A stretch of 64,000 nucleotides of DNA from an uncultured Nitrososphaerota archaeon (GTDB lineage Archaea > Thermoproteota > Nitrososphaeria > Nitrososphaerales > Gagatemarchaeaceae): positions 1-64,000 of the forward strand of contig CAWISW010000002.1 of assembly GCA_963838925.1 (NCBI GenBank), written 5' to 3'. The position numbers were made by a program, and so were the translations under genes. Shown piece after piece: positions 1 through 64,000 of this stretch. Positions within the stretch are counted from its first letter, which is position 1; every line of letters starts with the position of its first letter. The notes under the pieces were generated by a model. The model did no database searches. It saw only the letters and a program-made list of their open reading frames with translations, and was not told the DNA's origin.

Positions 1-21
1 GGCCCGACGGGATTCGAACCC
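1..21 (-). other. tRNA 3'-end fragment (T-loop plus 3' acceptor strand), possible att remnant; cut by window edge
   Basis: Reverse complement reads GGGTTCGAATCCCGTCGGGCC. No matching 5' tRNA half (GGGCCCG..., D-arm) is visible in the next ~100 nt. Confidence 0.55.
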
Positions 22-197
22 CGGGGGGTTCGATACCGAGATTCTGAGATTCTGGATTAGCATCGGGTTCCATTGTATCGCCAGTTATGCTGCCTCGCCA
101 TAAAAGCACCACCCTCGGGGACCTGAGTAGCAGCCCAACCTGTGCAGATGTGGGAGACGAATTGGATCGCCCTAAGAGGCGCCGAGGCAACCATGAT

Positions 198-455
198 TGC
201 GACATACATTACCTCACACCCGAGCTCCGCATCATCCCCTTCTGCTCGTTCAACGTCGTCCGAGAGTGGCATCGCGACAAGATTCAGCAAAAGTACGGCC
301 TCCCCATCGAGGCGTGGGAGGCGAAGAACGGCAAGAAGCTCGAGCACGGGCTCTACAGGGGGACCCTGAGGCGCGGCGGACACCACGCGGGCTGCGGGCG
401 CGTCGTGGGCGAGCAGGTCGAGGAAGTCCACATCCAGCCGATCACCGGAACCTGA
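198..455 (+). repeat. Repeat R1: orphan 3' end of radical-SAM tetraether synthase-like gene
   Basis: Encodes [55 protein letters not shown]...EEVHIQPITGT*. No radical-SAM core upstream; homologous to six downstream copies. Confidence 0.85.
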
Positions 456-1008
456 TATCCGCAGAACGTTCCTGCCGAAGGCCTTGCATTACCGACTCCG
501 ATTGGTTGAAACGCGTAGCGACGGCTAGCCGGAGTTGGCCCAGGTGATTGTTCTAAATGATAATCCCTTGAATGTCGACAAATTGTTTTGCAGTATTTGC
601 AATTCGCCAACGAATCTTGCGCAGAATTTATTGAGTTCTTCTCCGCCCATCTGATATTCTACCAATGTCAATGTTGACCACGCGCTGAGAACACTGAATC
701 GTCAACTTGGGCAGTCGCTTGTCTGGTGCTAGGTCTGGTTTCAAAATGGATGAAAGTGGGCGTGCATCAAGAGGCCTTACTGTCGGCTTTAGCACATGTC
801 AAGCTCGGGAAGAGGAACTGCAAAAACTTAGAAAGCATGTACCCGCTCGGACCTCGGCATGGAGGTTCTTCTCGATTCACGCTTGCATCTGGGATTGAAG
901 AGAGCCAGAGACTTACGGTTGGGTGGTTTCGAATTCGTTGTGAATCGAATACGTTAGAATAAGTATAAACATATGGGTAATTATTCGTGAATATGGTAAT
1001 CACCGTTC

Positions 1009-1305
1009 ATGAGACGGACCCGCCGCGCAAAGCGGTCGAAGATGGAAATCTGGGCGTCGATTCTGGATTGTCTTATATCCGAAGAGGCCAGCATGAACCG
1101 GGTCAAGATTTCGGCGAATGTAAACCAAAGAACTGCGAAAGAGAACCTAGACGAGCTGATTTCTAGAAGGTTGGTTCAGACGAGCCAATCGAAGTTCGTA
1201 TACTACTCGATCACCGAGGATGGAATCAAGTGGGTCAAGATCTATAGAAGTTTGATGAAGAACGAGTCGAGGAAAGCAAACGAGCTTCAAGTGGACTTCC
1301 AATGA
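1009..1305 (+). CDS. archaeal winged-helix transcription regulator (HTH_45-like)
   Basis: KRSKMEIWASIL...ANVN...LDELISRRLV...YSITEDG pattern; AT-rich TATA-like region upstream (~960-985). Confidence 0.8.
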   Translation: MRRTRRAKRSKMEIWASILDCLISEEASMNRVKISANVNQRTAKENLDELISRRLVQTSQSKFVYYSITEDGIKWVKIYRSLMKNESRKANELQVDFQ

Positions 1306-1703
1306 CCTGCACTCCGCCGCTCCTGTTTCGTTCAGAATGTCGTGGATCATATTGAACGGAATAGCGAGAATCATTGACCGCGATTACCTTCGATATTCCC
1401 AACGAAGCAAACGAAAGGCTGGACGCGCGTTCCGACTGTAGGCAGCTTCGTAGTCAGTCCTCGGCGGCGAACCACAATCTTGTTTTTCGCCACCTCAACC
1501 ACATTCATTCCAGGCGATACATGGTGTCGGTCGGGAATGGGTGCGGGACGGGTGATACTTCGGCTCCTGTCGTCAAGATTTGAGGGTTAGCAGCCGGAAG
1601 CTCGACGACTGATGCGGCTCCTTCGACGCGATAGAGGTGATTTCCTGCATCGAATTCAAGGAAGGTGCCGAGAGATGCTCTTGATACACGAATTCATGCT
1701 CTC

Positions 1704-2117
1704 TTACGGAGTATCGCTGAAGCTCTTGACCGTCTCATAGACGGAAATTGAGAGCGCGACCATATAGACCGAAAGAGAGAATAGGAAAGTTGAATTGATG
1801 TTAATTGGCCTCAGAATCGTGATTAGGACTAGTAGCGCTGCGCCGAAGAAAGCCGTAGCAGTGGTCCATAATGGAATCACAGTTCTCCTAATCCTTAACA
1901 TCGATTCGAAGAAGATCCTATCGACAGCGAAACCGTCGCCTTCCTGTCGAATCAAACCCATGCGGACGAGCTTCTGCACATGGTAATCGCTAACAGATGG
2001 GGAGCTAAGTCCGAGGCCACTTTGAATGTCCCTCAACCGAACGGGACCATTGCGATAGATGAACCGATAGACGCGACGCGTGGTTCCGTTGAGAACATCG
2101 CGTGAGGAATTCGTCAT
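1704..2117 (-). CDS. membrane-anchored winged-helix regulator
   Basis: N-terminal wHTH (GTTRRVYRFIY...RDIQSGLGLSSPSVSDYHVQKL) followed by two hydrophobic helices. Confidence 0.8.
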   Translation of the reverse strand: MTNSSRDVLNGTTRRVYRFIYRNGPVRLRDIQSGLGLSSPSVSDYHVQKLVRMGLIRQEGDGFAVDRIFFESMLRIRRTVIPLWTTATAFFGAALLVLITILRPININSTFLFSLSVYMVALSISVYETVKSFSDTP

Positions 2118-2355
2118 GTCATCATCTTTCGGTTTGGACCAGTCTAATCAAGGTATTGCGGAAGTTAGATAATGATTAAGAAAAATATTGTTACAGGGCG
2201 ACGTCCGCCGTGTACAAGTGTTTCCAGCCTTGATGCCGTCATTCAATTCTGCGCCGCTAATCTCTGCGCAGACTTCACCGTAAGCTTAGGCCTCACAATA
2301 CGCCGCAAGTGACACAATTATGTGCCACCTGCGGCAGAGTTGAGACTGTCAGTAC

Positions 2356-3561
2356 CTATGTGCCGGCGCTACTGGCCCATGATTCCTGGAACTGACCGCC
2401 GTTGCCTGAGGTCATTCCGCCGACGTCTGTGTTTTGGGTGCCCGAGATGTCTATGACCACTCCGACGCCATGTCCATTGCTCCAATCGGAGTAGGCGCTC
2501 ATGGAGTATACCGCATACAGAGAACATTCTGTGTAGTTGAAAGCTGTGAATTCCGGCAACCCATAGGTGGCTGGGGTGATGATTTCCGAGACGTATGCTG
2601 CGTAGACAGGAGTGAAGGCGATGCTCTCGGGATTGCCAGAGGTGGGTGTGCAAGTCCAGGTTTGGCTGTAGTCAGTGACATACAGGTAGTAGTTATTGCT
2701 CTCCGTACCGTCGTAAATGAGCTCGTTCTCCATGTCTGAGACCATGGTGTTGCCAGCATATGCAGTGTTACCGCATTCTTGGATTGAATTCACTCCGAAT
2801 AGTTCGGTCCAAGCCGTGTACGAGGCTCCACCACCATTCGAGTAGTCGGCCCACACGCCACCTTGAACTATGCAACACTTGTCGGAAGATGAAGTACTGT
2901 TTGTTAGTCCAACCCATGGACTAATGTTGCAGAATGTTGGGCTGGTTTGACAGATGCCTCCTGAAGGAGTTGAAAGAGTCGGCAGTGTATAGTCAGCCTC
3001 TGCCTGGAAGAGTCTCTGAGGCTGCCCGCTGAGGCCAGGGTGATCTATTGCGTATCCAGACCAATCGCAGGGCGAACTTGGACAGCTAGGAGAAATGCCT
3101 GCGTATGCCAAGTTATCGAGGCGCACTTGGGATATCGTAGAGGTAAGTGGATTTTCCACGACTACGAGGTTATACTGCGAACCATTTGTGCTTGTGGCTA
3201 GGAAGTTGACGGCAACGTTTTGGAACGTAACACTGCATTGGGAGTTGAATGTCCAATCGTCGTTTGCTCCTGTGTATTTAGTTACGAAGGCCGCAGAAGT
3301 AGTCTTGAACTCGGCGGAGGTAGCTGCGAGGTCGATGGCACTGTTCAGATTGTAGGGATCTCCTGCGGCTCGTATGTTCTGTTCGATGGCGTGCTCGTTT
3401 GTGCACGATGAACTGGCACTAGAGGAGTCTGCGTGGACCGCCGGTATGGCGGCCGACATGCCTAGAAGGGCGAGCATGAGGACCGACCCAAAAAAAGGTC
3501 CAACTCGCACCGACGCAAGTACAGATTTCGAGGTCAATTTCGTTCTCAGTTTCGATATCAC
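2356..3561 (-). CDS. secreted G1 (eqolisin-like) glutamic peptidase family protein
   Basis: Signal peptide ending AVHA; WSGY, PWVGL, IVQGG (catalytic Gln position), YTAWTELF, YVSE (catalytic Glu position). Confidence 0.65.
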   Translation of the reverse strand: MISKLRTKLTSKSVLASVRVGPFFGSVLMLALLGMSAAIPAVHADSSSASSSCTNEHAIEQNIRAAGDPYNLNSAIDLAATSAEFKTTSAAFVTKYTGANDDWTFNSQCSVTFQNVAVNFLATSTNGSQYNLVVVENPLTSTISQVRLDNLAYAGISPSCPSSPCDWSGYAIDHPGLSGQPQRLFQAEADYTLPTLSTPSGGICQTSPTFCNISPWVGLTNSTSSSDKCCIVQGGVWADYSNGGGASYTAWTELFGVNSIQECGNTAYAGNTMVSDMENELIYDGTESNNYYLYVTDYSQTWTCTPTSGNPESIAFTPVYAAYVSEIITPATYGLPEFTAFNYTECSLYAVYSMSAYSDWSNGHGVGVVIDISGTQNTDVGGMTSGNGGQFQESWASSAGT

Positions 3562-3829
3562 TCGTCTTCAGTGCGTTGTCTAGCTTAATATCACCAGCAG
3601 AATCTTTCATCCCGGTTCTGTTATCCGGGATATCAATTCCCATCTGCTTGCCTAAGCCTGCATGTGCTACCAACCCCGGCTCGCTCTCCCAATAGGTTAT
3701 CGTTTTCCCCGTATGGCTCCTTTGTCCAGCTTAGGAGAACGAACGATAGCGGGCAAGAACTGCAGGAACTTTGAATTAGTCGCCTCAACAAGTTACCTTG
3801 TTCCTAGCGTGGCTATCACTAGTCGATCG

Positions 3830-4426
3830 CTACGCGCATTGACCACTATTGAATGGCGACAAGAAGTTCCATGTCTCGCTGGATATTAGCCAGTCGTCGC
3901 CAGAGCGCACGTAGATGACCTGAAAAGCGACCTTCCCACCATACTCGTTGAACTGGCACTGAGTGAGCGAAGAATTGAGATTCCCGGCGATATTGAAGGT
4001 GCCGTTCAACTGAACAGCATTGCCAACTGGGCTCGCCGAGTCAATCGTGTTGTTGACAAAAAGATCAGTGAACAGCGGAAAAAAACCATCGTACAAAGTC
4101 GAAATGTTTGTTCCTCCTGCATAATGCCCTCCGAAGCCACTGGTCGCCCCTTTCCAAGTCACTGTCGCGTTCGCTAGATATTCAGCTACTAGCGATGAGT
4201 CGTTTCGCGATGCAAAATTCTGCAAATGGCTGAGGTATTCGGCTTCTATTGTCTCCGATGAGGGAATCGTGATAGTACTTGAAGCAGTTGGGGGTGCGTT
4301 TGATGATGGAGTTGTAGTGGCCATAGGGTTTGCGGGAACATAGTAGTTCAATTCAAAGCCCAGCCCGACTGCGACCGCCACAGCGAGTAGAGCTCCTATC
4401 ACGATTCGCCCTTTGTATTCAGACAT
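3830..4426 (-). CDS. membrane-anchored NTF2/SnoaL-like fold protein
   Basis: N-terminal TM helix, Thr/Ser linker, then 'LVAEYLANATVTW...G...W LISSETWNF', typical of NTF2-like folds. Confidence 0.65.
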   Translation of the reverse strand: MSEYKGRIVIGALLAVAVAVGLGFELNYYVPANPMATTTPSSNAPPTASSTITIPSSETIEAEYLSHLQNFASRNDSSLVAEYLANATVTWKGATSGFGGHYAGGTNISTLYDGFFPLFTDLFVNNTIDSASPVGNAVQLNGTFNIAGNLNSSLTQCQFNEYGGKVAFQVIYVRSGDDWLISSETWNFLSPFNSGQCA

Positions 4427-4620
4427 TTGTATCGCCTAAGCTGTATTAACTCTTTCATTTAGTTCTACGGCTTTGAAGACAGTTTCTACGAATTGTTCCG
4501 TAAACTTCAAAAGGTGATTTACAAAATTTGTAAAACACTGGGTAGAATCATTCCGTTTAGGGTTAATCAAAAAAATCGCCTAGGTCTGAACCTCTGGTTG
4601 TGGGCAAAATGCTCGCACGG

Positions 4621-4884
4621 AAGCGCTGCGACATTCACTACCTCACGCCCGACCTCCGCATCATCCCCTTCTGCTCGTTCAACGTCATCCCCGAGTAGTA
4701 CAGGGACAAGATCCACCAGAAGTACGGCCTGCCCATCGAGGCATGGGAAGCGAAGAACGGCAAGAAGCTCGAGGACGGGCTCTACCGTGGCACCCTACGC
4801 AGGGGCGGACACCACGCAGGCTGCGGCTGCGCGGTCGGCGAGCAGGGCGGGGAAGTCCACATCCAGCCTATCACAGGGACGTAG
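4621..4884 (+). repeat. Repeat R2: orphan tetraether synthase-like 3' end (internal TAG at 4696-4698)
   Basis: [86 protein letters not shown]. Confidence 0.85.
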
Positions 4885-4963
4885 AGAAGCAGCCCGACTG
4901 TTAGCGAGCGTCTGGTGTGAGGAAATCTTCAATAGGATACTCTCATTCCTCGATACGCTTACC

Positions 4964-5476
4964 TTGTCAGCTGTCACGACGCCTTCAAGCCAAAGGTTTC
5001 TGCATCTTACGCGGCGCAAGACAATCGGCCTGACGCTAGCCGCCGTGGCGATAATTCTAATCTTCCTGGGCTTCACTTATCAGATTCCAGTCGATCACAT
5101 CAACGAGCGGACTTCGATGCCAGCAGGGCTGATGGCCAACCCCGTCTTCGCGGCCGTTGCCACCAACACAACGGGGAACATCGGGCTCACGTTGCAGAAC
5201 TTCAACTATTCCAGCCCTGATGGCACGACGAAGCTGTCCGCGACCTCGGCAGACGTCACGATCACTATGAGCCCGGTCAACCAGGGCAGCACGAACTTGA
5301 ACCTGACACTCAACTTGAGCGGGGTCAACATCAAGTCCCCGTCTTTCACAGGCACCTTCTCGTCGCTGAAGTTGACCGGATTCGTGATAGTCGACCCCCA
5401 GACCAACCAGCTCGTCCTCTCCCTCGTGGCCTCAACCTCGGTCGCGGGCATCCTTCAAGCTGTCTTGGGAGTTTGA
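4964..5476 (+). CDS. hypothetical membrane-anchored beta-rich protein (cassette cargo)
   Basis: TTG start after R2; TM helix TIGLTLAAVAIILIFLGF, then Thr/Ser/Asn-rich beta-strand pattern. The 5' part of the track ORF is an out-of-frame reading of R2. Confidence 0.7.
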   Translation: MSAVTTPSSQRFLHLTRRKTIGLTLAAVAIILIFLGFTYQIPVDHINERTSMPAGLMANPVFAAVATNTTGNIGLTLQNFNYSSPDGTTKLSATSADVTITMSPVNQGSTNLNLTLNLSGVNIKSPSFTGTFSSLKLTGFVIVDPQTNQLVLSLVASTSVAGILQAVLGV

Positions 5477-5548
5477 TTCTGCAGGGGCATCCGTAACTGT
5501 CCCGGTCGAACCGCCGTTTTCAGGCCAGAAAGAATGTTAGAGGAAACG

Positions 5549-5587
5549 GGTGAGGATTTCCACATCCAGCCGATCACGAGAACCTAG
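5549..5587 (+). repeat. Repeat R3 (short, degenerate Tes 3' end)
   Basis: ggtgaggatttccacatccagccgatcacgagaacctag = GEDFHIQPITRT*. Confidence 0.8.
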
Positions 5588-5601
5588 ACGAATCTTAGGG
5601 C

Positions 5602-5846
5602 TCATTCAGAGGGAGCGCGGCGGATGTTCTTCAGCGCTTCTTCCACATCGTTTAGTGCTACGATTTCCTGGCCAAACAGCTCAGTGGTGCGGTCCCATGC
5701 GACCAGAGCACGGTTGATTATCACGGGCCGAAGTTCCTCCAGAATGACCCGCAGTCTGTTCGCATCGTTCAGCGTTTCGGCCAATTCTTGATTGCCTTAT
5801 CTGCGCGAGACTCGATGTACTCCCTCCATCTTACGGGGTCTTTCAT
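5602..5846 (-). pseudogene. small helical orphan ORF, possibly frameshifted
   Basis: ATG at 5846 (MKDPVRWREYIESRADKAIK) overlaps out of frame with the 60-aa ORF 5602-5784. Confidence 0.35.
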
Positions 5847-5990
5847 TAGGCAATCTAGTTTCCTCATCACTTCCTCGTCCTCCGTCTGGCCTGCCTTCAA
5901 CGCAACAACATTGTTCCCGCTTCCTTAAAGACTCTGCTCTGGCCTGGAAGTATTTGTCGTAGAGCTCCGCGAAACTGATTTCATCGGCCG

Positions 5991-6044
5991 GCCGTCAGCG
6001 AGCAGGGCGAGGAAGTCCACATCCAACCGATTACAGGAACCTAG
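5991..6044 (+). repeat. Repeat R4
   Basis: gccgtcagcgagcagggcgaggaagtccacatccaaccgattacaggaacctag = AVSEQGEEVHIQPITGT*. Confidence 0.85.
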
Positions 6045-6143
6045 CTCCCTGAAGCTAGCCTCAATAGCCAGCAACGCCCTACCATTCGACGAGAGATGCC
6101 GCCAGTGGGCATCTAGGCTTATATCGCCGGGCCTGCTTATTGG

Positions 6144-6434
6144 TTGACTTGGATGGCTCGAGAAGTGAAGGCCATGGGAGTAGACCCAATCGAACGGGCT
6201 CTCAACGCACGTATCTTCAAGAAACTAGGCGTATCGCCGCAGTCCAGGTGGGCGAAGGACTACACCGAGATGATGCGGCGGCCGCTGACGGCGGAAGAGT
6301 GGCGGAACTTCGAGGAGAATGTTCTGAACGACCCGAAGAAGCTGGACGAATGGGTTGACCGGGTGATTGCTGGATGGACCGGGAGAACGTCGACAGGCTC
6401 AAGAAAGCGCTTGACGGCGTCCAAGAGTCGCTGA
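6144..6434 (+). CDS. hypothetical protein (cassette cargo)
   Basis: 96-aa ORF with protein-like composition; TATA-like 'cttatat' ~25 nt upstream. Confidence 0.5.
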   Translation: MTWMAREVKAMGVDPIERALNARIFKKLGVSPQSRWAKDYTEMMRRPLTAEEWRNFEENVLNDPKKLDEWVDRVIAGWTGRTSTGSRKRLTASKSR

Positions 6435-6563
6435 CTCGAAGGATTCCTGTGGTCGCGGTCAGAAGTCCAGAGAACCTCGCGGAAGAGGTGGCTGCGCTAA
6501 ATGCTCTTCTCGAGTTGAAGATGAAACTGAGTCTCCTTTCGTGAACCCATCCTCCTTACCACA

Positions 6564-6630
6564 GGCATCGGATGCGCTGTGGGCGAGCAGGGCGAGGAAG
6601 TTCCACATCCAGCCGATCACCGGAACCTAG
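6564..6630 (+). repeat. Repeat R5 (1-nt insertion)
   Basis: ggcatcggatgcgctgtgggcgagcagggcgaggaagttccacatccagccgatcaccggaacctag. Confidence 0.85.
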
Positions 6631-6634
6631 GGGA

Positions 6635-6988
6635 TCAGCGAGCCTGTCGATCCGGCGCGAGGTCGAGGGCTTCTTTCTGGGCTCCCAAAGCCACATCGTC
6701 CTCGCCTGCGCCCTTCACATGGGCACAGCCTCTGCGTCCCGATTGTCCGAGGAACTTTGACCGATAACCGGACATCCTCGCCATCAGCAGATTGAGTTCT
6801 GTGGTTTCCTGCCCTGCTGCGTCCATGTCCTGCCTTAAGCAATCGAGGATGTCCAGCAGTATCACGACTCTCTTCACCTGAGAGTCTTGCAGCACATACT
6901 CGTCAATCAGTCCTCTTATCGCCGCCGATGAGGGCCACTGAGCGGTCGCTCTGATAATCCCGTCAGCCACTTCTTTGGTGTTCACCAA
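6635..6988 (-). CDS. hypothetical helical protein (cassette cargo)
   Basis: 117-aa ORF with amphipathic helices; ends 4 nt from R5. Confidence 0.45.
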   Translation of the reverse strand: MVNTKEVADGIIRATAQWPSSAAIRGLIDEYVLQDSQVKRVVILLDILDCLRQDMDAAGQETTELNLLMARMSGYRSKFLGQSGRRGCAHVKGAGEDDVALGAQKEALDLAPDRQAR

Positions 6989-7144
6989 ATGCCTTCACGG
7001 CTGCCTGCGATTGCCTCCGATTGCAGAGTTGGTGGCACCTGTCTTACTTAAGGGGAGGACATGATTCTCTCGATTGGGAATGAGGTTTTCACGAGTGAGA
7101 ATCGTCCACTCGTCTTATAGGCCGGCGCGCAGTTCCGTGTTGCC

Positions 7145-7252
7145 ATGGGCAAGCGTCCAATCCTTCCAGACGTTTTCGAGGACTGGATTGAGAAGCAGAA
7201 GGTCAAGCCAGTGAAGGCGAAGCCTGGTTTCGTAGCCGAAGAGAAGATCTAG
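7145..7252 (+). CDS. putative 35-aa small protein
   Basis: MGKRPILPDVFEDWIEKQKVKPVKAKPGFVAEEKI*; 'cttata' box ~30 nt upstream; below the ORF-track cutoff. Confidence 0.35.
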   Translation: MGKRPILPDVFEDWIEKQKVKPVKAKPGFVAEEKI

Positions 7253-7307
7253 CCAGGCTCAAGGCTTGCAAGTAACCGCCAGGACCCTCCGGTAGACCCG
7301 TCGCTGC

Positions 7308-7952
7308 TCATCTCTTCCACGCCTTCATCTCGCTCTTCGCCAGACGGTGAGACTCCAGCATCAACTTGAGACAGGTGGGGCTGTGCTCTCGCATCAGAGC
7401 CTCGAGATCCTCGACACTGACGGAGTAGCCCGGGCTCCAGTACTCCTTGGTGCCATCCCCCGCCTCGAACCCTACGACCTCTCCATCAAGGATTATCCTG
7501 CGAATCGGGCCATCGCCGCCCTCGACAGTTCCCACAAGCATCGACTTCGCGATCCCGACGCTCGGGATTCCCAGAACCATTCCGCATATGGTCGCAAGAC
7601 CCGCGGAGCGCGGATGCGCAGCCCCATGCGCGTCGAAACATACGATTTGAGGACGAACCGTGAGCCTGTTCACCGCCTCCGTCGCGAAGGGGCCCTCGTG
7701 CAAGTAGAACAACCCTGGCGAGTAGGGGAAGTTGAAGTGGCCGGTGTAGACGCTGTGCTCAACGATCCGTCCGTCCACGGCTTCGGTTGCCACCGCAGCC
7801 ACCCTGTCGGAGGAGTATGACGCATCGACAGCGCATATCCTCGAGACCCGCTTTGGTACGGCCTTCGCCCTTGCGCGAAGGAGCGTTTGCAATCTGGCGA
7901 AGAACGCAGCTTCTGCTCCATCGACATCTTCATGACTTCGCAAGTTTTCCAC
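7308..7952 (-). CDS. nfi: endonuclease V
   Basis: VDASYS, PYSPGLFYLHE wedge, FDAHGAAHPR, GIAKS motifs. Confidence 0.9.
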   Translation of the reverse strand: MENLRSHEDVDGAEAAFFARLQTLLRARAKAVPKRVSRICAVDASYSSDRVAAVATEAVDGRIVEHSVYTGHFNFPYSPGLFYLHEGPFATEAVNRLTVRPQIVCFDAHGAAHPRSAGLATICGMVLGIPSVGIAKSMLVGTVEGGDGPIRRIILDGEVVGFEAGDGTKEYWSPGYSVSVEDLEALMREHSPTCLKLMLESHRLAKSEMKAWKR

Positions 7953-7989
7953 GCACAGGACTTCTCAGTCCTTAATTGGCATATGCCCA

Positions 7990-8075
7990 AGGCGGTCGAC
8001 ACCACGTGGGTTGTGGGTGCGCGGTCGGCCAGCAGGGCGGGGAGGTCCACCAACAGCCGACTACCGGAGCTCTAG
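7990..8075 (+). repeat. Repeat R6 (degenerate)
   Basis: ...caccacgtgggttgtgggtgcgcggtcggccagcagggcggggaggtccaccaacagccgactaccggagctctag = HHVGCGCAVGQQGGEVHQQPTTG. Confidence 0.8.
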
Positions 8076-8218
8076 AGTCAAGCCGGTGGCCGAAGGTCCT
8101 AGCTCGCCCGCCTCTCTCCTGCCTCTCGTTGCCGTCGTCCCAGCGGAACGTGTGACCAACGCGAACGCGGCCGTGCGATGTTGACAGTGTAAATAGCGCC
8201 TCCTTGGAGCACGGCGTC

Positions 8219-8914
8219 ATGAACCGATTCATCGCTGTGTGGGGGGCCATCGTGACAGTTGGGGGAGTCGTCATGTGGCTGCTCTTGCAAGGTCTCTACT
8301 CAGTGAACTTTTTCATGATGGGGTTCTACATCCCTCCTGCGCAGACCGTTGCGGAGGGAACCACGTTCGCCGGGATTCTTCTGCTCCTGGCGAGTCTCGT
8401 ATCCGAGTGGCCGAGGTATGCCGAGGTGAGCAATGAGACCGCTGCAAGATACTTCGGTTGGGCAGCGCTGGTCAACGCGCTGGCTGCCGCCGTCTTCACC
8501 GTCCCAATGCTCGTGCCTTCTCTCGAGTTTCCGATACTGATCGCTGAATGGCCTGGGATCTATCTCGTCATAGCGTACGCCTTCTTCATCATCTTCGGAG
8601 TGATCGGGATGCTCGGCTGGAGCGTGATGTACTCCTTCATGCCTACGTTCTTCTCAAAGGAATGGGTCGACCGGCGCTCGGTCATCCTTCAGCTACTGCT
8701 GTCTGAGGTCGGGATCTACGTCGCGTCCACCTTCCTCTTCATCGCCGGATTCAGAGGTGCTTCGCTCGTCCACGACGGCAACGCTGGCTATGCCGTCGTA
8801 GGAGCAACGATGGAGATTGCCGACCTGCCCTCGGCCGTGGCGATATTCGTGATAATCGTTAGCGTCTTCCTGGGGGCCTTGAACATATTGCGACGGAGCG
8901 GTCCTGAGCACTAG
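8219..8914 (+). CDS. polytopic membrane protein (~6 TM), cassette cargo
   Basis: Long hydrophobic ORF; 'taaata' box ~25 nt upstream of ATG 8219. Confidence 0.8.
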   Translation: MNRFIAVWGAIVTVGGVVMWLLLQGLYSVNFFMMGFYIPPAQTVAEGTTFAGILLLLASLVSEWPRYAEVSNETAARYFGWAALVNALAAAVFTVPMLVPSLEFPILIAEWPGIYLVIAYAFFIIFGVIGMLGWSVMYSFMPTFFSKEWVDRRSVILQLLLSEVGIYVASTFLFIAGFRGASLVHDGNAGYAVVGATMEIADLPSAVAIFVIIVSVFLGALNILRRSGPEH

Positions 8915-8931
8915 ACGTCCGAGCGCATGCG

Positions 8932-8979
8932 AGCGAGCAGGGCGGGGAAGTCCACATCCAGCCCATCACCGGAATCTGG
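8932..8979 (+). repeat. Repeat R7 (stop codon decayed to TGG)
   Basis: agcgagcagggcggggaagtccacatccagcccatcaccggaatctgg = SEQGGEVHIQPITGI. Confidence 0.85.
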
Positions 8980-9129
8980 TTTGGAACAAGAGGCGGGGAC
9001 CTGGGTTCTTCGGCCCGTTCCCTCCGTCATCTTTGACTCCCCTGGGGGAAGCCACAAGCGGGCATGATGGAAGCTTGCTCTCTCGTTTCCGGTCGAGTTT
9101 CAAGAGCCCAGCATGAGGCTGCTGGTCGC

Positions 9130-9624
9130 CTAACCGTTGCCCTTGGCCTGGATCAGCCTCTTCTCGAAGCAGACGCTCATCTCGCTTTCGGCGTGCTTCC
9201 CGTAGTTCTTGATGCGGTGGTAGCCCAGCTTCTCATACAGGGCGATTGCCTCCGGCTGACGGACCCCGGTCTCCAACCGGGCGACCTCGTATCCGCGCTC
9301 TCGCGCGATACGCTCCAGTTCCCCCATAACGACCTTGGAGTAGCCTCTCCCTCGAAACTCAGTCTCAACGAAGATCCTCTTCAGCTCCGCGACGCCTTCA
9401 TCCAGACGGCGGATCGCGCCGCAGGCCACAGGGCGCCCGCCGCTCCGCCCGATCACGAACGCTCCCTTCGGGCCGAGCACGTCCTCCGGCGCAAAGTCTC
9501 CCGACCCGTCCTCCATGTAGTCGTACCTGCGCGCCAGCTCGGCGGAGAGTTCGCGGATGAGCTTGGCTGCCTCCGCGCTTCGGGGGTCGGCCGCCTCCAC
9601 CGTGAACGCGTCCCCGGTCATCAT
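9130..9624 (-). CDS. GNAT family N-acetyltransferase
   Basis: AELKRIFV..FRGRGYS..LETGVRQPEAIALYEKLGY. Confidence 0.9.
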   Translation of the reverse strand: MMTGDAFTVEAADPRSAEAAKLIRELSAELARRYDYMEDGSGDFAPEDVLGPKGAFVIGRSGGRPVACGAIRRLDEGVAELKRIFVETEFRGRGYSKVVMGELERIARERGYEVARLETGVRQPEAIALYEKLGYHRIKNYGKHAESEMSVCFEKRLIQAKGNG

Positions 9625-9867
9625 GACTTCGTACGGGAGTGTGGCTTTAACGGTTGGGTCGGCTCGAGGACCCAGTCGGACTCCATCGCCCCTTACGCGT
9701 TGCTCCAATCCCGTTATAGGGAGGAGCAGGACGCTGGGTGCTGAGACCGATGCTGTGCTACTGTGGAAGGCATCTCTCGCGGGGCGAGGAAGGTCTGCTG
9801 GTCTGCGCCACCTGCAAGCTTCCTCCTCCAAGGTGCAGGTGCCTCCCGTTGGGTGTGGGCTGAGGGG

Positions 9868-10338
9868 CTACATGACGACCCGGTAGTCGTCTTCTATCCT
9901 GACGATGTCGGCTTCGTCGAAGTGGCCCTTCGAGACCTCCAGGATGTCGGCGCTCTCTTCGTCACACCCGAGGCGATGAACCATCATCTGAGGGACGACG
10001 ACGTGCGAGTCCTTTTCGAGCGGAACCTTTTCGAGAAGCTGGCCACGCTTTAGAATCGCGTAGGCTCGTCCCTTGAGGCAGTACCACTCCTCGGTGCGGT
10101 GGCGGTGGTATTGCAGACTCAGACGCGACCTCGCATAGACGTGAATGATCTTCACGGTCAGCGGTTCGCCGGGATTGTGCTGAAGGAGCTCTCCCGTCGG
10201 GTGGTAGATCGGTTCGAGCTCGGAGAGAAAGCCTGCTAGCCAGGAGGGGGACGGAGCTTCGTCCTCAAGGAAGAGTGAGAAGAAGCCCCAAGGGCGTCGC
10301 TCAACCCTGATGGGCGTGGAGAGAATCGAGGATTTCAA
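9868..10338 (-). CDS. mannose-6-phosphate isomerase-like cupin
   Basis: RPWG, RLSLQYHRHRTEEW, HRL, DIVRIEDDY motifs. Confidence 0.85.
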   Translation of the reverse strand: MKSSILSTPIRVERRPWGFFSLFLEDEAPSPSWLAGFLSELEPIYHPTGELLQHNPGEPLTVKIIHVYARSRLSLQYHRHRTEEWYCLKGRAYAILKRGQLLEKVPLEKDSHVVVPQMMVHRLGCDEESADILEVSKGHFDEADIVRIEDDYRVVM

Positions 10339-10402
10339 AACTGAGTGGGATCCTCTGCTGCGACCTACGGGGGATTGGAGCTTAAAACCGTTTGAGGAAG
10401 CC

Positions 10403-11446
10403 CTAGCCTTCTGAGACGAGCTCCGTAATTGCTTCCATGAGGACTCCTTTCGCCACATCCACCTTGTAGGCGTTGTTCTGGAGAGGGGTCGCGGCAGAAA
10501 GGGCTGGAGCTGCCGCCTGTCCGGGCGCCAGCGTCGAGAGATCGCTGCCGTTCAGCACCGCCTCGACCCCGGCATCCCTGTACGGTGCTGGGGCGACCCC
10601 TCCGAACACCACCCTGGAGTCTCTTACGGTGCCTCCGTCAAGGGTGACGGTCACCGCCACGCTGGCTATGGCGAAATCTAGCGCGTTCCTTATCCTTGAC
10701 TTTACGAAGACCGATCGGAAGGCTTGCGGCGACGGAGGGACTTTGACAGCCGTCACGAGCTCCGACGGAGAGAGGATGTGAGACTGGAGGACGTCTCCCA
10801 TCCACACGTTCCCCGGGATGAACTCGCTCACGCTCACCGTCTTCGTCCCGTATTGCCCTGCTATCACGACTGAAGCGCCCAGCGCCTCGAGCGCCACCGC
10901 GAGGTCGGAGGGATGCGCGGCGTAGCAGTCGTTCCCTCCCATCACGCTGTGGTAGTACCTGTTGTCCGCCCCTTCCTGTATGGCGTAGCAGGTGCTGCCA
11001 CCAGCCCTCCACGTCTTGAAGCCGTTGCGCAGAAACCAGCACCAGACCTGTTGGGTCAGCGCACCTCCGACCGTCGCCACGTTTCGCACCTGGGGCGCCG
11101 ATATTAGGCCCGCAGCCTGTGCCAGCAATGGGTAGTTCTCGGCGATGACAGCGGAGCTCTCCACCTCGCTCAGGGTGGTCAGCGCCCCCATCGACAAGCC
11201 CTTCGTCCCGTCGAAGTCGAGGAAGCGGATCTCCCCCACCCCCTTGATGTCGACGATCACCTCGGGGTATTCCACCATCGCGTCTCGCTTCATGAGGTGA
11301 AGCAGGTCCGAGCCTCCAGCGATCACCTTCGCCTTTCCCCCGTACTTTCCCAACACCGCCACCGCGTCTGCGACGGTGAGGGGAGTCACGTAGCTGAACC
11401 CGGGTAGCGACCTGGGGTTGAGACCAGGGAGGAGCCCGCTCGACGT
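10403..11446 (-). CDS. xanthine dehydrogenase-family FAD-binding subunit (PaoB-like); start uncertain
   Basis: IAGGSDLL, QVRNVATVGG, AHPSDLAVAL, NAYK motifs. Confidence 0.88.
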   Translation of the reverse strand, partial: TSSGLLPGLNPRSLPGFSYVTPLTVADAVAVLGKYGGKAKVIAGGSDLLHLMKRDAMVEYPEVIVDIKGVGEIRFLDFDGTKGLSMGALTTLSEVESSAVIAENYPLLAQAAGLISAPQVRNVATVGGALTQQVWCWFLRNGFKTWRAGGSTCYAIQEGADNRYYHSVMGGNDCYAAHPSDLAVALEALGASVVIAGQYGTKTVSVSEFIPGNVWMGDVLQSHILSPSELVTAVKVPPSPQAFRSVFVKSRIRNALDFAIASVAVTVTLDGGTVRDSRVVFGGVAPAPYRDAGVEAVLNGSDLSTLAPGQAAAPALSAATPLQNNAYKVDVAKGVLMEAITELVSEG

Positions 11447-11448
11447 TC

Positions 11449-13731
11449 CTAAGCGCCTCCTGAGCTCTTCAGCGCCTCGATGACCATCTGAGGTGTGATC
11501 GGGAGGGACGCGAACCTCACCCCTATCGCGTTGGCGACAGCGTTCCTGATCGCAGAGTGGGTGCAGATGATCATGCTCTCCCCGCCGCCCTTCGCTCCGA
11601 AGGGCCCCCGGGGGTCGGGGTTCTCGATCACGATCGGGACCATCTGGGGCACGTCCATGCTCGTCGGGACGTGGTAGTAGAGCCAGTCCCGGGTCACCGA
11701 CTGGAGCGTCGTCACGTCCACGACGTAGTCTTCGAGCAGGCCGTAGCCGACGCCCTGGAGGGCGGCCCCCTGCATCTGGCCTTCCACTCCCAGCGGATTT
11801 ATCGCCTTCCCGTAGTCTTGGACCATCACCAGGTTCGTTGGGGTGACCTTGCCCGTCCACGCGTCTACCTCCACCTCAGCGAAGCAGACGCCGAACTGGA
11901 AGCCCGACTTGCTTACCGCGGACGTGTGCACGTAGACTCCAGTGCCGTCGACGCTGCTTCCCTCTGGCAGGTGCTGGAGCACCTCGGCGAAGCTCGCGCT
12001 CCGGCCCGAGTTCGTCACCGTCACCCTGCTCCCCTCCGTGTCGAGCGCGTCAGGGCTCGCACCCAAGACCTGCGACGCGACGTTCAGCAGGGCCTGCTTC
12101 GCGTTGGCAGCGGCCGCCTTCGCGGCGTTCCCGGCAATGAACGTGGTCCTGCTCCCGAATGTGCCTTCGAGGGGCGCGGGCGGGTACTGGGTATCGCCCA
12201 TGAGGATCTCTACGTCCCCCAGGTTCGCGCCCAACTCCTCCGCGACGAGCATGCACATCGTGGTGGATTGCCCACCGCCGAGGTCGGACGTGCCCATCGT
12301 GATCCAGACGGTGCCGTCCTTCCTGATCGAGACGGACGCGTTGGCCTGGTCCGGGATGTGCCCGAAGCCGTAGGTGAGGAGGGCCATGCCGATGCCGTAG
12401 TGCGTGTGGGTGTCCGCGCTCAGGCCGCTGAAGGGGGCCCATTTCGTGCCCCAGCCGCTGGCGTCCATTCCCTTCCCAATGGCCTCGATGAAGGCCGACC
12501 CCCCGACCTGGGAGAAGTCGACGGCGTTTCCCTCGATCTCCAGCACGTCGTCGGGACGTATGCAGTTCTGGAGGTGCACCTGGGTCGGGTCCATCCCGAG
12601 CTTCAAGGCGAGGTCGTCGATTGCCGCCTGGACAGCGAAGTTGGTCTGCACGCCCCCGTAGCCTCTGAAAGCGCCAGACGGGGGGTTGTCGGTGAACACG
12701 GCAATCGTCGTGTAGCGCATGTTCGGGACCCTGTACCCGTTGAATATCGCCCGGGCGCCGACGTACGGGACGGAGTCCCCTCCCGCCACATAGGCCCCCT
12801 TGTCGAAGACCGCGTAGAGGTCGATCGCTGTGATCTCGCCCGTGCTCTTGGCCCCTATCGTAACCGTCAACTGGGCGGGGTGGCGCTTGTTTGGCGAAGA
12901 CTCGAACGCATAGTCCTGCGGCATGATCATCTTCACGGGCCGCCCGGTCTTCTTCGCAAGGATTGCCGCCATCGGGATGAACCTGTAGACGTTGTCTTCC
13001 CCGAAGCCGCCTCCGAGGTTCTGAGATACGACCCTCACGTTGCTGACGGGCACCTGAAGGAGCTGCGCTAGCTCCGCCTGTCTGGTGAAGATCACTTGGC
13101 TGTCGTTGTAGACGGTCAGCCTGTCCCCCTCCCACTCGGCGACGCAACAGAACGGCCTGAGAGACGCGGCGGCTTGGGAGGGCACTTTGTACTGGCCCGT
13201 GAAGACCACGTCCGCCTGCGCCATGCCCGCGTCAACGTCGCCCCTCGAGAGCACGAGTGGCGAGTATGGATTCATCACGTTGCCCGCGTAGAACGGCGAC
13301 TCGACGTCCGGGGCGCCAGGCTGGGTCGTAGCCGAGGCGTCGCCCGTTGCAGGGAGAGGTTGGTACTTCACGTTCACGAGGTTGACCGCCGCGTCGGCTA
13401 TCTGCTCGGTCTCGGCCGCGATGGCCGCGACCTCGTCGCCGACGAACCTGACGTAGGGGTCGACGGCTCCGGCCAGGACCCTCTGATCGTACACGGGAGG
13501 GAAGGGTATCTCAGGGACGTCTTTGCCCGTGATTACCGCCGCGACCCCTGGGAGGCGCTCGGCCTCAGACGTGTCGACGCTGAGAATGCTCGCCCTTGGG
13601 TACGGGCTTCGGACCACTCGCCCCACGAGCATGCCCGGCACGTCCAGGTCGATCGTGTAGCTAGCGGTCCCGGTCACCTTCTGCCTGGCACGGAAGTCGG
13701 GCACCTTGGTCCCTATGGTGGAGAACGACAC
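11449..13731 (-). CDS. xanthine dehydrogenase-family molybdopterin-binding subunit
   Basis: KVTGTASY, LGGGFG, AFRGYG, QMQGAALQGVG, GAKGGGE motifs. Confidence 0.93.
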   Translation of the reverse strand: MSFSTIGTKVPDFRARQKVTGTASYTIDLDVPGMLVGRVVRSPYPRASILSVDTSEAERLPGVAAVITGKDVPEIPFPPVYDQRVLAGAVDPYVRFVGDEVAAIAAETEQIADAAVNLVNVKYQPLPATGDASATTQPGAPDVESPFYAGNVMNPYSPLVLSRGDVDAGMAQADVVFTGQYKVPSQAAASLRPFCCVAEWEGDRLTVYNDSQVIFTRQAELAQLLQVPVSNVRVVSQNLGGGFGEDNVYRFIPMAAILAKKTGRPVKMIMPQDYAFESSPNKRHPAQLTVTIGAKSTGEITAIDLYAVFDKGAYVAGGDSVPYVGARAIFNGYRVPNMRYTTIAVFTDNPPSGAFRGYGGVQTNFAVQAAIDDLALKLGMDPTQVHLQNCIRPDDVLEIEGNAVDFSQVGGSAFIEAIGKGMDASGWGTKWAPFSGLSADTHTHYGIGMALLTYGFGHIPDQANASVSIRKDGTVWITMGTSDLGGGQSTTMCMLVAEELGANLGDVEILMGDTQYPPAPLEGTFGSRTTFIAGNAAKAAAANAKQALLNVASQVLGASPDALDTEGSRVTVTNSGRSASFAEVLQHLPEGSSVDGTGVYVHTSAVSKSGFQFGVCFAEVEVDAWTGKVTPTNLVMVQDYGKAINPLGVEGQMQGAALQGVGYGLLEDYVVDVTTLQSVTRDWLYYHVPTSMDVPQMVPIVIENPDPRGPFGAKGGGESMIICTHSAIRNAVANAIGVRFASLPITPQMVIEALKSSGGA

Positions 13732-13737
13732 CCGACT

Positions 13738-14340
13738 TCAGCCCTCCTGGGCAGCAGCAAGGACCGCGTTGACTATGTGCGGGTAGCTTCCGCACCTGCA
13801 TATGTTCCCGGACAGGGCCCGGGAGACCTCCGACGCGCTCGGGTTCGGCGTCGACCTCAGCAAGGCGGTCGCCGTGACGATCATGCCCGGGGTGCAGTAC
13901 CCGCACTGGAACCCTCCTTCGTCCATGAACGCCTGCTGCAGCGGGGAGAGCTCGCTGCCGGTCGCTATGCCTTCTATGGTTGTGATCTGGTGGCCGTCTG
14001 CCTCGATGGCGAGCCTGTGGCAAGAGTAGACGGGCACGCCGTCCATCAGCACGGTGCAGGCTCCGCACTCGCTGTTGGAGCAGCCCGGCCTCGTCCCCTT
14101 GAGCTTCAAGTCCTTTCTCAGGACGTCGAGGAGCGTGGAGTTTGCGGCGACGCTTAGCTGTTCCGCTCTGCCATTGACTTCCACCGAGATGACCTTTGAA
14201 GCGACCGGCGCCTGGGAGGGCAGGATGGACCCCAACGCGGTGCGTCCCGACGGAGTTCCGAAGAGCCATGCCGAGGCCCCCGTCACGACCGCCGCGCCTC
14301 CTACGAATAGCTTCAAGAAGTTCCTTCTGGAAATCCTCAA
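13738..14340 (-). CDS. (2Fe-2S) subunit with Tat signal peptide (PaoA-like)
   Basis: SRRNFLK twin-arginine signal; CSNSECGAC, QCGYCTPG, CRC motifs. Confidence 0.93.
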   Translation of the reverse strand: MRISRRNFLKLFVGGAAVVTGASAWLFGTPSGRTALGSILPSQAPVASKVISVEVNGRAEQLSVAANSTLLDVLRKDLKLKGTRPGCSNSECGACTVLMDGVPVYSCHRLAIEADGHQITTIEGIATGSELSPLQQAFMDEGGFQCGYCTPGMIVTATALLRSTPNPSASEVSRALSGNICRCGSYPHIVNAVLAAAQEG

Positions 14341-14422
14341 AGGTGAAGCCGCGAAGGAGACTTTGGTCTAATAACGTTTCTTTGGAAGGAATGGCCCAAG
14401 CCGAGAGCCAAGGGTCGCCAAT

Positions 14423-14560
14423 CTATGGTTGCGCGGCGGAGCTCCTAGCACTCGCAACGTTCAGCGCGCCGAGGAAGACGCTCACTACCACGATGAAGAT
14501 GGACAGGGCCGCCGGGATGTCCGAGAGCTCCATCGACGCTCCTATGAAGACCCGCCCGCC
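14423..14560 (-). pseudogene. 3' remnant of a paralog of the 8219-8914 membrane protein
   Basis: GGRVFIGASMELSDIPAALSIFIVVVSVFLGALNV aligns with VVGATMEIADLPSAVAIFVIIVSVFLGALNI. Confidence 0.7.
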
Positions 14561-14601
14561 AAGGACCCTTTTTTAGTTGGCAGGTTCACGAAGGCGATGA
14601 G

Positions 14602-14979
14602 TTGGCCGACACCAAGCTCGCCGGGTCGGTAGTCAGGGGGATCTTCGCCACTGACAAGAGGATAAACTTCTGCGCGGTGGTCGATCCTAGCGGGAGAATC
14701 GAAGCAGGCGGGATGCGACCGGGACTGAAGTCATTGGAGCCAGCCGCCGAGACCGAGAGAATAGTCACCCGGATGTTCTTGAACCAGGCAATGAACCAAG
14801 CGACAGACCAGTACCTCGGGCGTGCGATCTGGTCGATCGTCCGCAGGGAAGAGCTCGTGCAGATCACATTCCCTTTCGCCGACGGGAAGCAACTGCAGAT
14901 CACAGCTTCCCTCACATATCCGATTTCGAAGGTCAACAAACTAGCCAAGGTCGTTGACAAGCTGAGCGCGAGACGGTAG
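14602..14979 (+). CDS. DUF6659-like / roadblock-fold protein
   Basis: INFCAVVDPSGRIEAGGMRPGL pattern typical of thaumarchaeal small proteins. Confidence 0.7.
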   Translation: MADTKLAGSVVRGIFATDKRINFCAVVDPSGRIEAGGMRPGLKSLEPAAETERIVTRMFLNQAMNQATDQYLGRAIWSIVRREELVQITFPFADGKQLQITASLTYPISKVNKLAKVVDKLSARR

Positions 14980-15009
14980 GAAGGTCAACGATTGCGCTGA
15001 ACGTCTGGG

Positions 15010-16065
15010 TCAGGCAACCCTGACGCTGACCTTCGTCACCGTGTTGTAGCCATATCCGTGCAGGTTCCACACCGGGGCCAGCGGCTGCGCATCTCCCGCT
15101 CCGTCGAAAGCGCGTGACGCAAGGTTGTAGGTGCCGCGTCTCTTGGGCACCCAGATGACCGACCACCGCCGCCATGCATAGGGCCCCTTGGCTACGTCCA
15201 GTCTGGCGCGCCTCCACCCTCCGCTGCCCGACCTGAACTCGACCCTGTCCACGCCGCCTGAGCCCGACCATGCGAGACCAGACACTTTGAGGGGGACGCC
15301 CAGCGCGACCCGGACGCCGCCTCGTGGCTCGACTATCAGCGACTTCGGCTTCATCCTCTGAACCGCAGTCGACGCGTCGCTGTCAGAGTCCGTGTAGACG
15401 TACCTCGCCGACTGAAACCACCCCTTGAACGGCCTTGCGACGACCTCCACCTCTTCGAGCCACTTCACCGACGCCATCCCGTACCATCCCGGGACGACGA
15501 GCCGGAGGGGGTATCCGTGGAGGATGGGGAGCGGTCTGCCGTTCATCCCGAACGCCAGGAGGACCTCTTTCGAGAGCGCATCCTTCAGGGGCAGGCTGCG
15601 CTCGAAACGCATCTTCCGTCCGCCCTCGTCTCCAGAATCGGCGCCGCGGAAGACCACCTCGCACGCGGCCCTCTTCGGGCCAGCTCTTCTCAGGAGCTCG
15701 GCAAACGGGACTCCCGTCCACTCGTTTGTGCCCACGGCCCCGTCTCCCCACGGAGTTCCGCCCGGGGTAGGCCGCATCCTCCTCCTGCTGTTCCCCGCGC
15801 ACTCCAGGGTCACCGTCGAGGTCTTTCTCTTCATGGCCTTGACATCGCCGAGAGAGAGCGTGAGCTCGTTTCGAACCGCCCCTGTCACCCTGAGCCGCCA
15901 CTCTGAGAGGCTGATTTTCGGCGCCTCAAAGTGGTTCCTGACGTAGAACTCGGAGGTCGGCGTAATGTCGCTGCTCAACGCGTGCTCGGGGGTCTCCGCG
16001 TTGAACGGCTCCTCTTCCACGATGACTGGGCTGCCTCTTCCTCTCCGCGCCTTCGTCTGACTCAA
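15010..16065 (-). CDS. sulfite oxidase-family molybdoenzyme
   Basis: FYVRNH, TLECAGN, HGYPLRLVVPGWYGMASVKW motifs. Confidence 0.92.
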   Translation of the reverse strand: MSQTKARRGRGSPVIVEEEPFNAETPEHALSSDITPTSEFYVRNHFEAPKISLSEWRLRVTGAVRNELTLSLGDVKAMKRKTSTVTLECAGNSRRRMRPTPGGTPWGDGAVGTNEWTGVPFAELLRRAGPKRAACEVVFRGADSGDEGGRKMRFERSLPLKDALSKEVLLAFGMNGRPLPILHGYPLRLVVPGWYGMASVKWLEEVEVVARPFKGWFQSARYVYTDSDSDASTAVQRMKPKSLIVEPRGGVRVALGVPLKVSGLAWSGSGGVDRVEFRSGSGGWRRARLDVAKGPYAWRRWSVIWVPKRRGTYNLASRAFDGAGDAQPLAPVWNLHGYGYNTVTKVSVRVA

Positions 16066-17684
16066 GGACGAACCCTTCTCCGCGATGCGACTCTAAGCGA
16101 GGCCGCCGCGACGCTGACAGCGACAAGAAGCGCGATCGGGATGCTCGACCCTGGAAATTCTGGCACTCTACTCGTCGAGCTCGTAGTCGACGCTGTCGAT
16201 GTGCTTGACGACGCCGAGGTTGAAGATGAGGAAGGCGTCGACGAGGCAGAGGATGCGGTGGAAGTGGTCGACGTGGCGGCAGCCCCAGATTCAAGCAGCA
16301 CCGGGAGGATGCCTATCGGGACGGCCCCGTTGACTGACCTCGTCGTCCCGTTTAGCTCGTGGTACTTCAGGTATTGGGATTGAGGCGAGTATGAGACCGC
16401 CGAGTCGCTCCAAACTATGAGCGCGGAAACTCCTGTGCTTCCCGTCAGCCCGCAGGTCCAGATCGAGGACGAATCCTCTGTGCAAGGCCCATCCATTGTC
16501 GAGCCGACCAGCCAATCGTACGTCTGCTGGTAGTCTTGGTTGTTCTCCGCCGACGCTGATGGAGTCCCGAATCCCGTGAGGCCGTTCCCAGAAAGCCACG
16601 AGAACCAGACCGCTATCTGGATGTTCTCGCTCGCCTGGATGATGAAGAACCTGCTGACGTATGCCGCCTGCTGGTCGGCCGACGCCCCGTAGAGCTGGTT
16701 CGCCCCTTCGTCGTCGCTGTAGCCTCCCTCCGTGTCTATCAGCGGCATCCCGGACACGCCGTTGTTCGCCATTATCGCACGGGCGTCGTCAATCTGGGTG
16801 ATGAGTGACGCCCCCGCGCATTCCTGTATCGCCGTAGTCGGGCAGCTTATGCCGTTCTGGACGCATATCGAGTTCGATGCCGGACAGTTCTTGCCGTGGA
16901 AATCGAAGCCGTCCGCGTACGCACCTCCCCCCGCCGCCAAGTACGCCGCGAGCCAGCACGTGCTCGAGCCGCATGCGGGGTTTGCGCTCAGGACGCCCCC
17001 CACCGAGACGGACGGGGTCAGCACCTGCGCGCTCGGGTCGGTCGCCTTGACGATGTTGTAGAGGCTTTGAGCGAGAAGAACCATCTCAGACATGCTTCCT
17101 GAGTACTCCGACGGGACGTCCGGCTCGTTCCACGGCTCGTAATACTGGATCTCTCCCCTGTACCTCGTCACGAGCGCGGTGACGAACCTGTTCCAGTCGT
17201 TGATGTTGGTCGGTGGCGCGGCGCACCCGGTCACTCCCGACTTCGCGGTCAGTGAGCAGCTCTGGCTGGGATTGGAAGACGCCCATTGTGGCGTGTTGTA
17301 AAAGGAGTACATGAAGCTGGTTATCCCAACCGCCTTCGCTCTGCTGATCGAGTTGTCCAGGGGAGCCCAGACGAAAGTCCCGTTCGAGGGCTCCAAGTCG
17401 TGCCAGTCGGTACCGTCGGTCTTGCCCAACGTCCCTATCGAGACGGGAACGGGCCATGCCCCAGCGCTCCCTACCAACCCGTTCACCGTCATTGCAAAGA
17501 AGGTGTTCGGCACGGGATTGGTTGCATAGGCCGGCTTCTGGGCCAAGACCGCTAATCCGAGGGGACTGACGACGATGAGGGCTAGAATCACCAACGCAGG
17601 TGAGTGCGCCTGACCTCGAGACAACCTGCCGAGGCAGCGCTGCACCGTGATTTCAACGAATCTGTCTAAGCCGTGCTCTGCCAT
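16062..17684 (-). CDS. cell-surface clan GH-A glycoside hydrolase (GH39/GH5-like) with PEF-CTERM-type anchor; start uncertain
   Basis: WNEP acid/base, DTEGG nucleophile, Ser/Thr linker, VPEFP plus TM and basic tail. Confidence 0.8.
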   Translation of the reverse strand: MAEHGLDRFVEITVQRCLGRLSRGQAHSPALVILALIVVSPLGLAVLAQKPAYATNPVPNTFFAMTVNGLVGSAGAWPVPVSIGTLGKTDGTDWHDLEPSNGTFVWAPLDNSISRAKAVGITSFMYSFYNTPQWASSNPSQSCSLTAKSGVTGCAAPPTNINDWNRFVTALVTRYRGEIQYYEPWNEPDVPSEYSGSMSEMVLLAQSLYNIVKATDPSAQVLTPSVSVGGVLSANPACGSSTCWLAAYLAAGGGAYADGFDFHGKNCPASNSICVQNGISCPTTAIQECAGASLITQIDDARAIMANNGVSGMPLIDTEGGYSDDEGANQLYGASADQQAAYVSRFFIIQASENIQIAVWFSWLSGNGLTGFGTPSASAENNQDYQQTYDWLVGSTMDGPCTEDSSSIWTCGLTGSTGVSALIVWSDSAVSYSPQSQYLKYHELNGTTRSVNGAVPIGILPVLLESGAAATSTTSTASSASSTPSSSSTSASSSTSTASTTSSTSRVPEFPGSSIPIALLVAVSVAAASLRVASRRRVRP

Positions 17685-17732
17685 CGACCATCCGGAAAAG
17701 CTATTGTGCAAGGCCGCCAAAAGCAACTTGCC

Positions 17733-18452
17733 ATGGGAAGCGAGACGGGTAGCACGCACGTCGGAGTCTCTGGCTTCAGCTACGCAAGCTGGAGGGGACG
17801 GTTCTACCCGAAGGAGATGAAGAGCGAAGAATTCCTGGCGTATTATTCTCTGCATCTGGACAGCACCGAGGTCAACAGTTCCTTCTACGCTTCGCCAAAG
17901 CCCGACGTCGTGAAGGGCTGGGGGTCGAAGACGAACGAAGGCTTCAGGTTCTCCTTCAAGGCGCCCAGGCAGATCACGCACATTCTGAAGCTTGGCAACG
18001 GGTCGTCTGAGGCTGCCGAAAGGCTCTCGAGAGTGTTGGACCTGCTAGGTCCGAGGCGAGGTCCTGTCTTGTTCCAGCTTCCGCCCTTCTCCAAGCAAGA
18101 CCTCGACTTGCTCGAAAAGTTCCTATCCGAGACCTCGAGCGTCGAGAGCCGGGTCTTTGAGTTCAGGCACGAATCGTGGCTCCAGGATTCCACCTATCGC
18201 CTGCTCGAAAAGCACGGGACGGGCTTTTGCATCGCGGAGACCGAGGACATGAAGCCCGTGTTCCAGGTCACCGGGGGCTTTGCCTACTTCAGGCTGAGAA
18301 AGGACTCGTACGATGCAAAGGCGATCGACCGCTGGGCAAAGAAGATTCGCGAGACGGCCGGAGACTCACGGGAGTGCTACGCCTATCTGCGACACGACGA
18401 AACGGGGGAAAACGCCGTCCTCGCTCAGAGGCTCTCAAAGCAGATGGCGTAG
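17733..18452 (+). CDS. DUF72 family protein
   Basis: GVSGFSYASW, EVNSSFY, FSFKAP, LFQLPP, FEFRHESW. Confidence 0.92.
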   Translation: MGSETGSTHVGVSGFSYASWRGRFYPKEMKSEEFLAYYSLHLDSTEVNSSFYASPKPDVVKGWGSKTNEGFRFSFKAPRQITHILKLGNGSSEAAERLSRVLDLLGPRRGPVLFQLPPFSKQDLDLLEKFLSETSSVESRVFEFRHESWLQDSTYRLLEKHGTGFCIAETEDMKPVFQVTGGFAYFRLRKDSYDAKAIDRWAKKIRETAGDSRECYAYLRHDETGENAVLAQRLSKQMA

Positions 18453-18466
18453 CCTCTCCGAGAAGA

Positions 18467-18814
18467 TCATCCGGCGCTGGCCAACGGGTGCTTTGGCTGA
18501 TAGATGCCGAGTTTCCCTCCCCCTGGCAGCTTGATCTTGGCCAACACGCCCCATCCTAGGTCTACGGGCGCCGAGCACTTCACCTTCTTCTGCTTGAGCT
18601 CCCGGACGGTCGCTTTGATGTCGTCGCACATCAGATACAACTCGTGGGGGCCGTTCTTCTTTGCAGGGTGGAATGCCAGCTCGGCAGGTGGCAAGGCGAA
18701 GATGAGCCAACCTTCGCCCGCGTCGACGTTCGGAAACCTCAGCACTTTGCGGAAGAGGTCTCGGTCTGCCTCCGCATCCTTGCTGTACACGACGACGTGC
18801 GCTCCGGTTATCAA
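18467..18814 (-). CDS. VOC/glyoxalase family protein
   Basis: GAHVVVYS..GWLIFALPPAELAFHP..GWG..YQPKH. Confidence 0.88.
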   Translation of the reverse strand: MITGAHVVVYSKDAEADRDLFRKVLRFPNVDAGEGWLIFALPPAELAFHPAKKNGPHELYLMCDDIKATVRELKQKKVKCSAPVDLGWGVLAKIKLPGGGKLGIYQPKHPLASAG

Positions 18815-18898
18815 GTCAGGTCGGGATTTGGAAGGGTTTCTCTAAAAGGGCGAGTGCGTGCTGGAACCTAAATAGCAAACCGGCGTGAACGGCCGGGG

Positions 18899-19765
18899 TT
18901 GAGCTCGAGCGACGCCGTCGGCATGAAGGGCAAGGTTTGCATCGTGACGGGAGCGAGCTCCGGCATCGGCAGGGCAACGGCAGTGGCCCTGGCTGCGTCG
19001 GGCGCGACCTTGGTGATGGTCTGTCGCGACAAGACCCGAGGCGGCGCCGCGCAAAGCCGGGTTGTGTCGCAAACGGGGAACCGATCAGTCGACCTGATGA
19101 CCGCCGACCTGTCCTCGCTCGCGTCCGTCCGCTCGCTGGCAACGGAGTTCATCGCCAAGTATCCCAGATTGGACGTCCTGGTCAACAACGCCGCGACTTT
19201 CGCCAGCAAGCGCATCGTCACGTCCGACGGTCTCGAGCTCATGTTCGCCACCAACTACCTAGGCCCGTTCCTCCTGACGCGCCTCTTGATTCCGACCCTC
19301 GAGGCGTCGAGGCCGTCTCGAGTCATCAACGTCAGCGCACCGTCGTCGATGATGCCTGACTTCGACGACCTTCAGGGGGAGCGAAAGTTCGCGCCCATCA
19401 TGGCGTTCGGGGCGTCGAAGGCCGCAGATCTGCTCTTCACCTACGCCCTGGCCCGCAGGCTCGAGGGGAGAGGCGTGACTGTCAACGCGTATCATCCGGG
19501 GCTGGTCAGGACGAGCCTGCTTCGCGGAGCGCCCGTCCCAGTCCGAATCGTCTCGAGCGTCCTGAATGTCTTCATGGGCGTCTCGCCGAAACGCGCTTCG
19601 AAGGGGCTCGCGGAGCTAGCATCTTCGGCGCAATTCGTGGGCACCACGGGTGGACTGATCCGCAATGGGAAGACCATGAAGGCTCCCTTCAGCACGGACA
19701 TCGACGCCCAGGACAAGCTCTGGCAGGTCAGCTGCGGTCTCGCCGCGCTCCCCGACGCGGCCTGA
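18899..19765 (+). CDS. short-chain dehydrogenase/reductase (retinol dehydrogenase-like)
   Basis: TGASSGIG, NNA, NYLGPFLLT; catalytic YxxxK appears as FGASK. Confidence 0.88.
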   Translation: MSSSDAVGMKGKVCIVTGASSGIGRATAVALAASGATLVMVCRDKTRGGAAQSRVVSQTGNRSVDLMTADLSSLASVRSLATEFIAKYPRLDVLVNNAATFASKRIVTSDGLELMFATNYLGPFLLTRLLIPTLEASRPSRVINVSAPSSMMPDFDDLQGERKFAPIMAFGASKAADLLFTYALARRLEGRGVTVNAYHPGLVRTSLLRGAPVPVRIVSSVLNVFMGVSPKRASKGLAELASSAQFVGTTGGLIRNGKTMKAPFSTDIDAQDKLWQVSCGLAALPDAA

Positions 19766-19871
19766 GGCCCGGCTGTCAACGTGAAGCCGACCTGACGCGG
19801 CCCTTAGCGTCTTGCTGCCGATTCACATATGAGCACGCTCGGCATCGGCGGCGGGCAAGCGGCGGGAGGGC

Positions 19872-20507
19872 CTACGTAACGGTCGCGATGTCAGCTCTGA
19901 GCCGGGCGAGGGTCGTAAACTTGAACGCCCAGCGGATCCCGAACTCCTTTGCTCCGGTGACGTTCTCCTCCTTGTCGTCTATGAAGACTACCTCGGACGG
20001 CGACGCCTTGACCTGCTCCAGCGCCCTCGCGAACGCCGTGGCGCTGGGCTTCATGCTGCCGAGCTCGCATGAGGAGACGAACCCGTCGAAGAGCTTGTCC
20101 CATTGCCTTCTTCTCAGGAGCTTGACGTGCGGAGACGAGGTGTTGGAGAAGAGGAAGACGCGGTATCCCTTCCTCCTGAGCGACTCCACGATCCTCAGCG
20201 TCCCCGTCCGGAATCTCACTAGCCGCTCGAACGGGACGGTCCAGAGCTCGTCCGGGGAGTCGCCCTCTCTCAGGCTCTCTCCGAACTTGCCAAGGGACTC
20301 CTCGAGGAGCTCCCTTATCGAGACCTCGCCCGACTCGAGTCTAGGAAGGCCACTCTCAAGGGCCTTCCTCATCTTCTCGCGCGGCACCCCGTATCGCTTG
20401 GCGACGTAGTCGAAGATCGGGTTGTTGTTCTTCCACTTTATCACCACCCCTCCGAAGTCGAAGATGAAGACGGGGCGCCCTTCGAGGCCGCCCTTCTTGG
20501 AGACCAT
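19872..20507 (-). CDS. HAD family phosphatase
   Basis: FDFGGV, FSNT, KP, FIDD motifs. Confidence 0.9.
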   Translation of the reverse strand: MVSKKGGLEGRPVFIFDFGGVVIKWKNNNPIFDYVAKRYGVPREKMRKALESGLPRLESGEVSIRELLEESLGKFGESLREGDSPDELWTVPFERLVRFRTGTLRIVESLRRKGYRVFLFSNTSSPHVKLLRRRQWDKLFDGFVSSCELGSMKPSATAFARALEQVKASPSEVVFIDDKEENVTGAKEFGIRWAFKFTTLARLRADIATVT

Positions 20508-20646
20508 CCGCCCCCGCCCCGTGAAGGGCGGTTATAGTCTCCACGGCGCCCTTTTCGACATATTCCTAAATTGCTCAAGATGAGTGATTGATTATTATTA
20601 TTTTATTCCTAGCGCTTAAATTGCGCTAGAAAACTGGGAGTTCTGT

Positions 20647-22035
20647 TTGAACAGCAGAAACGTCGCGATTGCGGCCGTAGCGGTGTTAGCGATTCTAGGG
20701 ATTAGCGTCTTCATACTGGCGACGCCGGGTGCCCAGAGCACCACCAGCACGCTTTCCTCTACGGGCACGCCCAGCCATTCGAGCTCTTCGAGTTCCACAT
20801 CCGCGCCCAGCTCCTCCTCGAGCTCCGCGACGTCTTCGAGTCCCACGACCGCGCCAAGCTCCTCCTCGACCAGTAGCTCCTCTTCGACGACTCCGAGCAC
20901 AACATCTAGCTCCTCTAGCTCGTCGAGCTCCTCCAGCTCTCCCAGCCCTTCTGTCTCTTCAAGCTCCTCGACCAGCTCGAGCGGCACCAGCGGCTACTTC
21001 TTCCTGGTCTTCACGCAGAAGGGAATCACGGAGCTCACATCGACCGACGGCTCGGTCTTGGGATACGCACGGCTCTTCAACATCAGCGACAGCGTCCCGA
21101 CACAGACCTTCTACTGGGAAGGGTATCCTGTCCAGGGCGCAGCCCGGTCTAACTTCCTCGTGCCGCTCAACAACGGGACCATCGAGGTTGTCGACTCGAC
21201 CCTCCTTACTGTCACGGGAAGGATCAGCGTGGGCACTGCGACCGGGTTCATAGGGGTCGCGGTCTCGCCCGACGAGAAGTACGCTGCGATAGCCGACGGG
21301 CCTTCCGGGATAGTAGAGGTGGTCCAGCTGGCCCCGCTCCAGACTGTGTGGAAGCAGGTCTTCAACCAGCCGAGCGGCGCGACCGCCTTCCCGTGCGACA
21401 TCAGATGGGCCCCTAACCAGAACACCGTCGTAGTCCCCATGAAGAACAACGGCACGGTGGACTCGATAAGCGCGACCACCGGTGCGATCGTCGCGAGCGC
21501 GGCCCTTCCAATCGCCTCGCAGCCGTTCATGCTCTCCGTGAACTCCCAAGGCACGATGCTGGGGGTCGAGCTCTCAGGAAACAAGACGGACGTCTTCTAC
21601 TCGTATCCTTCGCTCACTTCACTGGGCCACACGAGCTTCCCGATATCGACGTTCACCCCGACGCGCGGGGTCTTCACCCCTGACGGCAAGTACTACCTGG
21701 AGGCCTCCGGCTCGACGAACGTGGTCGAGGTCGTCTCCACCAGCTCCTTCGCTGTAGTCAACACCATCAACCTCCCTCCCTCCGCGTCCCCAGGTCTCGC
21801 AGACATGGAGATAACTCCCGACGGGCTGAACGCGTATGTCGTGATGCACGGAACCCCTACCACGGGCGGGATAATCTATCTCATATCCCTCGCATCAGTG
21901 ACGACGGATACCGGGCCGTCCGCCAGCATACCCCTGACGGTGGCCCCTGCGTTCGCATTACCCATATCGTCACAGTTCGGGACCTATCTCGCGGACAACG
22001 TGCTCTCGCCTCCGGTGACGGGCCTCCATTGCTAG
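20647..22035 (+). CDS. membrane-anchored YncE-like beta-propeller protein
   Basis: N-terminal TM, Ser/Thr linker, repeated SPD/TPDG blade motifs; ends ...GLHC. Confidence 0.8.
   Translation: MNSRNVAIAAVAVLAILGISVFILATPGAQSTTSTLSSTGTPSHSSSSSSTSAPSSSSSSATSSSPTTAPSSSSTSSSSSTTPSTTSSSSSSSSSSSSPSPSVSSSSSTSSSGTSGYFFLVFTQKGITELTSTDGSVLGYARLFNISDSVPTQTFYWEGYPVQGAARSNFLVPLNNGTIEVVDSTLLTVTGRISVGTATGFIGVAVSPDEKYAAIADGPSGIVEVVQLAPLQTVWKQVFNQPSGATAFPCDIRWAPNQNTVVVPMKNNGTVDSISATTGAIVASAALPIASQPFMLSVNSQGTMLGVELSGNKTDVFYSYPSLTSLGHTSFPISTFTPTRGVFTPDGKYYLEASGSTNVVEVVSTSSFAVVNTINLPPSASPGLADMEITPDGLNAYVVMHGTPTTGGIIYLISLASVTTDTGPSASIPLTVAPAFALPISSQFGTYLADNVLSPPVTGLHC
20735..20990 (+). repeat. Ser/Thr low-complexity linker (tcc/tcg/agc-rich)
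   Basis: About 85 codons, mostly S/T/P. Confidence 0.8.
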
Positions 22036-22048
22036 GCGGAGAGGCCCG

Positions 22049-22959
22049 TTGAAGGCGCTCCACCCGATCATCTTCCTGCTTCTTTTCTTCAACGTCACCG
22101 CGCTCGCCCCCGTGATCACGACGGGGCTCAGGATCACCGACATCTGGTACACCCCGATGGCCACGACGGGCCAGGCCTCGTTCTTCTATCCGTTCCTCGA
22201 GTTCGTCGCGGCCTGCGTCGCGGTGAACGCCCTCGCCGTGCTCGCGCTCCGGAGGCTGGACTGGAGCAGGTTCATCTCTCTTGACGGGGACATCGGCATA
22301 AGGTCGATAGTCCGCGGGGTCCTCGCAGACAGGCTGGGGAGGGCGATACTGCTGGCCTTCGCCCCGATCTACTTCCTCTCGTACCTCGTGAGCAGCGGGC
22401 TCCTGCTCGTCCCCGACGTCAATATCAGCTCGTACTTCGTGCCGGTGACGCGCATCTCCTACCAGGCAGCGGGGGTCCCGATGATGGGCCCCCTCGCGGT
22501 CAACCTGGACATCCTCGCCGTGGGAGTCGTCGACCTCATCCTCCTCTCTTGGCCCTCGTCCTGGGGTACTACGTGGCGAACCTCGTCTACGTCTCACAGG
22601 CGAGCAGGGACATGGGCGTCCCTGGGTCGATGCGAATGATGGCGACCCAGACGGCCGGCGGATTCCTCGCGACTTCAGTGCCTGCGCTCGCGACATCGGC
22701 TGCCATCTGCTGCCTGACCCCCACGGGAGTGAACTCGCTCTTGTACCTCGTCTCTGCCTCGACCTCGGTCCTGAGCAAGAAGATCGTCTTCGGATATGGG
22801 ACCATCACGGGCGTCTTCTGGGCGACCGGCGTGCTGCAGGGGATCGAGCTCTTCTCGACAACGGTGCTAGGCGTCGCCCTCCTCGGGCTCTCGTTCTACC
22901 AGGTCAGGCAGATAGCAAGGACCGTCTCACAGCGCAGGGTCATCTCACTAAAGTCCTAG
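22049..22959 (+). pseudogene. polytopic membrane protein split by one frameshift near 22547
   Basis: Hydrophobic ORF 22049-22639 continues as LILLS/LALVLGYY into ORF 22549-22959. Confidence 0.7.
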
Positions 22960-22974
22960 TCTCTCGCCCGAGCC

Positions 22975-23622
22975 CTACTCGGAGGCCTCGAGCACCTTCA
23001 GAGCGAAGGCCCTCTCGCCTGGGGCCCCGTCGAATCGCACCCTGTCGTTGATGACCGTTCTCGGAACCCCCACCACGCCGTATCTCCTCGAGAGGTCTGG
23101 GAACTCCACTGTCTCGATCATGAACGCGCGTATCATTGGGTTCTCGATGGCGAACCTGTGGGCGGAGCGCACCACCAGCGGCGAGTACGGGCAGACCGGG
23201 GTGACGAAGACCTTGATGACGGTGGGCGCCTTCACGCGCCTAATCGCGTCCCTCGTCTCCTGGTCCATCTCCGACCGTCCCCTCGACGCGTCGACCAAGT
23301 CTTCCACCAGGCTCCTCAGCTGCCTGCCTGCGGGCATCCCCACGTAGTGCAGCTTCGCGCCGTTGGATGCGATGATGACGGTAGTAGGCGCCATCTCGAC
23401 CTCCATGGAATCGGCCGTCGCGCGCTCAACTTCCTTGTCTAGGACTTTGAGCTTGACCTTGTCAGAGAGGGCGGCTATCTCCTCGAGCAGCTGCTCGGTC
23501 TGGGCGCAGTACTCGCACCCGACCTTCGAGGTGAAGAGGAGGACCTTGACCTCTCCCTCGAGACCCGAGCGGAACAGCCTCTGGATCTCAGCGACGTCCT
23601 CCTTCCCCAGCAGGGCGGTCAC
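22975..23622 (-). CDS. protein disulfide oxidoreductase (glutaredoxin-like, AhpF-NTD type)
   Basis: Two thioredoxin folds; CEYC and CPYS; GVPRTVIN. Confidence 0.85.
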   Translation of the reverse strand: MTALLGKEDVAEIQRLFRSGLEGEVKVLLFTSKVGCEYCAQTEQLLEEIAALSDKVKLKVLDKEVERATADSMEVEMAPTTVIIASNGAKLHYVGMPAGRQLRSLVEDLVDASRGRSEMDQETRDAIRRVKAPTVIKVFVTPVCPYSPLVVRSAHRFAIENPMIRAFMIETVEFPDLSRRYGVVGVPRTVINDRVRFDGAPGERAFALKVLEASE

Positions 23623-23676
23623 GCCCTACCGCCGGCGATGCCGGCGCGTGATATGTGTATCGCGGAGTCTGCTCGC

Positions 23677-24357
23677 TCAGGCGGTGTGGCTCAGCACCGC
23701 TTTCACCCTGTGGTCGATCGCGGCAATCTTCTCCAGGCGGTCCACGAAGGCGCCCAGCTTCTTGGCGTTGAGCGTCACCACTATCTCGGACTCTGGGTAT
23801 CCCGACCTCGTCCTGCTGGCGGTGCAACCGAGCCCGATGACGACGTCGCCCTCGTTGGCTAGTGGGAGGCCCTGGCATGTGGGCTTCACAGTCACCTTGC
23901 TGTCGGGCGCTGCCTCCTTGATCAGCGCGGCCTGCTGAGAGTCGGCGAACAGCAGGACTACGTCCGGGACGAATGGCGCCTTGTCGAGGGGGGCGTACCC
24001 GATGTTCCGCTTCGCCTCGAGGGGAAGCGCCGGCAGGCCGAGGATGTCGCTCTTCCCAATCCAGCCCACGCTCGTGAGCAGGTCGATGTCGGCCAACCCG
24101 GCGCCCGGCAGCGTGTCCTTCGCCAGCCGATAACCGTGGGTGACCGCGCCGACGGAGCAGTGCTGGTGCTGGTCGGGAGTAGTGTAGAAGGCGCTGTCGA
24201 GCGCCTTGGTCCAGAAGACGCAGCTCGACTCGACCACGTCGGTGGACTTTCTCAGCTTCGTCACGTCAGGCTTGAACGTGACCGCCACAATTGGCTTCGA
24301 GAGCCCAAGGGCAGTCTCGAGCCTCTTTCCGAGACCGTTAAACTCAGAGGTAGACAA
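23677..24357 (-). CDS. DUF169 family protein
   Basis: SSCVFW, HCSVGAVTHG, PDVVL, KPTC, LGCTASR. Confidence 0.8.
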   Translation of the reverse strand: MSTSEFNGLGKRLETALGLSKPIVAVTFKPDVTKLRKSTDVVESSCVFWTKALDSAFYTTPDQHQHCSVGAVTHGYRLAKDTLPGAGLADIDLLTSVGWIGKSDILGLPALPLEAKRNIGYAPLDKAPFVPDVVLLFADSQQAALIKEAAPDSKVTVKPTCQGLPLANEGDVVIGLGCTASRTRSGYPESEIVVTLNAKKLGAFVDRLEKIAAIDHRVKAVLSHTA

Positions 24358-24410
24358 GCTGAGACGCACACCGTCTCGAGAAGGTATTAACCTTGAGGAA
24401 TTCTCTATTC

Positions 24411-25118
24411 CTATCGGCCCTGAGACCGGCCGCGGCCCTCGCCGACCTGCCTGATGTACTCGGTCACGACGAGCTTCTCGATGGCCCTCCCCGACCTGAA
24501 CGCCTCGGGCGCGGCGCGTATCCGCTCCTCCGCCCTCGCCGGGTCGATCCTCTTCTCGGCGCACTTCATCTTGGCAACCTCGATGGCAGTATGCTGGTCG
24601 ATGGGCGGAAACTCGATGGGGAAGAGCCTGTCCTTCAGCGCGCTGTCAAGGAGCTGGAACTTGTTGGTCGTCATGATGAGCGCCGTCTGCGATGTGTCCA
24701 GCTCGTCTATCTGGTGGAAGAGGATGTTGTTCTGGGCGACGTGCCAGCTCTCCCCCTTCATCCAGTCCCTGTCCGGGAAAACGGACTCCGCGTCGTCTAT
24801 GAGTATCAGCGACCGCTTCTTGCGCGCCATCGCAAAGACCTTCACTATCTGACGCTCCGACTGGCCGTAGAGCTCCCTCGCGATCACGGAACCGTCGACG
24901 AAGAAGAGCGAGAGCTGGAGCTCCTTCGCCAGGACCTTCGCCATCAATGTCTTGCCGTTTCCCGGCTCGCCGTAGAAGATGAACCCCTTGATCCCCTTCA
25001 GCGAGCCGTTCCCCAGCTGGTGCGCGATGACGTTCCGGACCTCAGAGTATACCCTGTTGAATTCTTCTCCCTTGCAGCCTGAGAGCGACTCCGGGATGTC
25101 CCTCCACGCGGTCTCCAT
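24411..25118 (-). CDS. stand-alone AAA+ ATPase
   Basis: GEPGNGKT Walker A, LIDDAE Walker B, TTN..LDSALKDR SRH. Confidence 0.88.
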   Translation of the reverse strand: METAWRDIPESLSGCKGEEFNRVYSEVRNVIAHQLGNGSLKGIKGFIFYGEPGNGKTLMAKVLAKELQLSLFFVDGSVIARELYGQSERQIVKVFAMARKKRSLILIDDAESVFPDRDWMKGESWHVAQNNILFHQIDELDTSQTALIMTTNKFQLLDSALKDRLFPIEFPPIDQHTAIEVAKMKCAEKRIDPARAEERIRAAPEAFRSGRAIEKLVVTEYIRQVGEGRGRSQGR

Positions 25119-25323
25119 GCTGTCTCGTTTGGAGTTTGAGTCGGTTCGCGTCGCGGGTCGACCTCAAGGGTGCTCACGCCCCGTGGCCGATATAAGGGAT
25201 GGCAAGGAAGATCCGGCGCCACGGCAGCGCCCTGGGGGTTATTCCCCCCAAGGCAAGTTCTATGAAGGACGGCATTAACCTAAGAATATTTATTAGCCCG
25301 CCGGCCGCCGCGTCTGATTCGTC

Positions 25324-25587
25324 TTGTCTGTGTCCTCGGAGCCGGCGCGGCCCGTCTGGGCGAAGGCCGACCTGTCGGTGGACGTGCGCGGCGAGAGCTG
25401 CCCCATCCCCGAGCTGACGGCCGCCAAGAAGCTCAAGGAGCTGCCGCCTGCCAAGGTCCTCGAAGTCCTTACCGACCACCAGGCGTCCGTGGACGTGACT
25501 CTGCCCGACCTCGCAAGGGGGATGGGCTACGCCTTCTACTCGGAGAAGAGCGGAGACCTTTATCGAGTCTTCATCGCAAAGCGGTGA
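25324..25587 (+). CDS. TusA-family sulfur carrier
   Basis: VDVRGESCPIP motif; EVLTD. Confidence 0.9.
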   Translation: MSVSSEPARPVWAKADLSVDVRGESCPIPELTAAKKLKELPPAKVLEVLTDHQASVDVTLPDLARGMGYAFYSEKSGDLYRVFIAKR

Positions 25588-25591
25588 GCCG

Positions 25592-26848
25592 ATGCCCGCG
25601 CCCACGATGTTGCCGGAGCACGTGCTCCCATTCGGTTACGCGTTCGTCTACGCCGCGTTCGGTGCTAGCGGCTTCCTCCTGGGATGGGTGGCGCAGAGGG
25701 GGAACTACTGCTTCGTCAACGCGATGTCCTCCGTCTTCACGACGCGGAGCTACGACCGGTTCGGGGCGCTCCTGATCCTCTTCGGAGTCTCCGCGCTGAT
25801 GACCGGGCTCCTCGTCGTCGCCGGGGTCGTGCCGGCCGTCGACCAATACTACGACAACTACTTCTCGGGCTGGTACATCGTCGTCGGCGCCGTCATCTTC
25901 GGATTCGGCGCGACCATGGCTGGGGGCTGCAACCTCTCGATGCTCTACAGGGCCGCGAGCGGGTATGTCCAGAACTGGCTGGAGCTCGTGGGGATGATGG
26001 TCGGGACGTACATCTTCGCGGTCGCGATATGGCCGTTCCAGTCCTACACGATGGCTAACGGGATCCTTTCCACGAAGCTAGGGGCTTACACAGAGTACCT
26101 TCCCTACGACCTCTTCCACTCGGTCTCTCAGACCTCCGTCGGGGCGGCGGCAGCCCTCCTTGGGATCCCGCTGGTCGCCCTGGGGATCCTGCTCCAGCGG
26201 AGGACTCGCTCGAAGCGCCTCCTCGGCGGCGCCCTGGCGTCGGGGACCGGCATGCGGGTGACCATGGCCGCCCCCTCCTCCGGGCCGGTCGGTCCGCTGC
26301 CCTCGATAGGGCTCCAGGGGACGAGGCTGGGCTTGGCGAACGCGAAGGACATCCTTCTTCTGAGGAGGCCGTACGGCGCGAATCTCTCGACGCTCCTCCT
26401 CGCTGGCACCCTCCTCCTGGTCTTCGTGGCCGGAGCGGGCTACACTTTCAACTATCTCGTGATTACCTCGTCCGACGGCGGAAGGTTCCTCGAGTACATC
26501 CTGATGCCCTTCGGGGTGAACCTCGCGCTGGGGACGCCCTGGTACAACGACGCCCTCCCGATAGTCGACCCCAGCGTACTGATGGTCGTGATGCTCATCG
26601 TCGGAGCGTTCCTGGCCAGCTACCTCAGCGGGGACTTCAAGGTCCGGGTCCCGCGCCAGAAGAAGAGGCTCGCCATCGGGTTCTCGGGCGGGATACTCGT
26701 CGGGATCGGCGTGAGGACCGCGCTGGGCTGCAACGTGGGATTGATGTGGACGAACTTTGCGCAGCTGGGCTACGACGGCATCCTCTTCCTATTCGCGATG
26801 CTGGCAGGCGTTTGGATCGCCGTCAAGGTACAGAGGCGGTTGGTATGA
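25592..26848 (+). CDS. YeeE/YedE (TsuA-like) sulfur-compound transporter
   Basis: QRGNYCF, AGGC, ALGCN: the three conserved Cys motifs. Confidence 0.9.
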   Translation: MPAPTMLPEHVLPFGYAFVYAAFGASGFLLGWVAQRGNYCFVNAMSSVFTTRSYDRFGALLILFGVSALMTGLLVVAGVVPAVDQYYDNYFSGWYIVVGAVIFGFGATMAGGCNLSMLYRAASGYVQNWLELVGMMVGTYIFAVAIWPFQSYTMANGILSTKLGAYTEYLPYDLFHSVSQTSVGAAAALLGIPLVALGILLQRRTRSKRLLGGALASGTGMRVTMAAPSSGPVGPLPSIGLQGTRLGLANAKDILLLRRPYGANLSTLLLAGTLLLVFVAGAGYTFNYLVITSSDGGRFLEYILMPFGVNLALGTPWYNDALPIVDPSVLMVVMLIVGAFLASYLSGDFKVRVPRQKKRLAIGFSGGILVGIGVRTALGCNVGLMWTNFAQLGYDGILFLFAMLAGVWIAVKVQRRLV

Positions 26849-27129
26849 GCGGCGGGGCGACGGCTGAGCGTTTCAGCTATGCGCGGCTCATCGCCCCTAT
26901 CGTGCTAGTGCTCTTCGTCGTGGGCTGGTACCAGTTCTCGGTGGTCTACATACAAGGGGCGGACAACCAGCTAGTGGCCAGCGGCGAACTCGCGGTCTAC
27001 GTCCCCATCCAACAGGTCAGCGGCTACTTGTCCGCGCTTCTCGACGCGACCTACCTCGCTGCGGCCGCCGGGGCGATAACTTTCGCGTACTACCTGACGA
27101 AGCTGCTCCGAACCCAGTCCCGAAAGTAG
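26845..27129 (+). CDS. small 2-TM membrane protein
   Basis: ATGA overlap with the YeeE stop; two hydrophobic segments. Confidence 0.7.
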   Translation: MSGGATAERFSYARLIAPIVLVLFVVGWYQFSVVYIQGADNQLVASGELAVYVPIQQVSGYLSALLDATYLAAAAGAITFAYYLTKLLRTQSRK

Positions 27130-27154
27130 CGAATTCGCCTCTTCGCGGTCTAGC

Positions 27155-28066
27155 TCAGAGCCGCCCCGCCCTCATCCTCAAGGCGAGGAGCATCGTGATC
27201 ACGATGGCGGCGATGAGCCCAGCCGAGGAGAGGAGCGGTACTAGTCCAGAGACTGCGCCGCCCGATGACGAGACCGCCGGTACGGGCGGGGAAGTCAGGT
27301 TCAAGGATCCCACATAGGCAGAGTAGGCGACCAGCAGGGCCGGGACTGCGCTCACGGCCGACGCCCTCCTCTCCCCGCTCGACCAGAGCGACGCCGCGAA
27401 CAGGACCAGGCTCAGGAGCAGCGCGCCTCCGAGGGCTTCGTGCACCAAGAACGAGGCGGAGGCCTCCGCCTGTTTGAAGGCGGCGAGCTCCAATCCGAGG
27501 GGAAGCGAGAAGACGGGACCTGCGACAAACAGGTTGACGTAGATTCCCGAGACGAAGACCGCGTAGAAGAGGAGGAGCGCAAGGTAGCACGAGATCCGCG
27601 CGCGCCCGTCCGCCGTGACCCCGTAGGCCGATGACCCCTCGTCAGGCCTCGAGCTCGCCATCGAGAGGAACGTAAGGAAGATGGCCGTCACGAACGAAGT
27701 GCCCATTATCATGCTCTGTGCGTCGTCCGACCCTCCTCCCAGCACGAACGCGAGGCCAGAGTCCCCCGCGACGACTATCGAGACCGAAGCCAGCAGGGCG
27801 AGGACGGTCGCCCGCCTGGAGCCCTCGGCCCAGGAAAGGCCGAGGATGAAGACGCTCGTCGCCGCGCTCAAGGTCGCGAGGACCACGTGCGACTCGACCG
27901 CCGGATTCAGCAGGATCGCCTCCGTGCTCGTCCCCGGGATCATCGAGACGAATCCGTTGACGTATATGCCGGCCAGCCACGTCGCGGAGAGGAACGCCAA
28001 CTGGAGGCGCGACGCGTCCGCCAACTTGCGGGCGAGAGATGGCACGACGGGCGAACGCCCCTCCAA
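27155..28066 (-). CDS. 8-TM membrane protein with internal duplication
   Basis: GIYVNGFV...ESH and GIYVNLFV...LVH halves. Confidence 0.75.
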   Translation of the reverse strand: MEGRSPVVPSLARKLADASRLQLAFLSATWLAGIYVNGFVSMIPGTSTEAILLNPAVESHVVLATLSAATSVFILGLSWAEGSRRATVLALLASVSIVVAGDSGLAFVLGGGSDDAQSMIMGTSFVTAIFLTFLSMASSRPDEGSSAYGVTADGRARISCYLALLLFYAVFVSGIYVNLFVAGPVFSLPLGLELAAFKQAEASASFLVHEALGGALLLSLVLFAASLWSSGERRASAVSAVPALLVAYSAYVGSLNLTSPPVPAVSSSGGAVSGLVPLLSSAGLIAAIVITMLLALRMRAGRL

Positions 28067-28164
28067 GATTATTTAACCCAGTCGAGGCGAAGCGCCCCGT
28101 CAGGGCTCTCCGGAACCCTCGGAATGTATAACCGGAATCGAATCCCAACCCATGGCGGAATGAG

Positions 28165-29454
28165 ATGACCGCGGCGGCCAAGAAGGATGAACCGGGGACG
28201 CGCTGGTTCTACTCGCAGATTCCGGTCGACATCGCGACCGGGCCGGTCGGCACGCTCATCCAGCTGTACATCCTCGAGCTCCACGGCACGGTCATCGACG
28301 TCGGCCTGGCGATAACCCTCTTCAACGCCGTCAGCATCCCCGCGGCCGTAATCTGGGGATACGTGACCGACCGCTTCCAGAGCAGGAAGACGATACTCGT
28401 CCTGAGCTGTGTGGCGGTGTCAGCGAACCTAGTCATACTCCCCATCGCCGAGAGCATCTCTGGGGTCGCGCTCATCTATGGGCTCTTCTCGCTGGTCTCA
28501 TCCGCGTCAGCGACTCCCGCTAACCTGCTGATAATGGAGAGCCAGAGGAAGTCTCACTGGGCGTCGGCGTTCGCGAGGTTCTCGATGGTCTCGAGCGTGG
28601 GCACGACGTTGGGCCTCCTCCTGGGGATAGCGTGGTCGAACTTCCTGCCAATCTCGCTCCTCGTCCTCCCCCTCTCAGCGCTGTCGCTGGCTTCCGCCGT
28701 CCTGTCGGTCGTGATGATAAAGCAGCCCGCGGTCTCGTTCGAGCGGGAGTTCATCGTCCTGCAGAGGCGCAGCCTCCAGCAGAGGCTCCTCGCCATCCCG
28801 CTCATCTTCCTGAGGCTGCCTAACGTCGTCGACTTCAAGTCGGTCTTCAAAGGGCTAAGGAGCGCCCTCACTAGGCAGCTCCCTCTCCTCTACCTCTCGA
28901 TCTTCGTCTTCTATCTCGCCAGCGGCCTGTTCAACACCTCGTTCGTCCCGTCCCTGCGCGCCGCGGGCCTGAGCGCGAGCGCGGTCTTCCTCGTTTCGAT
29001 GGCGGCCAATGTCGCCCAGACCGCCTCCTTCTACTTCGCCGGGCCGTACGTCGAGAAGAGGGACCTCAGGAAGACTGCCGTCGCGGGCCTCGTCGTGAGG
29101 TCGGCCTGCTACGCGGGCATCGGCATCCTGGCCTACCTCGCGAGCGGCCTTCCCTACCTGGGCGGGACGCTAGTGCTCTATCCGATCGCGGGAGGTCTCG
29201 CCTTCGCCATCTACTACACGTCCTCCAACACGATGATCTTCAACACGCTCGGAGCCAAGAACCAGGGTTCGAGGCTCGGGGTCTACAGCGCTCTCGTGGG
29301 AATCGCGACGATGATCGGCTCGTTCGTCTCGGGATACGTCTCGTTCTACTTCGGGTTCCTGGCTACCTTCGCGTTGGCGGCAGTCTGCCTCGCGGGGTGC
29401 GCCGTCCTGGTGCCGGTGGTCACGTCCACGCACCAAGAAGGGTCTCCGCACTAG
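28165..29454 (+). CDS. MFS transporter
   Basis: 12 TM pattern; WGYVTDRFQSRK motif A. Confidence 0.9.
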   Translation: MTAAAKKDEPGTRWFYSQIPVDIATGPVGTLIQLYILELHGTVIDVGLAITLFNAVSIPAAVIWGYVTDRFQSRKTILVLSCVAVSANLVILPIAESISGVALIYGLFSLVSSASATPANLLIMESQRKSHWASAFARFSMVSSVGTTLGLLLGIAWSNFLPISLLVLPLSALSLASAVLSVVMIKQPAVSFEREFIVLQRRSLQQRLLAIPLIFLRLPNVVDFKSVFKGLRSALTRQLPLLYLSIFVFYLASGLFNTSFVPSLRAAGLSASAVFLVSMAANVAQTASFYFAGPYVEKRDLRKTAVAGLVVRSACYAGIGILAYLASGLPYLGGTLVLYPIAGGLAFAIYYTSSNTMIFNTLGAKNQGSRLGVYSALVGIATMIGSFVSGYVSFYFGFLATFALAAVCLAGCAVLVPVVTSTHQEGSPH

Positions 29455-29481
29455 CGATGTCGGGCGTCACAGAGCGCGGCC

Positions 29482-30054
29482 CTACATCTGCCGCCAGTGC
29501 TCGCCGCGGCGGCGCCTTCTGAGTTGTGCGGCGAACCCGGCAACGGCGAGAACAAGCGAGACTATCGCCGAGACGAGCGGCGGGACCCCGAAGGAGACAA
29601 GCACGCCGTAGAGCACGACGCCGCCTAGCACGGAGGTCACCAGCTCTAGGAGCTTGCTCGAAATTGCCAACCCTACGAAGAAGAGTATGATGCCTACCAC
29701 GATTGCGAGGACCAAAACGCCCGTCAATTCCCGGGTGGCCAGGTACCCAAAGTACCCGAGGGCGAGCCCCATCCCGAGGTCGACGAGGAGGAGGCCGACC
29801 ACCCCGCCGATGAGGAAGCCGACGACTCCTCCGATGACCGCTCCTATGACCCCCAAGAGCAGTGTCCCGACGGCGAGGCCGAAGGCCGCCCCAGCGACGC
29901 CGACGACCAAGAAGGCGAGCCCCTTGATTATGTGCCTGCCGTCGAAAATGAGGCCGAGCGAGACAAAGAGCAGTATGATCGCGAAGAGGGTGCCGCCCAG
30001 GCCGGTGAGCGCGTGCGGGAAGAAGCTGGAAGCCGCGACGTCCGAAGGGAACAT
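29482..30054 (-). CDS. Gly-rich membrane protein (DUF4203-like)
   Basis: Nearly entirely hydrophobic with a basic C-tail. Confidence 0.7.
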   Translation of the reverse strand: MFPSDVAASSFFPHALTGLGGTLFAIILLFVSLGLIFDGRHIIKGLAFLVVGVAGAAFGLAVGTLLLGVIGAVIGGVVGFLIGGVVGLLLVDLGMGLALGYFGYLATRELTGVLVLAIVVGIILFFVGLAISSKLLELVTSVLGGVVLYGVLVSFGVPPLVSAIVSLVLAVAGFAAQLRRRRRGEHWRQM

Positions 30055-30120
30055 CGCTCAACCCGAAGCCGAGTGGCGCCATTAAAGATTGAGCCCGCGA
30101 TGAAGGGGTGCCGCGACGGT

Positions 30121-30180
30121 GTGAGTGGCAGAGGGGTGGTCTCGGTTCCCGAGAGCCATCCCCGCCGGTATCCCACTCAC
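30121..30180. other. 60-nt intergenic stem-loop, candidate structured RNA
   Basis: gtgagtgg/ccactcac outer stem; ggggtgg-tctcgg/ccgaga-g-ccatcccc inner stem. Confidence 0.5.
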
Positions 30181-30312
30181 TTGGGAAGACTGTGAGCAAA
30201 AGGATGCGCAAAAAGATGATAAGCTTTGTGAAACCCGAATCTGGGTGCCGCCCGACCGGGTCAAGCACACGGGAATCATGTTTAGTATCACCCGAGGCGG
30301 AGACCCCGCGCG

Positions 30313-31164
30313 TTGGCCGACGGTTTCTTCCGCTACTTGGCTCACGGTGAGCGCGCAGAGGGTTACCGTGCCGACCCGAAGTCCGGCGTTCCCCTAGGAC
30401 AGGTCATCGTCGTCCACGAGGTGTGGGGCCTCAACGGTTTCGTCAAGGAGGTGTGCGGACGGCTGGCAGGAGAGGGCTTCCGCGCCGTGGCCCCCGTCCT
30501 GTACTGGCGGGACAAGGAACTCTTCTCGCCCAAGAGGATGGTCGAGGGCATGAAGGTCGTGTGGGACTTGAGCCTCGAGGAGAGGTACGAGCCGGAGAAG
30601 CTCGACGAGGCCATGCGGAAGGGACGGGCCTCCGAAGAGACGCGCTCGATGCTCAGGATGCTCTACGACCGCGGTTTCAGGAGCAAGCTCCAGCGCGACG
30701 TTCTGTCCCTAGCCCGTCGCCTTCGAAAGGACGACCCGAAAAGCCCGATGGGAGTGGTCGGGTTCTCGATGGGAGGCAAGCTCGCCATGCAGCTCGCGGC
30801 GAGGTTTCAGGGTGTCGCCGCCTGTGTGGCGTATTCTGCTGAACCCGCGCTCGGCGGTCCGGCGGAGAAGATCCGCTCCCCGTTGCTGCTCCTCTACGGT
30901 TGCGAGGACGGGTTCATGATGCGCGACCTCCCCGCGTTCGTGAGAGGCGCCATCGAAAACGGGACGGAGCTGGATCTGAAGACGTACCCGTCTGCTGGGC
31001 ACGAGTTCTTCGACCGCTCGAAGGGAGAGTATCGCGCCGCCGCAGCGGAAGACGCGTGGACCACCGCCGTCGACTTCCTAAGGAAGAAACTTGCGGCGAG
31101 CGGGTCGCAGAGAAAAAAAAGAAGTCAGGGAGACCGAGCGCAGAGCCGGGCGCCTAGCCCGTGA
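30313..31164 (+). CDS. dienelactone hydrolase family protein
   Basis: HEVWGL, GFSMGG, AGHEFF, AAEDAW. Confidence 0.88.
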   Translation: MADGFFRYLAHGERAEGYRADPKSGVPLGQVIVVHEVWGLNGFVKEVCGRLAGEGFRAVAPVLYWRDKELFSPKRMVEGMKVVWDLSLEERYEPEKLDEAMRKGRASEETRSMLRMLYDRGFRSKLQRDVLSLARRLRKDDPKSPMGVVGFSMGGKLAMQLAARFQGVAACVAYSAEPALGGPAEKIRSPLLLLYGCEDGFMMRDLPAFVRGAIENGTELDLKTYPSAGHEFFDRSKGEYRAAAAEDAWTTAVDFLRKKLAASGSQRKKRSQGDRAQSRAPSP

Positions 31165-31813
31165 TGGTGCTCGTGAGGGCCACTGCGTACTCGGTCGTCC
31201 CGTTACTGAAGTCCAACGACACTGTCGATGTGGTTGTGCCGCTGAAGTTGCCGCGAGCTGTCGCTCTTACGATGTATGAGCCGGAGGAGCTTGTCGCCCC
31301 CTCGCCCTGGATGCCCGCACCTCCGGGCCCCATCACTGCAGAGCCTGAGGTGACGTTGTAGGTGGTCCCGGCCACGGTCATGCTACCACCCACGTTGAGT
31401 ATGTAGCCGCCCGTGAGCTGTCCGGTGACAGTGAAGGTCAGCGTCCCTGACGCTGTGCCGTTTGTCTTGCCTTGGGTCCCCACCACGAAGTAGCTTCCAC
31501 TCGTGCTCGTGAGGGTGATCGTCTGTCCTGTGGTGAAGGTCGTTGCCGGGCCTTGGCCGCCGGGACCGCGTCCAAGCGGGCCTCCGCCGCGCAGTCCGAA
31601 GAAGGCCGCGATGCGGTGCATCGGGCCGCCCATCGGAGGCGGGGTTGTCGTGCTCGAGGTGGTCGCCGCCGAGCCAGTGCTCGTCGTCGAACTATTGCTT
31701 GTCGATGCGGTAGTTGCGAACGCGGGGTAGGCGAGGAATGCCGCCATTATGGCCGCGCCCAATGCAACAACCGCGATGTGCGATGCCTTCATGTTCTTAC
31801 TTCCTTTGTTCAC
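31154..31813 (-). CDS. secreted Thr/Gly-rich hypothetical protein
   Basis: Signal peptide ending PAFA; beta-rich C-terminal domain. Confidence 0.75.
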   Translation of the reverse strand: MNKGSKNMKASHIAVVALGAAIMAAFLAYPAFATTASTSNSSTTSTGSAATTSSTTTPPPMGGPMHRIAAFFGLRGGGPLGRGPGGQGPATTFTTGQTITLTSTSGSYFVVGTQGKTNGTASGTLTFTVTGQLTGGYILNVGGSMTVAGTTYNVTSGSAVMGPGGAGIQGEGATSSSGSYIVRATARGNFSGTTTSTVSLDFSNGTTEYAVALTSTITG

Positions 31814-32188
31814 CGACGAGCGGTCCCTTATAATCGATTGTGGTGCAGTCGTCTAAAAGCCAAGACCGCCGCCTTCCGTGGGGCGCACGGTAAAGGGGAG
31901 TTAGTCCTGAGGCAGAGGTGCCCAGAGGGGACGGGCGCCAATCGCCCACCTGTCCCCGGGCAACTCCACTTCCTCCGATAGCAGCGTATAGGGAGGAACC
32001 GACATAATAATCAATTATGGTGCAAGCGTCTAACCCGTCGAGGAGAGCCTTGAGAAAAGGGACGAGGAAGGCCATCGCCCACCCCTCCCAGTTCCCTACG
32101 CCCTTCGATAGCGGGAGCCGCTGCCTTCCTGAGAGTATTATCGCTTCCCGAAGAGGATTATTGAGCCTCTATATTCCCATGGGGAGGC

Positions 32189-33139
32189 TCAAGCCCCTGC
32201 GGGAGCAACGGCGAGGGCGTCAAGCCCCTCCATCACATCTTCGGGTGGCCTTTCATCGAGCTGCCTCACGTTCTCCTCCACCTGCTCGGGACGGGACGCG
32301 CCCACGATCATCGAAGTGACGGCCTGGTTCCTGGCTATCCAGTTGAGTGCGAGTTGCGAGAGGGGCATCTTGGCTGTCTCTGCGAGGGCCTTGAACTTCT
32401 CCACGATCGCATAGTTCTCGGGCTTGTTCATCCTCCCCCAGAATCGGGGATACAGCGCGCCCCTGGTGCCCGCGGGCGCCGGCACTCCCTCAGAGTACTT
32501 GCCGGTCAGAAACCCCCCCGCAAGCGCCGAATACGTGATCGCGCCCAGCCCCTCCGACTGGCAGAACGGAAGCAGTTCCCTTTCGGCCTCCCGGTTGAGA
32601 AGGTTGTAGGGAGGTTGAAGCGCGACCATCTTTTCGAGGCCTAGCCTCTCGCTGACCTCGTTCACGGCCCTCATGTTCTCGACGGTGAAGTTCGAGCACG
32701 CGAGGTACAGGATCTTACCGTCGCGGATGAGCTGGTCGAAGGTCCTCATCGTCTCTTCGAGCGGGGTCTCAGGGTCGAACCTGTGCATGTAGTAGATGTC
32801 GATGTGGTCGGTCTGGAGCATCTTGAGGCTCACGGCGGTCTGCCACAGGATGTGCTTGCGGGAGAGTCCCGTGTCGTTAGGCCCCTCGCCCACGTCGTGC
32901 CCAAGCTTTGTGGCGATGACGAAGCGGTCTCTGTCGCCGCGCACCGCCTTCCCGATGATCTCCTCCGACCGCCTCCCAGTGTAGACGTTCGCTGTGTCGA
33001 TGCTGTTGATCCCGAGGTCCATCGCCTTCCTGATGACGCGGATCGACGTCTCCTCGTCGGCATCCCTGCCGAAGTTGTTGGTCCCGAGCGACATCCGGGA
33101 GACCTTGAGCCCGGTCCTCCCCACGGCCCTGTATTCCAA
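32189..33139 (-). CDS. aldo/keto reductase
   Basis: GLKVS, DTANVY, IATK, YMHRFD, QPPYNLL. Confidence 0.93.
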   Translation of the reverse strand: MEYRAVGRTGLKVSRMSLGTNNFGRDADEETSIRVIRKAMDLGINSIDTANVYTGRRSEEIIGKAVRGDRDRFVIATKLGHDVGEGPNDTGLSRKHILWQTAVSLKMLQTDHIDIYYMHRFDPETPLEETMRTFDQLIRDGKILYLACSNFTVENMRAVNEVSERLGLEKMVALQPPYNLLNREAERELLPFCQSEGLGAITYSALAGGFLTGKYSEGVPAPAGTRGALYPRFWGRMNKPENYAIVEKFKALAETAKMPLSQLALNWIARNQAVTSMIVGASRPEQVEENVRQLDERPPEDVMEGLDALAVAPAGA

Positions 33140-33243
33140 TTTGTCGCGGCCCGGGTATGGGCGCGCTAGAAATTCTTTTCCGGGAGGATCCACGCCGCCC
33201 ATTAGAGTGGCTAAAATACCGGCAGCCACGCGGGTGGGAAACG

Positions 33244-34155
33244 TTGCAGTTCGGAACCAGGAGGGTCCAGGTAGTCGCCGCCGTGGTACTGGTGGTGCTG
33301 CTGGGGGGCACCTTCGCCTACTACACCAGCGTCACAGGTTCCGGTAGCAAGACTTCCAGCGTGACAACGACCCAGTCGACCGAGATAACCCTTCCCGGCT
33401 CTGGAGGGACGGCCACCAAGTCCACGACTTCGAGCTATACCTCCACGACCCTGTCAGTCGTGTCATCGACGACCCTGCCCTGCACCTCTGCTGCCAGCGG
33501 CTCGACCTCTGCCGGGCCGACCAGCCTGCCGAATTACATCCCCCTGTTCTCCACCGTCTCCCAGATGACGATGCAGGTGCAGCAGATCGTGCGCGACCAG
33601 TACGGGAGGATCAACACCACCGCAGCGACTGTTGGCTACAATGTGGCAGGCACGACCGTGATCAACACCACGAAGCTCTACGTGGTCAACCTCCAGGTTT
33701 CGACGTCGGGTGCGAACGGGACCACCAACTCGCAGCAGGCGACGGCGTACTTCGACCAGGACGGGGACCTCTACATGGCCTCGCAGCCCAACCTGAACAC
33801 CACGGGCTCGACCGCCGTCCAGCTGGTCTCACCCTACCTCGACCCGTTCGACTACGAGCTGACCACCACCCAACAGCTCGCGACCTACACCAACCCGAGC
33901 CTATATTCCACCCTCAACCACACGCAGGTGACCTTGGGCACCACGGTCATGAACGTCACGTACGCCCAGCCGACGGGCGTCCCGTCTAGCGTGACCGTCT
34001 GCGGGCAGACCACCTTGGTGGAGAGCGTCCTCTTCGCCTTCGGCGTGCTTCCCGGGACAAACACCTCGATAATCACCTACTACTACTCGCTAGGGACCGA
34101 CGGCGTCAACAACGTCGCCTTCGGGTACAAGATCATCAGCGCCACGGCTGGTTGA
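33244..34155 (+). CDS. membrane-anchored surface protein, Thr/Ser-rich
   Basis: N-terminal TM, S/T linker, multiple N-x-T sequons. Confidence 0.75.
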   Translation: MQFGTRRVQVVAAVVLVVLLGGTFAYYTSVTGSGSKTSSVTTTQSTEITLPGSGGTATKSTTSSYTSTTLSVVSSTTLPCTSAASGSTSAGPTSLPNYIPLFSTVSQMTMQVQQIVRDQYGRINTTAATVGYNVAGTTVINTTKLYVVNLQVSTSGANGTTNSQQATAYFDQDGDLYMASQPNLNTTGSTAVQLVSPYLDPFDYELTTTQQLATYTNPSLYSTLNHTQVTLGTTVMNVTYAQPTGVPSSVTVCGQTTLVESVLFAFGVLPGTNTSIITYYYSLGTDGVNNVAFGYKIISATAG

Positions 34156-34250
34156 CTCAGCTCGCGCCCGTGTTCGGAACTGACCGTCGAAGCGTGACGG
34201 CGGCAAGGAATCGTAATAGACTAAAGCCGGCCGGCCCACCGCCTCGCGGG

Positions 34251-34757
34251 ATGAAGAAGAGCAGGCCTCCTAGGGAGGCGACTCCTCGGTACAAGGTCAG
34301 GGAGCTCGAGGCGGCTGACCTGGAGAACGGGTTCCTGGAGGCTCTGGAGAACCTCAGCGACGTCGGCGGACTCCTCCCAGGGGAGGCTCGGGTGATCCTC
34401 TCCTCTATAGAGCGCGCACAGTACTATCACATCCTCGTGGCCGTGGCCGACGGAGGCCGGATACTCGGGGCGACCACCCTCTTCGTAGAGCAGAAGTTCA
34501 TCCACCGGGGCGGTCTGGTCGGGCACATCGAAGACGTGGCCGTCAGGAGAGGCTTCGAAGGCATGGGGGTCGGCGGCTCCCTCGTGAACGCGGCCGTGAG
34601 GCTGGCTAAGGAGCTTGGGTGCTACAAGTGCATCCTGGACTGCAAGGCTGACCTGGTGGGGTTCTACCAAGGCTTGGGATTCCACAAGCACGACGTCGGG
34701 ATGCGGATCGACCTGAGGCCAGTCCATCCTCGACGGAAGCCCAGCGCGGCCGGCTAG
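34251..34757 (+). CDS. GNAT, glucosamine-6-phosphate N-acetyltransferase-like
   Basis: EQKFIH..GHIEDVAV..GCYKCILDC. Confidence 0.88.
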   Translation: MKKSRPPREATPRYKVRELEAADLENGFLEALENLSDVGGLLPGEARVILSSIERAQYYHILVAVADGGRILGATTLFVEQKFIHRGGLVGHIEDVAVRRGFEGMGVGGSLVNAAVRLAKELGCYKCILDCKADLVGFYQGLGFHKHDVGMRIDLRPVHPRRKPSAAG

Positions 34758-35269
34758 AGCGAGTAGTTGCAGTTGGGGCACTGGTACCTTACGACCTCGC
34801 CCTTGTTCTCCACCCTCTCCATGAAGCCCGACCTGCAGTTCGGGCAGAGGACCTCCATCGGCTCGGCGGGCGCATCGTGCAGAAACGCGTTGAGCAGCGG
34901 CTTCCCGCCCAGGAGGGACCTTCCATCGAGGTCTGCCAGCGTGACCCAGCCGAGGAACTTGTCGCTCTCGAAGACCCCGAGCCTCGTGACGCCCGTCTCC
35001 ACCAACCTTCTCTTAGCCTCCTTCGTGGAGGTATCCGGATGTATCTTGAAGAGGGGCGACATCACCTCCTTCACTGTGACCTCGCTAGGGCTCTTGTTGA
35101 GAGGGATGAACTTGCGGAGTATCCTCCTGTCGGTGAGCATCCCTACCGCTTTGTCCCCGTTGTAGACAACAACTCCTGAGGAACCGGAGTCATTCATGAT
35201 TTTCGAGGCATCTAGAACGCTGGTCGACGCGCTCACCCGCTCGACGCCAGTCTGCATCACGTCCCTCAC
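34754..35269 (-). CDS. CBS-domain protein with C-terminal Zn ribbon
   Basis: Two CBS repeats; CPNC...CPNC. Confidence 0.85.
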   Translation of the reverse strand: MRDVMQTGVERVSASTSVLDASKIMNDSGSSGVVVYNGDKAVGMLTDRRILRKFIPLNKSPSEVTVKEVMSPLFKIHPDTSTKEAKRRLVETGVTRLGVFESDKFLGWVTLADLDGRSLLGGKPLLNAFLHDAPAEPMEVLCPNCRSGFMERVENKGEVVRYQCPNCNYSL

Positions 35270-35378
35270 TTTCGCCAGCTCTCTCGCCTTCGTCCGGTCT
35301 TGAAGCCCCGGGAATAATCAACCTTTCCCAACGAACGACGCGGTATTAGCGCGGACATGATAACTCGCTGTCGGTGGT

Positions 35379-36236
35379 TTGCGCGAAACTCCTAAAGCCG
35401 GGCGGGGGACCCAAGCCCACGTGGGCGGCATCCAGACCGACGGATACAGGGTCAAAGAGGGGGAGAAGGTCCGCTTGGACAAGTGGTCGCCCGACGACTC
35501 GTCGAGCTTCTCCGGCGGGGAGGCTGAAGCCCTGGAGGAGTCCAAGAAGCTCACCCTCAAGCTCGAGGGTCTACAGGAGCTCCTCTACGCGGTGCACAAG
35601 CACAAGGTGCTCATAGTCCTCCAGGCGATGGACACGGGGGGAAAGGACGGGACGATCAGGAAGGTCTTCGAAGGGGTCAACCCGCAGGGAGTCCGGGTGG
35701 CGCACTTCCGGGTGCCCACCCCCGAGGAGGCAGACCACGACTTCCTGTGGAGGGTGCACAGTCAGACCCCCGCGAGCGGCCAGATGGTCATCTTCAACAG
35801 GAGCCACTACGAGGGAGTCCTCGTGGAGAGGGTCCACGGCCTGGTGCCGGAGGAGACTTGGTCGCGCCGCTACAAGGAGATCGTGCACTTCGAGAAGCTG
35901 CTGCACGAGGACCATGGCGTCATAATGAAGTTCTACCTGCACATAGACGAGGCCGAACAGAAGAGGCGCATACAGGAGCGCCTGAACGACCCCGCGAAGC
36001 AATGGAAGTTCAGCCTCTCGGACGTCCAGGAGAGGAAGTTCTGGCCCGAGTACCTGGCGGCCTACGAGGACGCCATGCAGAACACCAGCACGGACTACTC
36101 GCCCTGGTACGTCATCCCCTCGAACAAGAAGTGGTTCCGAGACCTTCTCGTCTCCACCATCATAGTGGAGAAGCTAGAGAAGCTCGGGATGGAGTACCCC
36201 AAGCTAGCTGTAGACCCGAAGTCGATCAAGCTGTAG
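35379..36236 (+). CDS. ppk2: polyphosphate kinase 2 family protein
   Basis: QAMDTGGKDG, HDFLWR, FNRSHYE, KFYLHI. Confidence 0.93.
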   Translation: MRETPKAGRGTQAHVGGIQTDGYRVKEGEKVRLDKWSPDDSSSFSGGEAEALEESKKLTLKLEGLQELLYAVHKHKVLIVLQAMDTGGKDGTIRKVFEGVNPQGVRVAHFRVPTPEEADHDFLWRVHSQTPASGQMVIFNRSHYEGVLVERVHGLVPEETWSRRYKEIVHFEKLLHEDHGVIMKFYLHIDEAEQKRRIQERLNDPAKQWKFSLSDVQERKFWPEYLAAYEDAMQNTSTDYSPWYVIPSNKKWFRDLLVSTIIVEKLEKLGMEYPKLAVDPKSIKL

Positions 36237-36261
36237 CGCTTGTCGCCGCCGTCCGGCGCGG

Positions 36262-37179
36262 CTACCTGGTCACTAGCACGGAGCACGGGGCGTAGTGCAG
36301 GACGCTGTTGGCCACGCTCCCCAGGAGCAGCTTTTTGAAACCGCCGTTCCCCCTGGTACCCACCGCGATCAGGTCGACGTCTCCCTTCTCCGCAAGCTGG
36401 ACTATGCCTTGCGCGGGTGACGTGAGCTCGGTCACGAGCTCGCCCTTCGGGTTCGCGACGCCCGCTTCCTTCGCGAACTTCACCGCCTTCTGAATCACCA
36501 CCTTGGCGACCTTCTCGGCGTCCTCCTCGATCTTGTCGGTGGGTATGGACGTGCCCGGGAGGCCCATCGACCAGAACAGGCCGGGGACGTAAACCACGTG
36601 CGCTATCACCAGCTCAGCGCCGAGCCTGTTTGCCAAGTCGGCCGCGGCCTCGAGCGCCCTCTGGGCGTTCGGCGAGCCATCGATCGCGACCAGGATGCGC
36701 CTGATGGGCGCGCCGCTCTTCTTTCCCTTCCCCGCCCTGACCACCAGCGTGGCGCACGGTGAGTGCTCGGCGACCGCGCTTGAGACGCTCCCCAGGGCCG
36801 CCCTCCTGAAGCCACCCAGGCCCCTCGTCCCCATGACTATGACGTCGGACTTCTCCTGGGCGGCGTATTCAAGAATCGTCTCCACAGGGGATGCCCTCCC
36901 TTGGGGCACCTCCTTCTCGGTGACACCGACGCCGACGCTCTTGAAGACGGCCGCGGCCTTGTCGACGTTGTCGTCAGCCTTGTTGATCAGATGAGAATAG
37001 TACTCGCCCTCGAGGGGGGCGGCTAACGCGCTTATCGAAGGGATGGCGCTGAGGATTGTGACCTCGGAATCGAAGCTCTTCGCGATCTGCGCGGCCGTCT
37101 CCGAGGCCTCCATGGAGCTGGGAGAGCCATCGGTCGCCAGGAGCATTCTTGCGAACCGTTTCCCTTGGTTCTTGGACAT
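36262..37179 (-). CDS. tandem universal stress protein
   Basis: Two USP domains, each with a GTRG..LGSVS/A motif. Confidence 0.92.
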   Translation of the reverse strand: MSKNQGKRFARMLLATDGSPSSMEASETAAQIAKSFDSEVTILSAIPSISALAAPLEGEYYSHLINKADDNVDKAAAVFKSVGVGVTEKEVPQGRASPVETILEYAAQEKSDVIVMGTRGLGGFRRAALGSVSSAVAEHSPCATLVVRAGKGKKSGAPIRRILVAIDGSPNAQRALEAAADLANRLGAELVIAHVVYVPGLFWSMGLPGTSIPTDKIEEDAEKVAKVVIQKAVKFAKEAGVANPKGELVTELTSPAQGIVQLAEKGDVDLIAVGTRGNGGFKKLLLGSVANSVLHYAPCSVLVTR

Positions 37180-37333
37180 CGAAAGCCACGGAATCGGGGG
37201 GCTATTTTAGCGTAGGGCAGCGCGTGCCGCAGCCGAGCAAGTCGTCGAGGAGCGCAGGTTGACCTCTGGTCAACTCCTTTGGCCAGCGGAGCTGAAATGC
37301 GTGGCTGCCCTATGTCGAGGGTGGGTAGTCCGC

Positions 37334-37747
37334 ATGGCAGAGTCAGTCCTCCATAGAAGCATGAAGGAGAGCGTCTCGAGAGAGCTGGCCGGCGAGGGCT
37401 ACTCCGTGTTCTTCGAGCCTCCCTACGCGCCGTCACGGTTCCTAAGCTGGGAGTCCTATCGCCCGGACCTCTTCGGCATAAGGACGGGCGCAGGATGGCA
37501 GGAGTACGTCCTTGTAGAGTGCGAGACGAGGCCCTCAGGAAGGAAGATGGCCTCGAAGAACTTCAGGAGCGTAGACGTCCAGACGAGGCTCAACTCCGAG
37601 CTGTCGCTTAGGAGGATTCTCGTCGTTCCCCGGGGGACGCTGTCCTGCGTGGACTCTTCGATGAGGCTGTCATGGGAGGCCTGGATCTACGAGGGCGGAA
37701 CCTTCCAGAGGTTCCCGATGGCGTGCGAAGCCGGCTCGACGAGCTGA
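37334..37747 (+). CDS. PD-(D/E)XK-like fold hypothetical protein
   Basis: ESVLH..K, RPDL...VECET pattern. Confidence 0.6.
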   Translation: MAESVLHRSMKESVSRELAGEGYSVFFEPPYAPSRFLSWESYRPDLFGIRTGAGWQEYVLVECETRPSGRKMASKNFRSVDVQTRLNSELSLRRILVVPRGTLSCVDSSMRLSWEAWIYEGGTFQRFPMACEAGSTS

Positions 37748-37816
37748 AGCGACACCGCGGGCGAACCCGGCAAGGATGCGAATCACTTTTTACGCCGCCC
37801 GCCCGCTCCGTCCACG

Positions 37817-38215
37817 TTGCCTCAGGCCGAGAACCTAGAGTCGGTCCATGCCTTCTTCGACAGGATCCTGAACGAGGGGGACATGGCGAGCCTTGAGAGC
37901 TTCTCCCACCGCGACGTTGCCGTGCCGCAGGCCGCGCCCGGAATCGAGAGCCTCAGGAGGCTCCTGGTCGAGACTAGGGGGACGTTCGCGAACCCCGAGT
38001 ACAAGGTGATGGACACGATATGCGAAGGCGAGAAGGTCGTCGTCCGATTCTCCGCGAAGGCCACGCACGCCGGGAAGTACATGGGCCTTCCCGCAACAGG
38101 CAAGAAGCTCAAGCTCTGGGGAGTGATGATACTCAGGTTCGAGGCAGGCGCCATCGCGGAGTTCTGGACCCTCGTCGACGCCCAGGCCATTCTGAAACAG
38201 CTCAGAGACTCCTAG
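37817..38215 (+). CDS. SnoaL-like ester cyclase
   Basis: EGEKVVVR..THAGKYMGLPATGK. Confidence 0.88.
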   Translation: MPQAENLESVHAFFDRILNEGDMASLESFSHRDVAVPQAAPGIESLRRLLVETRGTFANPEYKVMDTICEGEKVVVRFSAKATHAGKYMGLPATGKKLKLWGVMILRFEAGAIAEFWTLVDAQAILKQLRDS

Positions 38216-38266
38216 ACCGATGGAATCTGCCAGCTAAATACGACATGGAATCTTACGAGGGAGTAG

Positions 38267-38770
38267 ATGGAGATTCTCGAGGGCGAGGCGCTCTACCGAG
38301 CCCTACTTCAGCGATATTCGCAGGACCCCAGGGGCTGGAGCTTCACGGTCTCCCAGTCGCCAAAGAGCGGCTTCTTCGACGCGCTTGTCGCGGGGCCGGA
38401 TGAGGTCTGGCAGCTAAAGCTCGACACGGTATACAAGCCATCTCCGCTCGTGCTCGGCTCGAGGACCGAGCAAGGCCAGCCCAGCGCGACGCCACCTCCC
38501 ATCTCCTTCGGGTTCAGGAGATTCGACCCTCGAGAGGCCCCCGGGCTGCTCGACGGATCCTCGCAGAGCATCAGCGACCTCCTCACATTCCTGCAATCGG
38601 TGAACCCCGTGGCGCCGACCGGGCGGGGCAGCTACATCCAAGGGCCTTTCCTGTTCGCGAACCCTGGCCACGTTAGCCGCTCCCTGAACGGCGAGCAGCA
38701 GACGGTCGACCTTAGGCTTTCCGAAGAGATGCTGAAGCTGGTCCGCAGCAGGTACCCGAGCTACCTCTAG
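38267..38770 (+). CDS. hypothetical protein
   Basis: 167-aa ORF with host-like codon usage, co-oriented with neighbours. Confidence 0.7.
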   Translation: MEILEGEALYRALLQRYSQDPRGWSFTVSQSPKSGFFDALVAGPDEVWQLKLDTVYKPSPLVLGSRTEQGQPSATPPPISFGFRRFDPREAPGLLDGSSQSISDLLTFLQSVNPVAPTGRGSYIQGPFLFANPGHVSRSLNGEQQTVDLRLSEEMLKLVRSRYPSYL

Positions 38771-38857
38771 CCTCCCTGCGTTGAAAACGCCGAGGTTTCA
38801 GAACCCGCGGTCGCACCGCGGAAACGTAATATCCATCCGGGGCGACCGTGGTCGCAG

Positions 38858-40318
38858 ATGGCGTCCGCTTCGCTCGAGTCCTGGACGAGGGAGGCCGAGT
38901 CCCTGGAGACGGCAAAGAACCTGCTCTACTTCAAGCAGCTCGTCGGCCTGAGCTTTGACAAGGACAGGCTCGCATCCCTCGAGGGAAGGACGAAGTCGCA
39001 CTACTCGAGCTATCTCAGGAAGCACGGCAGAGGCACCGACGGGCCGAGGGGGCTGTTCCTGATGTCGGTGAGCACGGTCGGGATGGCGGTCACGTACAAA
39101 CAGCTACTCAAGCTCCACGATGCCAGGGCGACCAAGGTGGTCTCTCGCGAGTTCAAGTTCGGAGGCGCCCCAGTAAACTGGGGCTCTTGGAGGCAGTTCG
39201 CGGCAAGCTCGGACGACTCCCACGCCCGCAAGACCCTCTTCGACGACTTCGTAGAAAAGTCGACGCTGTTGGCGCCCCTCGTCCAGAGGCGCTTCGAGGC
39301 GTACAGGGCGGTCCTAGCCCGGTTCGGGACAGACCCGCTCTCGGCCTACCTGGAGCACGAGGGCGTCTCATACGACAGGCTGACCTCCATGGTCCAGCGT
39401 CTTGGGGAGCTCGCGAAAGGCCCCTTCGCTCAGGCCCTGGCCGGCTACTCCGCGGAGATAATCGGGAGACCCGCCGAGTACTACGACGACTACTACTTCT
39501 TCAGGAACCGGGTCTTCAGGAGATACGCGAAGAAGCTTCCCACCAAGGAGAAGCCCATCGACAAGATCTCGAAGACAATGAAGAAGATGGGTTTGGACGC
39601 CTCCAAGATCGCCGTCGATGACGCCGACCGCAAGGGGAAGAGCGCATCCGCGTTCTGCTCGGGCATCAAGATCCCAACAGACGTAAGGATCTCGTACAGG
39701 AAGGCGAACCCCCTCGAAGACTTTTCCTCCGTCTTCCACGAGTTCGGGCACGGAATCCACTTCTCGTCCATCGACTCGGGCGCGAGCTTCGCCGACAGGT
39801 ACTGGGTCGCGAACGGCGTCGCCGAGATATTCTCGATCTTCTTCGAAGGGCTCATGCACGAGCGGCAGTTCCTTACGACTGAGCTGGGCCTCCCAGGAGA
39901 CGTAGCGGAGGACATCCTTCGGCGCTACCGCTTCAACAGCCTCTACTTCGCGACCTTCTACGCCGCGAACTCGAGCTTGAAGCTGCGTTACTGGCACGAC
40001 TCGTTGCCCTTCGACTCCCTCGACGGCCTCTACTCAGACCTCACCGAGAGGTTCCTCGGAATCAGGTATCCGGGCGCCTACTGGAAGCTCCACCACGTAA
40101 TGCCGGACTACATCCTGTACTCTCCCTCCTACCTCATCGCCGCCGTCCGCGCCCTGGAGCTCCGCAACTCCCTCGTCGCCAAGTTCGGAGAGGCGTACTG
40201 GAGGGAGAAGGGGAGCGGAAGAGAGGTGATGCAGCTGATGCGCCCCGGGCAGTCCCTAGACCTCGGCTTCTCGAAGCTCGACGAGGCGGCCTATGTGAAG
40301 AGCCTAACTGCCGCTTGA
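38858..40318 (+). CDS. M3-like gluzincin metallopeptidase
   Basis: HEFGH zinc motif; downstream AEIFS third ligand. Confidence 0.8.
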   Translation: MASASLESWTREAESLETAKNLLYFKQLVGLSFDKDRLASLEGRTKSHYSSYLRKHGRGTDGPRGLFLMSVSTVGMAVTYKQLLKLHDARATKVVSREFKFGGAPVNWGSWRQFAASSDDSHARKTLFDDFVEKSTLLAPLVQRRFEAYRAVLARFGTDPLSAYLEHEGVSYDRLTSMVQRLGELAKGPFAQALAGYSAEIIGRPAEYYDDYYFFRNRVFRRYAKKLPTKEKPIDKISKTMKKMGLDASKIAVDDADRKGKSASAFCSGIKIPTDVRISYRKANPLEDFSSVFHEFGHGIHFSSIDSGASFADRYWVANGVAEIFSIFFEGLMHERQFLTTELGLPGDVAEDILRRYRFNSLYFATFYAANSSLKLRYWHDSLPFDSLDGLYSDLTERFLGIRYPGAYWKLHHVMPDYILYSPSYLIAAVRALELRNSLVAKFGEAYWREKGSGREVMQLMRPGQSLDLGFSKLDEAAYVKSLTAA

Positions 40319-40347
40319 AGTGGCCAGCCTCTCGGGCGCGTCTATCG

Positions 40348-41073
40348 TCATAGGAGGAGCTTGCTGGCGTTCTCGTAGAGCACTAACTCCTTTTGTCTCT
40401 CAGTGAGGCCAGCGACCTTGACCTTCTGAAGCTCTACCGAGTAGTCGTGAAACGGGTAGTCTGAGCCGAAGACAACCCTTCCCTCGCCTACCCTCTCCAC
40501 CGCCTCTTTGATCTTTGAGTGCATCGAGACGCCGGATGTCTCCAGGATGATGTTGTCGTGCTTCTTGGCCGTGTCTATTGCTGCCTTGATGTAGACGCCA
40601 TGCGCGTGACCCATGTGAAGCATCACGATCCTGACGTCCGGATACATCTCTGCCAGCTCCCCAATACTCCAAGGCAAAGAAAAAGGAGGGTGACCGGAGT
40701 GGATTGCGACTGGTATCCGCTTCTTCCCGGCAAACTCGACGATGGGCAGCACCTCCTCGTCGGTCGGAAGGAAAGCATGAACTAGCGGGTGGAGCTTCAC
40801 CCCCTTGAAACCCCAGCGCGTCACCGACTCCTTGACAAGAGACAGCGCCCCCTTGTCGTGCGGGTTTGGCCACACGTACCCGACGAACCTCTCGGGGTGG
40901 CTCAGCACCGTTTTCCGGACGAGCAGATTGTCTGGAGCGAAGAGAACCGCCCTCTCTACACCTGAAGCGTCCATTTTGCTAAGAAGCTCTTTGGCTGAGC
41001 AAGAGACGTTCGCCCAGCTGCCGAACCGGCCCACGTGCGAGTGAGCGTCGATGATTTTGGTCGGGTCTGACAA
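40348..41073 (-). CDS. amidohydrolase family 2 protein
   Basis: IDAHSH, KGVKLHP, HSG, HMG, FGSDYP. Confidence 0.9.
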   Translation of the reverse strand: MSDPTKIIDAHSHVGRFGSWANVSCSAKELLSKMDASGVERAVLFAPDNLLVRKTVLSHPERFVGYVWPNPHDKGALSLVKESVTRWGFKGVKLHPLVHAFLPTDEEVLPIVEFAGKKRIPVAIHSGHPPFSLPWSIGELAEMYPDVRIVMLHMGHAHGVYIKAAIDTAKKHDNIILETSGVSMHSKIKEAVERVGEGRVVFGSDYPFHDYSVELQKVKVAGLTERQKELVLYENASKLLL

Positions 41074-41083
41074 CGTTACTCTC

Positions 41084-42685
41084 CTACTCGGGAGGGATTT
41101 GCGACTGCGCGAGGCGGAGGTCCACTCCCCTGCTCTTGTGATAGCGATAAGACACAAAATAGATCGCGACCGGTATCAGCACGACCACCCCCACGACTAT
41201 CTGTGCGGACGCCTGGAAGGGCCCCACCGCGGGGTTTGCCACGCTGTTGTATCCCAGGTAGGCGAAGAGGGCGGCGGCGACGGCGCCCAGCACCGAGATC
41301 GTTGGGACTCCCCGCCTCCTCCCTCCCGTCGCGGACTCGTAGACGTCCCGCCTCGTGAAGGGCAGCAGGACCGCGCTCACCGCCGCGAGGAACCAGACCA
41401 CGCTGTAGAAGAAGACGGCGTTGACCTGGGCGGAGATGAACGACGTGAAGTACTGCAGGTACATGGGGATGAGCGCGAGCACCGCACCGAGAATGATCGC
41501 GTTGACAGGGGTGTGGAACCTGTCGCTCACCTTGGAGAGCCACTGGGGCATCACCCTGTCGAACGACCAGGCCAGGAAGAGCCTGCTGATGAAGACCAGG
41601 CTCAGCCACGACCACCCGATGTTCCCGATGAAGAGCCCTATCACTATCAGCCAAAGCAGCAGGCTGCTGGGGTTGAGCACGGTCGCGAACGCCGTCGGGA
41701 CCGTCGAGAGCGGCGCGCCTCCCCCTCCGTTCTGGATCGCCCACGCCTCGATGAAGGGCAGGCCTACGACCTTGTCGAGCACGTAGGTTAGCCCGAACCA
41801 GATCGCTATCGAGACGGCCTCCGCGAGGACCAGGCCGTAGAGCAGCGAAGTACGCGGCCTCCTGATCTCCCCGCCCACGAACTGCATCACGGGGTAGGGG
41901 CCGATGCTGACGAAGAGCAGGGGGACCACCGCCCCGATGCTCGCTAGGCTCGCGCCAGGGACGTACCCGCTCGCCGCGGCGTCCGAGTAGACCTTTGATA
42001 CGCCACCTTGGAAGTAGGCGTTGTACGCGTTGACGAAGTCAGCGTGGCTGCTGGTCAGGAAGATCACGAGGACCAGCAGCATGGTGAAGACGCCGTAGCC
42101 GAAGAAAGAGTAGACCACCAGCCTGAAGATCCTCCCCCCGGCGATGACCAGCACCGCCCCGATGGCGAGGATCGCTATTCCCACCGCCATGAGGACGGCC
42201 GGGGCGCTGGAGACTCCCGGGGTGATGAAGTTCCCGAGCGACGCGATGCCCTGGTCGCCGAGCACCTTCCCCGCGAACGAAAGCTGCGTCCCGGTCTCTG
42301 AGAACGCCCAGTACGACCCCGAGCCTGCGGAGACCAGGATCGCCACGAAGAAGAGGAAGCTAGCGACGAAGCCCAGGGGGCTCGACAGGACCCTCGAGAT
42401 GAACACGTAGTCCCCTCCCGAGCGCGGCATGACCGTCGTGAGCTGCCAATACAGGAGGACTATCACTATGGCAATGACAGCCCAGACCGCAAGGCTCGCG
42501 TAGTAGTTCACGTTCTGGTAGTAGTCCGGCGTGACCCAGAATATCCCCGCCCAGCTCGTCAGCCACGGGAAGAAGATGACGCTCCACGTGAACACGTCGA
42601 TTGCGCTGAACTGCCTTACAAGTCCGGTCGCCTGCCTCACGAAATAGCCGCCTTCCGAGGGTACGCCAGGCCGCTGCCGATTCAT
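41084..42685 (-). CDS. APC family amino acid permease
   Basis: FVRQATGLVR, MPRSGGDYVFISR, SFDRVMP, C-terminal IPPE. Confidence 0.9.
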   Translation of the reverse strand: MNRQRPGVPSEGGYFVRQATGLVRQFSAIDVFTWSVIFFPWLTSWAGIFWVTPDYYQNVNYYASLAVWAVIAIVIVLLYWQLTTVMPRSGGDYVFISRVLSSPLGFVASFLFFVAILVSAGSGSYWAFSETGTQLSFAGKVLGDQGIASLGNFITPGVSSAPAVLMAVGIAILAIGAVLVIAGGRIFRLVVYSFFGYGVFTMLLVLVIFLTSSHADFVNAYNAYFQGGVSKVYSDAAASGYVPGASLASIGAVVPLLFVSIGPYPVMQFVGGEIRRPRTSLLYGLVLAEAVSIAIWFGLTYVLDKVVGLPFIEAWAIQNGGGGAPLSTVPTAFATVLNPSSLLLWLIVIGLFIGNIGWSWLSLVFISRLFLAWSFDRVMPQWLSKVSDRFHTPVNAIILGAVLALIPMYLQYFTSFISAQVNAVFFYSVVWFLAAVSAVLLPFTRRDVYESATGGRRRGVPTISVLGAVAAALFAYLGYNSVANPAVGPFQASAQIVVGVVVLIPVAIYFVSYRYHKSRGVDLRLAQSQIPPE

Positions 42686-42830
42686 TCCCTCGTCTTCGCT
42701 CACAGTGAGGCTTGCCGGACTTTCTCCCGGGCGGCTGACTATTAGGTTGTTGCCCTCCTCGTCCGACGCTTGCCCGGACGGAAAGGTTTTACCGGGTGGG
42801 CGCGGAAGCCATCCCGGAACCGAGAGGCCC

Positions 42831-43178
42831 ATGAAGAACCCATTCTCCGGGGGAAGCGCAAAGAAGACGGGCCAGGTCTCGGGGCTCGAGTCGATCCCCG
42901 CAGGCGCCCAGATGATCCCCATGGACGTGAAGAAGCAGTACGAGGAGAAGCCGATCCACCTCTATCACCCCACCCCCTACAACGTCATCACCGTCCTGAG
43001 GAACAGGAAGCAGACCAACGAATGGCTGGTCTGCGGCTGGTACATCGACACCTTCAGGGAGCACGGGGTGGTCAAGGGGCTCGTGTACCGGGCGGTCTCC
43101 TCCGACGAAGACAAGGAGCACGTAATGACGGAGCTGAAGAAGCTGGACAAGGACGCCAGCGTGAAGTTCGCGCTGTGA
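42831..43178 (+). CDS. hypothetical protein
   Basis: Host-like codon usage; upstream of the thioredoxin gene. Confidence 0.7.
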   Translation: MKNPFSGGSAKKTGQVSGLESIPAGAQMIPMDVKKQYEEKPIHLYHPTPYNVITVLRNRKQTNEWLVCGWYIDTFREHGVVKGLVYRAVSSDEDKEHVMTELKKLDKDASVKFAL

Positions 43179-43253
43179 CACCCGGCCGGCATTGAGGCCG
43201 CAGACCCGCGCTTCCGCTCCAAAGGAATAAAAGGGGGCCTGAGCGCGCGCCGA

Positions 43254-43601
43254 TTGGGAAGAGAATTGGAGACCAAGACGCTCCCTCACCTAAAGTCAGC
43301 CGAGTTCGAGAAGGAAGTGCTGAAGGCGCAGACCCCCGCTGTGGTCGACTTCTACGCAGACTGGTGCGGCCCGTGCAGGATGGTCTCCCCCATAATCGAG
43401 CAGCTCTCCAAGGAGTACGAGGGGAAGGTCAAGTTCGTGAAGCTCAACACGGATGAGAACCCCGACATCGCCATGAAGTATGGGATAATGAGCATCCCGA
43501 CCATAATGGTCTTCAAGAACGGGCAGGTCGCGTCCACGGTAATCGGCGCGGGGCCGGCCTCGATGTACAAGCAGAAGATCGACTCTGTGCTGAAGAGCTA
43601 G
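43254..43601 (+). CDS. trxA: thioredoxin
   Basis: WCGPC active site. Confidence 0.95.
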   Translation: MGRELETKTLPHLKSAEFEKEVLKAQTPAVVDFYADWCGPCRMVSPIIEQLSKEYEGKVKFVKLNTDENPDIAMKYGIMSIPTIMVFKNGQVASTVIGAGPASMYKQKIDSVLKS

Positions 43602-43628
43602 TCGAGCGTTCCGGTTCGCGAAGGGTTC

Positions 43629-44999
43629 TCAGTTGCTCAGGGTGTAGACCCTGTCGCCCTCCGCCCTCGTCCCCTCTTTGCCTATGCTGTCGAGGACGAA
43701 CCTCTTGGAGGCGCCAGGCGGCCACTCGCTGGGGGCTATGCTTCCGGAGTGGATCTTCTCGTATTCTGCGATCGAGAGCTTCTTCCTCGAGTTCAACCTC
43801 GGCATCAGGTCGAACCTCTTCGAGGCCTCCTTGAACGCGTCTGGAACAAGATTGGCCTGGATGACCGCGTGGCTGCCGCTGCCGTAACCGCAGAGTATGA
43901 CCTTCTTCCTGCCGAGGTCCTCCTTGTCGTTCTCGAACATGCTGTCGAGCCCGACGAAGACCGAGACCGAGTACGAGTTGCCTACGAGCTCCGGGGCCAC
44001 GACGGAGCTACCCACGCGCGTGGCGAAGTCATCTACGAATGCCTTCGAGTTCATGAACTTCCTCCTAAAGTCCCCGTAGGCTTCGCTCATGTAGTACGCT
44101 AGGTCGTCCATCCCCTCCCTCGAAGGCTCCGGGCCGATAGCCCCGACCACCTCCTTCCATCGGGGCAGCGACCTCCACTCATGCATCAGGAGCGACGCGT
44201 ACGCGGAGATGACCATCTTCTTGTGCGGGTTGTGGTATATCGCCCGGTCGAAGTTGTCGATGGTCGCTCGGTCGCCCGTGGGCTTCAGCCCAGCGTTGGC
44301 GGCCGCGGACTGGAAGTTCAGCCATGCGAGCTTCATCTCGCTGAGGTAGGACGCGTACGACCTCGCGCCGTCCACTAGCGCGACCGTCCTCCCGCCGGGC
44401 TTCTTGAAGTCGCCCTTCTCGTTCCTCAGCGCCGCCCCGAACGCCCCCGGGATTATCTCCAGCAGCCTGGGGTCCTTTGCAATCAGGACGGCGGCTGCGG
44501 CGGCCCCCTGGGTGGGCTCCTCCCTGCTCTTGAGGTCGTACTTCGCGACGTCGGTCGCGACTATCAGCGCGTACTTCGAGGTGTTCCAGCCCGCCGCGAA
44601 CCAGGCGCTCGTGTCGAGGTAGCGCTCCATCCCGCTCACGCAGGCGAACTTCTGCTCGTAGCCCAGGACGTGTGACAGGCTCCCGTTCCCGTAGACCTGC
44701 TCGAGCATCCCCACGACGTCTGAGACCAGCGCCCTGGAGCTGTCCAGCCCGCTCTCGGTAGGCGTGTCAATCCTGAAGATCTCCTTGGGCGATATCTTGT
44801 AAGCTTCCATCAGGCGGTGGGCCGCGGTCGCCGCCATGCTCGACTGGTCCTCGTTAGGGGGCGGCACCGAGAAGGTCTTGACCCCGACGCCCTCGGTGAA
44901 GTGCTTGGGGGCGCTGCCCCTCGCAACCGCAAGCTCCGCGTTGTCGACGTAGTACTCCGGCGAGTAGACGTAGAGGCCGTCGATTCCCACCTTTGTCAT
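43629..44999 (-). CDS. hydroxymethylglutaryl-CoA synthase
   Basis: TES, KFAC, DVAKY..EPTQGAAA, HNP, GNSY, GYGSG. Confidence 0.9.
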   Translation of the reverse strand: MTKVGIDGLYVYSPEYYVDNAELAVARGSAPKHFTEGVGVKTFSVPPPNEDQSSMAATAAHRLMEAYKISPKEIFRIDTPTESGLDSSRALVSDVVGMLEQVYGNGSLSHVLGYEQKFACVSGMERYLDTSAWFAAGWNTSKYALIVATDVAKYDLKSREEPTQGAAAAAVLIAKDPRLLEIIPGAFGAALRNEKGDFKKPGGRTVALVDGARSYASYLSEMKLAWLNFQSAAANAGLKPTGDRATIDNFDRAIYHNPHKKMVISAYASLLMHEWRSLPRWKEVVGAIGPEPSREGMDDLAYYMSEAYGDFRRKFMNSKAFVDDFATRVGSSVVAPELVGNSYSVSVFVGLDSMFENDKEDLGRKKVILCGYGSGSHAVIQANLVPDAFKEASKRFDLMPRLNSRKKLSIAEYEKIHSGSIAPSEWPPGASKRFVLDSIGKEGTRAEGDRVYTLSN

Positions 45000-45117
45000 G
45001 CGTTGGCCGCCGCGCGGTCCCGCCGAGTATTTATTGTGTGAGTTGCCTCATTCCACTTGGGCGATTGACGAAGGGGCCGGCAACGTTAATCTAGGCGCGA
45101 CGGCCTTTCTTGAACGC

Positions 45118-46053
45118 TTGAGGATCTACTCCTTCATCCCCAGCGCGACGGAGATGGTCTACGCGCTCGGGCTGGAGGACCAGCTGTACGGGGTGACCCA
45201 CGAGTGCGACTTCCCGCCCGAAGCTCGTACCAAGCCCGTCGCGATAAGTTCGCTCCTGGAGATGTCGGGACTGAGCCAGCGTGAGATAGACGACAGCGTC
45301 GTCGAGAGCATTTCCCACAGACACGGCCTCTACTCGATAGACAGGGGACTCCTCAGGGAGAACCCTCCTGACGTGGTCATCACCCAAGAGCTCTGCGACG
45401 TCTGCTCTGTCTCCCTCCGCGACGTCCTCTCGACCCTCTCGGAGCTGTCAGGGAGCTGCAAGGTCGTCTCCCTCAAGCCCAGGGGGCTGGGCGGGGTGAT
45501 GGAGGACATTCTGACCGTCGGGTTGGCCTGCGGCGCAGAGCCTGAGGCCAGGGCGCTCGTCGGGTCGCTTGAAGCCAGGGTCCAAAGGGTCAGAGACGCC
45601 GCTGCGAGCCTCGAGAGGAAGAGGGTCTTCTGCGCGGAGTGGTTCGACCCGGTCTTCGCCTCGGGGCACTGGGTACCTGAGATGGTCTCCATCTCGGGAG
45701 GGGAGGACCGCCTCGGAATCGCGGGGCAGGACTCGCGCAAGATCCCTTGGGACCTGGTCCCTGAGTACGACCCCGAGGTGCTAATCCTGATGCCCTGCGG
45801 ATTCGACACGGAACGCGCCGCCGGTGACGTCTCGATTCTGGCCAAGAACAAGGGCTGGGAGTCGATGGCGGCCGTGAAGAGCGGCGACGTCTTCGCGACC
45901 AACGGTTCCGCGTACTACTCAAGGCCCGGCCCTCGCCTGGTGGACGGCCTCGAGCTGATGGCGAAGATGATACACCCCGAGGCATTCGGGAGCGACTTGC
46001 CTCCCCAGCAGGCGAAGAGGGTGGGCCGGCGGCTTCTCAGGAGCCTCCAGTAA
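45118..46053 (+). CDS. BtuF-like cobalamin/Fe-siderophore binding family protein (no signal peptide)
   Basis: PSATE, GVTHECDFP, TQELCDVC, GHWVPE, SRPGPRL. Confidence 0.85.
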   Translation: MRIYSFIPSATEMVYALGLEDQLYGVTHECDFPPEARTKPVAISSLLEMSGLSQREIDDSVVESISHRHGLYSIDRGLLRENPPDVVITQELCDVCSVSLRDVLSTLSELSGSCKVVSLKPRGLGGVMEDILTVGLACGAEPEARALVGSLEARVQRVRDAAASLERKRVFCAEWFDPVFASGHWVPEMVSISGGEDRLGIAGQDSRKIPWDLVPEYDPEVLILMPCGFDTERAAGDVSILAKNKGWESMAAVKSGDVFATNGSAYYSRPGPRLVDGLELMAKMIHPEAFGSDLPPQQAKRVGRRLLRSLQ

Positions 46054-46085
46054 CGCAAATAACGAGGCGCTCCCTCGACATCTCA

Positions 46086-46424
46086 ATGAAGCTACTCTTG
46101 AAGCACGACCTGCCGAGGAGGCTTAGAAGCGCCCAAGTCTACGTGGAGTTCCTCAACGCATCGCTCTTCCTCTCGGTCGACGGCTCAAAGGCGAGCGTCA
46201 TGGGGAGCATCGGAGGCCAGCACGGAAGGCCCATAGCCGTCTCAGACAGAGAGTACTCGAGCTACAGGGCCTCCCACGACGTCGTCGAGGTCGTTGACCA
46301 GGACGAGGAGCGCGTCGTCCTGAAGAACGCGGACGGCTACGAGGAAGAGTGGCTCCGCCCGAAGTGGGTCCTCACCGGGGTAAGGCGGGCAAGGCAGACG
46401 GACCACAAGCCTGCCAGCGACTAG
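46086..46424 (+). CDS. hypothetical protein
   Basis: ATG start with host-like codon usage. Confidence 0.65.
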   Translation: MKLLLKHDLPRRLRSAQVYVEFLNASLFLSVDGSKASVMGSIGGQHGRPIAVSDREYSSYRASHDVVEVVDQDEERVVLKNADGYEEEWLRPKWVLTGVRRARQTDHKPASD

Positions 46425-46449
46425 ATGGACGAAACGGGTTCCGACTGCG

Positions 46450-46764
46450 CTACTCTGCGTCTTCCTCTATCGGGGCCTGGTCGTCGCCGTCATCGGCCGA
46501 CTCCTCTATGACAATCTCTTCTTCGACGATCTTGTCGCCCTTTTCCGAAAGCATCTCGTCGGTGGAGTACCAGTGCTTCTTCCCGTCCAGCCCTCCCATC
46601 TCCACCTCGGCGAAGCCGGCCAGCGTCCTCCCCGTGAGGACGCCCAGGCGCTGCTTGCCCGAGGGCAGAGCTGACTTCTTGACCTCGACGCCGTCCTCAC
46701 CGAAGACAGCCTCCTTCGTCGGGTTGCAGTTGACCTTCACGCCTTTGGCGGGCCTGACCTCCAT
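46450..46764 (-). CDS. hypothetical protein with acidic tail
   Basis: SH3-like beta pattern followed by E/D-rich tail. Confidence 0.7.
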   Translation of the reverse strand: MEVRPAKGVKVNCNPTKEAVFGEDGVEVKKSALPSGKQRLGVLTGRTLAGFAEVEMGGLDGKKHWYSTDEMLSEKGDKIVEEEIVIEESADDGDDQAPIEEDAE

Positions 46765-46818
46765 TGAGTCCGCCCGTGAATGTCTCAGCAGTTGTTTATC
46801 AACGATTCGTCGGCCGCG

Positions 46819-47151
46819 TTAGAATAGAGAGCCGATTTCGTCAAGGATCTTTCTGGTCTCGCTGAAGACCGACGCCGCGCTCAAGGGCTCTCTTCCCCTC
46901 GCCGCGAACGACGCCCCGACCATCACCGCGCCCGGCACCGCCGTGATGGGGTCGGGCGCCAGTATCAGGGCCACCCCGGCCTTTCGCAGCGTCTTCGAGA
47001 GGGAATTGGGGCGCGCCACCTGCCGAAGCCCCTCCCGCGTGCCACGGTCCGCTAGCGCCCCCGCCACCGCGCCCCGGTCGCCCATGATTCGAGCGACAGA
47101 ACTCGCGCTCGACCTGATGAGCTGCCCTTGGCGATGGCTTTCGCTAACCAC
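46819..47151 (-). CDS. hypothetical protein
   Basis: GVALILAPDPIT..PG motif. Confidence 0.6.
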   Translation of the reverse strand: MVSESHRQGQLIRSSASSVARIMGDRGAVAGALADRGTREGLRQVARPNSLSKTLRKAGVALILAPDPITAVPGAVMVGASFAARGREPLSAASVFSETRKILDEIGSLF

Positions 47152-47235
47152 GCAGGAATGTTCTCCCGACCTCGCTTAACCGGGAGCTGGTCAAAAGACG
47201 TTGGCCACGGACTCAAAAGTGGGGACGGTTCGCGC

Positions 47236-47640
47236 CTAGACGGGCGCTGCCACGGCCTGGGTCATCGACTTGCGCCTGCTCCTCGCCGCCATCATCCCCC
47301 CGAGCGCCAGAAGGACGAGTATGACGACCGCGAGTCCCTGATGGGCCATCTCTAGCATCGCGTCTGGATACGCGAGTACCCTGAAGCCCAGTGCGACCTG
47401 AGCGAAGGTCAGCGCGAACGCCAACGCGTAGACGAGCTTGGCGATCATCGAGCTAGGCATGAAGAAGATGCTCGAGACCAGGAACGCGACCAGAGCGATC
47501 CCGCCGATCCCTATCAGCATGTGGGGGAGGATGAGCGCGCTGCCGGTCGGATTGCCGGAGCCCGCGAGAGCGAACCCTATGATTATCTGGACGACTAGTC
47601 CGCCGGCCCCGATAGCGCCGGCGAGCGTTTGGTTGTTCAA
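47236..47640 (-). CDS. 4-TM membrane protein with two intramembrane His
   Basis: LPHMLIG and MAHQGLA helices. Confidence 0.75.
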   Translation of the reverse strand: MNNQTLAGAIGAGGLVVQIIIGFALAGSGNPTGSALILPHMLIGIGGIALVAFLVSSIFFMPSSMIAKLVYALAFALTFAQVALGFRVLAYPDAMLEMAHQGLAVVILVLLALGGMMAARSRRKSMTQAVAAPV

Positions 47641-47734
47641 GATTCGGTTCCTTCGGCAGACTCACCGGAGCCCGGATTTAATATGTTTCCATGAACCGAG
47701 CACTCCTTAACTACTCTGGCTCGAATCTGCAGCC

Positions 47735-48049
47735 ATGGCGAGGCTGTCAGACGCCCAGGTCGAGCGCGCCCTCAAGCCTCTGAAGGGGTGGAGGCGCGAC
47801 GGCGACTTCATCGCAAAGGACTTTCGCTTCAGGACGTTCCTCGGAGGGATCCGGTTCGTCGACAAGGTAGCAAGGATCGCAGAGTCGCAGGAGCACCACC
47901 CCGACATCCACGTCGTCTGGACAACCGTCACCCTGAAGATCCAGACCCACGACCAAGGCGGGATCACCGGCCTCGACGTCGCCTTGGCGGCGGAGATAGA
48001 GAAGCGCGCTTCCCCCGCCAAGAGGAAGCCCGCAGCCACGGACCGATAA
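47735..48049 (+). CDS. pterin-4-alpha-carbinolamine dehydratase
   Basis: HHPDI..THD..GIT.LD. Confidence 0.92.
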   Translation: MARLSDAQVERALKPLKGWRRDGDFIAKDFRFRTFLGGIRFVDKVARIAESQEHHPDIHVVWTTVTLKIQTHDQGGITGLDVALAAEIEKRASPAKRKPAATDR

Positions 48050-48060
48050 GCCCCGATAAT

Positions 48061-48086
48061 TCTTATATACAACTCGAAGTTGTATA
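48061..48086 (+). promoter_or_regulatory. TATA box overlapped by a perfect palindrome upstream of the thermosome gene
   Basis: tcttatat box; tatacaact-cga-agttgtata (9-bp arms, 48066-48086). Confidence 0.7.
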
Positions 48087-48109
48087 CCCGCATCGGTGCA
48101 TCAGAGTAA

Positions 48110-49780
48110 ATGTCAACACAAGCTATCCCTGCTGTCACATCTAACGGGCAGCCGGTCCTGATTCTAAAGGAAGGAAGCAACCAGTCCAGAGGCAAGGAGG
48201 CGCAGAGGAACAACATCCAGGCGGCCAAGCTGGTCGCCGAGATCGTGAAGAGCTCCATCGGCCCCAGAGGCATGGACAAGATGCTCGTCGACTCGCTCGG
48301 CGACGTCACCATCACCAACGACGGCGCCACCATGTTGAAGGAGATTGACGTGCAGCACCCAGCGGCCAAGATGCTCGTGGAGGTCTCGAAGGCGACCGAC
48401 AACGAGGTCGGCGACGGCACCACGTCTGCGGTCATACTCGCGGGCGCCCTCCTGGAGAAGGCTGAGACGCTCATCGACAAGGGAGTTCACCCGACGATAA
48501 TAGTCGAGGGGTACAACAAGGCGGCCGCGCAGGCGATCAAGATCCTCAACGACATAGCCGAGAAGGTCCCGGCCAACGGCAAGGAGTCACTGGTCAAGAT
48601 CGCCCGCACCAGCATGCAGACCAAGCTCGTCTCGAGGGAGTCTCAGGAGCTGGCGGAGCTCATAGTCGGCGCGGTGCTGCAGGTCGCCGAGAAGACCGAC
48701 GCCGGCACTTACAAGGTCGACCTCGACAACATCAAGGTCGAGAAGAAGCCCGGAGGCTCGCTCAGGGACACGACGCTAATCAAGGGCATCGTCCTCGACA
48801 AGGAGGTCGTCCACGCGGGTATGCCGAAGCGCGTGGAGAAGGCGAAGATCGCCCTCGTCAACGCGGCCTTCGAGATAGAGAAGACCGAGTTCGACGCGAA
48901 GCTCAACATAAGCGACCCGTCCATGATGAAGAAGTTCCTGGACGAGGAGACGCGCATGCTCAAGGAGATGTCAGACAAGGTCGTAGCGATCGGGGCAAAC
49001 GTCCTGGTCTGCCAGAAGGGAATGGACGACATCGCCCAGCACTACCTAGCAAAGGCGGGCGTCCTCGCCGTGAGGAGGGCGAAGGAGAGCGACCTGACGA
49101 AGCTCGCAAAGGCGACTGGCGCGAGGATCGCCAACAACTTCGACGACCTGTCCCCCAAGGACCTCGGCTTCGCCGAACTGGTGGAGGAGAGGAAGGTCGA
49201 GCAGGACAAGTGGGTCTTCGTCGAGGGCTGCAAGAACCCGAAGGCCGTGACGATTCTCATCAGGGGAGGGACCCAGAGGATAGTCGACGAGGCCGACAGG
49301 TCGATGCACGACGCGCTCATGGTCTCAAAGGACGTAGTTGAGAAGCCCGCGATAGTCGCGGGAGGCGGCGCACCCGAGATCGAGGTCGCGGCCCAGGTGA
49401 TGAAGTGGACCGACAAGCTCGAAGGGAGGGAGCAGCTCGCCGCGCAGAAGTTCGCAGAAGCGATCGAGACCATCCCGATCTGTCTCGCCACCAACGCAGG
49501 CCTCGACCCTATCGACACGATGACCGAGCTCAGGGCCAAGCACGCCGAGGGCGGCAAGTGGTTCGGCGTCGAGGCGAAGGAGGGCAAGGTCAAGGACATG
49601 CACAAGGAGAACGTCCTCGAGCCCCTCAGCGTCAAGGAGCAGATAGTGAAGTCGGCCACCGAGGCCGCGTGCATGATACTGCGCATCGACGACGTCATCG
49701 CGGCAGGCAAGTCGAAGGGTCCGTCTGGTCCGCCAGGCGGAGCCGGAGGCATGGGCGGCGGCGAAGGCGAGTTCGACTAG
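48110..49780 (+). CDS. ths: thermosome (group II chaperonin) subunit
   Basis: GPRGMDKM, TNDGAT, GDGTTS, GGM tail. Confidence 0.97.
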   Translation: MSTQAIPAVTSNGQPVLILKEGSNQSRGKEAQRNNIQAAKLVAEIVKSSIGPRGMDKMLVDSLGDVTITNDGATMLKEIDVQHPAAKMLVEVSKATDNEVGDGTTSAVILAGALLEKAETLIDKGVHPTIIVEGYNKAAAQAIKILNDIAEKVPANGKESLVKIARTSMQTKLVSRESQELAELIVGAVLQVAEKTDAGTYKVDLDNIKVEKKPGGSLRDTTLIKGIVLDKEVVHAGMPKRVEKAKIALVNAAFEIEKTEFDAKLNISDPSMMKKFLDEETRMLKEMSDKVVAIGANVLVCQKGMDDIAQHYLAKAGVLAVRRAKESDLTKLAKATGARIANNFDDLSPKDLGFAELVEERKVEQDKWVFVEGCKNPKAVTILIRGGTQRIVDEADRSMHDALMVSKDVVEKPAIVAGGGAPEIEVAAQVMKWTDKLEGREQLAAQKFAEAIETIPICLATNAGLDPIDTMTELRAKHAEGGKWFGVEAKEGKVKDMHKENVLEPLSVKEQIVKSATEAACMILRIDDVIAAGKSKGPSGPPGGAGGMGGGEGEFD

Positions 49781-49853
49781 GCTAGCGAAGCGGCGCCAAG
49801 AACGATGGTGGGTCCCCGAGCGAGGGGCCTGCCTAGCATGTTTTTCTCATGGA

Positions 49854-50390
49854 CTACTTCGGGGCGAGCTTCCCCGCGTAGGTGAGCACGTCCAACTGTG
49901 ACCTTACCACGTCGTTGGGCTTCAGCTTGCTGACGTCGACGAACTTCAGCTCGTCCCAGGCGTCGCTCGTGGGCAGGCTCTCCCTCTCCGCTGTGAAGAT
50001 GAACCCGATGTCCCAGTGGTTCGGCAGGCCTGAGAACCGGGCCGTGCTCGTGTCCGCGAAGGTCAGCGGCCCCTGAAGCTTGAGGTTCTTTATCCCAAGC
50101 TGCTCTCGGAGTATCCTCCTAGCCGCCCCCTCGGGCGTCTCGAAAAGTATCAGGTGGGAGGACGGGAGCATCCAGCCGGAGGCGAAGCGCTCAAGGCGCT
50201 TCCCGTTGAGAGCGCCAATGTGGTCCCACTCCGCGTTCTTGTTTATCCTCCCCATGAGGACGTTGCTCGGCTCGTCCTTCTTCGAGATCACCAAGAACGC
50301 CGAGATACACATGCCTCCCTCGGGGACGCTGTTCATCCTCGGAGGGGTCGCGTCCTTGCTGAAAGCTGCGAAACGGCGGTCGGTCGTCAT
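49854..50390 (-). CDS. NUDIX hydrolase
   Basis: Degenerate Nudix box ETPEGAARRILREQLG. Confidence 0.75.
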   Translation of the reverse strand: MTTDRRFAAFSKDATPPRMNSVPEGGMCISAFLVISKKDEPSNVLMGRINKNAEWDHIGALNGKRLERFASGWMLPSSHLILFETPEGAARRILREQLGIKNLKLQGPLTFADTSTARFSGLPNHWDIGFIFTAERESLPTSDAWDELKFVDVSKLKPNDVVRSQLDVLTYAGKLAPK

Positions 50391-50395
50391 GATTC

Positions 50396-51328
50396 TCAGT
50401 TCTTGGGCGCCTGCGGGCCTTCGCTGGCGCGCTTCAGGTACGCGAGGATCCCCAGGACGCTGGCGCGCATCGGGACGGTCACGTATCCCGGGAACCCCGA
50501 GGGCGGGATGCCCGTCTCAGACATGATCTTCCGCCTAAGCTCCTCCACTATCTGCTCGGCGGAAAGGTGCATGTCGTTCAGCTTCCTCACGTCGTTGACC
50601 CACTCCTCGGTCTTCTCCTTCGTCCTGTCCAGGACGAGGCCGACGTCCTTCCTTACCCCGTAGTGCGGGACGAGGAGCATCTTCGGGTCGGTCTGGCGCA
50701 GCTTCTCGATGCTGCTAGCAAGCTTCACCGGGTCGAGGCTCGGGGGAGGCGTCACGGGCAGCAGCGTCGGGAAGGAGGGGAACACCATGCCGACGGCGTC
50801 GGCCGAGAAGAGGAGGTGCTCCTCCTCGAAGAGGACCGAAATCTGATGCGGCGCGTGCCCGGGGGAGTAGAGTGTCGTCAGGGTGGCGCCCCCAAGGTCG
50901 ACGTGGGACTCCTCCCCGACGGCCGTTATCTTGTTCTTGTCTACCGGGAGTGGCCTTCCATACATCTGGATCAGCTTCTCGCCGAAGACGCTCGCGGCGC
51001 TCTCCACCAGCTTCGTCGGGTCGACCAGGTGGGGGACCGCCCTCTCGTGGGCGATGACCCTGGCGCGCGGCATGTACTTCAGAAGGTGGCCGGCTGCCCC
51101 CGCGTGGTCGAGGTGGACGTGGGTGGGAATCAGGTAGTCGACGCGGGAGGGCTCTATCCCGAGCTGGCGGAGCCCCTGCATGACATTCCCGTAGGAGGAC
51201 GCGTAGCCGCAGTCGATCACCGCAGTCCTCCTCGACCCCTTCACCACGTAGACCGCGACCGTGTTTGGGTTGCCCAGGCCCACGGTGTCGATCATGTAGG
51301 CCCTGGACGTGATCCTCGAGGACGCCAT
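50396..51328 (-). CDS. MBL-fold metallo-hydrolase
   Basis: THVHLDHAG, PGHAPH, HYG. Confidence 0.92.
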   Translation of the reverse strand: MASSRITSRAYMIDTVGLGNPNTVAVYVVKGSRRTAVIDCGYASSYGNVMQGLRQLGIEPSRVDYLIPTHVHLDHAGAAGHLLKYMPRARVIAHERAVPHLVDPTKLVESAASVFGEKLIQMYGRPLPVDKNKITAVGEESHVDLGGATLTTLYSPGHAPHQISVLFEEEHLLFSADAVGMVFPSFPTLLPVTPPPSLDPVKLASSIEKLRQTDPKMLLVPHYGVRKDVGLVLDRTKEKTEEWVNDVRKLNDMHLSAEQIVEELRRKIMSETGIPPSGFPGYVTVPMRASVLGILAYLKRASEGPQAPKN

Positions 51329-51442
51329 CTTCCCTCAGGCCGCCTCTCAAGCATCCCTTTCTAAAGATGGGGCCTTCGCGTCCGTGCGCCCCTCCGCCCA
51401 ACAGTAATTAGACAGGCGCGGGTCCGACGGGGCGCAGGTCCA

Positions 51443-52654
51443 ATGCAGCGCCAAGAGGTCGTCGTCATAGGCGGGGGCTCCACGGGGTGCAGCGTCCTCT
51501 ATCACTTGGCCAAGGCGGGCGTGAAGGACGCTCTCCTCCTCGACATGGCACCTCAGCTCGCCGCCGGACAGACCAGCAGGTCGACGGCGCTCGTGAGGAC
51601 CCACTACAGCACGGAGGTCCTGACGAAGATGGCGCTCCTGAGCTACCGGTTCTTCAGGGACTTTCGCAGAGAGCTACCAGGGCGCAGCGCCGGGTATGTG
51701 GAGACGGGTCTGCTGGTGGGGGCAGACGACGCCTCGGTAAAGCCGCTTCGCGAAAACGCGGCGATGCACAAGAGCCTGGGAATCGATTCCACCATAATGA
51801 AGCCCGACGAGCTCGCGGACTCGGGCATCGAGCCGATGCTAAACGCGGGGGCGTTCTCCTTGTTCGCTTATGAGCCCAATGCGGGCTACGCCGAGCCATC
51901 TACGACCGCCGCTTCCTTCGCGTCGGCTGCGGTAGAGCTCGGTGCGAGGGTCATCACGGGCACGCGCGCGACGAACATAGAGCGCGCTCCGGCCCCTGGC
52001 CCGGGAGGATACACGGTCCAGACCACCCAAGGTCCGGTCAGCTGCCGCAACGTGGTGATCGCGACCGGAGTGTGGTCGAAGCCTCTCTTCGCTGGTCTCG
52101 GCATCGAGCTCCCGCTGAAGGTCTCCAGGCATCCGGTCGCCACGTTCGGGCGGCCGTCGAGCTACGCCGGCACTAGGCCGCTGGTCTTCGACTTCCCAAG
52201 GTCGGCCTACTACAAGCCCGAGGGCAATGACCTCCTCTTCGTGGGGAGCCTTGCTCACGAGCTGGATGCATCTGGCGAGGACTCTGACCCGAACGACTAC
52301 GACGAGGGGATAACGTACGAGGAGGTCGCGGCCTTCTCCGAGTCAGCCGCCACCGCGATACCGGTCATGTCTGCAGCGGGCACCTACCGCCGGGGGTACG
52401 CGGGTCTCTACGACAACACGCCGGACCAGCACCCGATAATCGACGAGCTGGCCTCCTACGGCTACCCCGGCGTCTACTGCGTCGTCGGCCTGAGCGGCCA
52501 CGGGTTCAAGCTCGCGCCGGAGTTCGGTCGCATCATCGCCTCCTTGGTCGCCGATGGGAGGTTCGAGGACTACGACGTCTCAGTCTTCGGGCTGCGCAGG
52601 TTCGCGGAAGGCAGGCTGCTGGGCGGCAGGTACAGTGTCTCGACGATCTCGTAG
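51443..52654 (+). CDS. FAD-dependent oxidoreductase (DAO/sarcosine oxidase beta-like)
   Basis: IGGGSTG, TPDQHPII, GLSGHGFKLAP. Confidence 0.92.
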   Translation: MQRQEVVVIGGGSTGCSVLYHLAKAGVKDALLLDMAPQLAAGQTSRSTALVRTHYSTEVLTKMALLSYRFFRDFRRELPGRSAGYVETGLLVGADDASVKPLRENAAMHKSLGIDSTIMKPDELADSGIEPMLNAGAFSLFAYEPNAGYAEPSTTAASFASAAVELGARVITGTRATNIERAPAPGPGGYTVQTTQGPVSCRNVVIATGVWSKPLFAGLGIELPLKVSRHPVATFGRPSSYAGTRPLVFDFPRSAYYKPEGNDLLFVGSLAHELDASGEDSDPNDYDEGITYEEVAAFSESAATAIPVMSAAGTYRRGYAGLYDNTPDQHPIIDELASYGYPGVYCVVGLSGHGFKLAPEFGRIIASLVADGRFEDYDVSVFGLRRFAEGRLLGGRYSVSTIS

Positions 52655-52673
52655 ATGGGTCTCTGATAGCCCC

Positions 52674-53381
52674 TCAAGAAGCTGGGAATTGCTCGCCCGT
52701 CGACGCGGGAGCTCCCTGGGCGGCGGGAGCTTTGGGTGATGGCCTGTTGGCTATCCTGTACACGACGAACGCGTAGAAGACAAAGAGGGGTATGAGGATG
52801 AGGTCATCGAGGGAGACCACGGCCTCGCCGAACCAGAAGGTGGCGAAGGAGAGCAGCAGCGCAGACACGGCTATCTTCATGTCCGCCTGCTTGACCTTCC
52901 TCACCTGGTCTCGCAGCAGGTACGTCGAGACGACCACCACCCCAATCCCGCCCGCCATCCCGAGAACGGTGGACTGGAACCCGTTCGGCAGGAGCCCGAC
53001 GAGCACGATGGCCGCCTCGAAGGCCTCGACCGCGCCCACCGAGAACGCCGTCGCCATCTCGCCCTTCTCAAAGTGCTCCTTCGAGCTCTTCCCACTCCTC
53101 GCGTTGAGGACGGCTCTCCTCGCGCTCTTGACGAGCCTCTGCCCGAAGTAGAGAAGCAGCACCCCGCCAGTCAGCTTGATGATGACATCCGGGAGCATGG
53201 TGATCAGCGCGCCCAAGACGAACATGGGCGCGAACACGACAACTGTCCCGAGCCCGGTGTAGAGGAAGACCGAGGGCCTGCCCGAATGCGCATACAAGGC
53301 GAGCGCGACGGCCGAGGCCTCCACCAGCTCCAGGGTCGTGATGCCCAGCGCAGCCAAGAAGATGGCGGGGTCGGCGAACAA
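52674..53381 (-). CDS. COG4280/TMEM165-like membrane protein
   Basis: Repeated ELVEA/EAFEA motifs in TM helices. Confidence 0.75.
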   Translation of the reverse strand: MFADPAIFLAALGITTLELVEASAVALALYAHSGRPSVFLYTGLGTVVVFAPMFVLGALITMLPDVIIKLTGGVLLLYFGQRLVKSARRAVLNARSGKSSKEHFEKGEMATAFSVGAVEAFEAAIVLVGLLPNGFQSTVLGMAGGIGVVVVSTYLLRDQVRKVKQADMKIAVSALLLSFATFWFGEAVVSLDDLILIPLFVFYAFVVYRIANRPSPKAPAAQGAPASTGEQFPAS

Positions 53382-53451
53382 ACGTCCCTACGAGCCCTTC
53401 TCGAATGTTAAAAACCTAAGCGAGCCTGCGAGCCCGGATCGTCGAGCCGGG

Positions 53452-53988
53452 TCACTTGCGGTTCTGCTGCTTGTACTTCTCGAACGCTATCTTGAACCAC
53501 GGAGTGTACTGGTCGGGACTCCTCGACATGTCCGCCGCCAGGTCGTCCATGGTGATGTACCTCGTCTCCATGATCTCGTCGGGGTTGGGCTTCGGCTCAC
53601 CCTCGAGCTTCCCGATTAGAAGCACGCAGAACTCGTTCTCGGAATAGTCACCGAACTTGGCCCAGTAAGTATAGTCGAGCTTCCGCTCGAGGCTCTTGAC
53701 ATCGACGTTGAGCTCCTGCTTCGACCTCCTGATTCCCGCCTCCTCGTAGGTCTCTCCCTTGTAGACGTGGCTGGTCACCGACACGTCCCAGAAAGCAGGC
53801 CAGAGCTTCTTCTTCATGCTCCTCCTCTGCAGGAGCATTCTGCCGTCCTTGTCGAAGAGGAACACGACGAAGGCCCTGTGCCTCCTGCCCATCCCCTTGT
53901 GGCAGTTCTCCCTCGTGTCGAGGCCCAGCTCCTTGTCGTTGTCGTCGACGAGGACGAGCCACTCGACCTGCTGTTGCTGCCCGCTCAT
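53452..53988 (-). CDS. idi: isopentenyl-diphosphate isomerase type 1
   Basis: HRAF, LLQRRS..KKLWP..WD, SH, ENEFC, PNPDEI, YTPWF. Confidence 0.9.
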   Translation of the reverse strand: MSGQQQQVEWLVLVDDNDKELGLDTRENCHKGMGRRHRAFVVFLFDKDGRMLLQRRSMKKKLWPAFWDVSVTSHVYKGETYEEAGIRRSKQELNVDVKSLERKLDYTYWAKFGDYSENEFCVLLIGKLEGEPKPNPDEIMETRYITMDDLAADMSRSPDQYTPWFKIAFEKYKQQNRK

Positions 53989-54140
53989 TGTTCCCGCTCC
54001 GCCCATCCGGCATAATAAACCGTTTCCGGCCAGACGGCGCCGTCCCGGATTCGTGTCGCAGTTGTTGAAGTGCGGGGGTGCAACATGAACTTTAAGTTCA
54101 AATCCCGAATCATTCATCCTCCTCAGGGCTCCGCGGAAAG

Positions 54141-54260
54141 CCGAAGAAGATAAACTCGGACGAGCTTGCCGATCACCTGCACCTGACGGGCTCCACCGTC
54201 GTCGAGCACCTCAGCAAGGCCGAGCACCGCCTGCTCGTCGGAATCTTCGGCGAAATTTAG
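54141..54260 (+). pseudogene. HTH_10 (Bat-like) regulator C-terminal remnant
   Basis: PKKINSDELADHLHLTGSTVVEHLSKAEHRLL with no N-terminal part. Confidence 0.65.
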
Positions 54261-54420
54261 ATAACGCCAAGCGAGACCATGGCGCCTAATGGGAAGGCAG
54301 AGGCGAGTCGAGATAGCGGTAGGTCCATGACAAAGCTCTTCTCTGGATGAGACGATTATCAAAAGTGGAAATCGCAGCTCTCCTTTTGGGCATCTTCGGC
54401 GGCATCGCTGGGTTGCTGCT

Positions 54421-55236
54421 ATGTCACCGCAAAAGGAGAGCGCGTCCCAAAGCGAGGTTCCTGACCATTCTAAGAGAAAAGGCCCTGTAATCGTCTGGCT
54501 GTTCATACTGTCGTATTGGGCCCTAACATCCCTGCTCGTTGGACGAGCAAGTTCGGCTTCGCAAATTCCTTCCGTCGTCACCGCGTCGATGTGGCTCACT
54601 TTCATCTCAGGCCAGCTCCTCGAGTACGCCCCCGTTCTTCTCTTCCTGTTCCTCTTTGTCTGGGTATACGAGAAGAGGGAGAGAGGCGGTGGCATCAGGG
54701 CGCTTTTCTCGAGCGTGGGCTGGAGTAGGACCGGCATCGGGAAGAGCTTGAAATGGGCCCTGGTCTTCCTTCTCATCCTCGCTCCTATTTCGCTCATTCT
54801 TTCTGGCGTGGAATCGGCGGTCGCCGTGGGAACCGGAAGCGCTTCGACGCAATCAGCAACGACTTCGATTCCGCTGGCGTCTCTGATGATCTTAGTAATC
54901 TCCGCCTTCGCTACGGCCGTGACTGAAGAGACGGCAGTCAGGGGCTACATTCTCGACAGGCTGATGCCGGCCCATCCTTCAACTCTGAGACTGTCTCTGA
55001 ACGCCATAATCATAACTTCGGTAATGCAGATGTCTTACCATACTGCGCCGTATTTCAACACCTATGGTTATTCTCTGCCCGTGGCATCTGTAGGTCTCGT
55101 AAGCGTCTTCGTGTACTCCATCTTCCTAAGTTTCGCGTACGTCAGGTCGGGAGCGAGGAACGCATCTGGGCCAATACTGTTCCACTTTCTCCTGGACGCA
55201 GGTTTCTATATAGTGCTGTTCGTCCTTGTTGGATGA
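54421..55236 (+). CDS. CPBP (CAAX/Abi) intramembrane metalloprotease
   Basis: EETAVRG, ..YH, ILFHFLLD motifs; visibly lower GC than host genes. Confidence 0.85.
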   Translation: MSPQKESASQSEVPDHSKRKGPVIVWLFILSYWALTSLLVGRASSASQIPSVVTASMWLTFISGQLLEYAPVLLFLFLFVWVYEKRERGGGIRALFSSVGWSRTGIGKSLKWALVFLLILAPISLILSGVESAVAVGTGSASTQSATTSIPLASLMILVISAFATAVTEETAVRGYILDRLMPAHPSTLRLSLNAIIITSVMQMSYHTAPYFNTYGYSLPVASVGLVSVFVYSIFLSFAYVRSGARNASGPILFHFLLDAGFYIVLFVLVG

Positions 55237-55311
55237 TGGAGTTTGGCAATTATTCAAGTCCATAGTTCGGCATGCAAACGGTCGCCATGATGCGCCGCGG
55301 ATGTTTGGTAG

Positions 55312-55430
55312 TGCGGGGGGTGGGATTTGAACCCACGAACCCCAAAGGGATGGGATTTCTTCACCGACGGCTTAAGTCCCACGTCTTCAACACCCTGCAG
55401 GTGTTTTTGACCAGGCTCAACAACCCCCGC
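55312..55430 (-). tRNA. trnL: tRNA-Leu(UAA) with two introns
   Basis: GCGGGGG/CCCCCGC-A acceptor, GTTCAAATC T-loop, long variable arm. Removing ~20 nt (D-loop) and 14 nt (after position 37) gives an 85-nt cloverleaf with CTTAAGA anticodon loop. Confidence 0.88.
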
Positions 55431-55445
55431 AATTTCGCCTTCACG

Positions 55446-56294
55446 TCAACCTGAATAAAGGATTTGCATGGCCAGGAGCTCCTTCCATCGAAGATAACGA
55501 GTAAGATGGGCGTCACAAATTGAGCCCACTTCCCGCATCCAGGCATCGACCGAATCTCTCCTGCCGAGATACGCGACAAAGATTGGCAACTTGTTGTGCC
55601 CGGTCTTCTTGATGTAATTGTAACTCCGAAGTGAATAACCCATCCGGGTCGCGAGTTTTACGAAACCGTCGCGCAACGACTGACTAGAGACCTGTAGCAC
55701 ACACCTTGCGCTTCTCTTGACGTGCGAAAAGCAACCGTCTGCGCTGAAAAGCCCTCGCAGAAATGCAACGATGACTTACGTGCTGTTGCAAGAGAGAACT
55801 TGCTGCGGGACGACCCTCGACCCTGCCTTGGGACCTGGAGCGAAACCAAAATGGAGAAAGAAACGGCGCACTTGAGACTTGCCAGATCTAATCGAGACGG
55901 TTGAGCCCGTTGTAGTCATAGATGGCTCGACGCCTAGGACTCTTTGCGCGAGATTGAAGACAAAGCGAATCATGTTGGTGTCGGTAGAATGCAGCGATAT
56001 TCCCCATCTATCGGAAATCCACCCATCACCAGCATGCAGTCCAAGCAACATGCCAACTTCAGTTGTCAGTTGCGTTCTAGCAGTGCCAAATATTGGATGG
56101 CTACGGCGCATCCGAACGCCATCTTTTCGGAGGACGAGTCTTGCGGATTCATGAGGAATCCCTGTCTTCGCAGCTATCTGGGCTAGTGAGAATCCGGTTA
56201 GGTAGAGCTGCTTAACTAGTTCCGACCGCTTCTCCTTTGGCACGATATTGTGACTGCTGTCTCGGCAATCTCTCGAAACCGCACCGACTACCAT
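55446..56294 (-). pseudogene. HTH plus double LAGLIDADG homing endonuclease-like gene with in-frame TAA (55776-55778)
   Basis: LLGLHAGDG and FLRGLFSADG motifs in the same frame on either side of one stop; lower GC. Confidence 0.8.
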
Positions 56295-56457
56295 CGAATC
56301 AAATGCTATTCGCCGATATAAGCAGCGATACGGCTCTTGCAGGTTCCCACGCCGTTAGCCAGGCTTGGCTACCCCCGCATTTGTCGGGTTGGAAACAACC
56401 CCCAAAAGCGTTTCCGCCAGCCCGGGATGGCGTCTTCGAGTGCGAGGAGCGATCGAC

Positions 56458-58149
56458 CTAGGAGACGAGCTTGAGAAGGTCTCGTAGCGGCAGCGAGTTC
56501 GCGACGTTCTTCGCCTCTAGCCACGCCCTCCTTGCCACCGCCACCCCGAACTGGACGTTCTCGAGCTCCGTCGGATTGTGGGCGTCCGAGTCCACGACTA
56601 GCTTCACCCCTTGCTGCATCGCCCTCCTCGCCCAGACCTCGTCCAGGTCGAGCCTGTTGGGAGAGCCGTCTATCTCGAGCATCTTGCCGTTGTCCTTCGC
56701 GGTCTTTATCACCTTGGGGAGGTCGACGGGGAACCCCTCTCTCCTGCCGATGATCCTGTTCGTGGGATGGAAGAGGATGTCGACAGAGGGGTGCTCCAGA
56801 GCTTTCACCGCCCTCGCGGTAATCTTCTCCGGCGATTGCTTGTACGACTGATGGATCGAGGCGCCGACGATGTCGAACTGGTCGAAGAAGCTCCGGTCGA
56901 AGTCGAGGCTCCCGTCGGACCTCACCTCGGCCTCGACCGACTTTAGGATCCTGAAGGGCTTGAGCTCCTCGTTGAGCTCGTCTATGGCCTTCCACTGCCT
57001 CCTGAACCGCTCCTCGTCGAGCCCGTTCGCGATGCCCACTGACACCGAGTGGTCCGTCAACGCGATGTATTCGTACCCCCTCTCCATCGCCGCCCTTGCC
57101 ATCTCCTCCAGCTCCGCGCTCCCGTCGCTCCACGTGCTGTGCATCTGGAGGTCGCCCTTGAGCTCCTCGACCTTCACGAGGTCAGGGAGCTTCCCATTCT
57201 GCGCGGCTTCGATCTCGCCCCTTGCCTCCCTAAGCTCCGGGGGGATGAACTCGAGCCCGAGCTTCGCGTAGACGTCCTCCTCGGACTTGCTCGCGATGAC
57301 CTTACCGCTCTTGGCGTCGGCGAGCGCGTACTCGTTCAGCTTCCAGCCCTTATCGATCGCGAGGTTCCTTAGCTCTATGTTGTGCTGCTTCGACCCGGTG
57401 AAGTACAAGAGAGCAGACCCGAGCTCTTCCTGCTTCACTATCCGCACGTCGACCTGTGTCCCGGTCTTCAGGAAGACGCTGACCCGCGTCGGCCCTCGCT
57501 CGATGACTCTGTCCGTCCCCGGGTAGCCCACGAGCGCGTCGCCCGCCTTTGGATCCGTCGCGAGGATGTCGATGTCCCCCACGGTGCTACAGCCCCTCCT
57601 GAGGCTCCCGGCGGGGTGCACATCGATGCCCTTCTCCTCGAAGTAGGCAACCAGCATCGCCGCCAGGTTGTATGCCTCGACGAGGAGCATCCTCGAGCTG
57701 TCCTGCTTCATCTTCTCGACCTCCTCGGCCAGCTTCTTTGCCATCACCTGTCCCACCGCGTCGGTGAGCCTGCCGGAAGCCAGCCCGACACGAAGGTCGT
57801 CGACGCTCTTGACGTGGTAGCTCTTCGAAAGCTTGAAGGCGGTTTTGGGGCCTATCCCTGGTACCCTCATCAGCTCGAGCGCGCCCGTGGGGACCTGCTT
57901 CTCCATCTTCTCGAGCGCCTCGAGCCGCCCAGTCCTCAGATACTCGTCGATCTTCTTCGCGATGGCGCTGCCCACGTACTTGATCTCCTCTAGCTGTCCC
58001 GCCTTCCAGACTTCCTCCACGTCCTTCTCCATGTTGCGGACGCTGGTGGCGGCTCTGTGGTAGGCGATGACCTTGAACCTGTCCTCCCCGGCGGCCTCCG
58101 AGACCTGGGCCATCTTGTCGAGCAGCTCCGCGACGTCGTGGTTCTTCAA
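56458..58149 (-). CDS. polX: DNA polymerase X / PHP domain
   Basis: GSLRR..GDIDIL, YFTGSK, HSTWSDG, TDHS, DSDAH. Confidence 0.95.
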   Translation of the reverse strand: MKNHDVAELLDKMAQVSEAAGEDRFKVIAYHRAATSVRNMEKDVEEVWKAGQLEEIKYVGSAIAKKIDEYLRTGRLEALEKMEKQVPTGALELMRVPGIGPKTAFKLSKSYHVKSVDDLRVGLASGRLTDAVGQVMAKKLAEEVEKMKQDSSRMLLVEAYNLAAMLVAYFEEKGIDVHPAGSLRRGCSTVGDIDILATDPKAGDALVGYPGTDRVIERGPTRVSVFLKTGTQVDVRIVKQEELGSALLYFTGSKQHNIELRNLAIDKGWKLNEYALADAKSGKVIASKSEEDVYAKLGLEFIPPELREARGEIEAAQNGKLPDLVKVEELKGDLQMHSTWSDGSAELEEMARAAMERGYEYIALTDHSVSVGIANGLDEERFRRQWKAIDELNEELKPFRILKSVEAEVRSDGSLDFDRSFFDQFDIVGASIHQSYKQSPEKITARAVKALEHPSVDILFHPTNRIIGRREGFPVDLPKVIKTAKDNGKMLEIDGSPNRLDLDEVWARRAMQQGVKLVVDSDAHNPTELENVQFGVAVARRAWLEAKNVANSLPLRDLLKLVS

Positions 58150-58153
58150 TCCT

Positions 58154-59263
58154 TCACTTCCTCCACCATCCGTAGTCCTTGGGAACCTTCCCCGTGGTCA
58201 CCTCAGCTCGACCGCTCTTCCCTATCGCGACATCGTCCTCTATCCTGACGCCTAGCTTTCCGGGGATGTACGCCCCCGGCTCTACGGTGAAGACCATCCC
58301 TGCCCTCAGCAGTTCGCGGCCACCCGCCACGATGTAGGGGGCCTCGTGAACCTCGAGCCCGAGCCCGTGCCCGGTCCTGTGGATGAAGTACTTGGAGAGG
58401 CCGTCCCTCCTCAGAGAAATGCGGGCGGCCGCGTCGACCTTCCCCGTCGCCACACCGGCCCCCGCCATGTCGATCGCTTTCTGCTGCGCCGACAACACGC
58501 TCTCGTATGTCCTTTCGACCTGGCCGTTCCCGCCTAGCACGAACGTTCTCGTGATGTCCGCCGCGTAGCCAGCATGATAGCTGACGACGTCCACGACCAC
58601 TCCCTCCCCGCGTCTTATCTTCTTGGTGGACGTCACCGAGTGGGGGTCCGCGGCCCGCGCACCTGACTGGACCATCGGGTCGACCTCGTCTGCCCCGCTC
58701 GCAAGCGCGTGCTCGCGTATGAGAAGCGCGAGCTCTCTCTCAGCCATCCCCTCACGGAGAGCCTCAGGCACCTTCAGGATGGCCTCTGAAAGGACCGCAG
58801 CCGACCTTCTGAGCAGTTTGAGCTCTTCAGGCTCCTTGACCTCTCTGACCGACTGGAGGACGTCGTCGGCGGGCCTGACCTTCATGCCCTTGCTGAGTAG
58901 ATGGTCCAAGAACCCGAACGGGACCCTACCATCGCAGCCCCACGTGCCTTTCGCACTGATTCCCTCGAGGAGCTCCTTGAAGGCTCCCGACGGCCCTCGG
59001 CTGTCGTCCCAAGCGTGGATCTTGAGAGGGATGGACTCTCCGAAAGGACCGGCCTCGAGCTTGGGCGCGAGGAGGTGCGCGTCCCCGTCGCTCCGGATGA
59101 GGAGGAGGAAGGGCCGCTCGAAGAGGTGCGCCCAGACTCCTGTGTAATAGGTGAGATTGGGCCCTGGGGCCATTATCGCTCCCTCGAGGCCGGCCGACCG
59201 GAGCTCCTTGGTGAGCCTTCCGGCCCGCCGCTTCAAATCTGAGACTTCTGGTGCGGGAGCCAA
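58154..59263 (-). CDS. Xaa-Pro aminopeptidase (M24B)
   Basis: DITRT, HRTGHGLGLEVHE, EPG, GVRIEDD. Confidence 0.93.
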   Translation of the reverse strand: MAPAPEVSDLKRRAGRLTKELRSAGLEGAIMAPGPNLTYYTGVWAHLFERPFLLLIRSDGDAHLLAPKLEAGPFGESIPLKIHAWDDSRGPSGAFKELLEGISAKGTWGCDGRVPFGFLDHLLSKGMKVRPADDVLQSVREVKEPEELKLLRRSAAVLSEAILKVPEALREGMAERELALLIREHALASGADEVDPMVQSGARAADPHSVTSTKKIRRGEGVVVDVVSYHAGYAADITRTFVLGGNGQVERTYESVLSAQQKAIDMAGAGVATGKVDAAARISLRRDGLSKYFIHRTGHGLGLEVHEAPYIVAGGRELLRAGMVFTVEPGAYIPGKLGVRIEDDVAIGKSGRAEVTTGKVPKDYGWWRK

Positions 59264-59324
59264 CTCGACCTGACGAGGTTCCCTGCTTATATCTCACGAT
59301 AAAAACGGTTGGCTCGCTCGAGCT

Positions 59325-60173
59325 TTGGGAATCCTGCAAGACATGATGTACGGCGCGGCCAAGCGCTGGATAGCGGGCAAGGACAGGGAGACGGCGCTCG
59401 CGAAAGCCAAGGAGGCCAACGCGAAGGGCCTCGGGACCATCATGAACTACCTGGGAGAGGACGTGAAGGATCCTCGGGTCGCCGACTCTAACTTCGAGGA
59501 GTACCTCAAGCTCCAGCGGGCCGTCCGAGATTCGGGCATCGACGGCTGCGTATCGGTCAAGCTCACGCAGTTTGGCCTTGGCGTCCTCGATGACTCCGCC
59601 GTCTTGGAGAAGGTCGGGAGACTCGTGGAGGAGGCCGAAGGGATGAAGCGCATGCTGTGGATCGACATGGAGGGCTCTGCAGTGACGACGCGGACCCTGC
59701 AGATCTACTCGAAGCTGCTCGAGGCCCACGGGAACGTGGGCGTCGCGCTCCAGTCATACCTCAGGCGCAGCGAGGACGACCTGAGGAACCTGATGGAAAT
59801 CGGCGGGAAGGTCCGGCTGGTGAAGGGGGCCTACAGGGAGCCCTCAGACATCGTCTTCCATTCGCGCGAGCAGATCACCGAGAACTTCCTGAAGTTGATG
59901 AGGACTCTCTTCGAAAAAGGACAGGGCTTCGCCATCGCGACGCATGACTCGAGGCCCATCGAGGAGGCGGAAAAGCTCCACGAGTCGAGCCCCGGCGCGA
60001 AGTTCGAGTTCGAGATGCTGAAGGGAATCAGGGACGACCTGAAGCTCAGGCTGGCGAAGGCCGGTTACCGGGTGGTCGACTACATGCCCTACGGCGAGGA
60101 GTGGTATGCCTACTCGATGCGGAGGATAAAGGAGCATCCCAGCAACATCTGGCTTCTCCTGCGCTCATTGTGA
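59325..60173 (+). CDS. monofunctional proline dehydrogenase
   Basis: SVKLTQ, IDME, RLVKGAY, IATHD, YSMRRIKE. Confidence 0.92.
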   Translation: MGILQDMMYGAAKRWIAGKDRETALAKAKEANAKGLGTIMNYLGEDVKDPRVADSNFEEYLKLQRAVRDSGIDGCVSVKLTQFGLGVLDDSAVLEKVGRLVEEAEGMKRMLWIDMEGSAVTTRTLQIYSKLLEAHGNVGVALQSYLRRSEDDLRNLMEIGGKVRLVKGAYREPSDIVFHSREQITENFLKLMRTLFEKGQGFAIATHDSRPIEEAEKLHESSPGAKFEFEMLKGIRDDLKLRLAKAGYRVVDYMPYGEEWYAYSMRRIKEHPSNIWLLLRSL

Positions 60174-60257
60174 CGACAACACTCTCGGTTCAGCCAATCT
60201 TAATAAGACCGACCGGCAACAAATCGACAAGGAAGAACCTAGCCGGAGAGAGCGAAA

Positions 60258-60710
60258 TTGGCCTTAGACCCCCTGGAGCTCGCAACCATAGCCGCAATCG
60301 TTGTCGTCTTCTTCTTGTGGGGGCCGCAGAAGATCCCCGAGCTGGCAAGGATGGTCGCACAGGCTCGCAGGGAGTTCGACAGAGCATCAAAGGAGTTCCA
60401 GAACGTAGCAGTCGGCCTCCAGAACGGCACCAGCCCTCTCCTGGCGACGTCAACTCCCGCCAAGCCGGCCGCCGCCCTCCCGCAACCCCCTCTGCAGGAG
60501 GCGAAGTCCGCCTTCCCACAGCAGCCCGCCCCAGCGCAGGGGGCGAAGACAGGCGACGAGCTCCTCATCGAGGCTGCCAGGAGGCTCGGCATTCCGACCC
60601 AAGGAAAGACGAGGGAGCAGATCCAGCAGGACATAATCTCCATGGCGCAGCGCCCCCCGGCCGCCGGAGGGTCGCCCCCGCCGTCGACAGCCGGCGATCC
60701 AGCAGCCTAG
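60258..60710 (+). CDS. tatA: TatA/E family translocase subunit
   Basis: TM followed by WGPQKIPELAR..REF. Confidence 0.85.
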   Translation: MALDPLELATIAAIVVVFFLWGPQKIPELARMVAQARREFDRASKEFQNVAVGLQNGTSPLLATSTPAKPAAALPQPPLQEAKSAFPQQPAPAQGAKTGDELLIEAARRLGIPTQGKTREQIQQDIISMAQRPPAAGGSPPPSTAGDPAA

Positions 60711-60792
60711 TTTGGTTGAAGTAGTTAGCATCATCTGCTCAAGTAAGATAGACCCGGATTCCAAAATATCGAGCCATCGATATCATGCTGAC

Positions 60793-60960
60793 ATGAGCAC
60801 CTACACGACAGGACAGACATGGGGAGCCCTTCGGAAGGCCTGGAAGGCATACAAGATCGCAAAGGTCCAGCACGACAATGCCAAGATGAAGGAGTACTCT
60901 GAGAGGATACGCACCCTCCAGACTCAGCTTGGCGTTCCGCAGTCCACCTTCGTAATCTAG
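60793..60960 (+). CDS. small hypothetical protein
   Basis: 55 aa, GQTWGALRKAWKAYKIAK amphipathic helix. Confidence 0.65.
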   Translation: MSTYTTGQTWGALRKAWKAYKIAKVQHDNAKMKEYSERIRTLQTQLGVPQSTFVI

Positions 60961-60979
60961 GCTTCTAACAGAGGGCAAC

Positions 60980-61012
60980 CCCCTCTCTTTCTTTTTTTGA
61001 AGAGGAGAGGGG
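60980..61012. terminator. hairpin with T-rich loop between convergent genes
   Basis: cccctctc...gagagggg inverted repeat around ctttttttg. Confidence 0.5.
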
Positions 61013-61023
61013 AAAAGGGCAGT

Positions 61024-61701
61024 TCAGAGTTCTTTTTCCAGTTCCGCGAGTATCGCGCGCACCCAGGCGTCTCCCATGTTGAGTCCCCTGAATGTGTCGC
61101 GCAGGCTCTTCTCGTTCTCGTCCACGAGCTGGTTCAAGACTCCCCCCTCCGCGTATCCTCCCGTGGACTTTCCTCCCACCGCCCTCGACACCTCCCTCAT
61201 CGCGAGGTTCCTCAGGTAGAGGAGCACCGACCTCTCGTCCTCGAGGCTCGTGAGCTTGGCGTCTATCTCCTTGATCAGCGACGCGAGCGGGCGGAGCTTC
61301 CTGTTCTCTTCGGGCCGTTGCATGACCTCCGCGAGCATCCTGAAGACCTCGCCGGAGGAGCTGGGGAGGTCGAGCTCGGGCAGCGGGTCGAACTCCACCA
61401 CCCTCGCCCTGAAGAGATTCGGGGCAAAGTCTATCGTCAGCGAGATGCTTCTGTTGAGGAGGTACTCCTTCCTCTTCGGGCCGTGGGGGCTCGCCTCCAT
61501 CTGGGACGAGACCACCCCTGTGTCCTCCATCGCGTCCAGGTGCTTCGCGACGAGCTGCTGGCTGAAGCCCAGCTCCTTCGAGATGCGAAGCTGGTAGCTG
61601 GGTTCCTTGCTAAGCTGCTTGATTATCTTGCGCCTCACCGGGTTCTCGACCGTCAGCAAGACGGAGTCGATGCCAGTGTCGTCCTCCTCTATCTTTGTCA
61701 T
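61024..61701 (-). CDS. ArsR-family regulator resembling archaeal heat-shock repressor Phr/HSR1
   Basis: ENPVRRKII..ISKELGFSQQLVAKHL..GPKRKEY..IDFAPNLF plus C-terminal coiled coil. Confidence 0.75.
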   Translation of the reverse strand: MTKIEEDDTGIDSVLLTVENPVRRKIIKQLSKEPSYQLRISKELGFSQQLVAKHLDAMEDTGVVSSQMEASPHGPKRKEYLLNRSISLTIDFAPNLFRARVVEFDPLPELDLPSSSGEVFRMLAEVMQRPEENRKLRPLASLIKEIDAKLTSLEDERSVLLYLRNLAMREVSRAVGGKSTGGYAEGGVLNQLVDENEKSLRDTFRGLNMGDAWVRAILAELEKEL

Positions 61702-61868
61702 TTGCCTATTGTTCCCGCAATCCTGTCCCTTTGCCTTTGCTGGGGGGCAAGCTATGCGTTCGTATTTACCCTCTCGTGCGTATAAAGCCTTCCATCGAGA
61801 GAGCCGCCATTCCCTCAACCTAGTATAGCAATAAATACTGAGGTCAGAGCTTCGGGCCATAACCTAGT

Positions 61869-63230
61869 TTGAGCTCGGCCGACCTGGTTATCAAGAACGG
61901 AAGGGTCGCCGTCTCATCATCGCTGAAGCCCTGCGCGATAGCCTCGAAGGGCGGGAAGGTCACTTGGATCGGCTCGAACTCCAACGCCCCGCGGGCGCAG
62001 GAGGTCATCGACGCCTCGGGCCTCATAGTCCTCCCGGGCGTCATCGACGTGCACGTGCACCTGCGAGACCCCGGCGCGACCTACAAGGAGGACTTCCGGA
62101 GCGGCACGGCCGCTGCCGCCGCAGGAGGGGTCACCACCGTCTTCGACATGCCGAACGGCAATCCTCCCACCAAGGACGTAGAGTCGTTCAGGATGAAGGT
62201 AAAGGCTGCAGAAGGCAAGGCCTTGGTCGACTACGCCCTCTACGGGCTCATCACGATGGGGAACTCCAGCGAGCTGCTGCCGCTGGCGGATGCCGGAGCA
62301 ATCGGCTTCAAGTGCTACATGGCGGAGACCACCGGCAGGGTCGCGCCTCCGTCAGACGGCGAGCTGCTGGACGACCTCGGGCTTGTCGGCAAGGCCGGGA
62401 TGCGGGTAGCGGTCCACGCGGAGGACGACTCCATCCTCCAATACCGAATCGCGAAGCTGAGGGCGGCGGGTAGGACGGACGCGCTTGCTCACCTGGAGTC
62501 CCGCCCCGCGATAGCCGAGGAGGAGGCCGTCCACAGGGCACTGATTCTCGCGAGGGAGGCAGGCTGCAACTTGCACGTCTCCCACCTCAGCAGCGAAGCC
62601 GGGGCGACGGAGGTGAGAGAGGCGAAGCGCTCTCGAAGGCGACGCGAAGGGAGCGTCACAGCGGAGACCTGTCCGCAATACTTGCTGCTCAGCAAGGAAG
62701 ACTACGCGGAGAAGGGCTCGATGATGAAATCCAACCCGTCGGTGAAGACGAAGGAGGACAGGCTAGCCCTCTGGAGGGCGGTGAGGGACGGTACTGTCGA
62801 CATGGTCGCAACCGACCACGCCCCCCACTCCGTACAAGAGAAGATCTCGGCAGCGTCGATATTCGACCGTGCCTCAGGCTTCCCCGGGCTCGAGACTTCG
62901 GTCGCCCTCATGCTCACCTGCGTGAACCGGGGCCTCCTCCCGCTCTCGAGGTACGTCCAGCTCTCCTCCGAAGGACCCGCCAAGGCGTGGGGGCTGCACC
63001 CGAAGAAGGGGCGGATTGCGGTCGGCGCGGACGCCGACTTTACGATCGTCGACACGAAGCTCGAGTGGACGATCGACCCGGCGAGGTTCCATAGCAAGGC
63101 GAAGTACAGCCCCTTCGAGGGGTTCAAGGCCAAGGGGGCGGCGGTCTACACGGTGGTCAGGGGTGTGCCTGTGATGGACCACGGCGAGATCGACAAGGGC
63201 TGCAGAGGGGAGATGCAGACGCCGCTTTGA
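61869..63230 (+). CDS. dihydroorotase/allantoinase-family cyclic amidohydrolase
   Basis: DVHVHLRDPG, DMPN, HAED, TDHAPH; adjacent to pyrD. Confidence 0.9.
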   Translation: MSSADLVIKNGRVAVSSSLKPCAIASKGGKVTWIGSNSNAPRAQEVIDASGLIVLPGVIDVHVHLRDPGATYKEDFRSGTAAAAAGGVTTVFDMPNGNPPTKDVESFRMKVKAAEGKALVDYALYGLITMGNSSELLPLADAGAIGFKCYMAETTGRVAPPSDGELLDDLGLVGKAGMRVAVHAEDDSILQYRIAKLRAAGRTDALAHLESRPAIAEEEAVHRALILAREAGCNLHVSHLSSEAGATEVREAKRSRRRREGSVTAETCPQYLLLSKEDYAEKGSMMKSNPSVKTKEDRLALWRAVRDGTVDMVATDHAPHSVQEKISAASIFDRASGFPGLETSVALMLTCVNRGLLPLSRYVQLSSEGPAKAWGLHPKKGRIAVGADADFTIVDTKLEWTIDPARFHSKAKYSPFEGFKAKGAAVYTVVRGVPVMDHGEIDKGCRGEMQTPL

Positions 63231-63274
63231 CCGTCCCCCACCCGCCCCCAAGTCGGGAGAGGTGGCGGACGTAG

Positions 63275-64000
63275 ATGGACGCCTACAGGGTCGCCAGCCC
63301 CCTTCTCTTCGCCCTCGACCCTGAGAGGGCGCACAACCTCGGGCTCAGCCTCATGAGGTTCGCGTCCAAGATATCGGTCGACCCGATGCCAGTCAAGACA
63401 GCGCTCGGGGAGCTCTCCAACCCGCTTGGGATGCCCGCTGGCTACGACAAGACAGGGACGCACCTCCACAGCCTCGCCAGGCTCGGCTTCGGTTACATCG
63501 TCGCAGGGACGTTCACCCTCTCGCCTTGGCCCGGAAACCCGAAGCCGAGGGTCGCAAGGAACCGGAACGACAAGACCCTCGTGAACGCCCTCGGGTTCCC
63601 GAACCCTGGAGTGGACTCGTTCGTCCTCAGCCTGAGGTCGAGGAAGCCCCCCGAGGTCCCGCTTGTCGCGAGCATCAGCGGAAAGACCGTCGAGGATGTC
63701 CTCGAGTGCTACAACAAGGTCCAGGAGCACGTCGCAGGGGTCGAGCTCAACCTCAGCTCCCCCAACACCCCGGACCTCAAGGACCTCAGGGCGCCTGAAG
63801 CCTTCGCCGAGCTCGCCCAGGCGATGAGGGACAAGAAGCTCAAGCCGACGTACCTCAAGACGCCTCCCTTCGTAGACGATTCCCAGTACCTCGGGGTCAT
63901 GAAGCTCATCAAGAGCTGGGAGTCGTTGGGCTTCGAGGGAGTGACCGCCTCGAACTCCATCCCAATCGAGGACGCTCGGATGGCCGTCGGCAGGGGCGGC
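63275..64000 (+). CDS. pyrD: dihydroorotate dehydrogenase (class 2-like), runs off the window
   Basis: LDPERAH, NPLGMPAGYDK, GNPKPR, NLSSPNTP; absent from the ORF track because it has no stop in the window. Confidence 0.88.
   Translation, partial: MDAYRVASPLLFALDPERAHNLGLSLMRFASKISVDPMPVKTALGELSNPLGMPAGYDKTGTHLHSLARLGFGYIVAGTFTLSPWPGNPKPRVARNRNDKTLVNALGFPNPGVDSFVLSLRSRKPPEVPLVASISGKTVEDVLECYNKVQEHVAGVELNLSSPNTPDLKDLRAPEAFAELAQAMRDKKLKPTYLKTPPFVDDSQYLGVMKLIKSWESLGFEGVTASNSIPIEDARMAVGRGG

Follow-up and report, generated by a model that had tools for sequence, protein, structure and literature searches.

A cassette array docked on the 3' end of the tetraether lipid synthase gene tes in an uncultured soil archaeon of the Nitrososphaerota

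The textbook system for storing and reshuffling single genes is the integron, whose definition rests on one enzyme and one folded site. The pdif modules of Acinetobacter plasmids are likewise small, include toxin-antitoxin pairs, lie in either orientation between short repeats without a recombinase of their own, and are moved by host Xer recombinases. The streptococcal integrative elements ICESt1/ICESt3 reportedly accrete in tandem at the 3' end of the protein gene fda; in such accretions, direct repeats derive from the target-gene end, the target stays intact and the site is re-used, and cis-mobilizable elements provide integrase-less units between att-like repeats. In Thaumarchaeota, integration into protein-gene 3' ends was reported for 14 of 68 elements, with tandem re-use of sites documented and a median att length of 17 bp (PMC6563490); tes is not among the integration targets named in the main text of that study. 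In Rhs/CDI and T6SS arrays, as described in PMC5361080, orphaned 3' pieces and cargo stand behind one expressed gene, which serves as a homology anchor, and no dedicated recombinase takes part.

The array analysed here, on the 3' end of tes, shares with tandem elements the direct repeats from a target-gene end, the intact target, the re-used site and the integrase-less units, and with pdif modules the small, repeat-bounded gene modules of either orientation without their own recombinase. Its likeness to integrons, especially sedentary chromosomal ones, and to integrase-less attC clusters (CALINs), archaeal examples included, is closest in layout: according to PMC9668308, these too line up cassettes of about 0.3–1 kb in one direction into long arrays, most cassettes carrying a single gene and each closed by a repeat, with the newest cassette at the docking site and an order shuffled between relatives; toxin-antitoxin pairs, acetyltransferases, glyoxalases and genes of unknown function abound in their cargo, and their contigs often lack an integrase. 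The original prediction that the locus resembles an integron held for this layout, but searches for IntI, for attC hairpins and for a uniform gene orientation were all negative. Unlike in integrons, the repeat is no structured attC but the coding 3' terminus, conserved in sequence, of a housekeeping gene; the docking site has no IntI next to it, gene orientation is mixed, and the docking gene remains functional. With Rhs/CDI and T6SS arrays, it has in common the row of orphaned 3' pieces with cargo in between and the conserved anchor gene. There the 3' pieces are toxin tips that vary and come with cognate immunity genes (PMC5361080), whereas the tails of tes all encode the same peptide, the cargo is unrelated to tes, and the junctions better fit a mobile unit of cargo plus tail.

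The window comprises the first 64,000 nt of contig C2 (G000:C2:1-64000) of a Nitrososphaerota assembly that is 87% complete and represents a Gagatemarchaeaceae-like soil archaeon. Because the window is a contig start and the body of tes with its upstream neighbourhood is missing from the assembly, no intact tes can be found to its left. The repeat corresponds to residues 473–557 of the 557-aa Tes, a protein that is intact in relatives. The full tes of one relative (G007) matched NF045702, 'tetraether lipid synthase Tes', with 691.9 bits (cut-off, 450 bits) and the GDGT/MAS synthase of PDB 7tol with an E value of 1.4e-128, confirming the Tes identity that had been proposed for the long copies; in the window's own assembly, NF045702 matched only tails, every one below the cut-off. 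A repeat search recovered a family of seven direct copies (409-454, 4838-4883, 5541-5586, 5998-6043, 6584-6629, 8028-8073 and 8933-8978) and a long direct pair (198-451 and 4627-4880; 254 nt, 85% identity). Searching the whole assembly with positions 151-460 by blastn returned the identical seven sites on C2 (E values of 1e-160 to 2e-5) and four further sites on contig C3. With a 363-nt profile built on tes 3' ends, whose positions are denoted by m numbers below, nhmmer placed the copies at 197-453, 4622-4883, 5547-5587, 5991-6044, 6561-6630, 7994-8068 and 8932-8977, all on the + strand. The seven predicted direct repeats are thus real, with nhmmer coordinates only a few bases from the first reading, and the unrelated cargo blocks of 0.4–4.2 kb said to lie between them were found within 198-8979.

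The left flank at the contig start (1..197) is not tes sequence and is presumably the end of another cassette; the nhmmer tail begins at 197, and tRNA and Rfam searches of this flank gave no match. Tail 1 (198..455, +), a long form spanning tes residues 473–557, ends in TGA and is followed by cargo 1 (456..4621; 4.2 kb, G+C 0.50–0.53), where ORF calling and Pfam placed an HTH_45 gene (1009-1305, +), a wHTH plus membrane gene (1704-2117, −) and genes for secreted proteins (2356-3561 and 3830-4426, both −); paralogues of cargo 1 adjoin other tails on C3. Tail 2 (4622..4884, +), the other long form, is 85% identical to tail 1 and carries an internal TAG. Cargo 2 (4885..5546, +) holds a membrane protein ORF (about 4886-5476) with a 71% identical paralogue at C3:655207-655809. 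The short tails 3 (5547..5587, +; 41 nt) and 4 (5991..6044, +; 54 nt) enclose cargo 3 (5588..5990, −), with a 60-aa ORF at 5602-5784 (−). Cargo 4 (6045..6560, +) has a 96-aa ORF at 6144-6434 (+), and its cassette also occurs at different array positions in G020, G018 and the metagenome contig L038; the left end of tail 5 (6561..6630, +; 70 nt with a 1-nt insertion) matches that of the tail in the L038 copy. Cargo 5 (6631..7993, −) contains a 117-aa ORF (6635-6988, −) and an endonuclease V gene (7308-7952, −; Pfam PF04493, E 3.5e-29), which is the sole copy of nfi in the assembly. The degenerate tail 6 (7994..8075, +) precedes cargo 6 (8076..8931, +), which encodes a 236-aa membrane protein (8204-8914, +), and the array closes with the short tail 7 (8932..8979, +), whose orthologue is the last tail of the metagenome contig L035. 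All copies had been predicted to end at VHIQPITGT and its stop; the stop at the tes position was kept in five of seven (TGA in copy 1, TAG in copies 2–5), while copy 6 has none and that of copy 7 is mutated to TGG. Beyond the array lies a conserved right flank with a GNAT acetyltransferase (9130-9831, −) and a cupin (9868-10458, −), both assigned by Pfam, the latter showing synteny; L035 positions 805-1200 align to window positions 9152-9547 (GNAT) at 90.9%.

Repeated use of the locus, also predicted, was evident in relatives: of 12 genomes of the same genus that have a locus with the body of tes, 11 carried 1–7 extra tails behind an intact tes, and extra tails stood behind tes in 14 of 79 metagenome loci. 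A single metagenome contig bore up to 11 tails, and joining two overlapping contigs gave 13, so that the units are far more numerous, as well as far smaller, than those of tandem integrative elements. Over 33 loci, we counted 93 partial tails and 76 inter-tail cargos with a median length of 715 nt (interquartile range 522–1083, full range 285–9891). When loci were oriented by tes or by tail match, 99 of 101 partial tails lay on the + strand, the remaining two belonging to satellite loci kept in arbitrary orientation. Excluding tails cut by a contig start, 79 of 95 ended at the tes stop codon, 56 of 95 retained just the last 40–100 nt and about five just an inner piece. Left ends of long tails clustered at model positions 56–87, nine of them at 80–82 adjoining at least four unrelated cargos. 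Variation among partial tails was concentrated at third codon positions (in the last 18 nt, conservation was 0.87–1.0 at positions 1 and 2 and 0.37–0.76 at position 3), and the tails bore the signature of the resident lineage, GAGAAC versus GAGCAG; these two patterns mark them as former working ends of tes. The cargo included toxin-antitoxin pairs, restriction and defence genes, glyoxalase and GNAT genes. Of 60 cassettes, 34 had their best ORF on the + strand and 26 on the − strand; since cassette genes point in both directions, there is no common promoter. Larger inserts of low G+C comprised a 13-kb defence island in G007 and a 10-kb island in G016.

Comparison among genomes, as the original prediction had anticipated, revealed that cassette content and order vary and that order is not fixed: cassettes recur at changed positions and in changed order, for example A, B, C in L047 and B, A, C in L097. 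In four shared cassettes, the left end of the right-hand tail agreed within 3 nt (m295/m292, m80/m82, m269/m267 and m306/m307), whereas the left-hand tails differed by 27–233 nt; in two more, the right-tail left ends agreed within 12–15 nt. Homology between shared cassettes ended where the right tail ended. The heritable unit is the cargo together with its right-hand tail. Two strains of the G018 genome differed by a 1.4-kb cassette immediately 3' of the tes stop codon, and in L035 the order was tes, a single cassette, a short tail and then the GNAT flank seen in the window; insertion takes place adjoining tes. L047 and L097 further showed a four-cassette difference whose crossover, the sole one mapped, lies inside an invariant 14-nt tail core, which is also the only identical stretch between its two tails. 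We consider this layout with its mobile cargo-plus-tail unit, leaving the enzyme aside, to be highly probable. The same layout was found on a KaiC-like gene in G000, with its tail repeated twice behind two toxin-antitoxin cassettes, and G020 and G009 each carried the same KaiC-like tail two to three times over; the process is thus not confined to tes.

No integrase or transposase had been seen in the window, and profile scans and tblastn upheld this: genome scans with PF00589, PF16795, PF00239 and PF01867 placed no integrase there, nor did tblastn with two integrases of G000. Recombinase and transposase families in Pfam matched none of the 267 ORFs scanned (14, 32, 118, 60 and 43), the last 43 of which lie upstream of tes in four loci. 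A six-frame tblastn of both G000 integrases against 118 loci (1.06 Mb) matched no array downstream of tes, 79 further tes loci or genomes had no integrase match within 6 kb of tes, and an integrase-bearing member was found at tes in none of 33 array loci, in contrast to tandem integrative elements. ORF calling missed one integrase of G000 and the Pfam match to its family was marginal (E 0.009), so a further recombinase family could be hidden. Eight folds (four tails, both strands) gave z scores of −0.81 to +1.23 relative to shuffles, so that folding of the attC kind is not shown by the tails, and there was no Rfam match. The tail core, unlike pdif sites, had no 11-6-11 inverted-repeat dif structure, and was not palindromic; a Xer-like conserved recombinase was not found in these genomes.

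The window holds the distal part of an array docked on the tes 3' end, and we tentatively propose that such arrays are moved by host homologous recombination through their tails, a full statement, enzyme included, to which we give somewhat less than an even chance. Each unit joins a compact cargo, made up of a single gene or a few in either orientation and under a promoter of its own, to a 5'-truncated tes tail on the right. Entry would occur when this tail recombines with that of the functional tes, either from a circle by one crossover or from a linear tail-cargo-tail fragment by two; tes would remain intact, the new unit would adjoin it and older units would be shifted downstream. Later recombination between tails would delete, move and exchange units between strains, with the tails acting as portable homology arms for the general machinery of the host. 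We prefer this reading because it needs no dedicated protein and also accounts for the KaiC-like layout, and infer that it is slightly favoured over a site-specific recombinase acting in trans. Against it, many tails are only 31–70 nt long and 80–90% identical to tes, which makes them poor substrates, and even so the cassettes that carry them turn up in more than one array. Truncation is strongly one-sided, which suggests a requirement for the right end and its invariant core, in the manner of a site-specific core, and the sole mapped crossover falls in that core, though this is also the only identical stretch. The clustered left ends of long tails are not predicted by random circle closure, and the model leaves the first acquisition of a tail by a new cargo unexplained.

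The one-sided truncation and the crossover in the core would also fit a trans-encoded, probably tyrosine, recombinase recognising the conserved core near the tes stop codon, the cassettes then being like integrase-less integron clusters or cis-mobilizable elements served in trans. Minimal tails of 31–45 nt still border cassettes and always keep core and stop codon, a divergent tyrosine-integrase family occurs in 20 of 22 relatives searched (1–13 matches per genome), and three satellite tails (G000:C3, G020:C68 and G018:C7) have an integrase of this kind 3–10 kb away. Archaeal precedents also exist in PMC8371274, which describes att sites of 40–243 bp and one integrase that acts in a homology-like manner when segments measure 104 bp or more. 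We nevertheless consider this explanation somewhat less likely, given that integrases are absent from and beside the tes-adjacent arrays and upstream of tes, that no subfamily is common to the array-bearing G000, G007, G012 and G014, and that in four other genomes the nearest relatives of the integrase on C3 have no tail nearby. The core is moreover non-palindromic, variation at its synonymous sites follows codon bias, and the KaiC-tail array would require a second specificity.

Two other routes to such a stack are improbable. Once-complete integrase-bearing viruses or plasmids could have piled up at the tes 3' end and decayed to remnants, in keeping with the thaumarchaeal integration and tandem re-use reported in PMC6563490 and with the large, low-G+C inserts (13 kb in G007, 10 kb in G016 and cargo 1 of the window), but the typical cargo is small, with compact and intact ORFs rather than gene debris, the six-frame search found no integrase remnants, the same small cassettes reappear with their own tail in other arrays, and the repeats (40–310 nt) far exceed the att median given in that source. 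By sequential displacement, as proposed for Rhs and T6SS effector-immunity arrays (PMC5361080), incoming DNA would anchor by homology in tes and join illegitimately inside a resident tail, each event leaving the old tail 5'-truncated. Such displacement, to which we assign a similarly low probability, would yield one-sided truncation and intact right ends without any enzyme and fits any anchor gene; it predicts event-specific junctions and homology extending beyond a shared tail to the cargo that follows, whereas four cassettes keep their right-tail boundary beside different right-hand neighbours, unrelated cargos have tail boundaries in common, and the extended homology was not seen. That the array is an assembly artefact or the product of a chimeric bin, as the contig-start position, the missing tes body and the second place with tails (C3:441-490 kb) might suggest, has a negligible probability: the layout recurs in 11 further genomes of this genus, the one-contig chromosome of G007 among them, and in 14 metagenome contigs, and the copies in the window differ from one another by 9–33% and are therefore not collapsed repeats.

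These arrays may represent a so far undescribed kind of cassette platform, lacking IntI and attC and using several anchors (tes and a kaiC-like gene) in one genus, in which the conserved 3' end of a housekeeping gene would be the docking site and a truncated copy of it the recombination site of each cassette; we offer this, too, as a tentative reading. Abundant uncultured soil Thaumarchaeota reach the same outcome as integrons with neither integron part: their toxin-antitoxin, defence and detoxification genes stand in long stacks of variable content. If host recombination alone suffices, the end of any conserved gene can turn into a platform for gene capture, and searches based on integrases or attC would overlook an entire category of stores of accessory genes. 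Should a hidden recombinase be responsible, the recombination system would be a new one, and its natural target would be defined, at about 30–45 bp. Either way, tes and its tails provide a ready marker of gene flow in Gagatemarchaeaceae-like populations in metagenomes.

The seven co-oriented repeats reported in the original prediction were found again at 198-8979 of the window, which covers positions 1-64,000 of contig C2 in a three-contig assembly (G000; 1.84 Mb, 87% completeness). Two copies were long (198-455 and 4622-4884, mutual identity 85%), and the remaining five were 41-82 nt. All seven corresponded to the 3' end (final 13-86 codons) of the gene for a 557-aa radical-SAM protein, which relatives carry in intact form. 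Their identification as the C-terminus of Tes was borne out, as this protein matched the NCBIfam model NF045702 ('tetraether lipid synthase Tes') with 691.9 bits (cut-off 450) and the solved GDGT/MAS synthase 7tol with an E-value of 1.4e-128. We refer to these 5'-truncated copies of the tes 3' end as tails and to the unrelated DNA between them as cargo. A stop codon was retained at the tes stop position in five of the seven copies, copy 6 being degenerate and copy 7 reading TGG.

The six cargo blocks between the window tails (0.4-4.2 kb) carried two winged-helix regulators with two secreted proteins, two small membrane or unknown proteins, a 96-aa protein, endonuclease V with a 117-aa protein, and a 236-aa membrane protein. 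To the right of the last tail, the G+C content was higher and the genes were ordinary, including a GNAT acetyltransferase, a cupin, and a CoxL/M-type dehydrogenase. The endonuclease V gene (7308-7952, minus strand), located within a cassette, is the sole copy in the assembly; in a distant Nitrososphaerales MAG (L162), an nfi homologue precedes tes by a few kb. Four of the 12 HTH_45 (PF14947) genes in G000 followed a tail copy at a distance of up to ~600 nt and in the same orientation (window 1009-1305, C3:470835, C3:485702, and C2:602988). A tRNA-anchored island was considered and rejected: the first 80 bases appeared tRNA-like by eye, but ARAGORN detected no tRNA in 1-12000, and Rfam yielded no match at E ≤0.1.

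Tails in related genomes were counted using a 363-nt profile of tes ends. Partial tails were present downstream of the tes body locus in 11 of 12 same-genus genomes (1-7 each), the exception being G008, with no tail within 16.7 kb. Partial tails unexplained by a contig end also occurred in 14 of 79 metagenome loci, and the many loci with a tes tail only ~78% identical to that of the window had none. One metagenome locus (L097) contained 11 tails in 10 kb on a single contig, and another (L038) contained 10, which its perfect 831-nt overlap with L041 extended to 13 tails in ~16 kb. Since the layout recurred in numerous independent assemblies, among them the one-contig chromosome of G007, an assembly artefact was excluded. 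The partial tails totaled 101, and 99 were on the plus strand of loci oriented by a tes or tail match, the other two belonging to satellite loci kept in arbitrary orientation. Setting aside tails truncated by the start of a contig, right ends fell at profile positions 361-363, corresponding to the stop codon, in 79 of 95 tails. Left ends formed two groups, with 24 long tails starting at positions 56-109 and 56 short tails at 262-323; sharp left-end classes among the short tails were not relied on because profile alignment ends are fuzzy. The cargo stretches (n = 76) had a median length of 715 nt (interquartile range 522-1083, full range 285-9891). In three loci, L017 (G009), L020 (G022), and L118 (G010), tes was split across two or three reading frames, which may be due to sequencing error or real decay.

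Within the last 18 nt of the partial tails, codon positions 1 and 2 were conserved at 0.87-1.0 and position 3 at 0.37-0.76, and the tails bore the tes amino-acid signature of the resident lineage (GAGAAC vs GAGCAG). Hence the tails do not constitute an independent non-coding repeat family but were formerly working ends of tes.

Individual cassettes recurred among genomes and in different orders. Window cassette 4, encoding the 96-aa ORF, was 91.7% and 88.5% identical to copies in G020 and L038, respectively; its identity to the cassette immediately following tes in G018 was 67%. A cassette encoding a 281-aa protein was common to G012 and G014, and the metagenome loci L047 and L097 had three cassettes in common, in the orders A, B, C and B, A, C. 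Four shared cassettes had right-hand tails whose left ends agreed within 3 nt (295/292, 80/82, 269/267, and 306/307), while their left-hand tails differed by 27-233 nt, and homology stopped where the right tail ended; the heritable unit is thus cargo plus its right-hand tail. Two further shared cassettes had right-tail left ends agreeing within 12-15 nt. A rule that a stop codon abuts the tail was dropped as a defining feature, as it held for only 11 of 34 plus-strand cassettes (≤30 nt; median gap 66 nt).

Two strains binned in G018 differed by a 1.4-kb cassette directly behind the tes stop codon; new units thus enter beside tes. The tail of one cassette was long in one of these strains but short in the other (profile 146 vs 302), so tails erode from the left. 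L047 and L097 also differed by four cassettes, and the crossover mapped within the invariant core CCACATCCAGCCG, which in this single mapped event was also the sole identical stretch between both parental tails. The data show that units of cargo plus tail were inserted repeatedly at the tail of a working gene, and that insertion was followed by gain, loss, and reordering of units through tail-by-tail exchange. We consider the overall proposal of a gene-capture array on the tes tail to be supported. A scan of IMG/VR with the tail for a free or viral form produced 14 pattern matches, none of which was confirmed.

The tes body was not found in the G000 assembly: tblastn with the full Tes of a relative returned only tails and a weak MoaA-like match, and the Tes family model gave nothing above its cut-off. 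The genes that precede tes in two relatives were also missing, so tes lies in a gap of the assembly. The arrangement expected is seen in metagenome contig L035, which is 91% identical to the GNAT flank of the window and has the order tes, one cassette, short tail, and GNAT. Four more tail copies were located on C3 at 441-490 kb, within low-G+C islands. Two 3-4 kb units far from any tes body (C3:470423-473940 and C3:485544-489518; L029 and L030) consisted of a tail, an HTH_45 gene, secreted proteins, and a long tail, similar in organisation to the first cargo of the window.

The reported absence of an integrase or transposase held for all tes-adjacent arrays searched. Pfam detected no recombinase or transposase family among 224 array ORFs and 43 ORFs upstream of tes. 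In five genomes, the PF00589 and PF16795 profiles had no match near arrays, a resolvase scan found only G007:C1:685876, far from tes, and a Cas1 scan found only a borderline match on G018:C2; neither of these two scans had a match in G000. A 444-aa tyrosine integrase at C3:436872-438206, scoring below the Pfam cut-off (E = 0.009), had been missed by longest-ORF calling, and we therefore ran six-frame searches with both G000 integrases. Across 118 loci (1.06 Mb), there was no match in arrays downstream of tes, matches being confined to four loci away from tes, and 79 further tes loci across Nitrososphaerota had none. The C3-type family is frequent in the genus (20 of 22 relatives with matches, 1-13 per genome), and no integrase subfamily was common to G000, G007, G012, and G014. 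The C3 enzyme was rejected as an integrase for tes because no tail lay near its closest relatives (in G003, G010, G017, and G004). Its element seems to have ends of its own, namely a 33-nt direct repeat (C3:436826 and C3:449440) and element homology whose start precedes the integrase gene by ~350 nt. The low-G+C island that holds this integrase (C3:436528-449471; L028) contains an internal long tes tail (441344-441599). The second G000 integrase, beside glnA, was likewise rejected, with no duplicated glnA tail and close orthologues in only five relatives. This 431-aa tyrosine integrase begins 29 nt beyond the end of the glutamine synthetase gene, which is apparently split into two overlapping ORFs (C3:14931-16401; L110:5931-7401). 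The tails showed no attC-like folding (z-scores -0.8 to +1.2).

A genome-wide search of G000 for repeats at gene ends identified a KaiC-like ATPase gene (C2:605655-606431), whose last ~125 and ~85 nt were repeated downstream, each copy ending at a stop codon. Two VapBC-type toxin-antitoxin cassettes lay between these copies (C2:603676-606431, outside the window; L202:5676-8431). In G020 and G009, the KaiC-like tail occurred two to three times, ~1 kb apart, other relatives having a single copy. Because this gene bears the same type of array, the process is not tied to tes. A repeat cluster at C2:609307-611710 (L202) was rejected as a tail array, consisting of five tandem archaeal pilin-like paralogues, an ordinary gene family with a common N-terminal signal region. 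Other same-strand repeat clusters (35-450 nt) were observed at C3:173609-203990, C3:355203-373754, C3:644646-654426, and C1:399475-405462.

As the driver of the array, host homologous recombination is ranked first, albeit tentatively and at slightly less than an even chance, since it requires no additional component, the enzyme presumably being the host's own, and accounts for the tes and KaiC-like anchors alike. Four features sit uneasily with it: very short, diverged tails still bound cassettes that reappear in other arrays; tails retain their right end far more often than their left; the sole mapped crossover falls in the core; and long tails have clustered left ends beside unrelated cargos. 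The same features favor a site-specific recombinase acting in trans, which we regard as somewhat less likely. Arrays composed of decayed complete elements and arrays formed by sequential displacement both appear improbable.

According to the Pfam survey of the 224 array ORFs, the cargo included toxin-antitoxin genes (HicA/HicB, MazE-PIN, Fic/DOC, ParE, and AbiEii), restriction and defence genes (GmrSD, DpnI, Dcm with Vsr, D12 methylase, and helicase/ATPase sets), enzymes (glyoxalases, aldo-keto reductases, GNAT, and alpha/beta hydrolase), and others (KaiC, PEBP, DoxX, an rpS10-like protein, wHTH regulators, secreted repeat proteins, and many unknowns). In 60 small cassettes, gene orientation was mixed (34 plus, 26 minus), and the best ORF covered a median of 56% of the cargo. 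The ribosomal protein S10-like ORF (PF00338, E ~1e-23) occupied its own cassette, followed by a short tail (L097:9387-9698 and L047:2882-3193). The newest G018 cassette beside tes (L023:1910-3094, minus strand) encoded a 395-aa protein with a weak LAGLIDADG_3 match, and its homologues were found in tes-downstream islands of G015 and G016. In G007, a 13-kb low-GC3 defence island immediately behind tes (L015:2101-15000) contained genes for a HEPN-like 448-aa protein, GmrSD, a D12 methylase, a DUF7226/helicase/AAA set, and a CHAT fragment.

The resemblance to integrons stood in part: the layout is the same as that of integrons and attC clusters without an integrase, archaeal ones included (PMC9668308), whereas three defining features of integrons were sought in the tes arrays and none was found. 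The arrays also resemble tandem accretion at the 3' ends of genes involving units that lack an integrase. Among Thaumarchaeota elements, 14 of 68 are integrated in the 3' ends of protein genes, with a median att of 17 bp, and tes is not among the genes named in the main text of that study (PMC6563490). No description of a tes-tail locus was found by full-text literature searches on tes with integration or integrases, or by a term search of the Gagatemarchaeaceae genome paper (PMC10640624). Overall, we file the tes-tail array with known site-re-use and cassette systems, as a variant; that such arrays constitute a distinct, previously unrecognised kind of cassette platform is close to an even possibility, with the balance tilting slightly against it.

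Follow-up and report, generated by a model that had tools for sequence, protein, structure and literature searches.

Displaced ends of a tetraether lipid synthase gene in an uncultured soil archaeon and how they may have accumulated

How does the end of a single gene come to be repeated along a chromosome with foreign DNA between its copies, and did each copy once belong to a working gene? This question is raised by the 64,000 nucleotides that we analyzed (the window), which open contig CAWISW010000002.1 in the assembly of an uncultured Nitrososphaerota archaeon (GCA_963838925.1). The window holds seven tails of the gene tes, the last ending at position 8977, with low-GC cassettes of 0.4–4.2 kb between them. 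A sequence-only reading had proposed that incoming DNA carries a donor's gene tail plus cargo, replaces the resident C-terminus, and displaces the old tail downstream, and our analysis partly supports this idea, upholding it in outline. We consider it likely (probability ~0.7) that positions 198–8977 are the far end of an array behind tes and that the copies are former working ends of this gene, now decaying.

Gene ends and cassettes in the window

By sequence comparison, the repeats are confirmed as 3' ends of tes (tetraether lipid synthase), an archaeal membrane-lipid gene. The 557-aa orthologue in the related genome G012 matches the NCBIfam Tes model NF045702 at 1e-207 (690 bits, cut-off 450), and the window copies align with its residues 471–557 at 87–94% identity. 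Because the model stops at residue 508, the Tes identity of the last ~49 residues comes from the orthologue alignment only. We number tail positions along the last 330 bases of tes. The first long copy, R1 (198–455, + strand), spans the last 85 codons plus TGA (positions 73–330), with tblastn hits at 100/87% and 85.5% blastn identity to the tes end of G012. The second, R2 (4622–4884, +), covers positions 68–330 and has an in-frame TAG at 4696–4698; R2 is closest to a displaced tail on metagenome contig L143, at 93.1% over positions 73–290, with intact genes next at 90.8%. The short copies proved real, all on the + strand, and vary at third codon positions as had been claimed. They lie at 5548–5587 (positions 291–330), 5991–6044 (277–330), and 6569–6630 (270–330, with one extra base in the core that is missing from some read contigs), followed by a degenerate tail at 8000–8070 (from position 256, reading of the last codons lost) and a final tail at 8933–8977 (284–328, stop codon lost).

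The spacers between these tails are mutually unrelated and of foreign GC content. Cassette 1 (456–4621) has a GC content of 45–53% vs. 61.6% for the contig and carries four genes: a winged-helix HTH_45 gene (1009–1305, +), a winged helix with a membrane tail (1704–2117, −), and secreted proteins of 401 aa (2356–3561, −) and 198 aa (3830–4426, −). No recombinase gene was found in it, and its cargo had only distant homologues (at most 39%) among 97 family genomes, with no close relative in any search. Cassette 2 (4885–5547, +) encodes a 187-aa membrane protein (4913–5476) with a 78% identical paralogue on contig C3 of the same assembly (655207–655734). Next come cassette X (6045–6568, +; ORFs 6144–6434 and 6374–6544), a cassette on the − strand (6631–7999) with a 117-aa ORF (6635–6988) and an endonuclease V gene (7308–7952; Pfam PF04493, 3.6e-29) that also occurs behind tes in contig L138, and a cassette at 8071–8932 (+) encoding a 236-aa membrane protein (8204–8914). 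Beyond the last tail lies a conserved host flank (9130–10458, −) with a GNAT acetyltransferase and a cupin. In G012, G018, and G020, this flank borders the tes array at its far end; in G008, which has no array, it lies downstream of tes.

Contrary to the earlier assumption of an intact tes near the copies, there was none in the window, and the gene body (residues 1 to ~460 of a relative's Tes) had no match in the three contigs of the assembly, which is 87% complete. The window starts at base 1 of its contig, and the best explanation is that an assembly gap to its left contains the tes body and the part of the array nearest to it.

Selection and decay in the displaced tails

The codons quoted earlier for R1 and R2 are present as written. 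In a gapless alignment of 198–455 with 4627–4884, 217 of 258 bases were identical, and the 41 differences fell 8/6/27 at codon positions 1/2/3, confirming that they are mainly synonymous. The Nei-Gojobori method gave 24 synonymous and 14 nonsynonymous differences over 84 codons (dS 0.615, dN 0.076, dN/dS 0.12). Random changes would be expected to yield 77% replacements, and 14 or fewer among 38 has a binomial p of 1.1e-7. The claim that both copies encode the same peptide holds for the stretches quoted but not over the whole copy, where 74 of 85 residues agree and R2 carries its in-frame TAG. All six pairs among the four long copies of the genome had a dN/dS of 0.07–0.12 (dS 0.58–0.90), not near 1 and comparable to the median of 0.081 between intact tes genes (n = 45 pairs). 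The long copies have diverged as far as tes does from one species of the genus to another.

Neutral decay was confined to changes private to displaced copies. Ten intact copies had 17 silent and 4 replacement private changes; for 11 displaced copies, the corresponding counts were 22 and 44, with 2 stops in addition (Fisher p = 2.7e-4). R1 alone had 7 replacement changes to 1 silent and lacks a Cys kept by all 10 aligned intact relatives. Because the private changes of displaced tails are mostly replacements, the tails appear to have been under selection first and to have decayed later; this signature of purifying selection, then decay, is shown at the level of codon changes. The further suggestion that tails record donor lineages fared worse: in a tree of 255 bases, the window's copies fell in an unresolved fork, which makes them weak recorders of donor lineage.

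Arrays, exchange, and a candidate endonuclease in relatives

The same arrays, with up to 10 tails, stand behind intact tes in related genomes and soil contigs. Displaced copies follow an intact gene in G012 (7), G018:C10 (5), and G007, G015, G016, and G020 (1–2 each); in the arrays of G014 (7) and G009 (2), the first copy runs off a contig end or is open over a short stretch only. Of 79 loci in genomes, 7 had extra copies of the tes end, as did 15 of 78 loci in metagenomes. Cargo in relatives includes regulators, secreted proteins, toxin-antitoxin pairs, restriction genes, and transporters. Single cassettes are shown by sequence identity to be common to arrays with different neighbors. Cassette X occurs in L140 with no tails around it (80.7%), whereas in G020 (91.7%), L143 (88.5%), and L193 (90.9%) it sits between tails but beside other neighbors. 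On its right, the tails of L143 and L193 agree in their 5' part and differ in their 3' part, which suggests a break in the core. A 280-aa cassette of G012 and G014 has cargo 85–96% identical, while the tail on its right is 79–80% identical and belongs in both genomes to the host's own clade, pointing instead to a resident tail on the right. As had been supposed, tails also travel with foreign DNA. Judging from their surroundings, they have been carried to a non-tes locus, which is shown by four copies in low-GC islands on contig C3; this site is not the tes locus in the four relatives having both flank genes, and one of the islands ends at a tRNA-Ser gene.

Replacement of the resident C-terminus can be seen directly in L147. 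Its intact tes has a clade-A body (92% to L135), but the closest match to positions 73–290 of its tail comes from clade B (87% to the gene of G009), with 45/573 differences from L135 in the body vs. 45/218 in the tail (p = 2e-6); a functional tes is thus shown to carry a foreign tail. However, body and tail were equally diverged in 10 intact-gene pairs from five relatives, so replacement is not general. A survey of 83 displaced copies at 32 loci indicates where exchange occurs. Tails began at positions 40–56 (17), 68–75 (4), 256–293 (46), or elsewhere within 106–254 (16), and none after 293, so that the left limits of long (near 40–75) and short (256–293) tails are ranges rather than single positions. 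They ended at position 326 or beyond in 66 copies, at 312–325 in 14, and earlier in 3. Because 80 of 83 reach position 312 or beyond, they have in common a core of ~20 nt near the stop. In the clade that bears arrays (22 distinct intact genes), silent sites were more uniform in this core than in the rest of the tail (0.41 vs. 0.56), a value resting on seven codons; other clades had the reverse pattern (0.89 vs. 0.74). We infer that exchange is centered on the core, about 15–35 bases ahead of the stop codon.

What drives this exchange is less evident from the gene content. No integrase, resolvase, or transposase family was found in 177 ORFs scanned with Pfam or in 30 scanned with NCBIfam, and no tyrosine or serine recombinase gene was found inside the inserted elements of the arrays searched. 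The nearest tyrosine recombinase (PF00589) in five genomes was 58 kb from tes, although four of the five had 1–7 hits elsewhere. By contrast, relatives encode behind tes a ~395-aa protein with two LAGLIDADG motifs, in which Asp195 and Asp308 are invariant in 7/7 sequences and PF14528 matches 6/7. Its predicted structure (pLDDT 78) had I-DmoI as the best Foldseek match (probability 1.00, E 1e-5, TM 0.65 on the target), a fold that WhiA regulators also match; its sequence profile found no PDB chain. The double motif and the monomeric double-motif enzyme fold of the model suggest a homing-endonuclease-like gene. Among 121 loci chosen by tes alone, it lay directly behind tes in 16 and upstream in none, always convergent, starting 130–947 bases past the tes stop and adjoining tes in five genera. 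In L133, which carries the gene, the tes end differs from that of G012 at 59/330 bases vs. 116/1344 in the body (p = 4.6e-6); in G018, the loci with (C10) and without it (C14) were equally similar in tail (11/330) and body (53/1344, p = 0.75). The gene is absent from the window's array, and tblastn found in this genome only distant homologues at C3:45882–46598 and C1:95694–96722, away from the array and without flanking repeats. Most arrays of the genus also lack it, and in other genera, where it does occur, displaced tails are missing at most of its loci.

Competing explanations and known systems

The arrangement is very unlikely to be an assembly artefact joining the tes ends of co-occurring strains into one contig. 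The window's contig does break within the array, alternative flanks occur as loose ends, and tail depth is 5–10 times cargo depth, since the tails collect many variants from the soil sample. However, short-read contigs cross 290–712, 4249–4677, 4839–5415, 5411–6027, and 6377–6706, including the junctions of R1 with its cargo, of this cargo with R2, and of R2 with the next cassette, with 0 differences in two runs that are possibly the window's own source sample. What speaks against a false join is that the same architecture recurs in the single-contig genome G007 and more than ten other assemblies. It is still less credible that the tails are kept for a present function, either as spare C-terminal parts for Tes switching or as small proteins of their own. 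R1 does lie inside an ATG-started frame of 122 aa (87–455), but the other copies have no in-frame start codon, several are damaged (the stop in R2, the frameshift in 6569–6630, the lost stop of 8933–8977), and private changes are biased toward replacements; moreover, switching the Tes end would change nothing, given how little the encoded peptides differ. Least credible of all is that the gene's end was duplicated in tandem on the spot and the duplicates then drifted neutrally. All copies are indeed direct repeats that share a strand and lie within 9 kb, but a dN/dS of 0.12 at a dS of 0.6, as among intact genes, argues strongly against drift, as do the unrelated spacers and the same cassettes beside other neighbors in other genomes.

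We therefore return to the reading that the copies are stranded former ends. R1 and R2 would once have terminated working versions of the gene that had diverged as much as those of different species of the genus; as further DNA recombined into the gene's end, in the form of small low-GC cassettes with 1–4 genes each, old ends would have been cut off, pushed downstream, and left to decay. Because no integrase is present, the likeliest engine, which we put forward tentatively, is a break near the core repaired by homologous recombination with incoming DNA. The break may be the work of the putative free-standing LAGLIDADG homing endonuclease, whose gene many relatives have directly behind tes. 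As engines, a trans-acting recombinase is possible but doubtful and unaided homologous recombination unlikely. Site-specific integration is likewise no better than possible: an attP copying the tes end and a tyrosine or other recombinase would produce tandem accretion, with the elements later losing their recombination genes, or being small ones that a recombinase encoded elsewhere mobilizes in trans. An accretion model with cis-mobilizable remnants is known for streptococcal elements. Direct repeats of the target border every cassette, as in integrative elements, a short core is common to all but 3 of the 83 copies, tyrosine recombinases exist elsewhere in the genomes, one C3 island ends at tRNA-Ser, and insertion occurs at a conserved gene's 3' end, a kind of target used by 14 of 68 thaumarchaeal integrated elements (PMC6563490). 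On the other hand, the arrays searched contain no recombinase, the tails measure anywhere between 40 and 290 bases and begin within ranges rather than at fixed points, and our viral-contig scan found no free tail-carrying element. As for an excised circular form or an empty site in the population, the contigs of three runs gave a single joint out of register (from 419 to 4683; 1 contig, side 31) and otherwise alternative flanks. Taken as a whole, an integrase-free accretion of cassettes in Ca. Gagatemarchaeum and its kin, in which a probable LAGLIDADG break leads to donor end and cargo being copied in and the old end stranded, is a conjecture that we hold with reserve. If a homing endonuclease and host repair are the engine, this would be a new archaeal route to variable gene islands.

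Several known systems resemble these arrays in part. In the thaumarchaeal elements, which can target 3'-distal parts of protein-coding genes, element DNA restores the target reading frame, direct repeats stand at both ends, and tandem arrays are known (Krupovic et al. 2019, PMC6563490). The tes arrays are alike in phylum, in using a conserved gene's end as the site with its frame restored by incoming DNA, in their repeats, and in re-use of the site; however, in that article tes is absent from the target list, "radical SAM" occurs 0 times in the text, and att sites are short (13 bp in one example), whereas tes repeats reach 290 coding bases (PMC6563490). The tes units also differ as mini-cassettes of 0.4–4 kb without integrase, up to 10 in a row. 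The seg and mob genes of phage T4, which encode GIY-YIG or HNH enzymes, are examples of intronless homing. This term describes free-standing homing endonucleases that co-convert flanking genes (PMC2790892). The intergenic endonuclease gene beside a conserved target, its patchiness among relatives, and the foreign sequence in the neighboring gene end of L133 are similar, but here the putative cutter is of LAGLIDADG type, on an archaeal chromosome, and absent from the window. To our knowledge, intronless-homing endonucleases leave no duplicated gene ends and no cassette arrays.

Integrons hold cassettes of one or a few genes, each bordered by a recombination site, beside a fixed entry point. The tes arrays are likewise rows of small cassettes at a fixed entry, with single cassettes recurring across arrays, but they have no IntI-type integrase at the entry site (no PF00589 hit near tes in the five genomes), their sites are a coding gene end rather than attC hairpins, and their ORFs run in both orientations. 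If integrase-free accretion is true, they would be an archaeal counterpart of integrons, with the coding end of an essential lipid gene serving as the recombination site. In Rhs and CdiA toxin genes, orphan C-terminal modules are displaced downstream by recombination through a conserved stretch, much as old tes ends are pushed downstream into an array that records past ends. However, the Rhs/CdiA ends have different functions (toxin plus immunity) and lie downstream of the conserved stretch, whereas tes ends encode the same peptide and the novelty is the cargo between them. The arrays explain assembly breaks at tes in such genomes and offer a means to trace gene flow among uncultured soil archaea. 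Mobile-DNA insertion at a conserved gene's end is thus already known, also in this phylum, but the form at tes is unusual: its long coding repeats preserve a readable history of selection, and its rows of up to ten mini-cassettes, in which no integrase was found, carry regulators, secreted proteins, toxin-antitoxin, and restriction genes.

Layout of the tes ends in the window and in related genomes

Taking the final 330 bases of the 557-amino-acid tes gene of related genomes as positions 1 to 330, we found that the copies in the window correspond to the final 13 to 87 codons of this gene, which scored 690 bits against the NCBIfam Tes model (cut-off 450). All lie on the plus strand. The long direct repeats R1 (198–455) and R2 (4622–4884) cover positions 73–330 and 68–330, respectively, and five short tails (5548–5587, 5991–6044, 6569–6630, 8000–8070, and 8933–8977) start at positions 256–291 and end near the stop. 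The tail at 6569–6630 has an extra base, at window position 6601, in the core, a stretch of ~20 nucleotides common to nearly all tails. This base was missing from some short-read contigs of two runs, indicating that both forms are present in the soil population. Behind R2, a 187-amino-acid membrane protein is encoded at 4913–5476, with a 78% identical paralogue at 655207–655734 of contig C3 in the same assembly.

The gene body itself was absent from the source assembly (three contigs, 1.84 Mb, 87% complete). Tes residues 1 to ~460 matched nothing on any of the three contigs, where only tails were found, and DNA from upstream of tes in two relatives (G012 and G007) was also mostly without a match. 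The window, bases 1–64000 of contig C2, starts at a contig end within the array, and from base 9130 it is host DNA (GNAT acetyltransferase, cupin, molybdenum hydroxylase). In G012, G018, and G020, the same flank borders the tes array on its far side; in G008, where no array was seen, it is downstream of tes. Therefore, the window holds the far end of an array whose tes gene and near end are hidden in a gap of the assembly. Two runs, possibly from the window's own sample, yielded short-read contigs that crossed the array junctions with 0 differences. More than 10 other assemblies share this layout, which independently argues against the order of parts resulting from stitching. Contigs of three runs from one study, compared with window 1–9200, gave low depth; they covered junctions and showed alternative flanks as well as a single out-of-register joint, with no evidence of excision or circles.

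At the start of the window, the first ~26 bases of window 1–70 resemble, on the minus strand, a tRNA 3′ end (T-loop TTCGAAT plus acceptor strand), and the first 15 bases recur at C3:13594–13608, beside the only tyrosine recombinase gene of the assembly (C3:13943–14476). No tRNA was called at 1–70 by ARAGORN or Rfam; ARAGORN found none in the whole window, and Rfam returned nothing on 1–9200 at E values up to 1.

Related genomes of the same genus carry the same arrays. Behind an intact tes we found seven further tails in G012, five on contig C10 of G018, and one or two each in G007, G015, G016, and G020. The same arrays occur in G014 (seven) and G009 (two), with the first copy cut by a contig end or having only a short open frame. 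Among genome loci picked by the tail alone, 7 of 79 had extra copies within 10 kb, all but one in the same genus, and 15 of 78 metagenome loci had at least two copies, with 10 at locus L143. After duplicate records were dropped, the total was 83 displaced copies at 32 loci. The simplest array seen was in another genus (L220/L235, G043:C1), with tes followed by a convergent endonuclease-like gene, a 176-base tail with a TAG, and, 1.4 kb further on, a second tail of 74 bases. The G018 bin, with 9% contamination, is probably a strain mixture; it holds three full tes genes, each followed by an array of its own, on contigs C7, C10, and C14; those on C10 and C14 are ~4% apart. Across 100 distinct intact genes, tes ends in GEE(V/I)HIQPITGT in the array-bearing clade and in EPLPIQPITGT in most others. 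Past the stop codon, homology between genomes ceases at once whether or not an array is present, so this spot varies across the whole family.

Selection history of the tails

The sequence-only reading held that the copies differ mainly at synonymous sites, as functional ends of different alleles would, and this was borne out. R1 and R2 align without gaps and are identical at 217 of 258 bases, with 27 of the 41 differences at the third codon position (8 and 6 at the first and second). By the Nei–Gojobori method (Sd 24, Nd 14), dS was 0.615 and dN 0.076, giving a dN/dS of 0.12, and 14 or fewer replacements in 38 changes would be improbable (p = 1.1e-7) given 77% replacement sites. Over the whole copy the peptides are not the same: the two share 74 of 85 residues, a TAG interrupts R2 at 4696–4698, and R1 has lost a Cys kept in all 10 aligned intact relatives.

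Across the four long copies of the assembly (R1, R2, and two from contig C3), all six pairs had a dN/dS of 0.07–0.12 and a dS of 0.58–0.90. In 45 pairs of intact genes from ten genomes, median dN/dS was 0.081 (range 0.03–0.19) and median dS 1.13. This comparison places the divergence of the copies on the scale of different species, under the same constraint as working genes. Changes present in one sequence only gave the reverse picture: they were 17 silent versus 4 replacement in 10 intact genes, compared with 22 silent versus 44 replacement, plus 2 stops, in 11 displaced copies (Fisher p = 2.7e-4), and R1 alone had 1 silent and 7 replacement. Constraint between copies combined with replacement-biased private changes refutes local duplication followed by drift. 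It is the pattern expected if the tails were ends that once worked in different versions of the gene and later became dead DNA, and in this central inference the sequence-only reading was right.

That reading also took the tails as a record of donor lineages. The closest known sequences were 87.6% (R1) and 93.1% (R2) identical, and in a tree of 21 tails (255 bases) the window copies fell in no resolved position. The only pairing to stand out (81/87) joined a C3 tail, C3:489234, with the tail G012_d1; both start at position 40–49 and lose homology at ~317.

Replacement of working ends and movement of cassettes

Body and tail showed no break in relationship in 10 intact-gene pairs drawn from five relatives; a break emerged only once metagenome genes were included. 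The tes body of contig L147 is nearest to clade A (92.1% identical to L135 across 600 bases), whereas at positions 73–290 the closest sequence is the gene of G009, in clade B (87.2%); its five nearest tails, down to 80.7% for the fifth, include none from clade A. Compared with L135, L147 differs at 45 of 573 bases in the body and 45 of 218 in the tail (p = 2e-6), the excess beginning ~270 bases before the stop and fading in the final 60. This is a direct case of a working end having been replaced. A weaker tail excess was found between L133 and G012 (59/330 vs. 116/1344 in the body, p = 4.6e-6).

The spacers between tails have a GC content of 45–57%, compared with 61.6% for the contig, and some recur elsewhere. 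The cassette at 6045–6568 again lies between tails, with other neighbors, in G020, L143, and L193. In L143 and L193, the tails to its right agree in their 5′ part, two derived bases among them, and diverge at 7 of the last 27 bases and everywhere beyond, which places the break in the core. A cassette encoding 280 amino acids is common to G012 and G014, with 85–96% identity in the cargo and 79–80% in the right-hand tail, which is of the host's own clade. This pattern is consistent with displacement of a resident tail at its 5′ limit. Two winged-helix regulators and two secreted proteins make up the cargo between R1 and R2; for this cargo, no close relative was found in 97 family genomes, the metagenome scan, or the fetched loci. 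The 401-amino-acid cargo protein was found in 0 of 64 cases in the metagenome scan and had only distant homologues, none near tes, in the family genomes. None of 14 pattern matches in a viral-contig scan was a free element with a tail.

The starts of the copies are clustered. In none of the 83 displaced copies does the start lie past position 293; starts fall at 40–56 (17), 68–75 (4), 256–293 (46), and elsewhere (16), and ends at 326 or beyond (66), 312–325 (14), or earlier (3). The homology of several copies ceases directly past the common ~20-base stretch, GAAGTCCACATCCAGCC plus a few preceding bases. For the array-bearing clade (22 distinct intact genes), silent sites were more uniform over seven codons of the core (0.41) than in the rest of the tail (0.56), and the reverse held in other clades (78 genes with a different end peptide; 0.89 vs. 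0.74). Based on seven codons, this contrast is only a hint.

Tails are not confined to tes. On contig C3 four more occur at 441344–441600, 470440–470566, 473794–473897, and 489234–489518, in a region that is not the tes locus in relatives. The last of these, the copy that pairs with G012_d1, lacks a stop codon. All four are inside low-GC islands or at island edges, with one island ending at a tRNA-Ser gene, and host genes (ilvC, ilvD, Lhr helicase) are interspersed among them. In four relatives, the genes flanking this 441–490 kb region are 35–55 kb apart and do not adjoin tes, being at least 145 kb from it in G007, G015, and G018 and on a separate contig in G009; the region is therefore not the tes locus. 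Proteins common to the elements of the window and those of C3 are only distantly related (28–53% identity), so these elements do not form one family.

Candidate enzymes and comparison with known systems

No integrase was found near tes. Pfam scans of 177 open reading frames (window, C3, seven relatives, and eleven metagenome contigs) contained no integrase, resolvase, or transposase, nor did NCBIfam searches of 30 unassigned frames, and in five whole genomes PF00589 tyrosine recombinases were solely far from tes (nearest 58 kb). Islands behind tes in two soil contigs (L140:15257–18828 and L141:2001–5650) carry a three-gene module encoding a 448/471-amino-acid protein, a 344-amino-acid RadA/RadB-like ATPase, and a 396-amino-acid membrane protein, which a HerA/TrwB-like ATPase gene adjoins. 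This module was considered as a possible element-borne recombination function, but it is missing from most arrays.

A homing-endonuclease-like gene is another candidate. The first gene past tes on contig C10 of G018 has a 395-residue product bearing two LAGLIDADG motifs. Of the 97 family genomes, 49 carry homologues; ten genomes of five genera have the gene within 1 kb of the tes stop codon, and in three more genomes of the genus it is located within the array or just past it. Among 121 loci chosen by tes alone, each with at least 1.5 kb downstream, 16 had the gene starting 130–947 bases past the stop, always convergent, and none had it upstream. Both motif Asp residues are invariant in seven of seven sequences, six of which match PF14528. 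An AlphaFold model (pLDDT 78) best matched I-DmoI, with WhiA regulators also among the matches, and the sequence profile matched no solved structure. However, the window's array lacks the gene (the source assembly has two distant homologues elsewhere), as do most arrays of the genus, and in other genera most loci with it carry no displaced tails. Moreover, contig C10 of G018, with the gene, showed no excess tail change relative to C14, without it. These observations argue against the endonuclease being the engine. The two distant homologues in the assembly showed no flanking repeats that would place them beside duplicated gene ends.

In outline, then, the proposed scheme, in which a donor end with its cargo takes the place of the resident end and pushes the old one downstream, is supported by the chimeric working gene of L147, the mobile cassettes, and the tails found elsewhere, but not in its polarity or its enzyme.

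No paper was found that connects tes to a homing endonuclease, and the only one connecting it to an integrase was a methane-seep study judged unrelated by its title. NCBIfam has a separate model for intein-containing Tes, below cut-off here, indicating that selfish elements with endonucleases are already known to reside in tes in other archaea. Insertion at the end of a conserved gene is a known type of event in this phylum (PMC6563490), and tes is not among the targets named in the text of that study. The novelty lies in the form, with long coding repeats, mini-cassettes in rows where no integrase was found, and an endonuclease-like gene linked to this same site.
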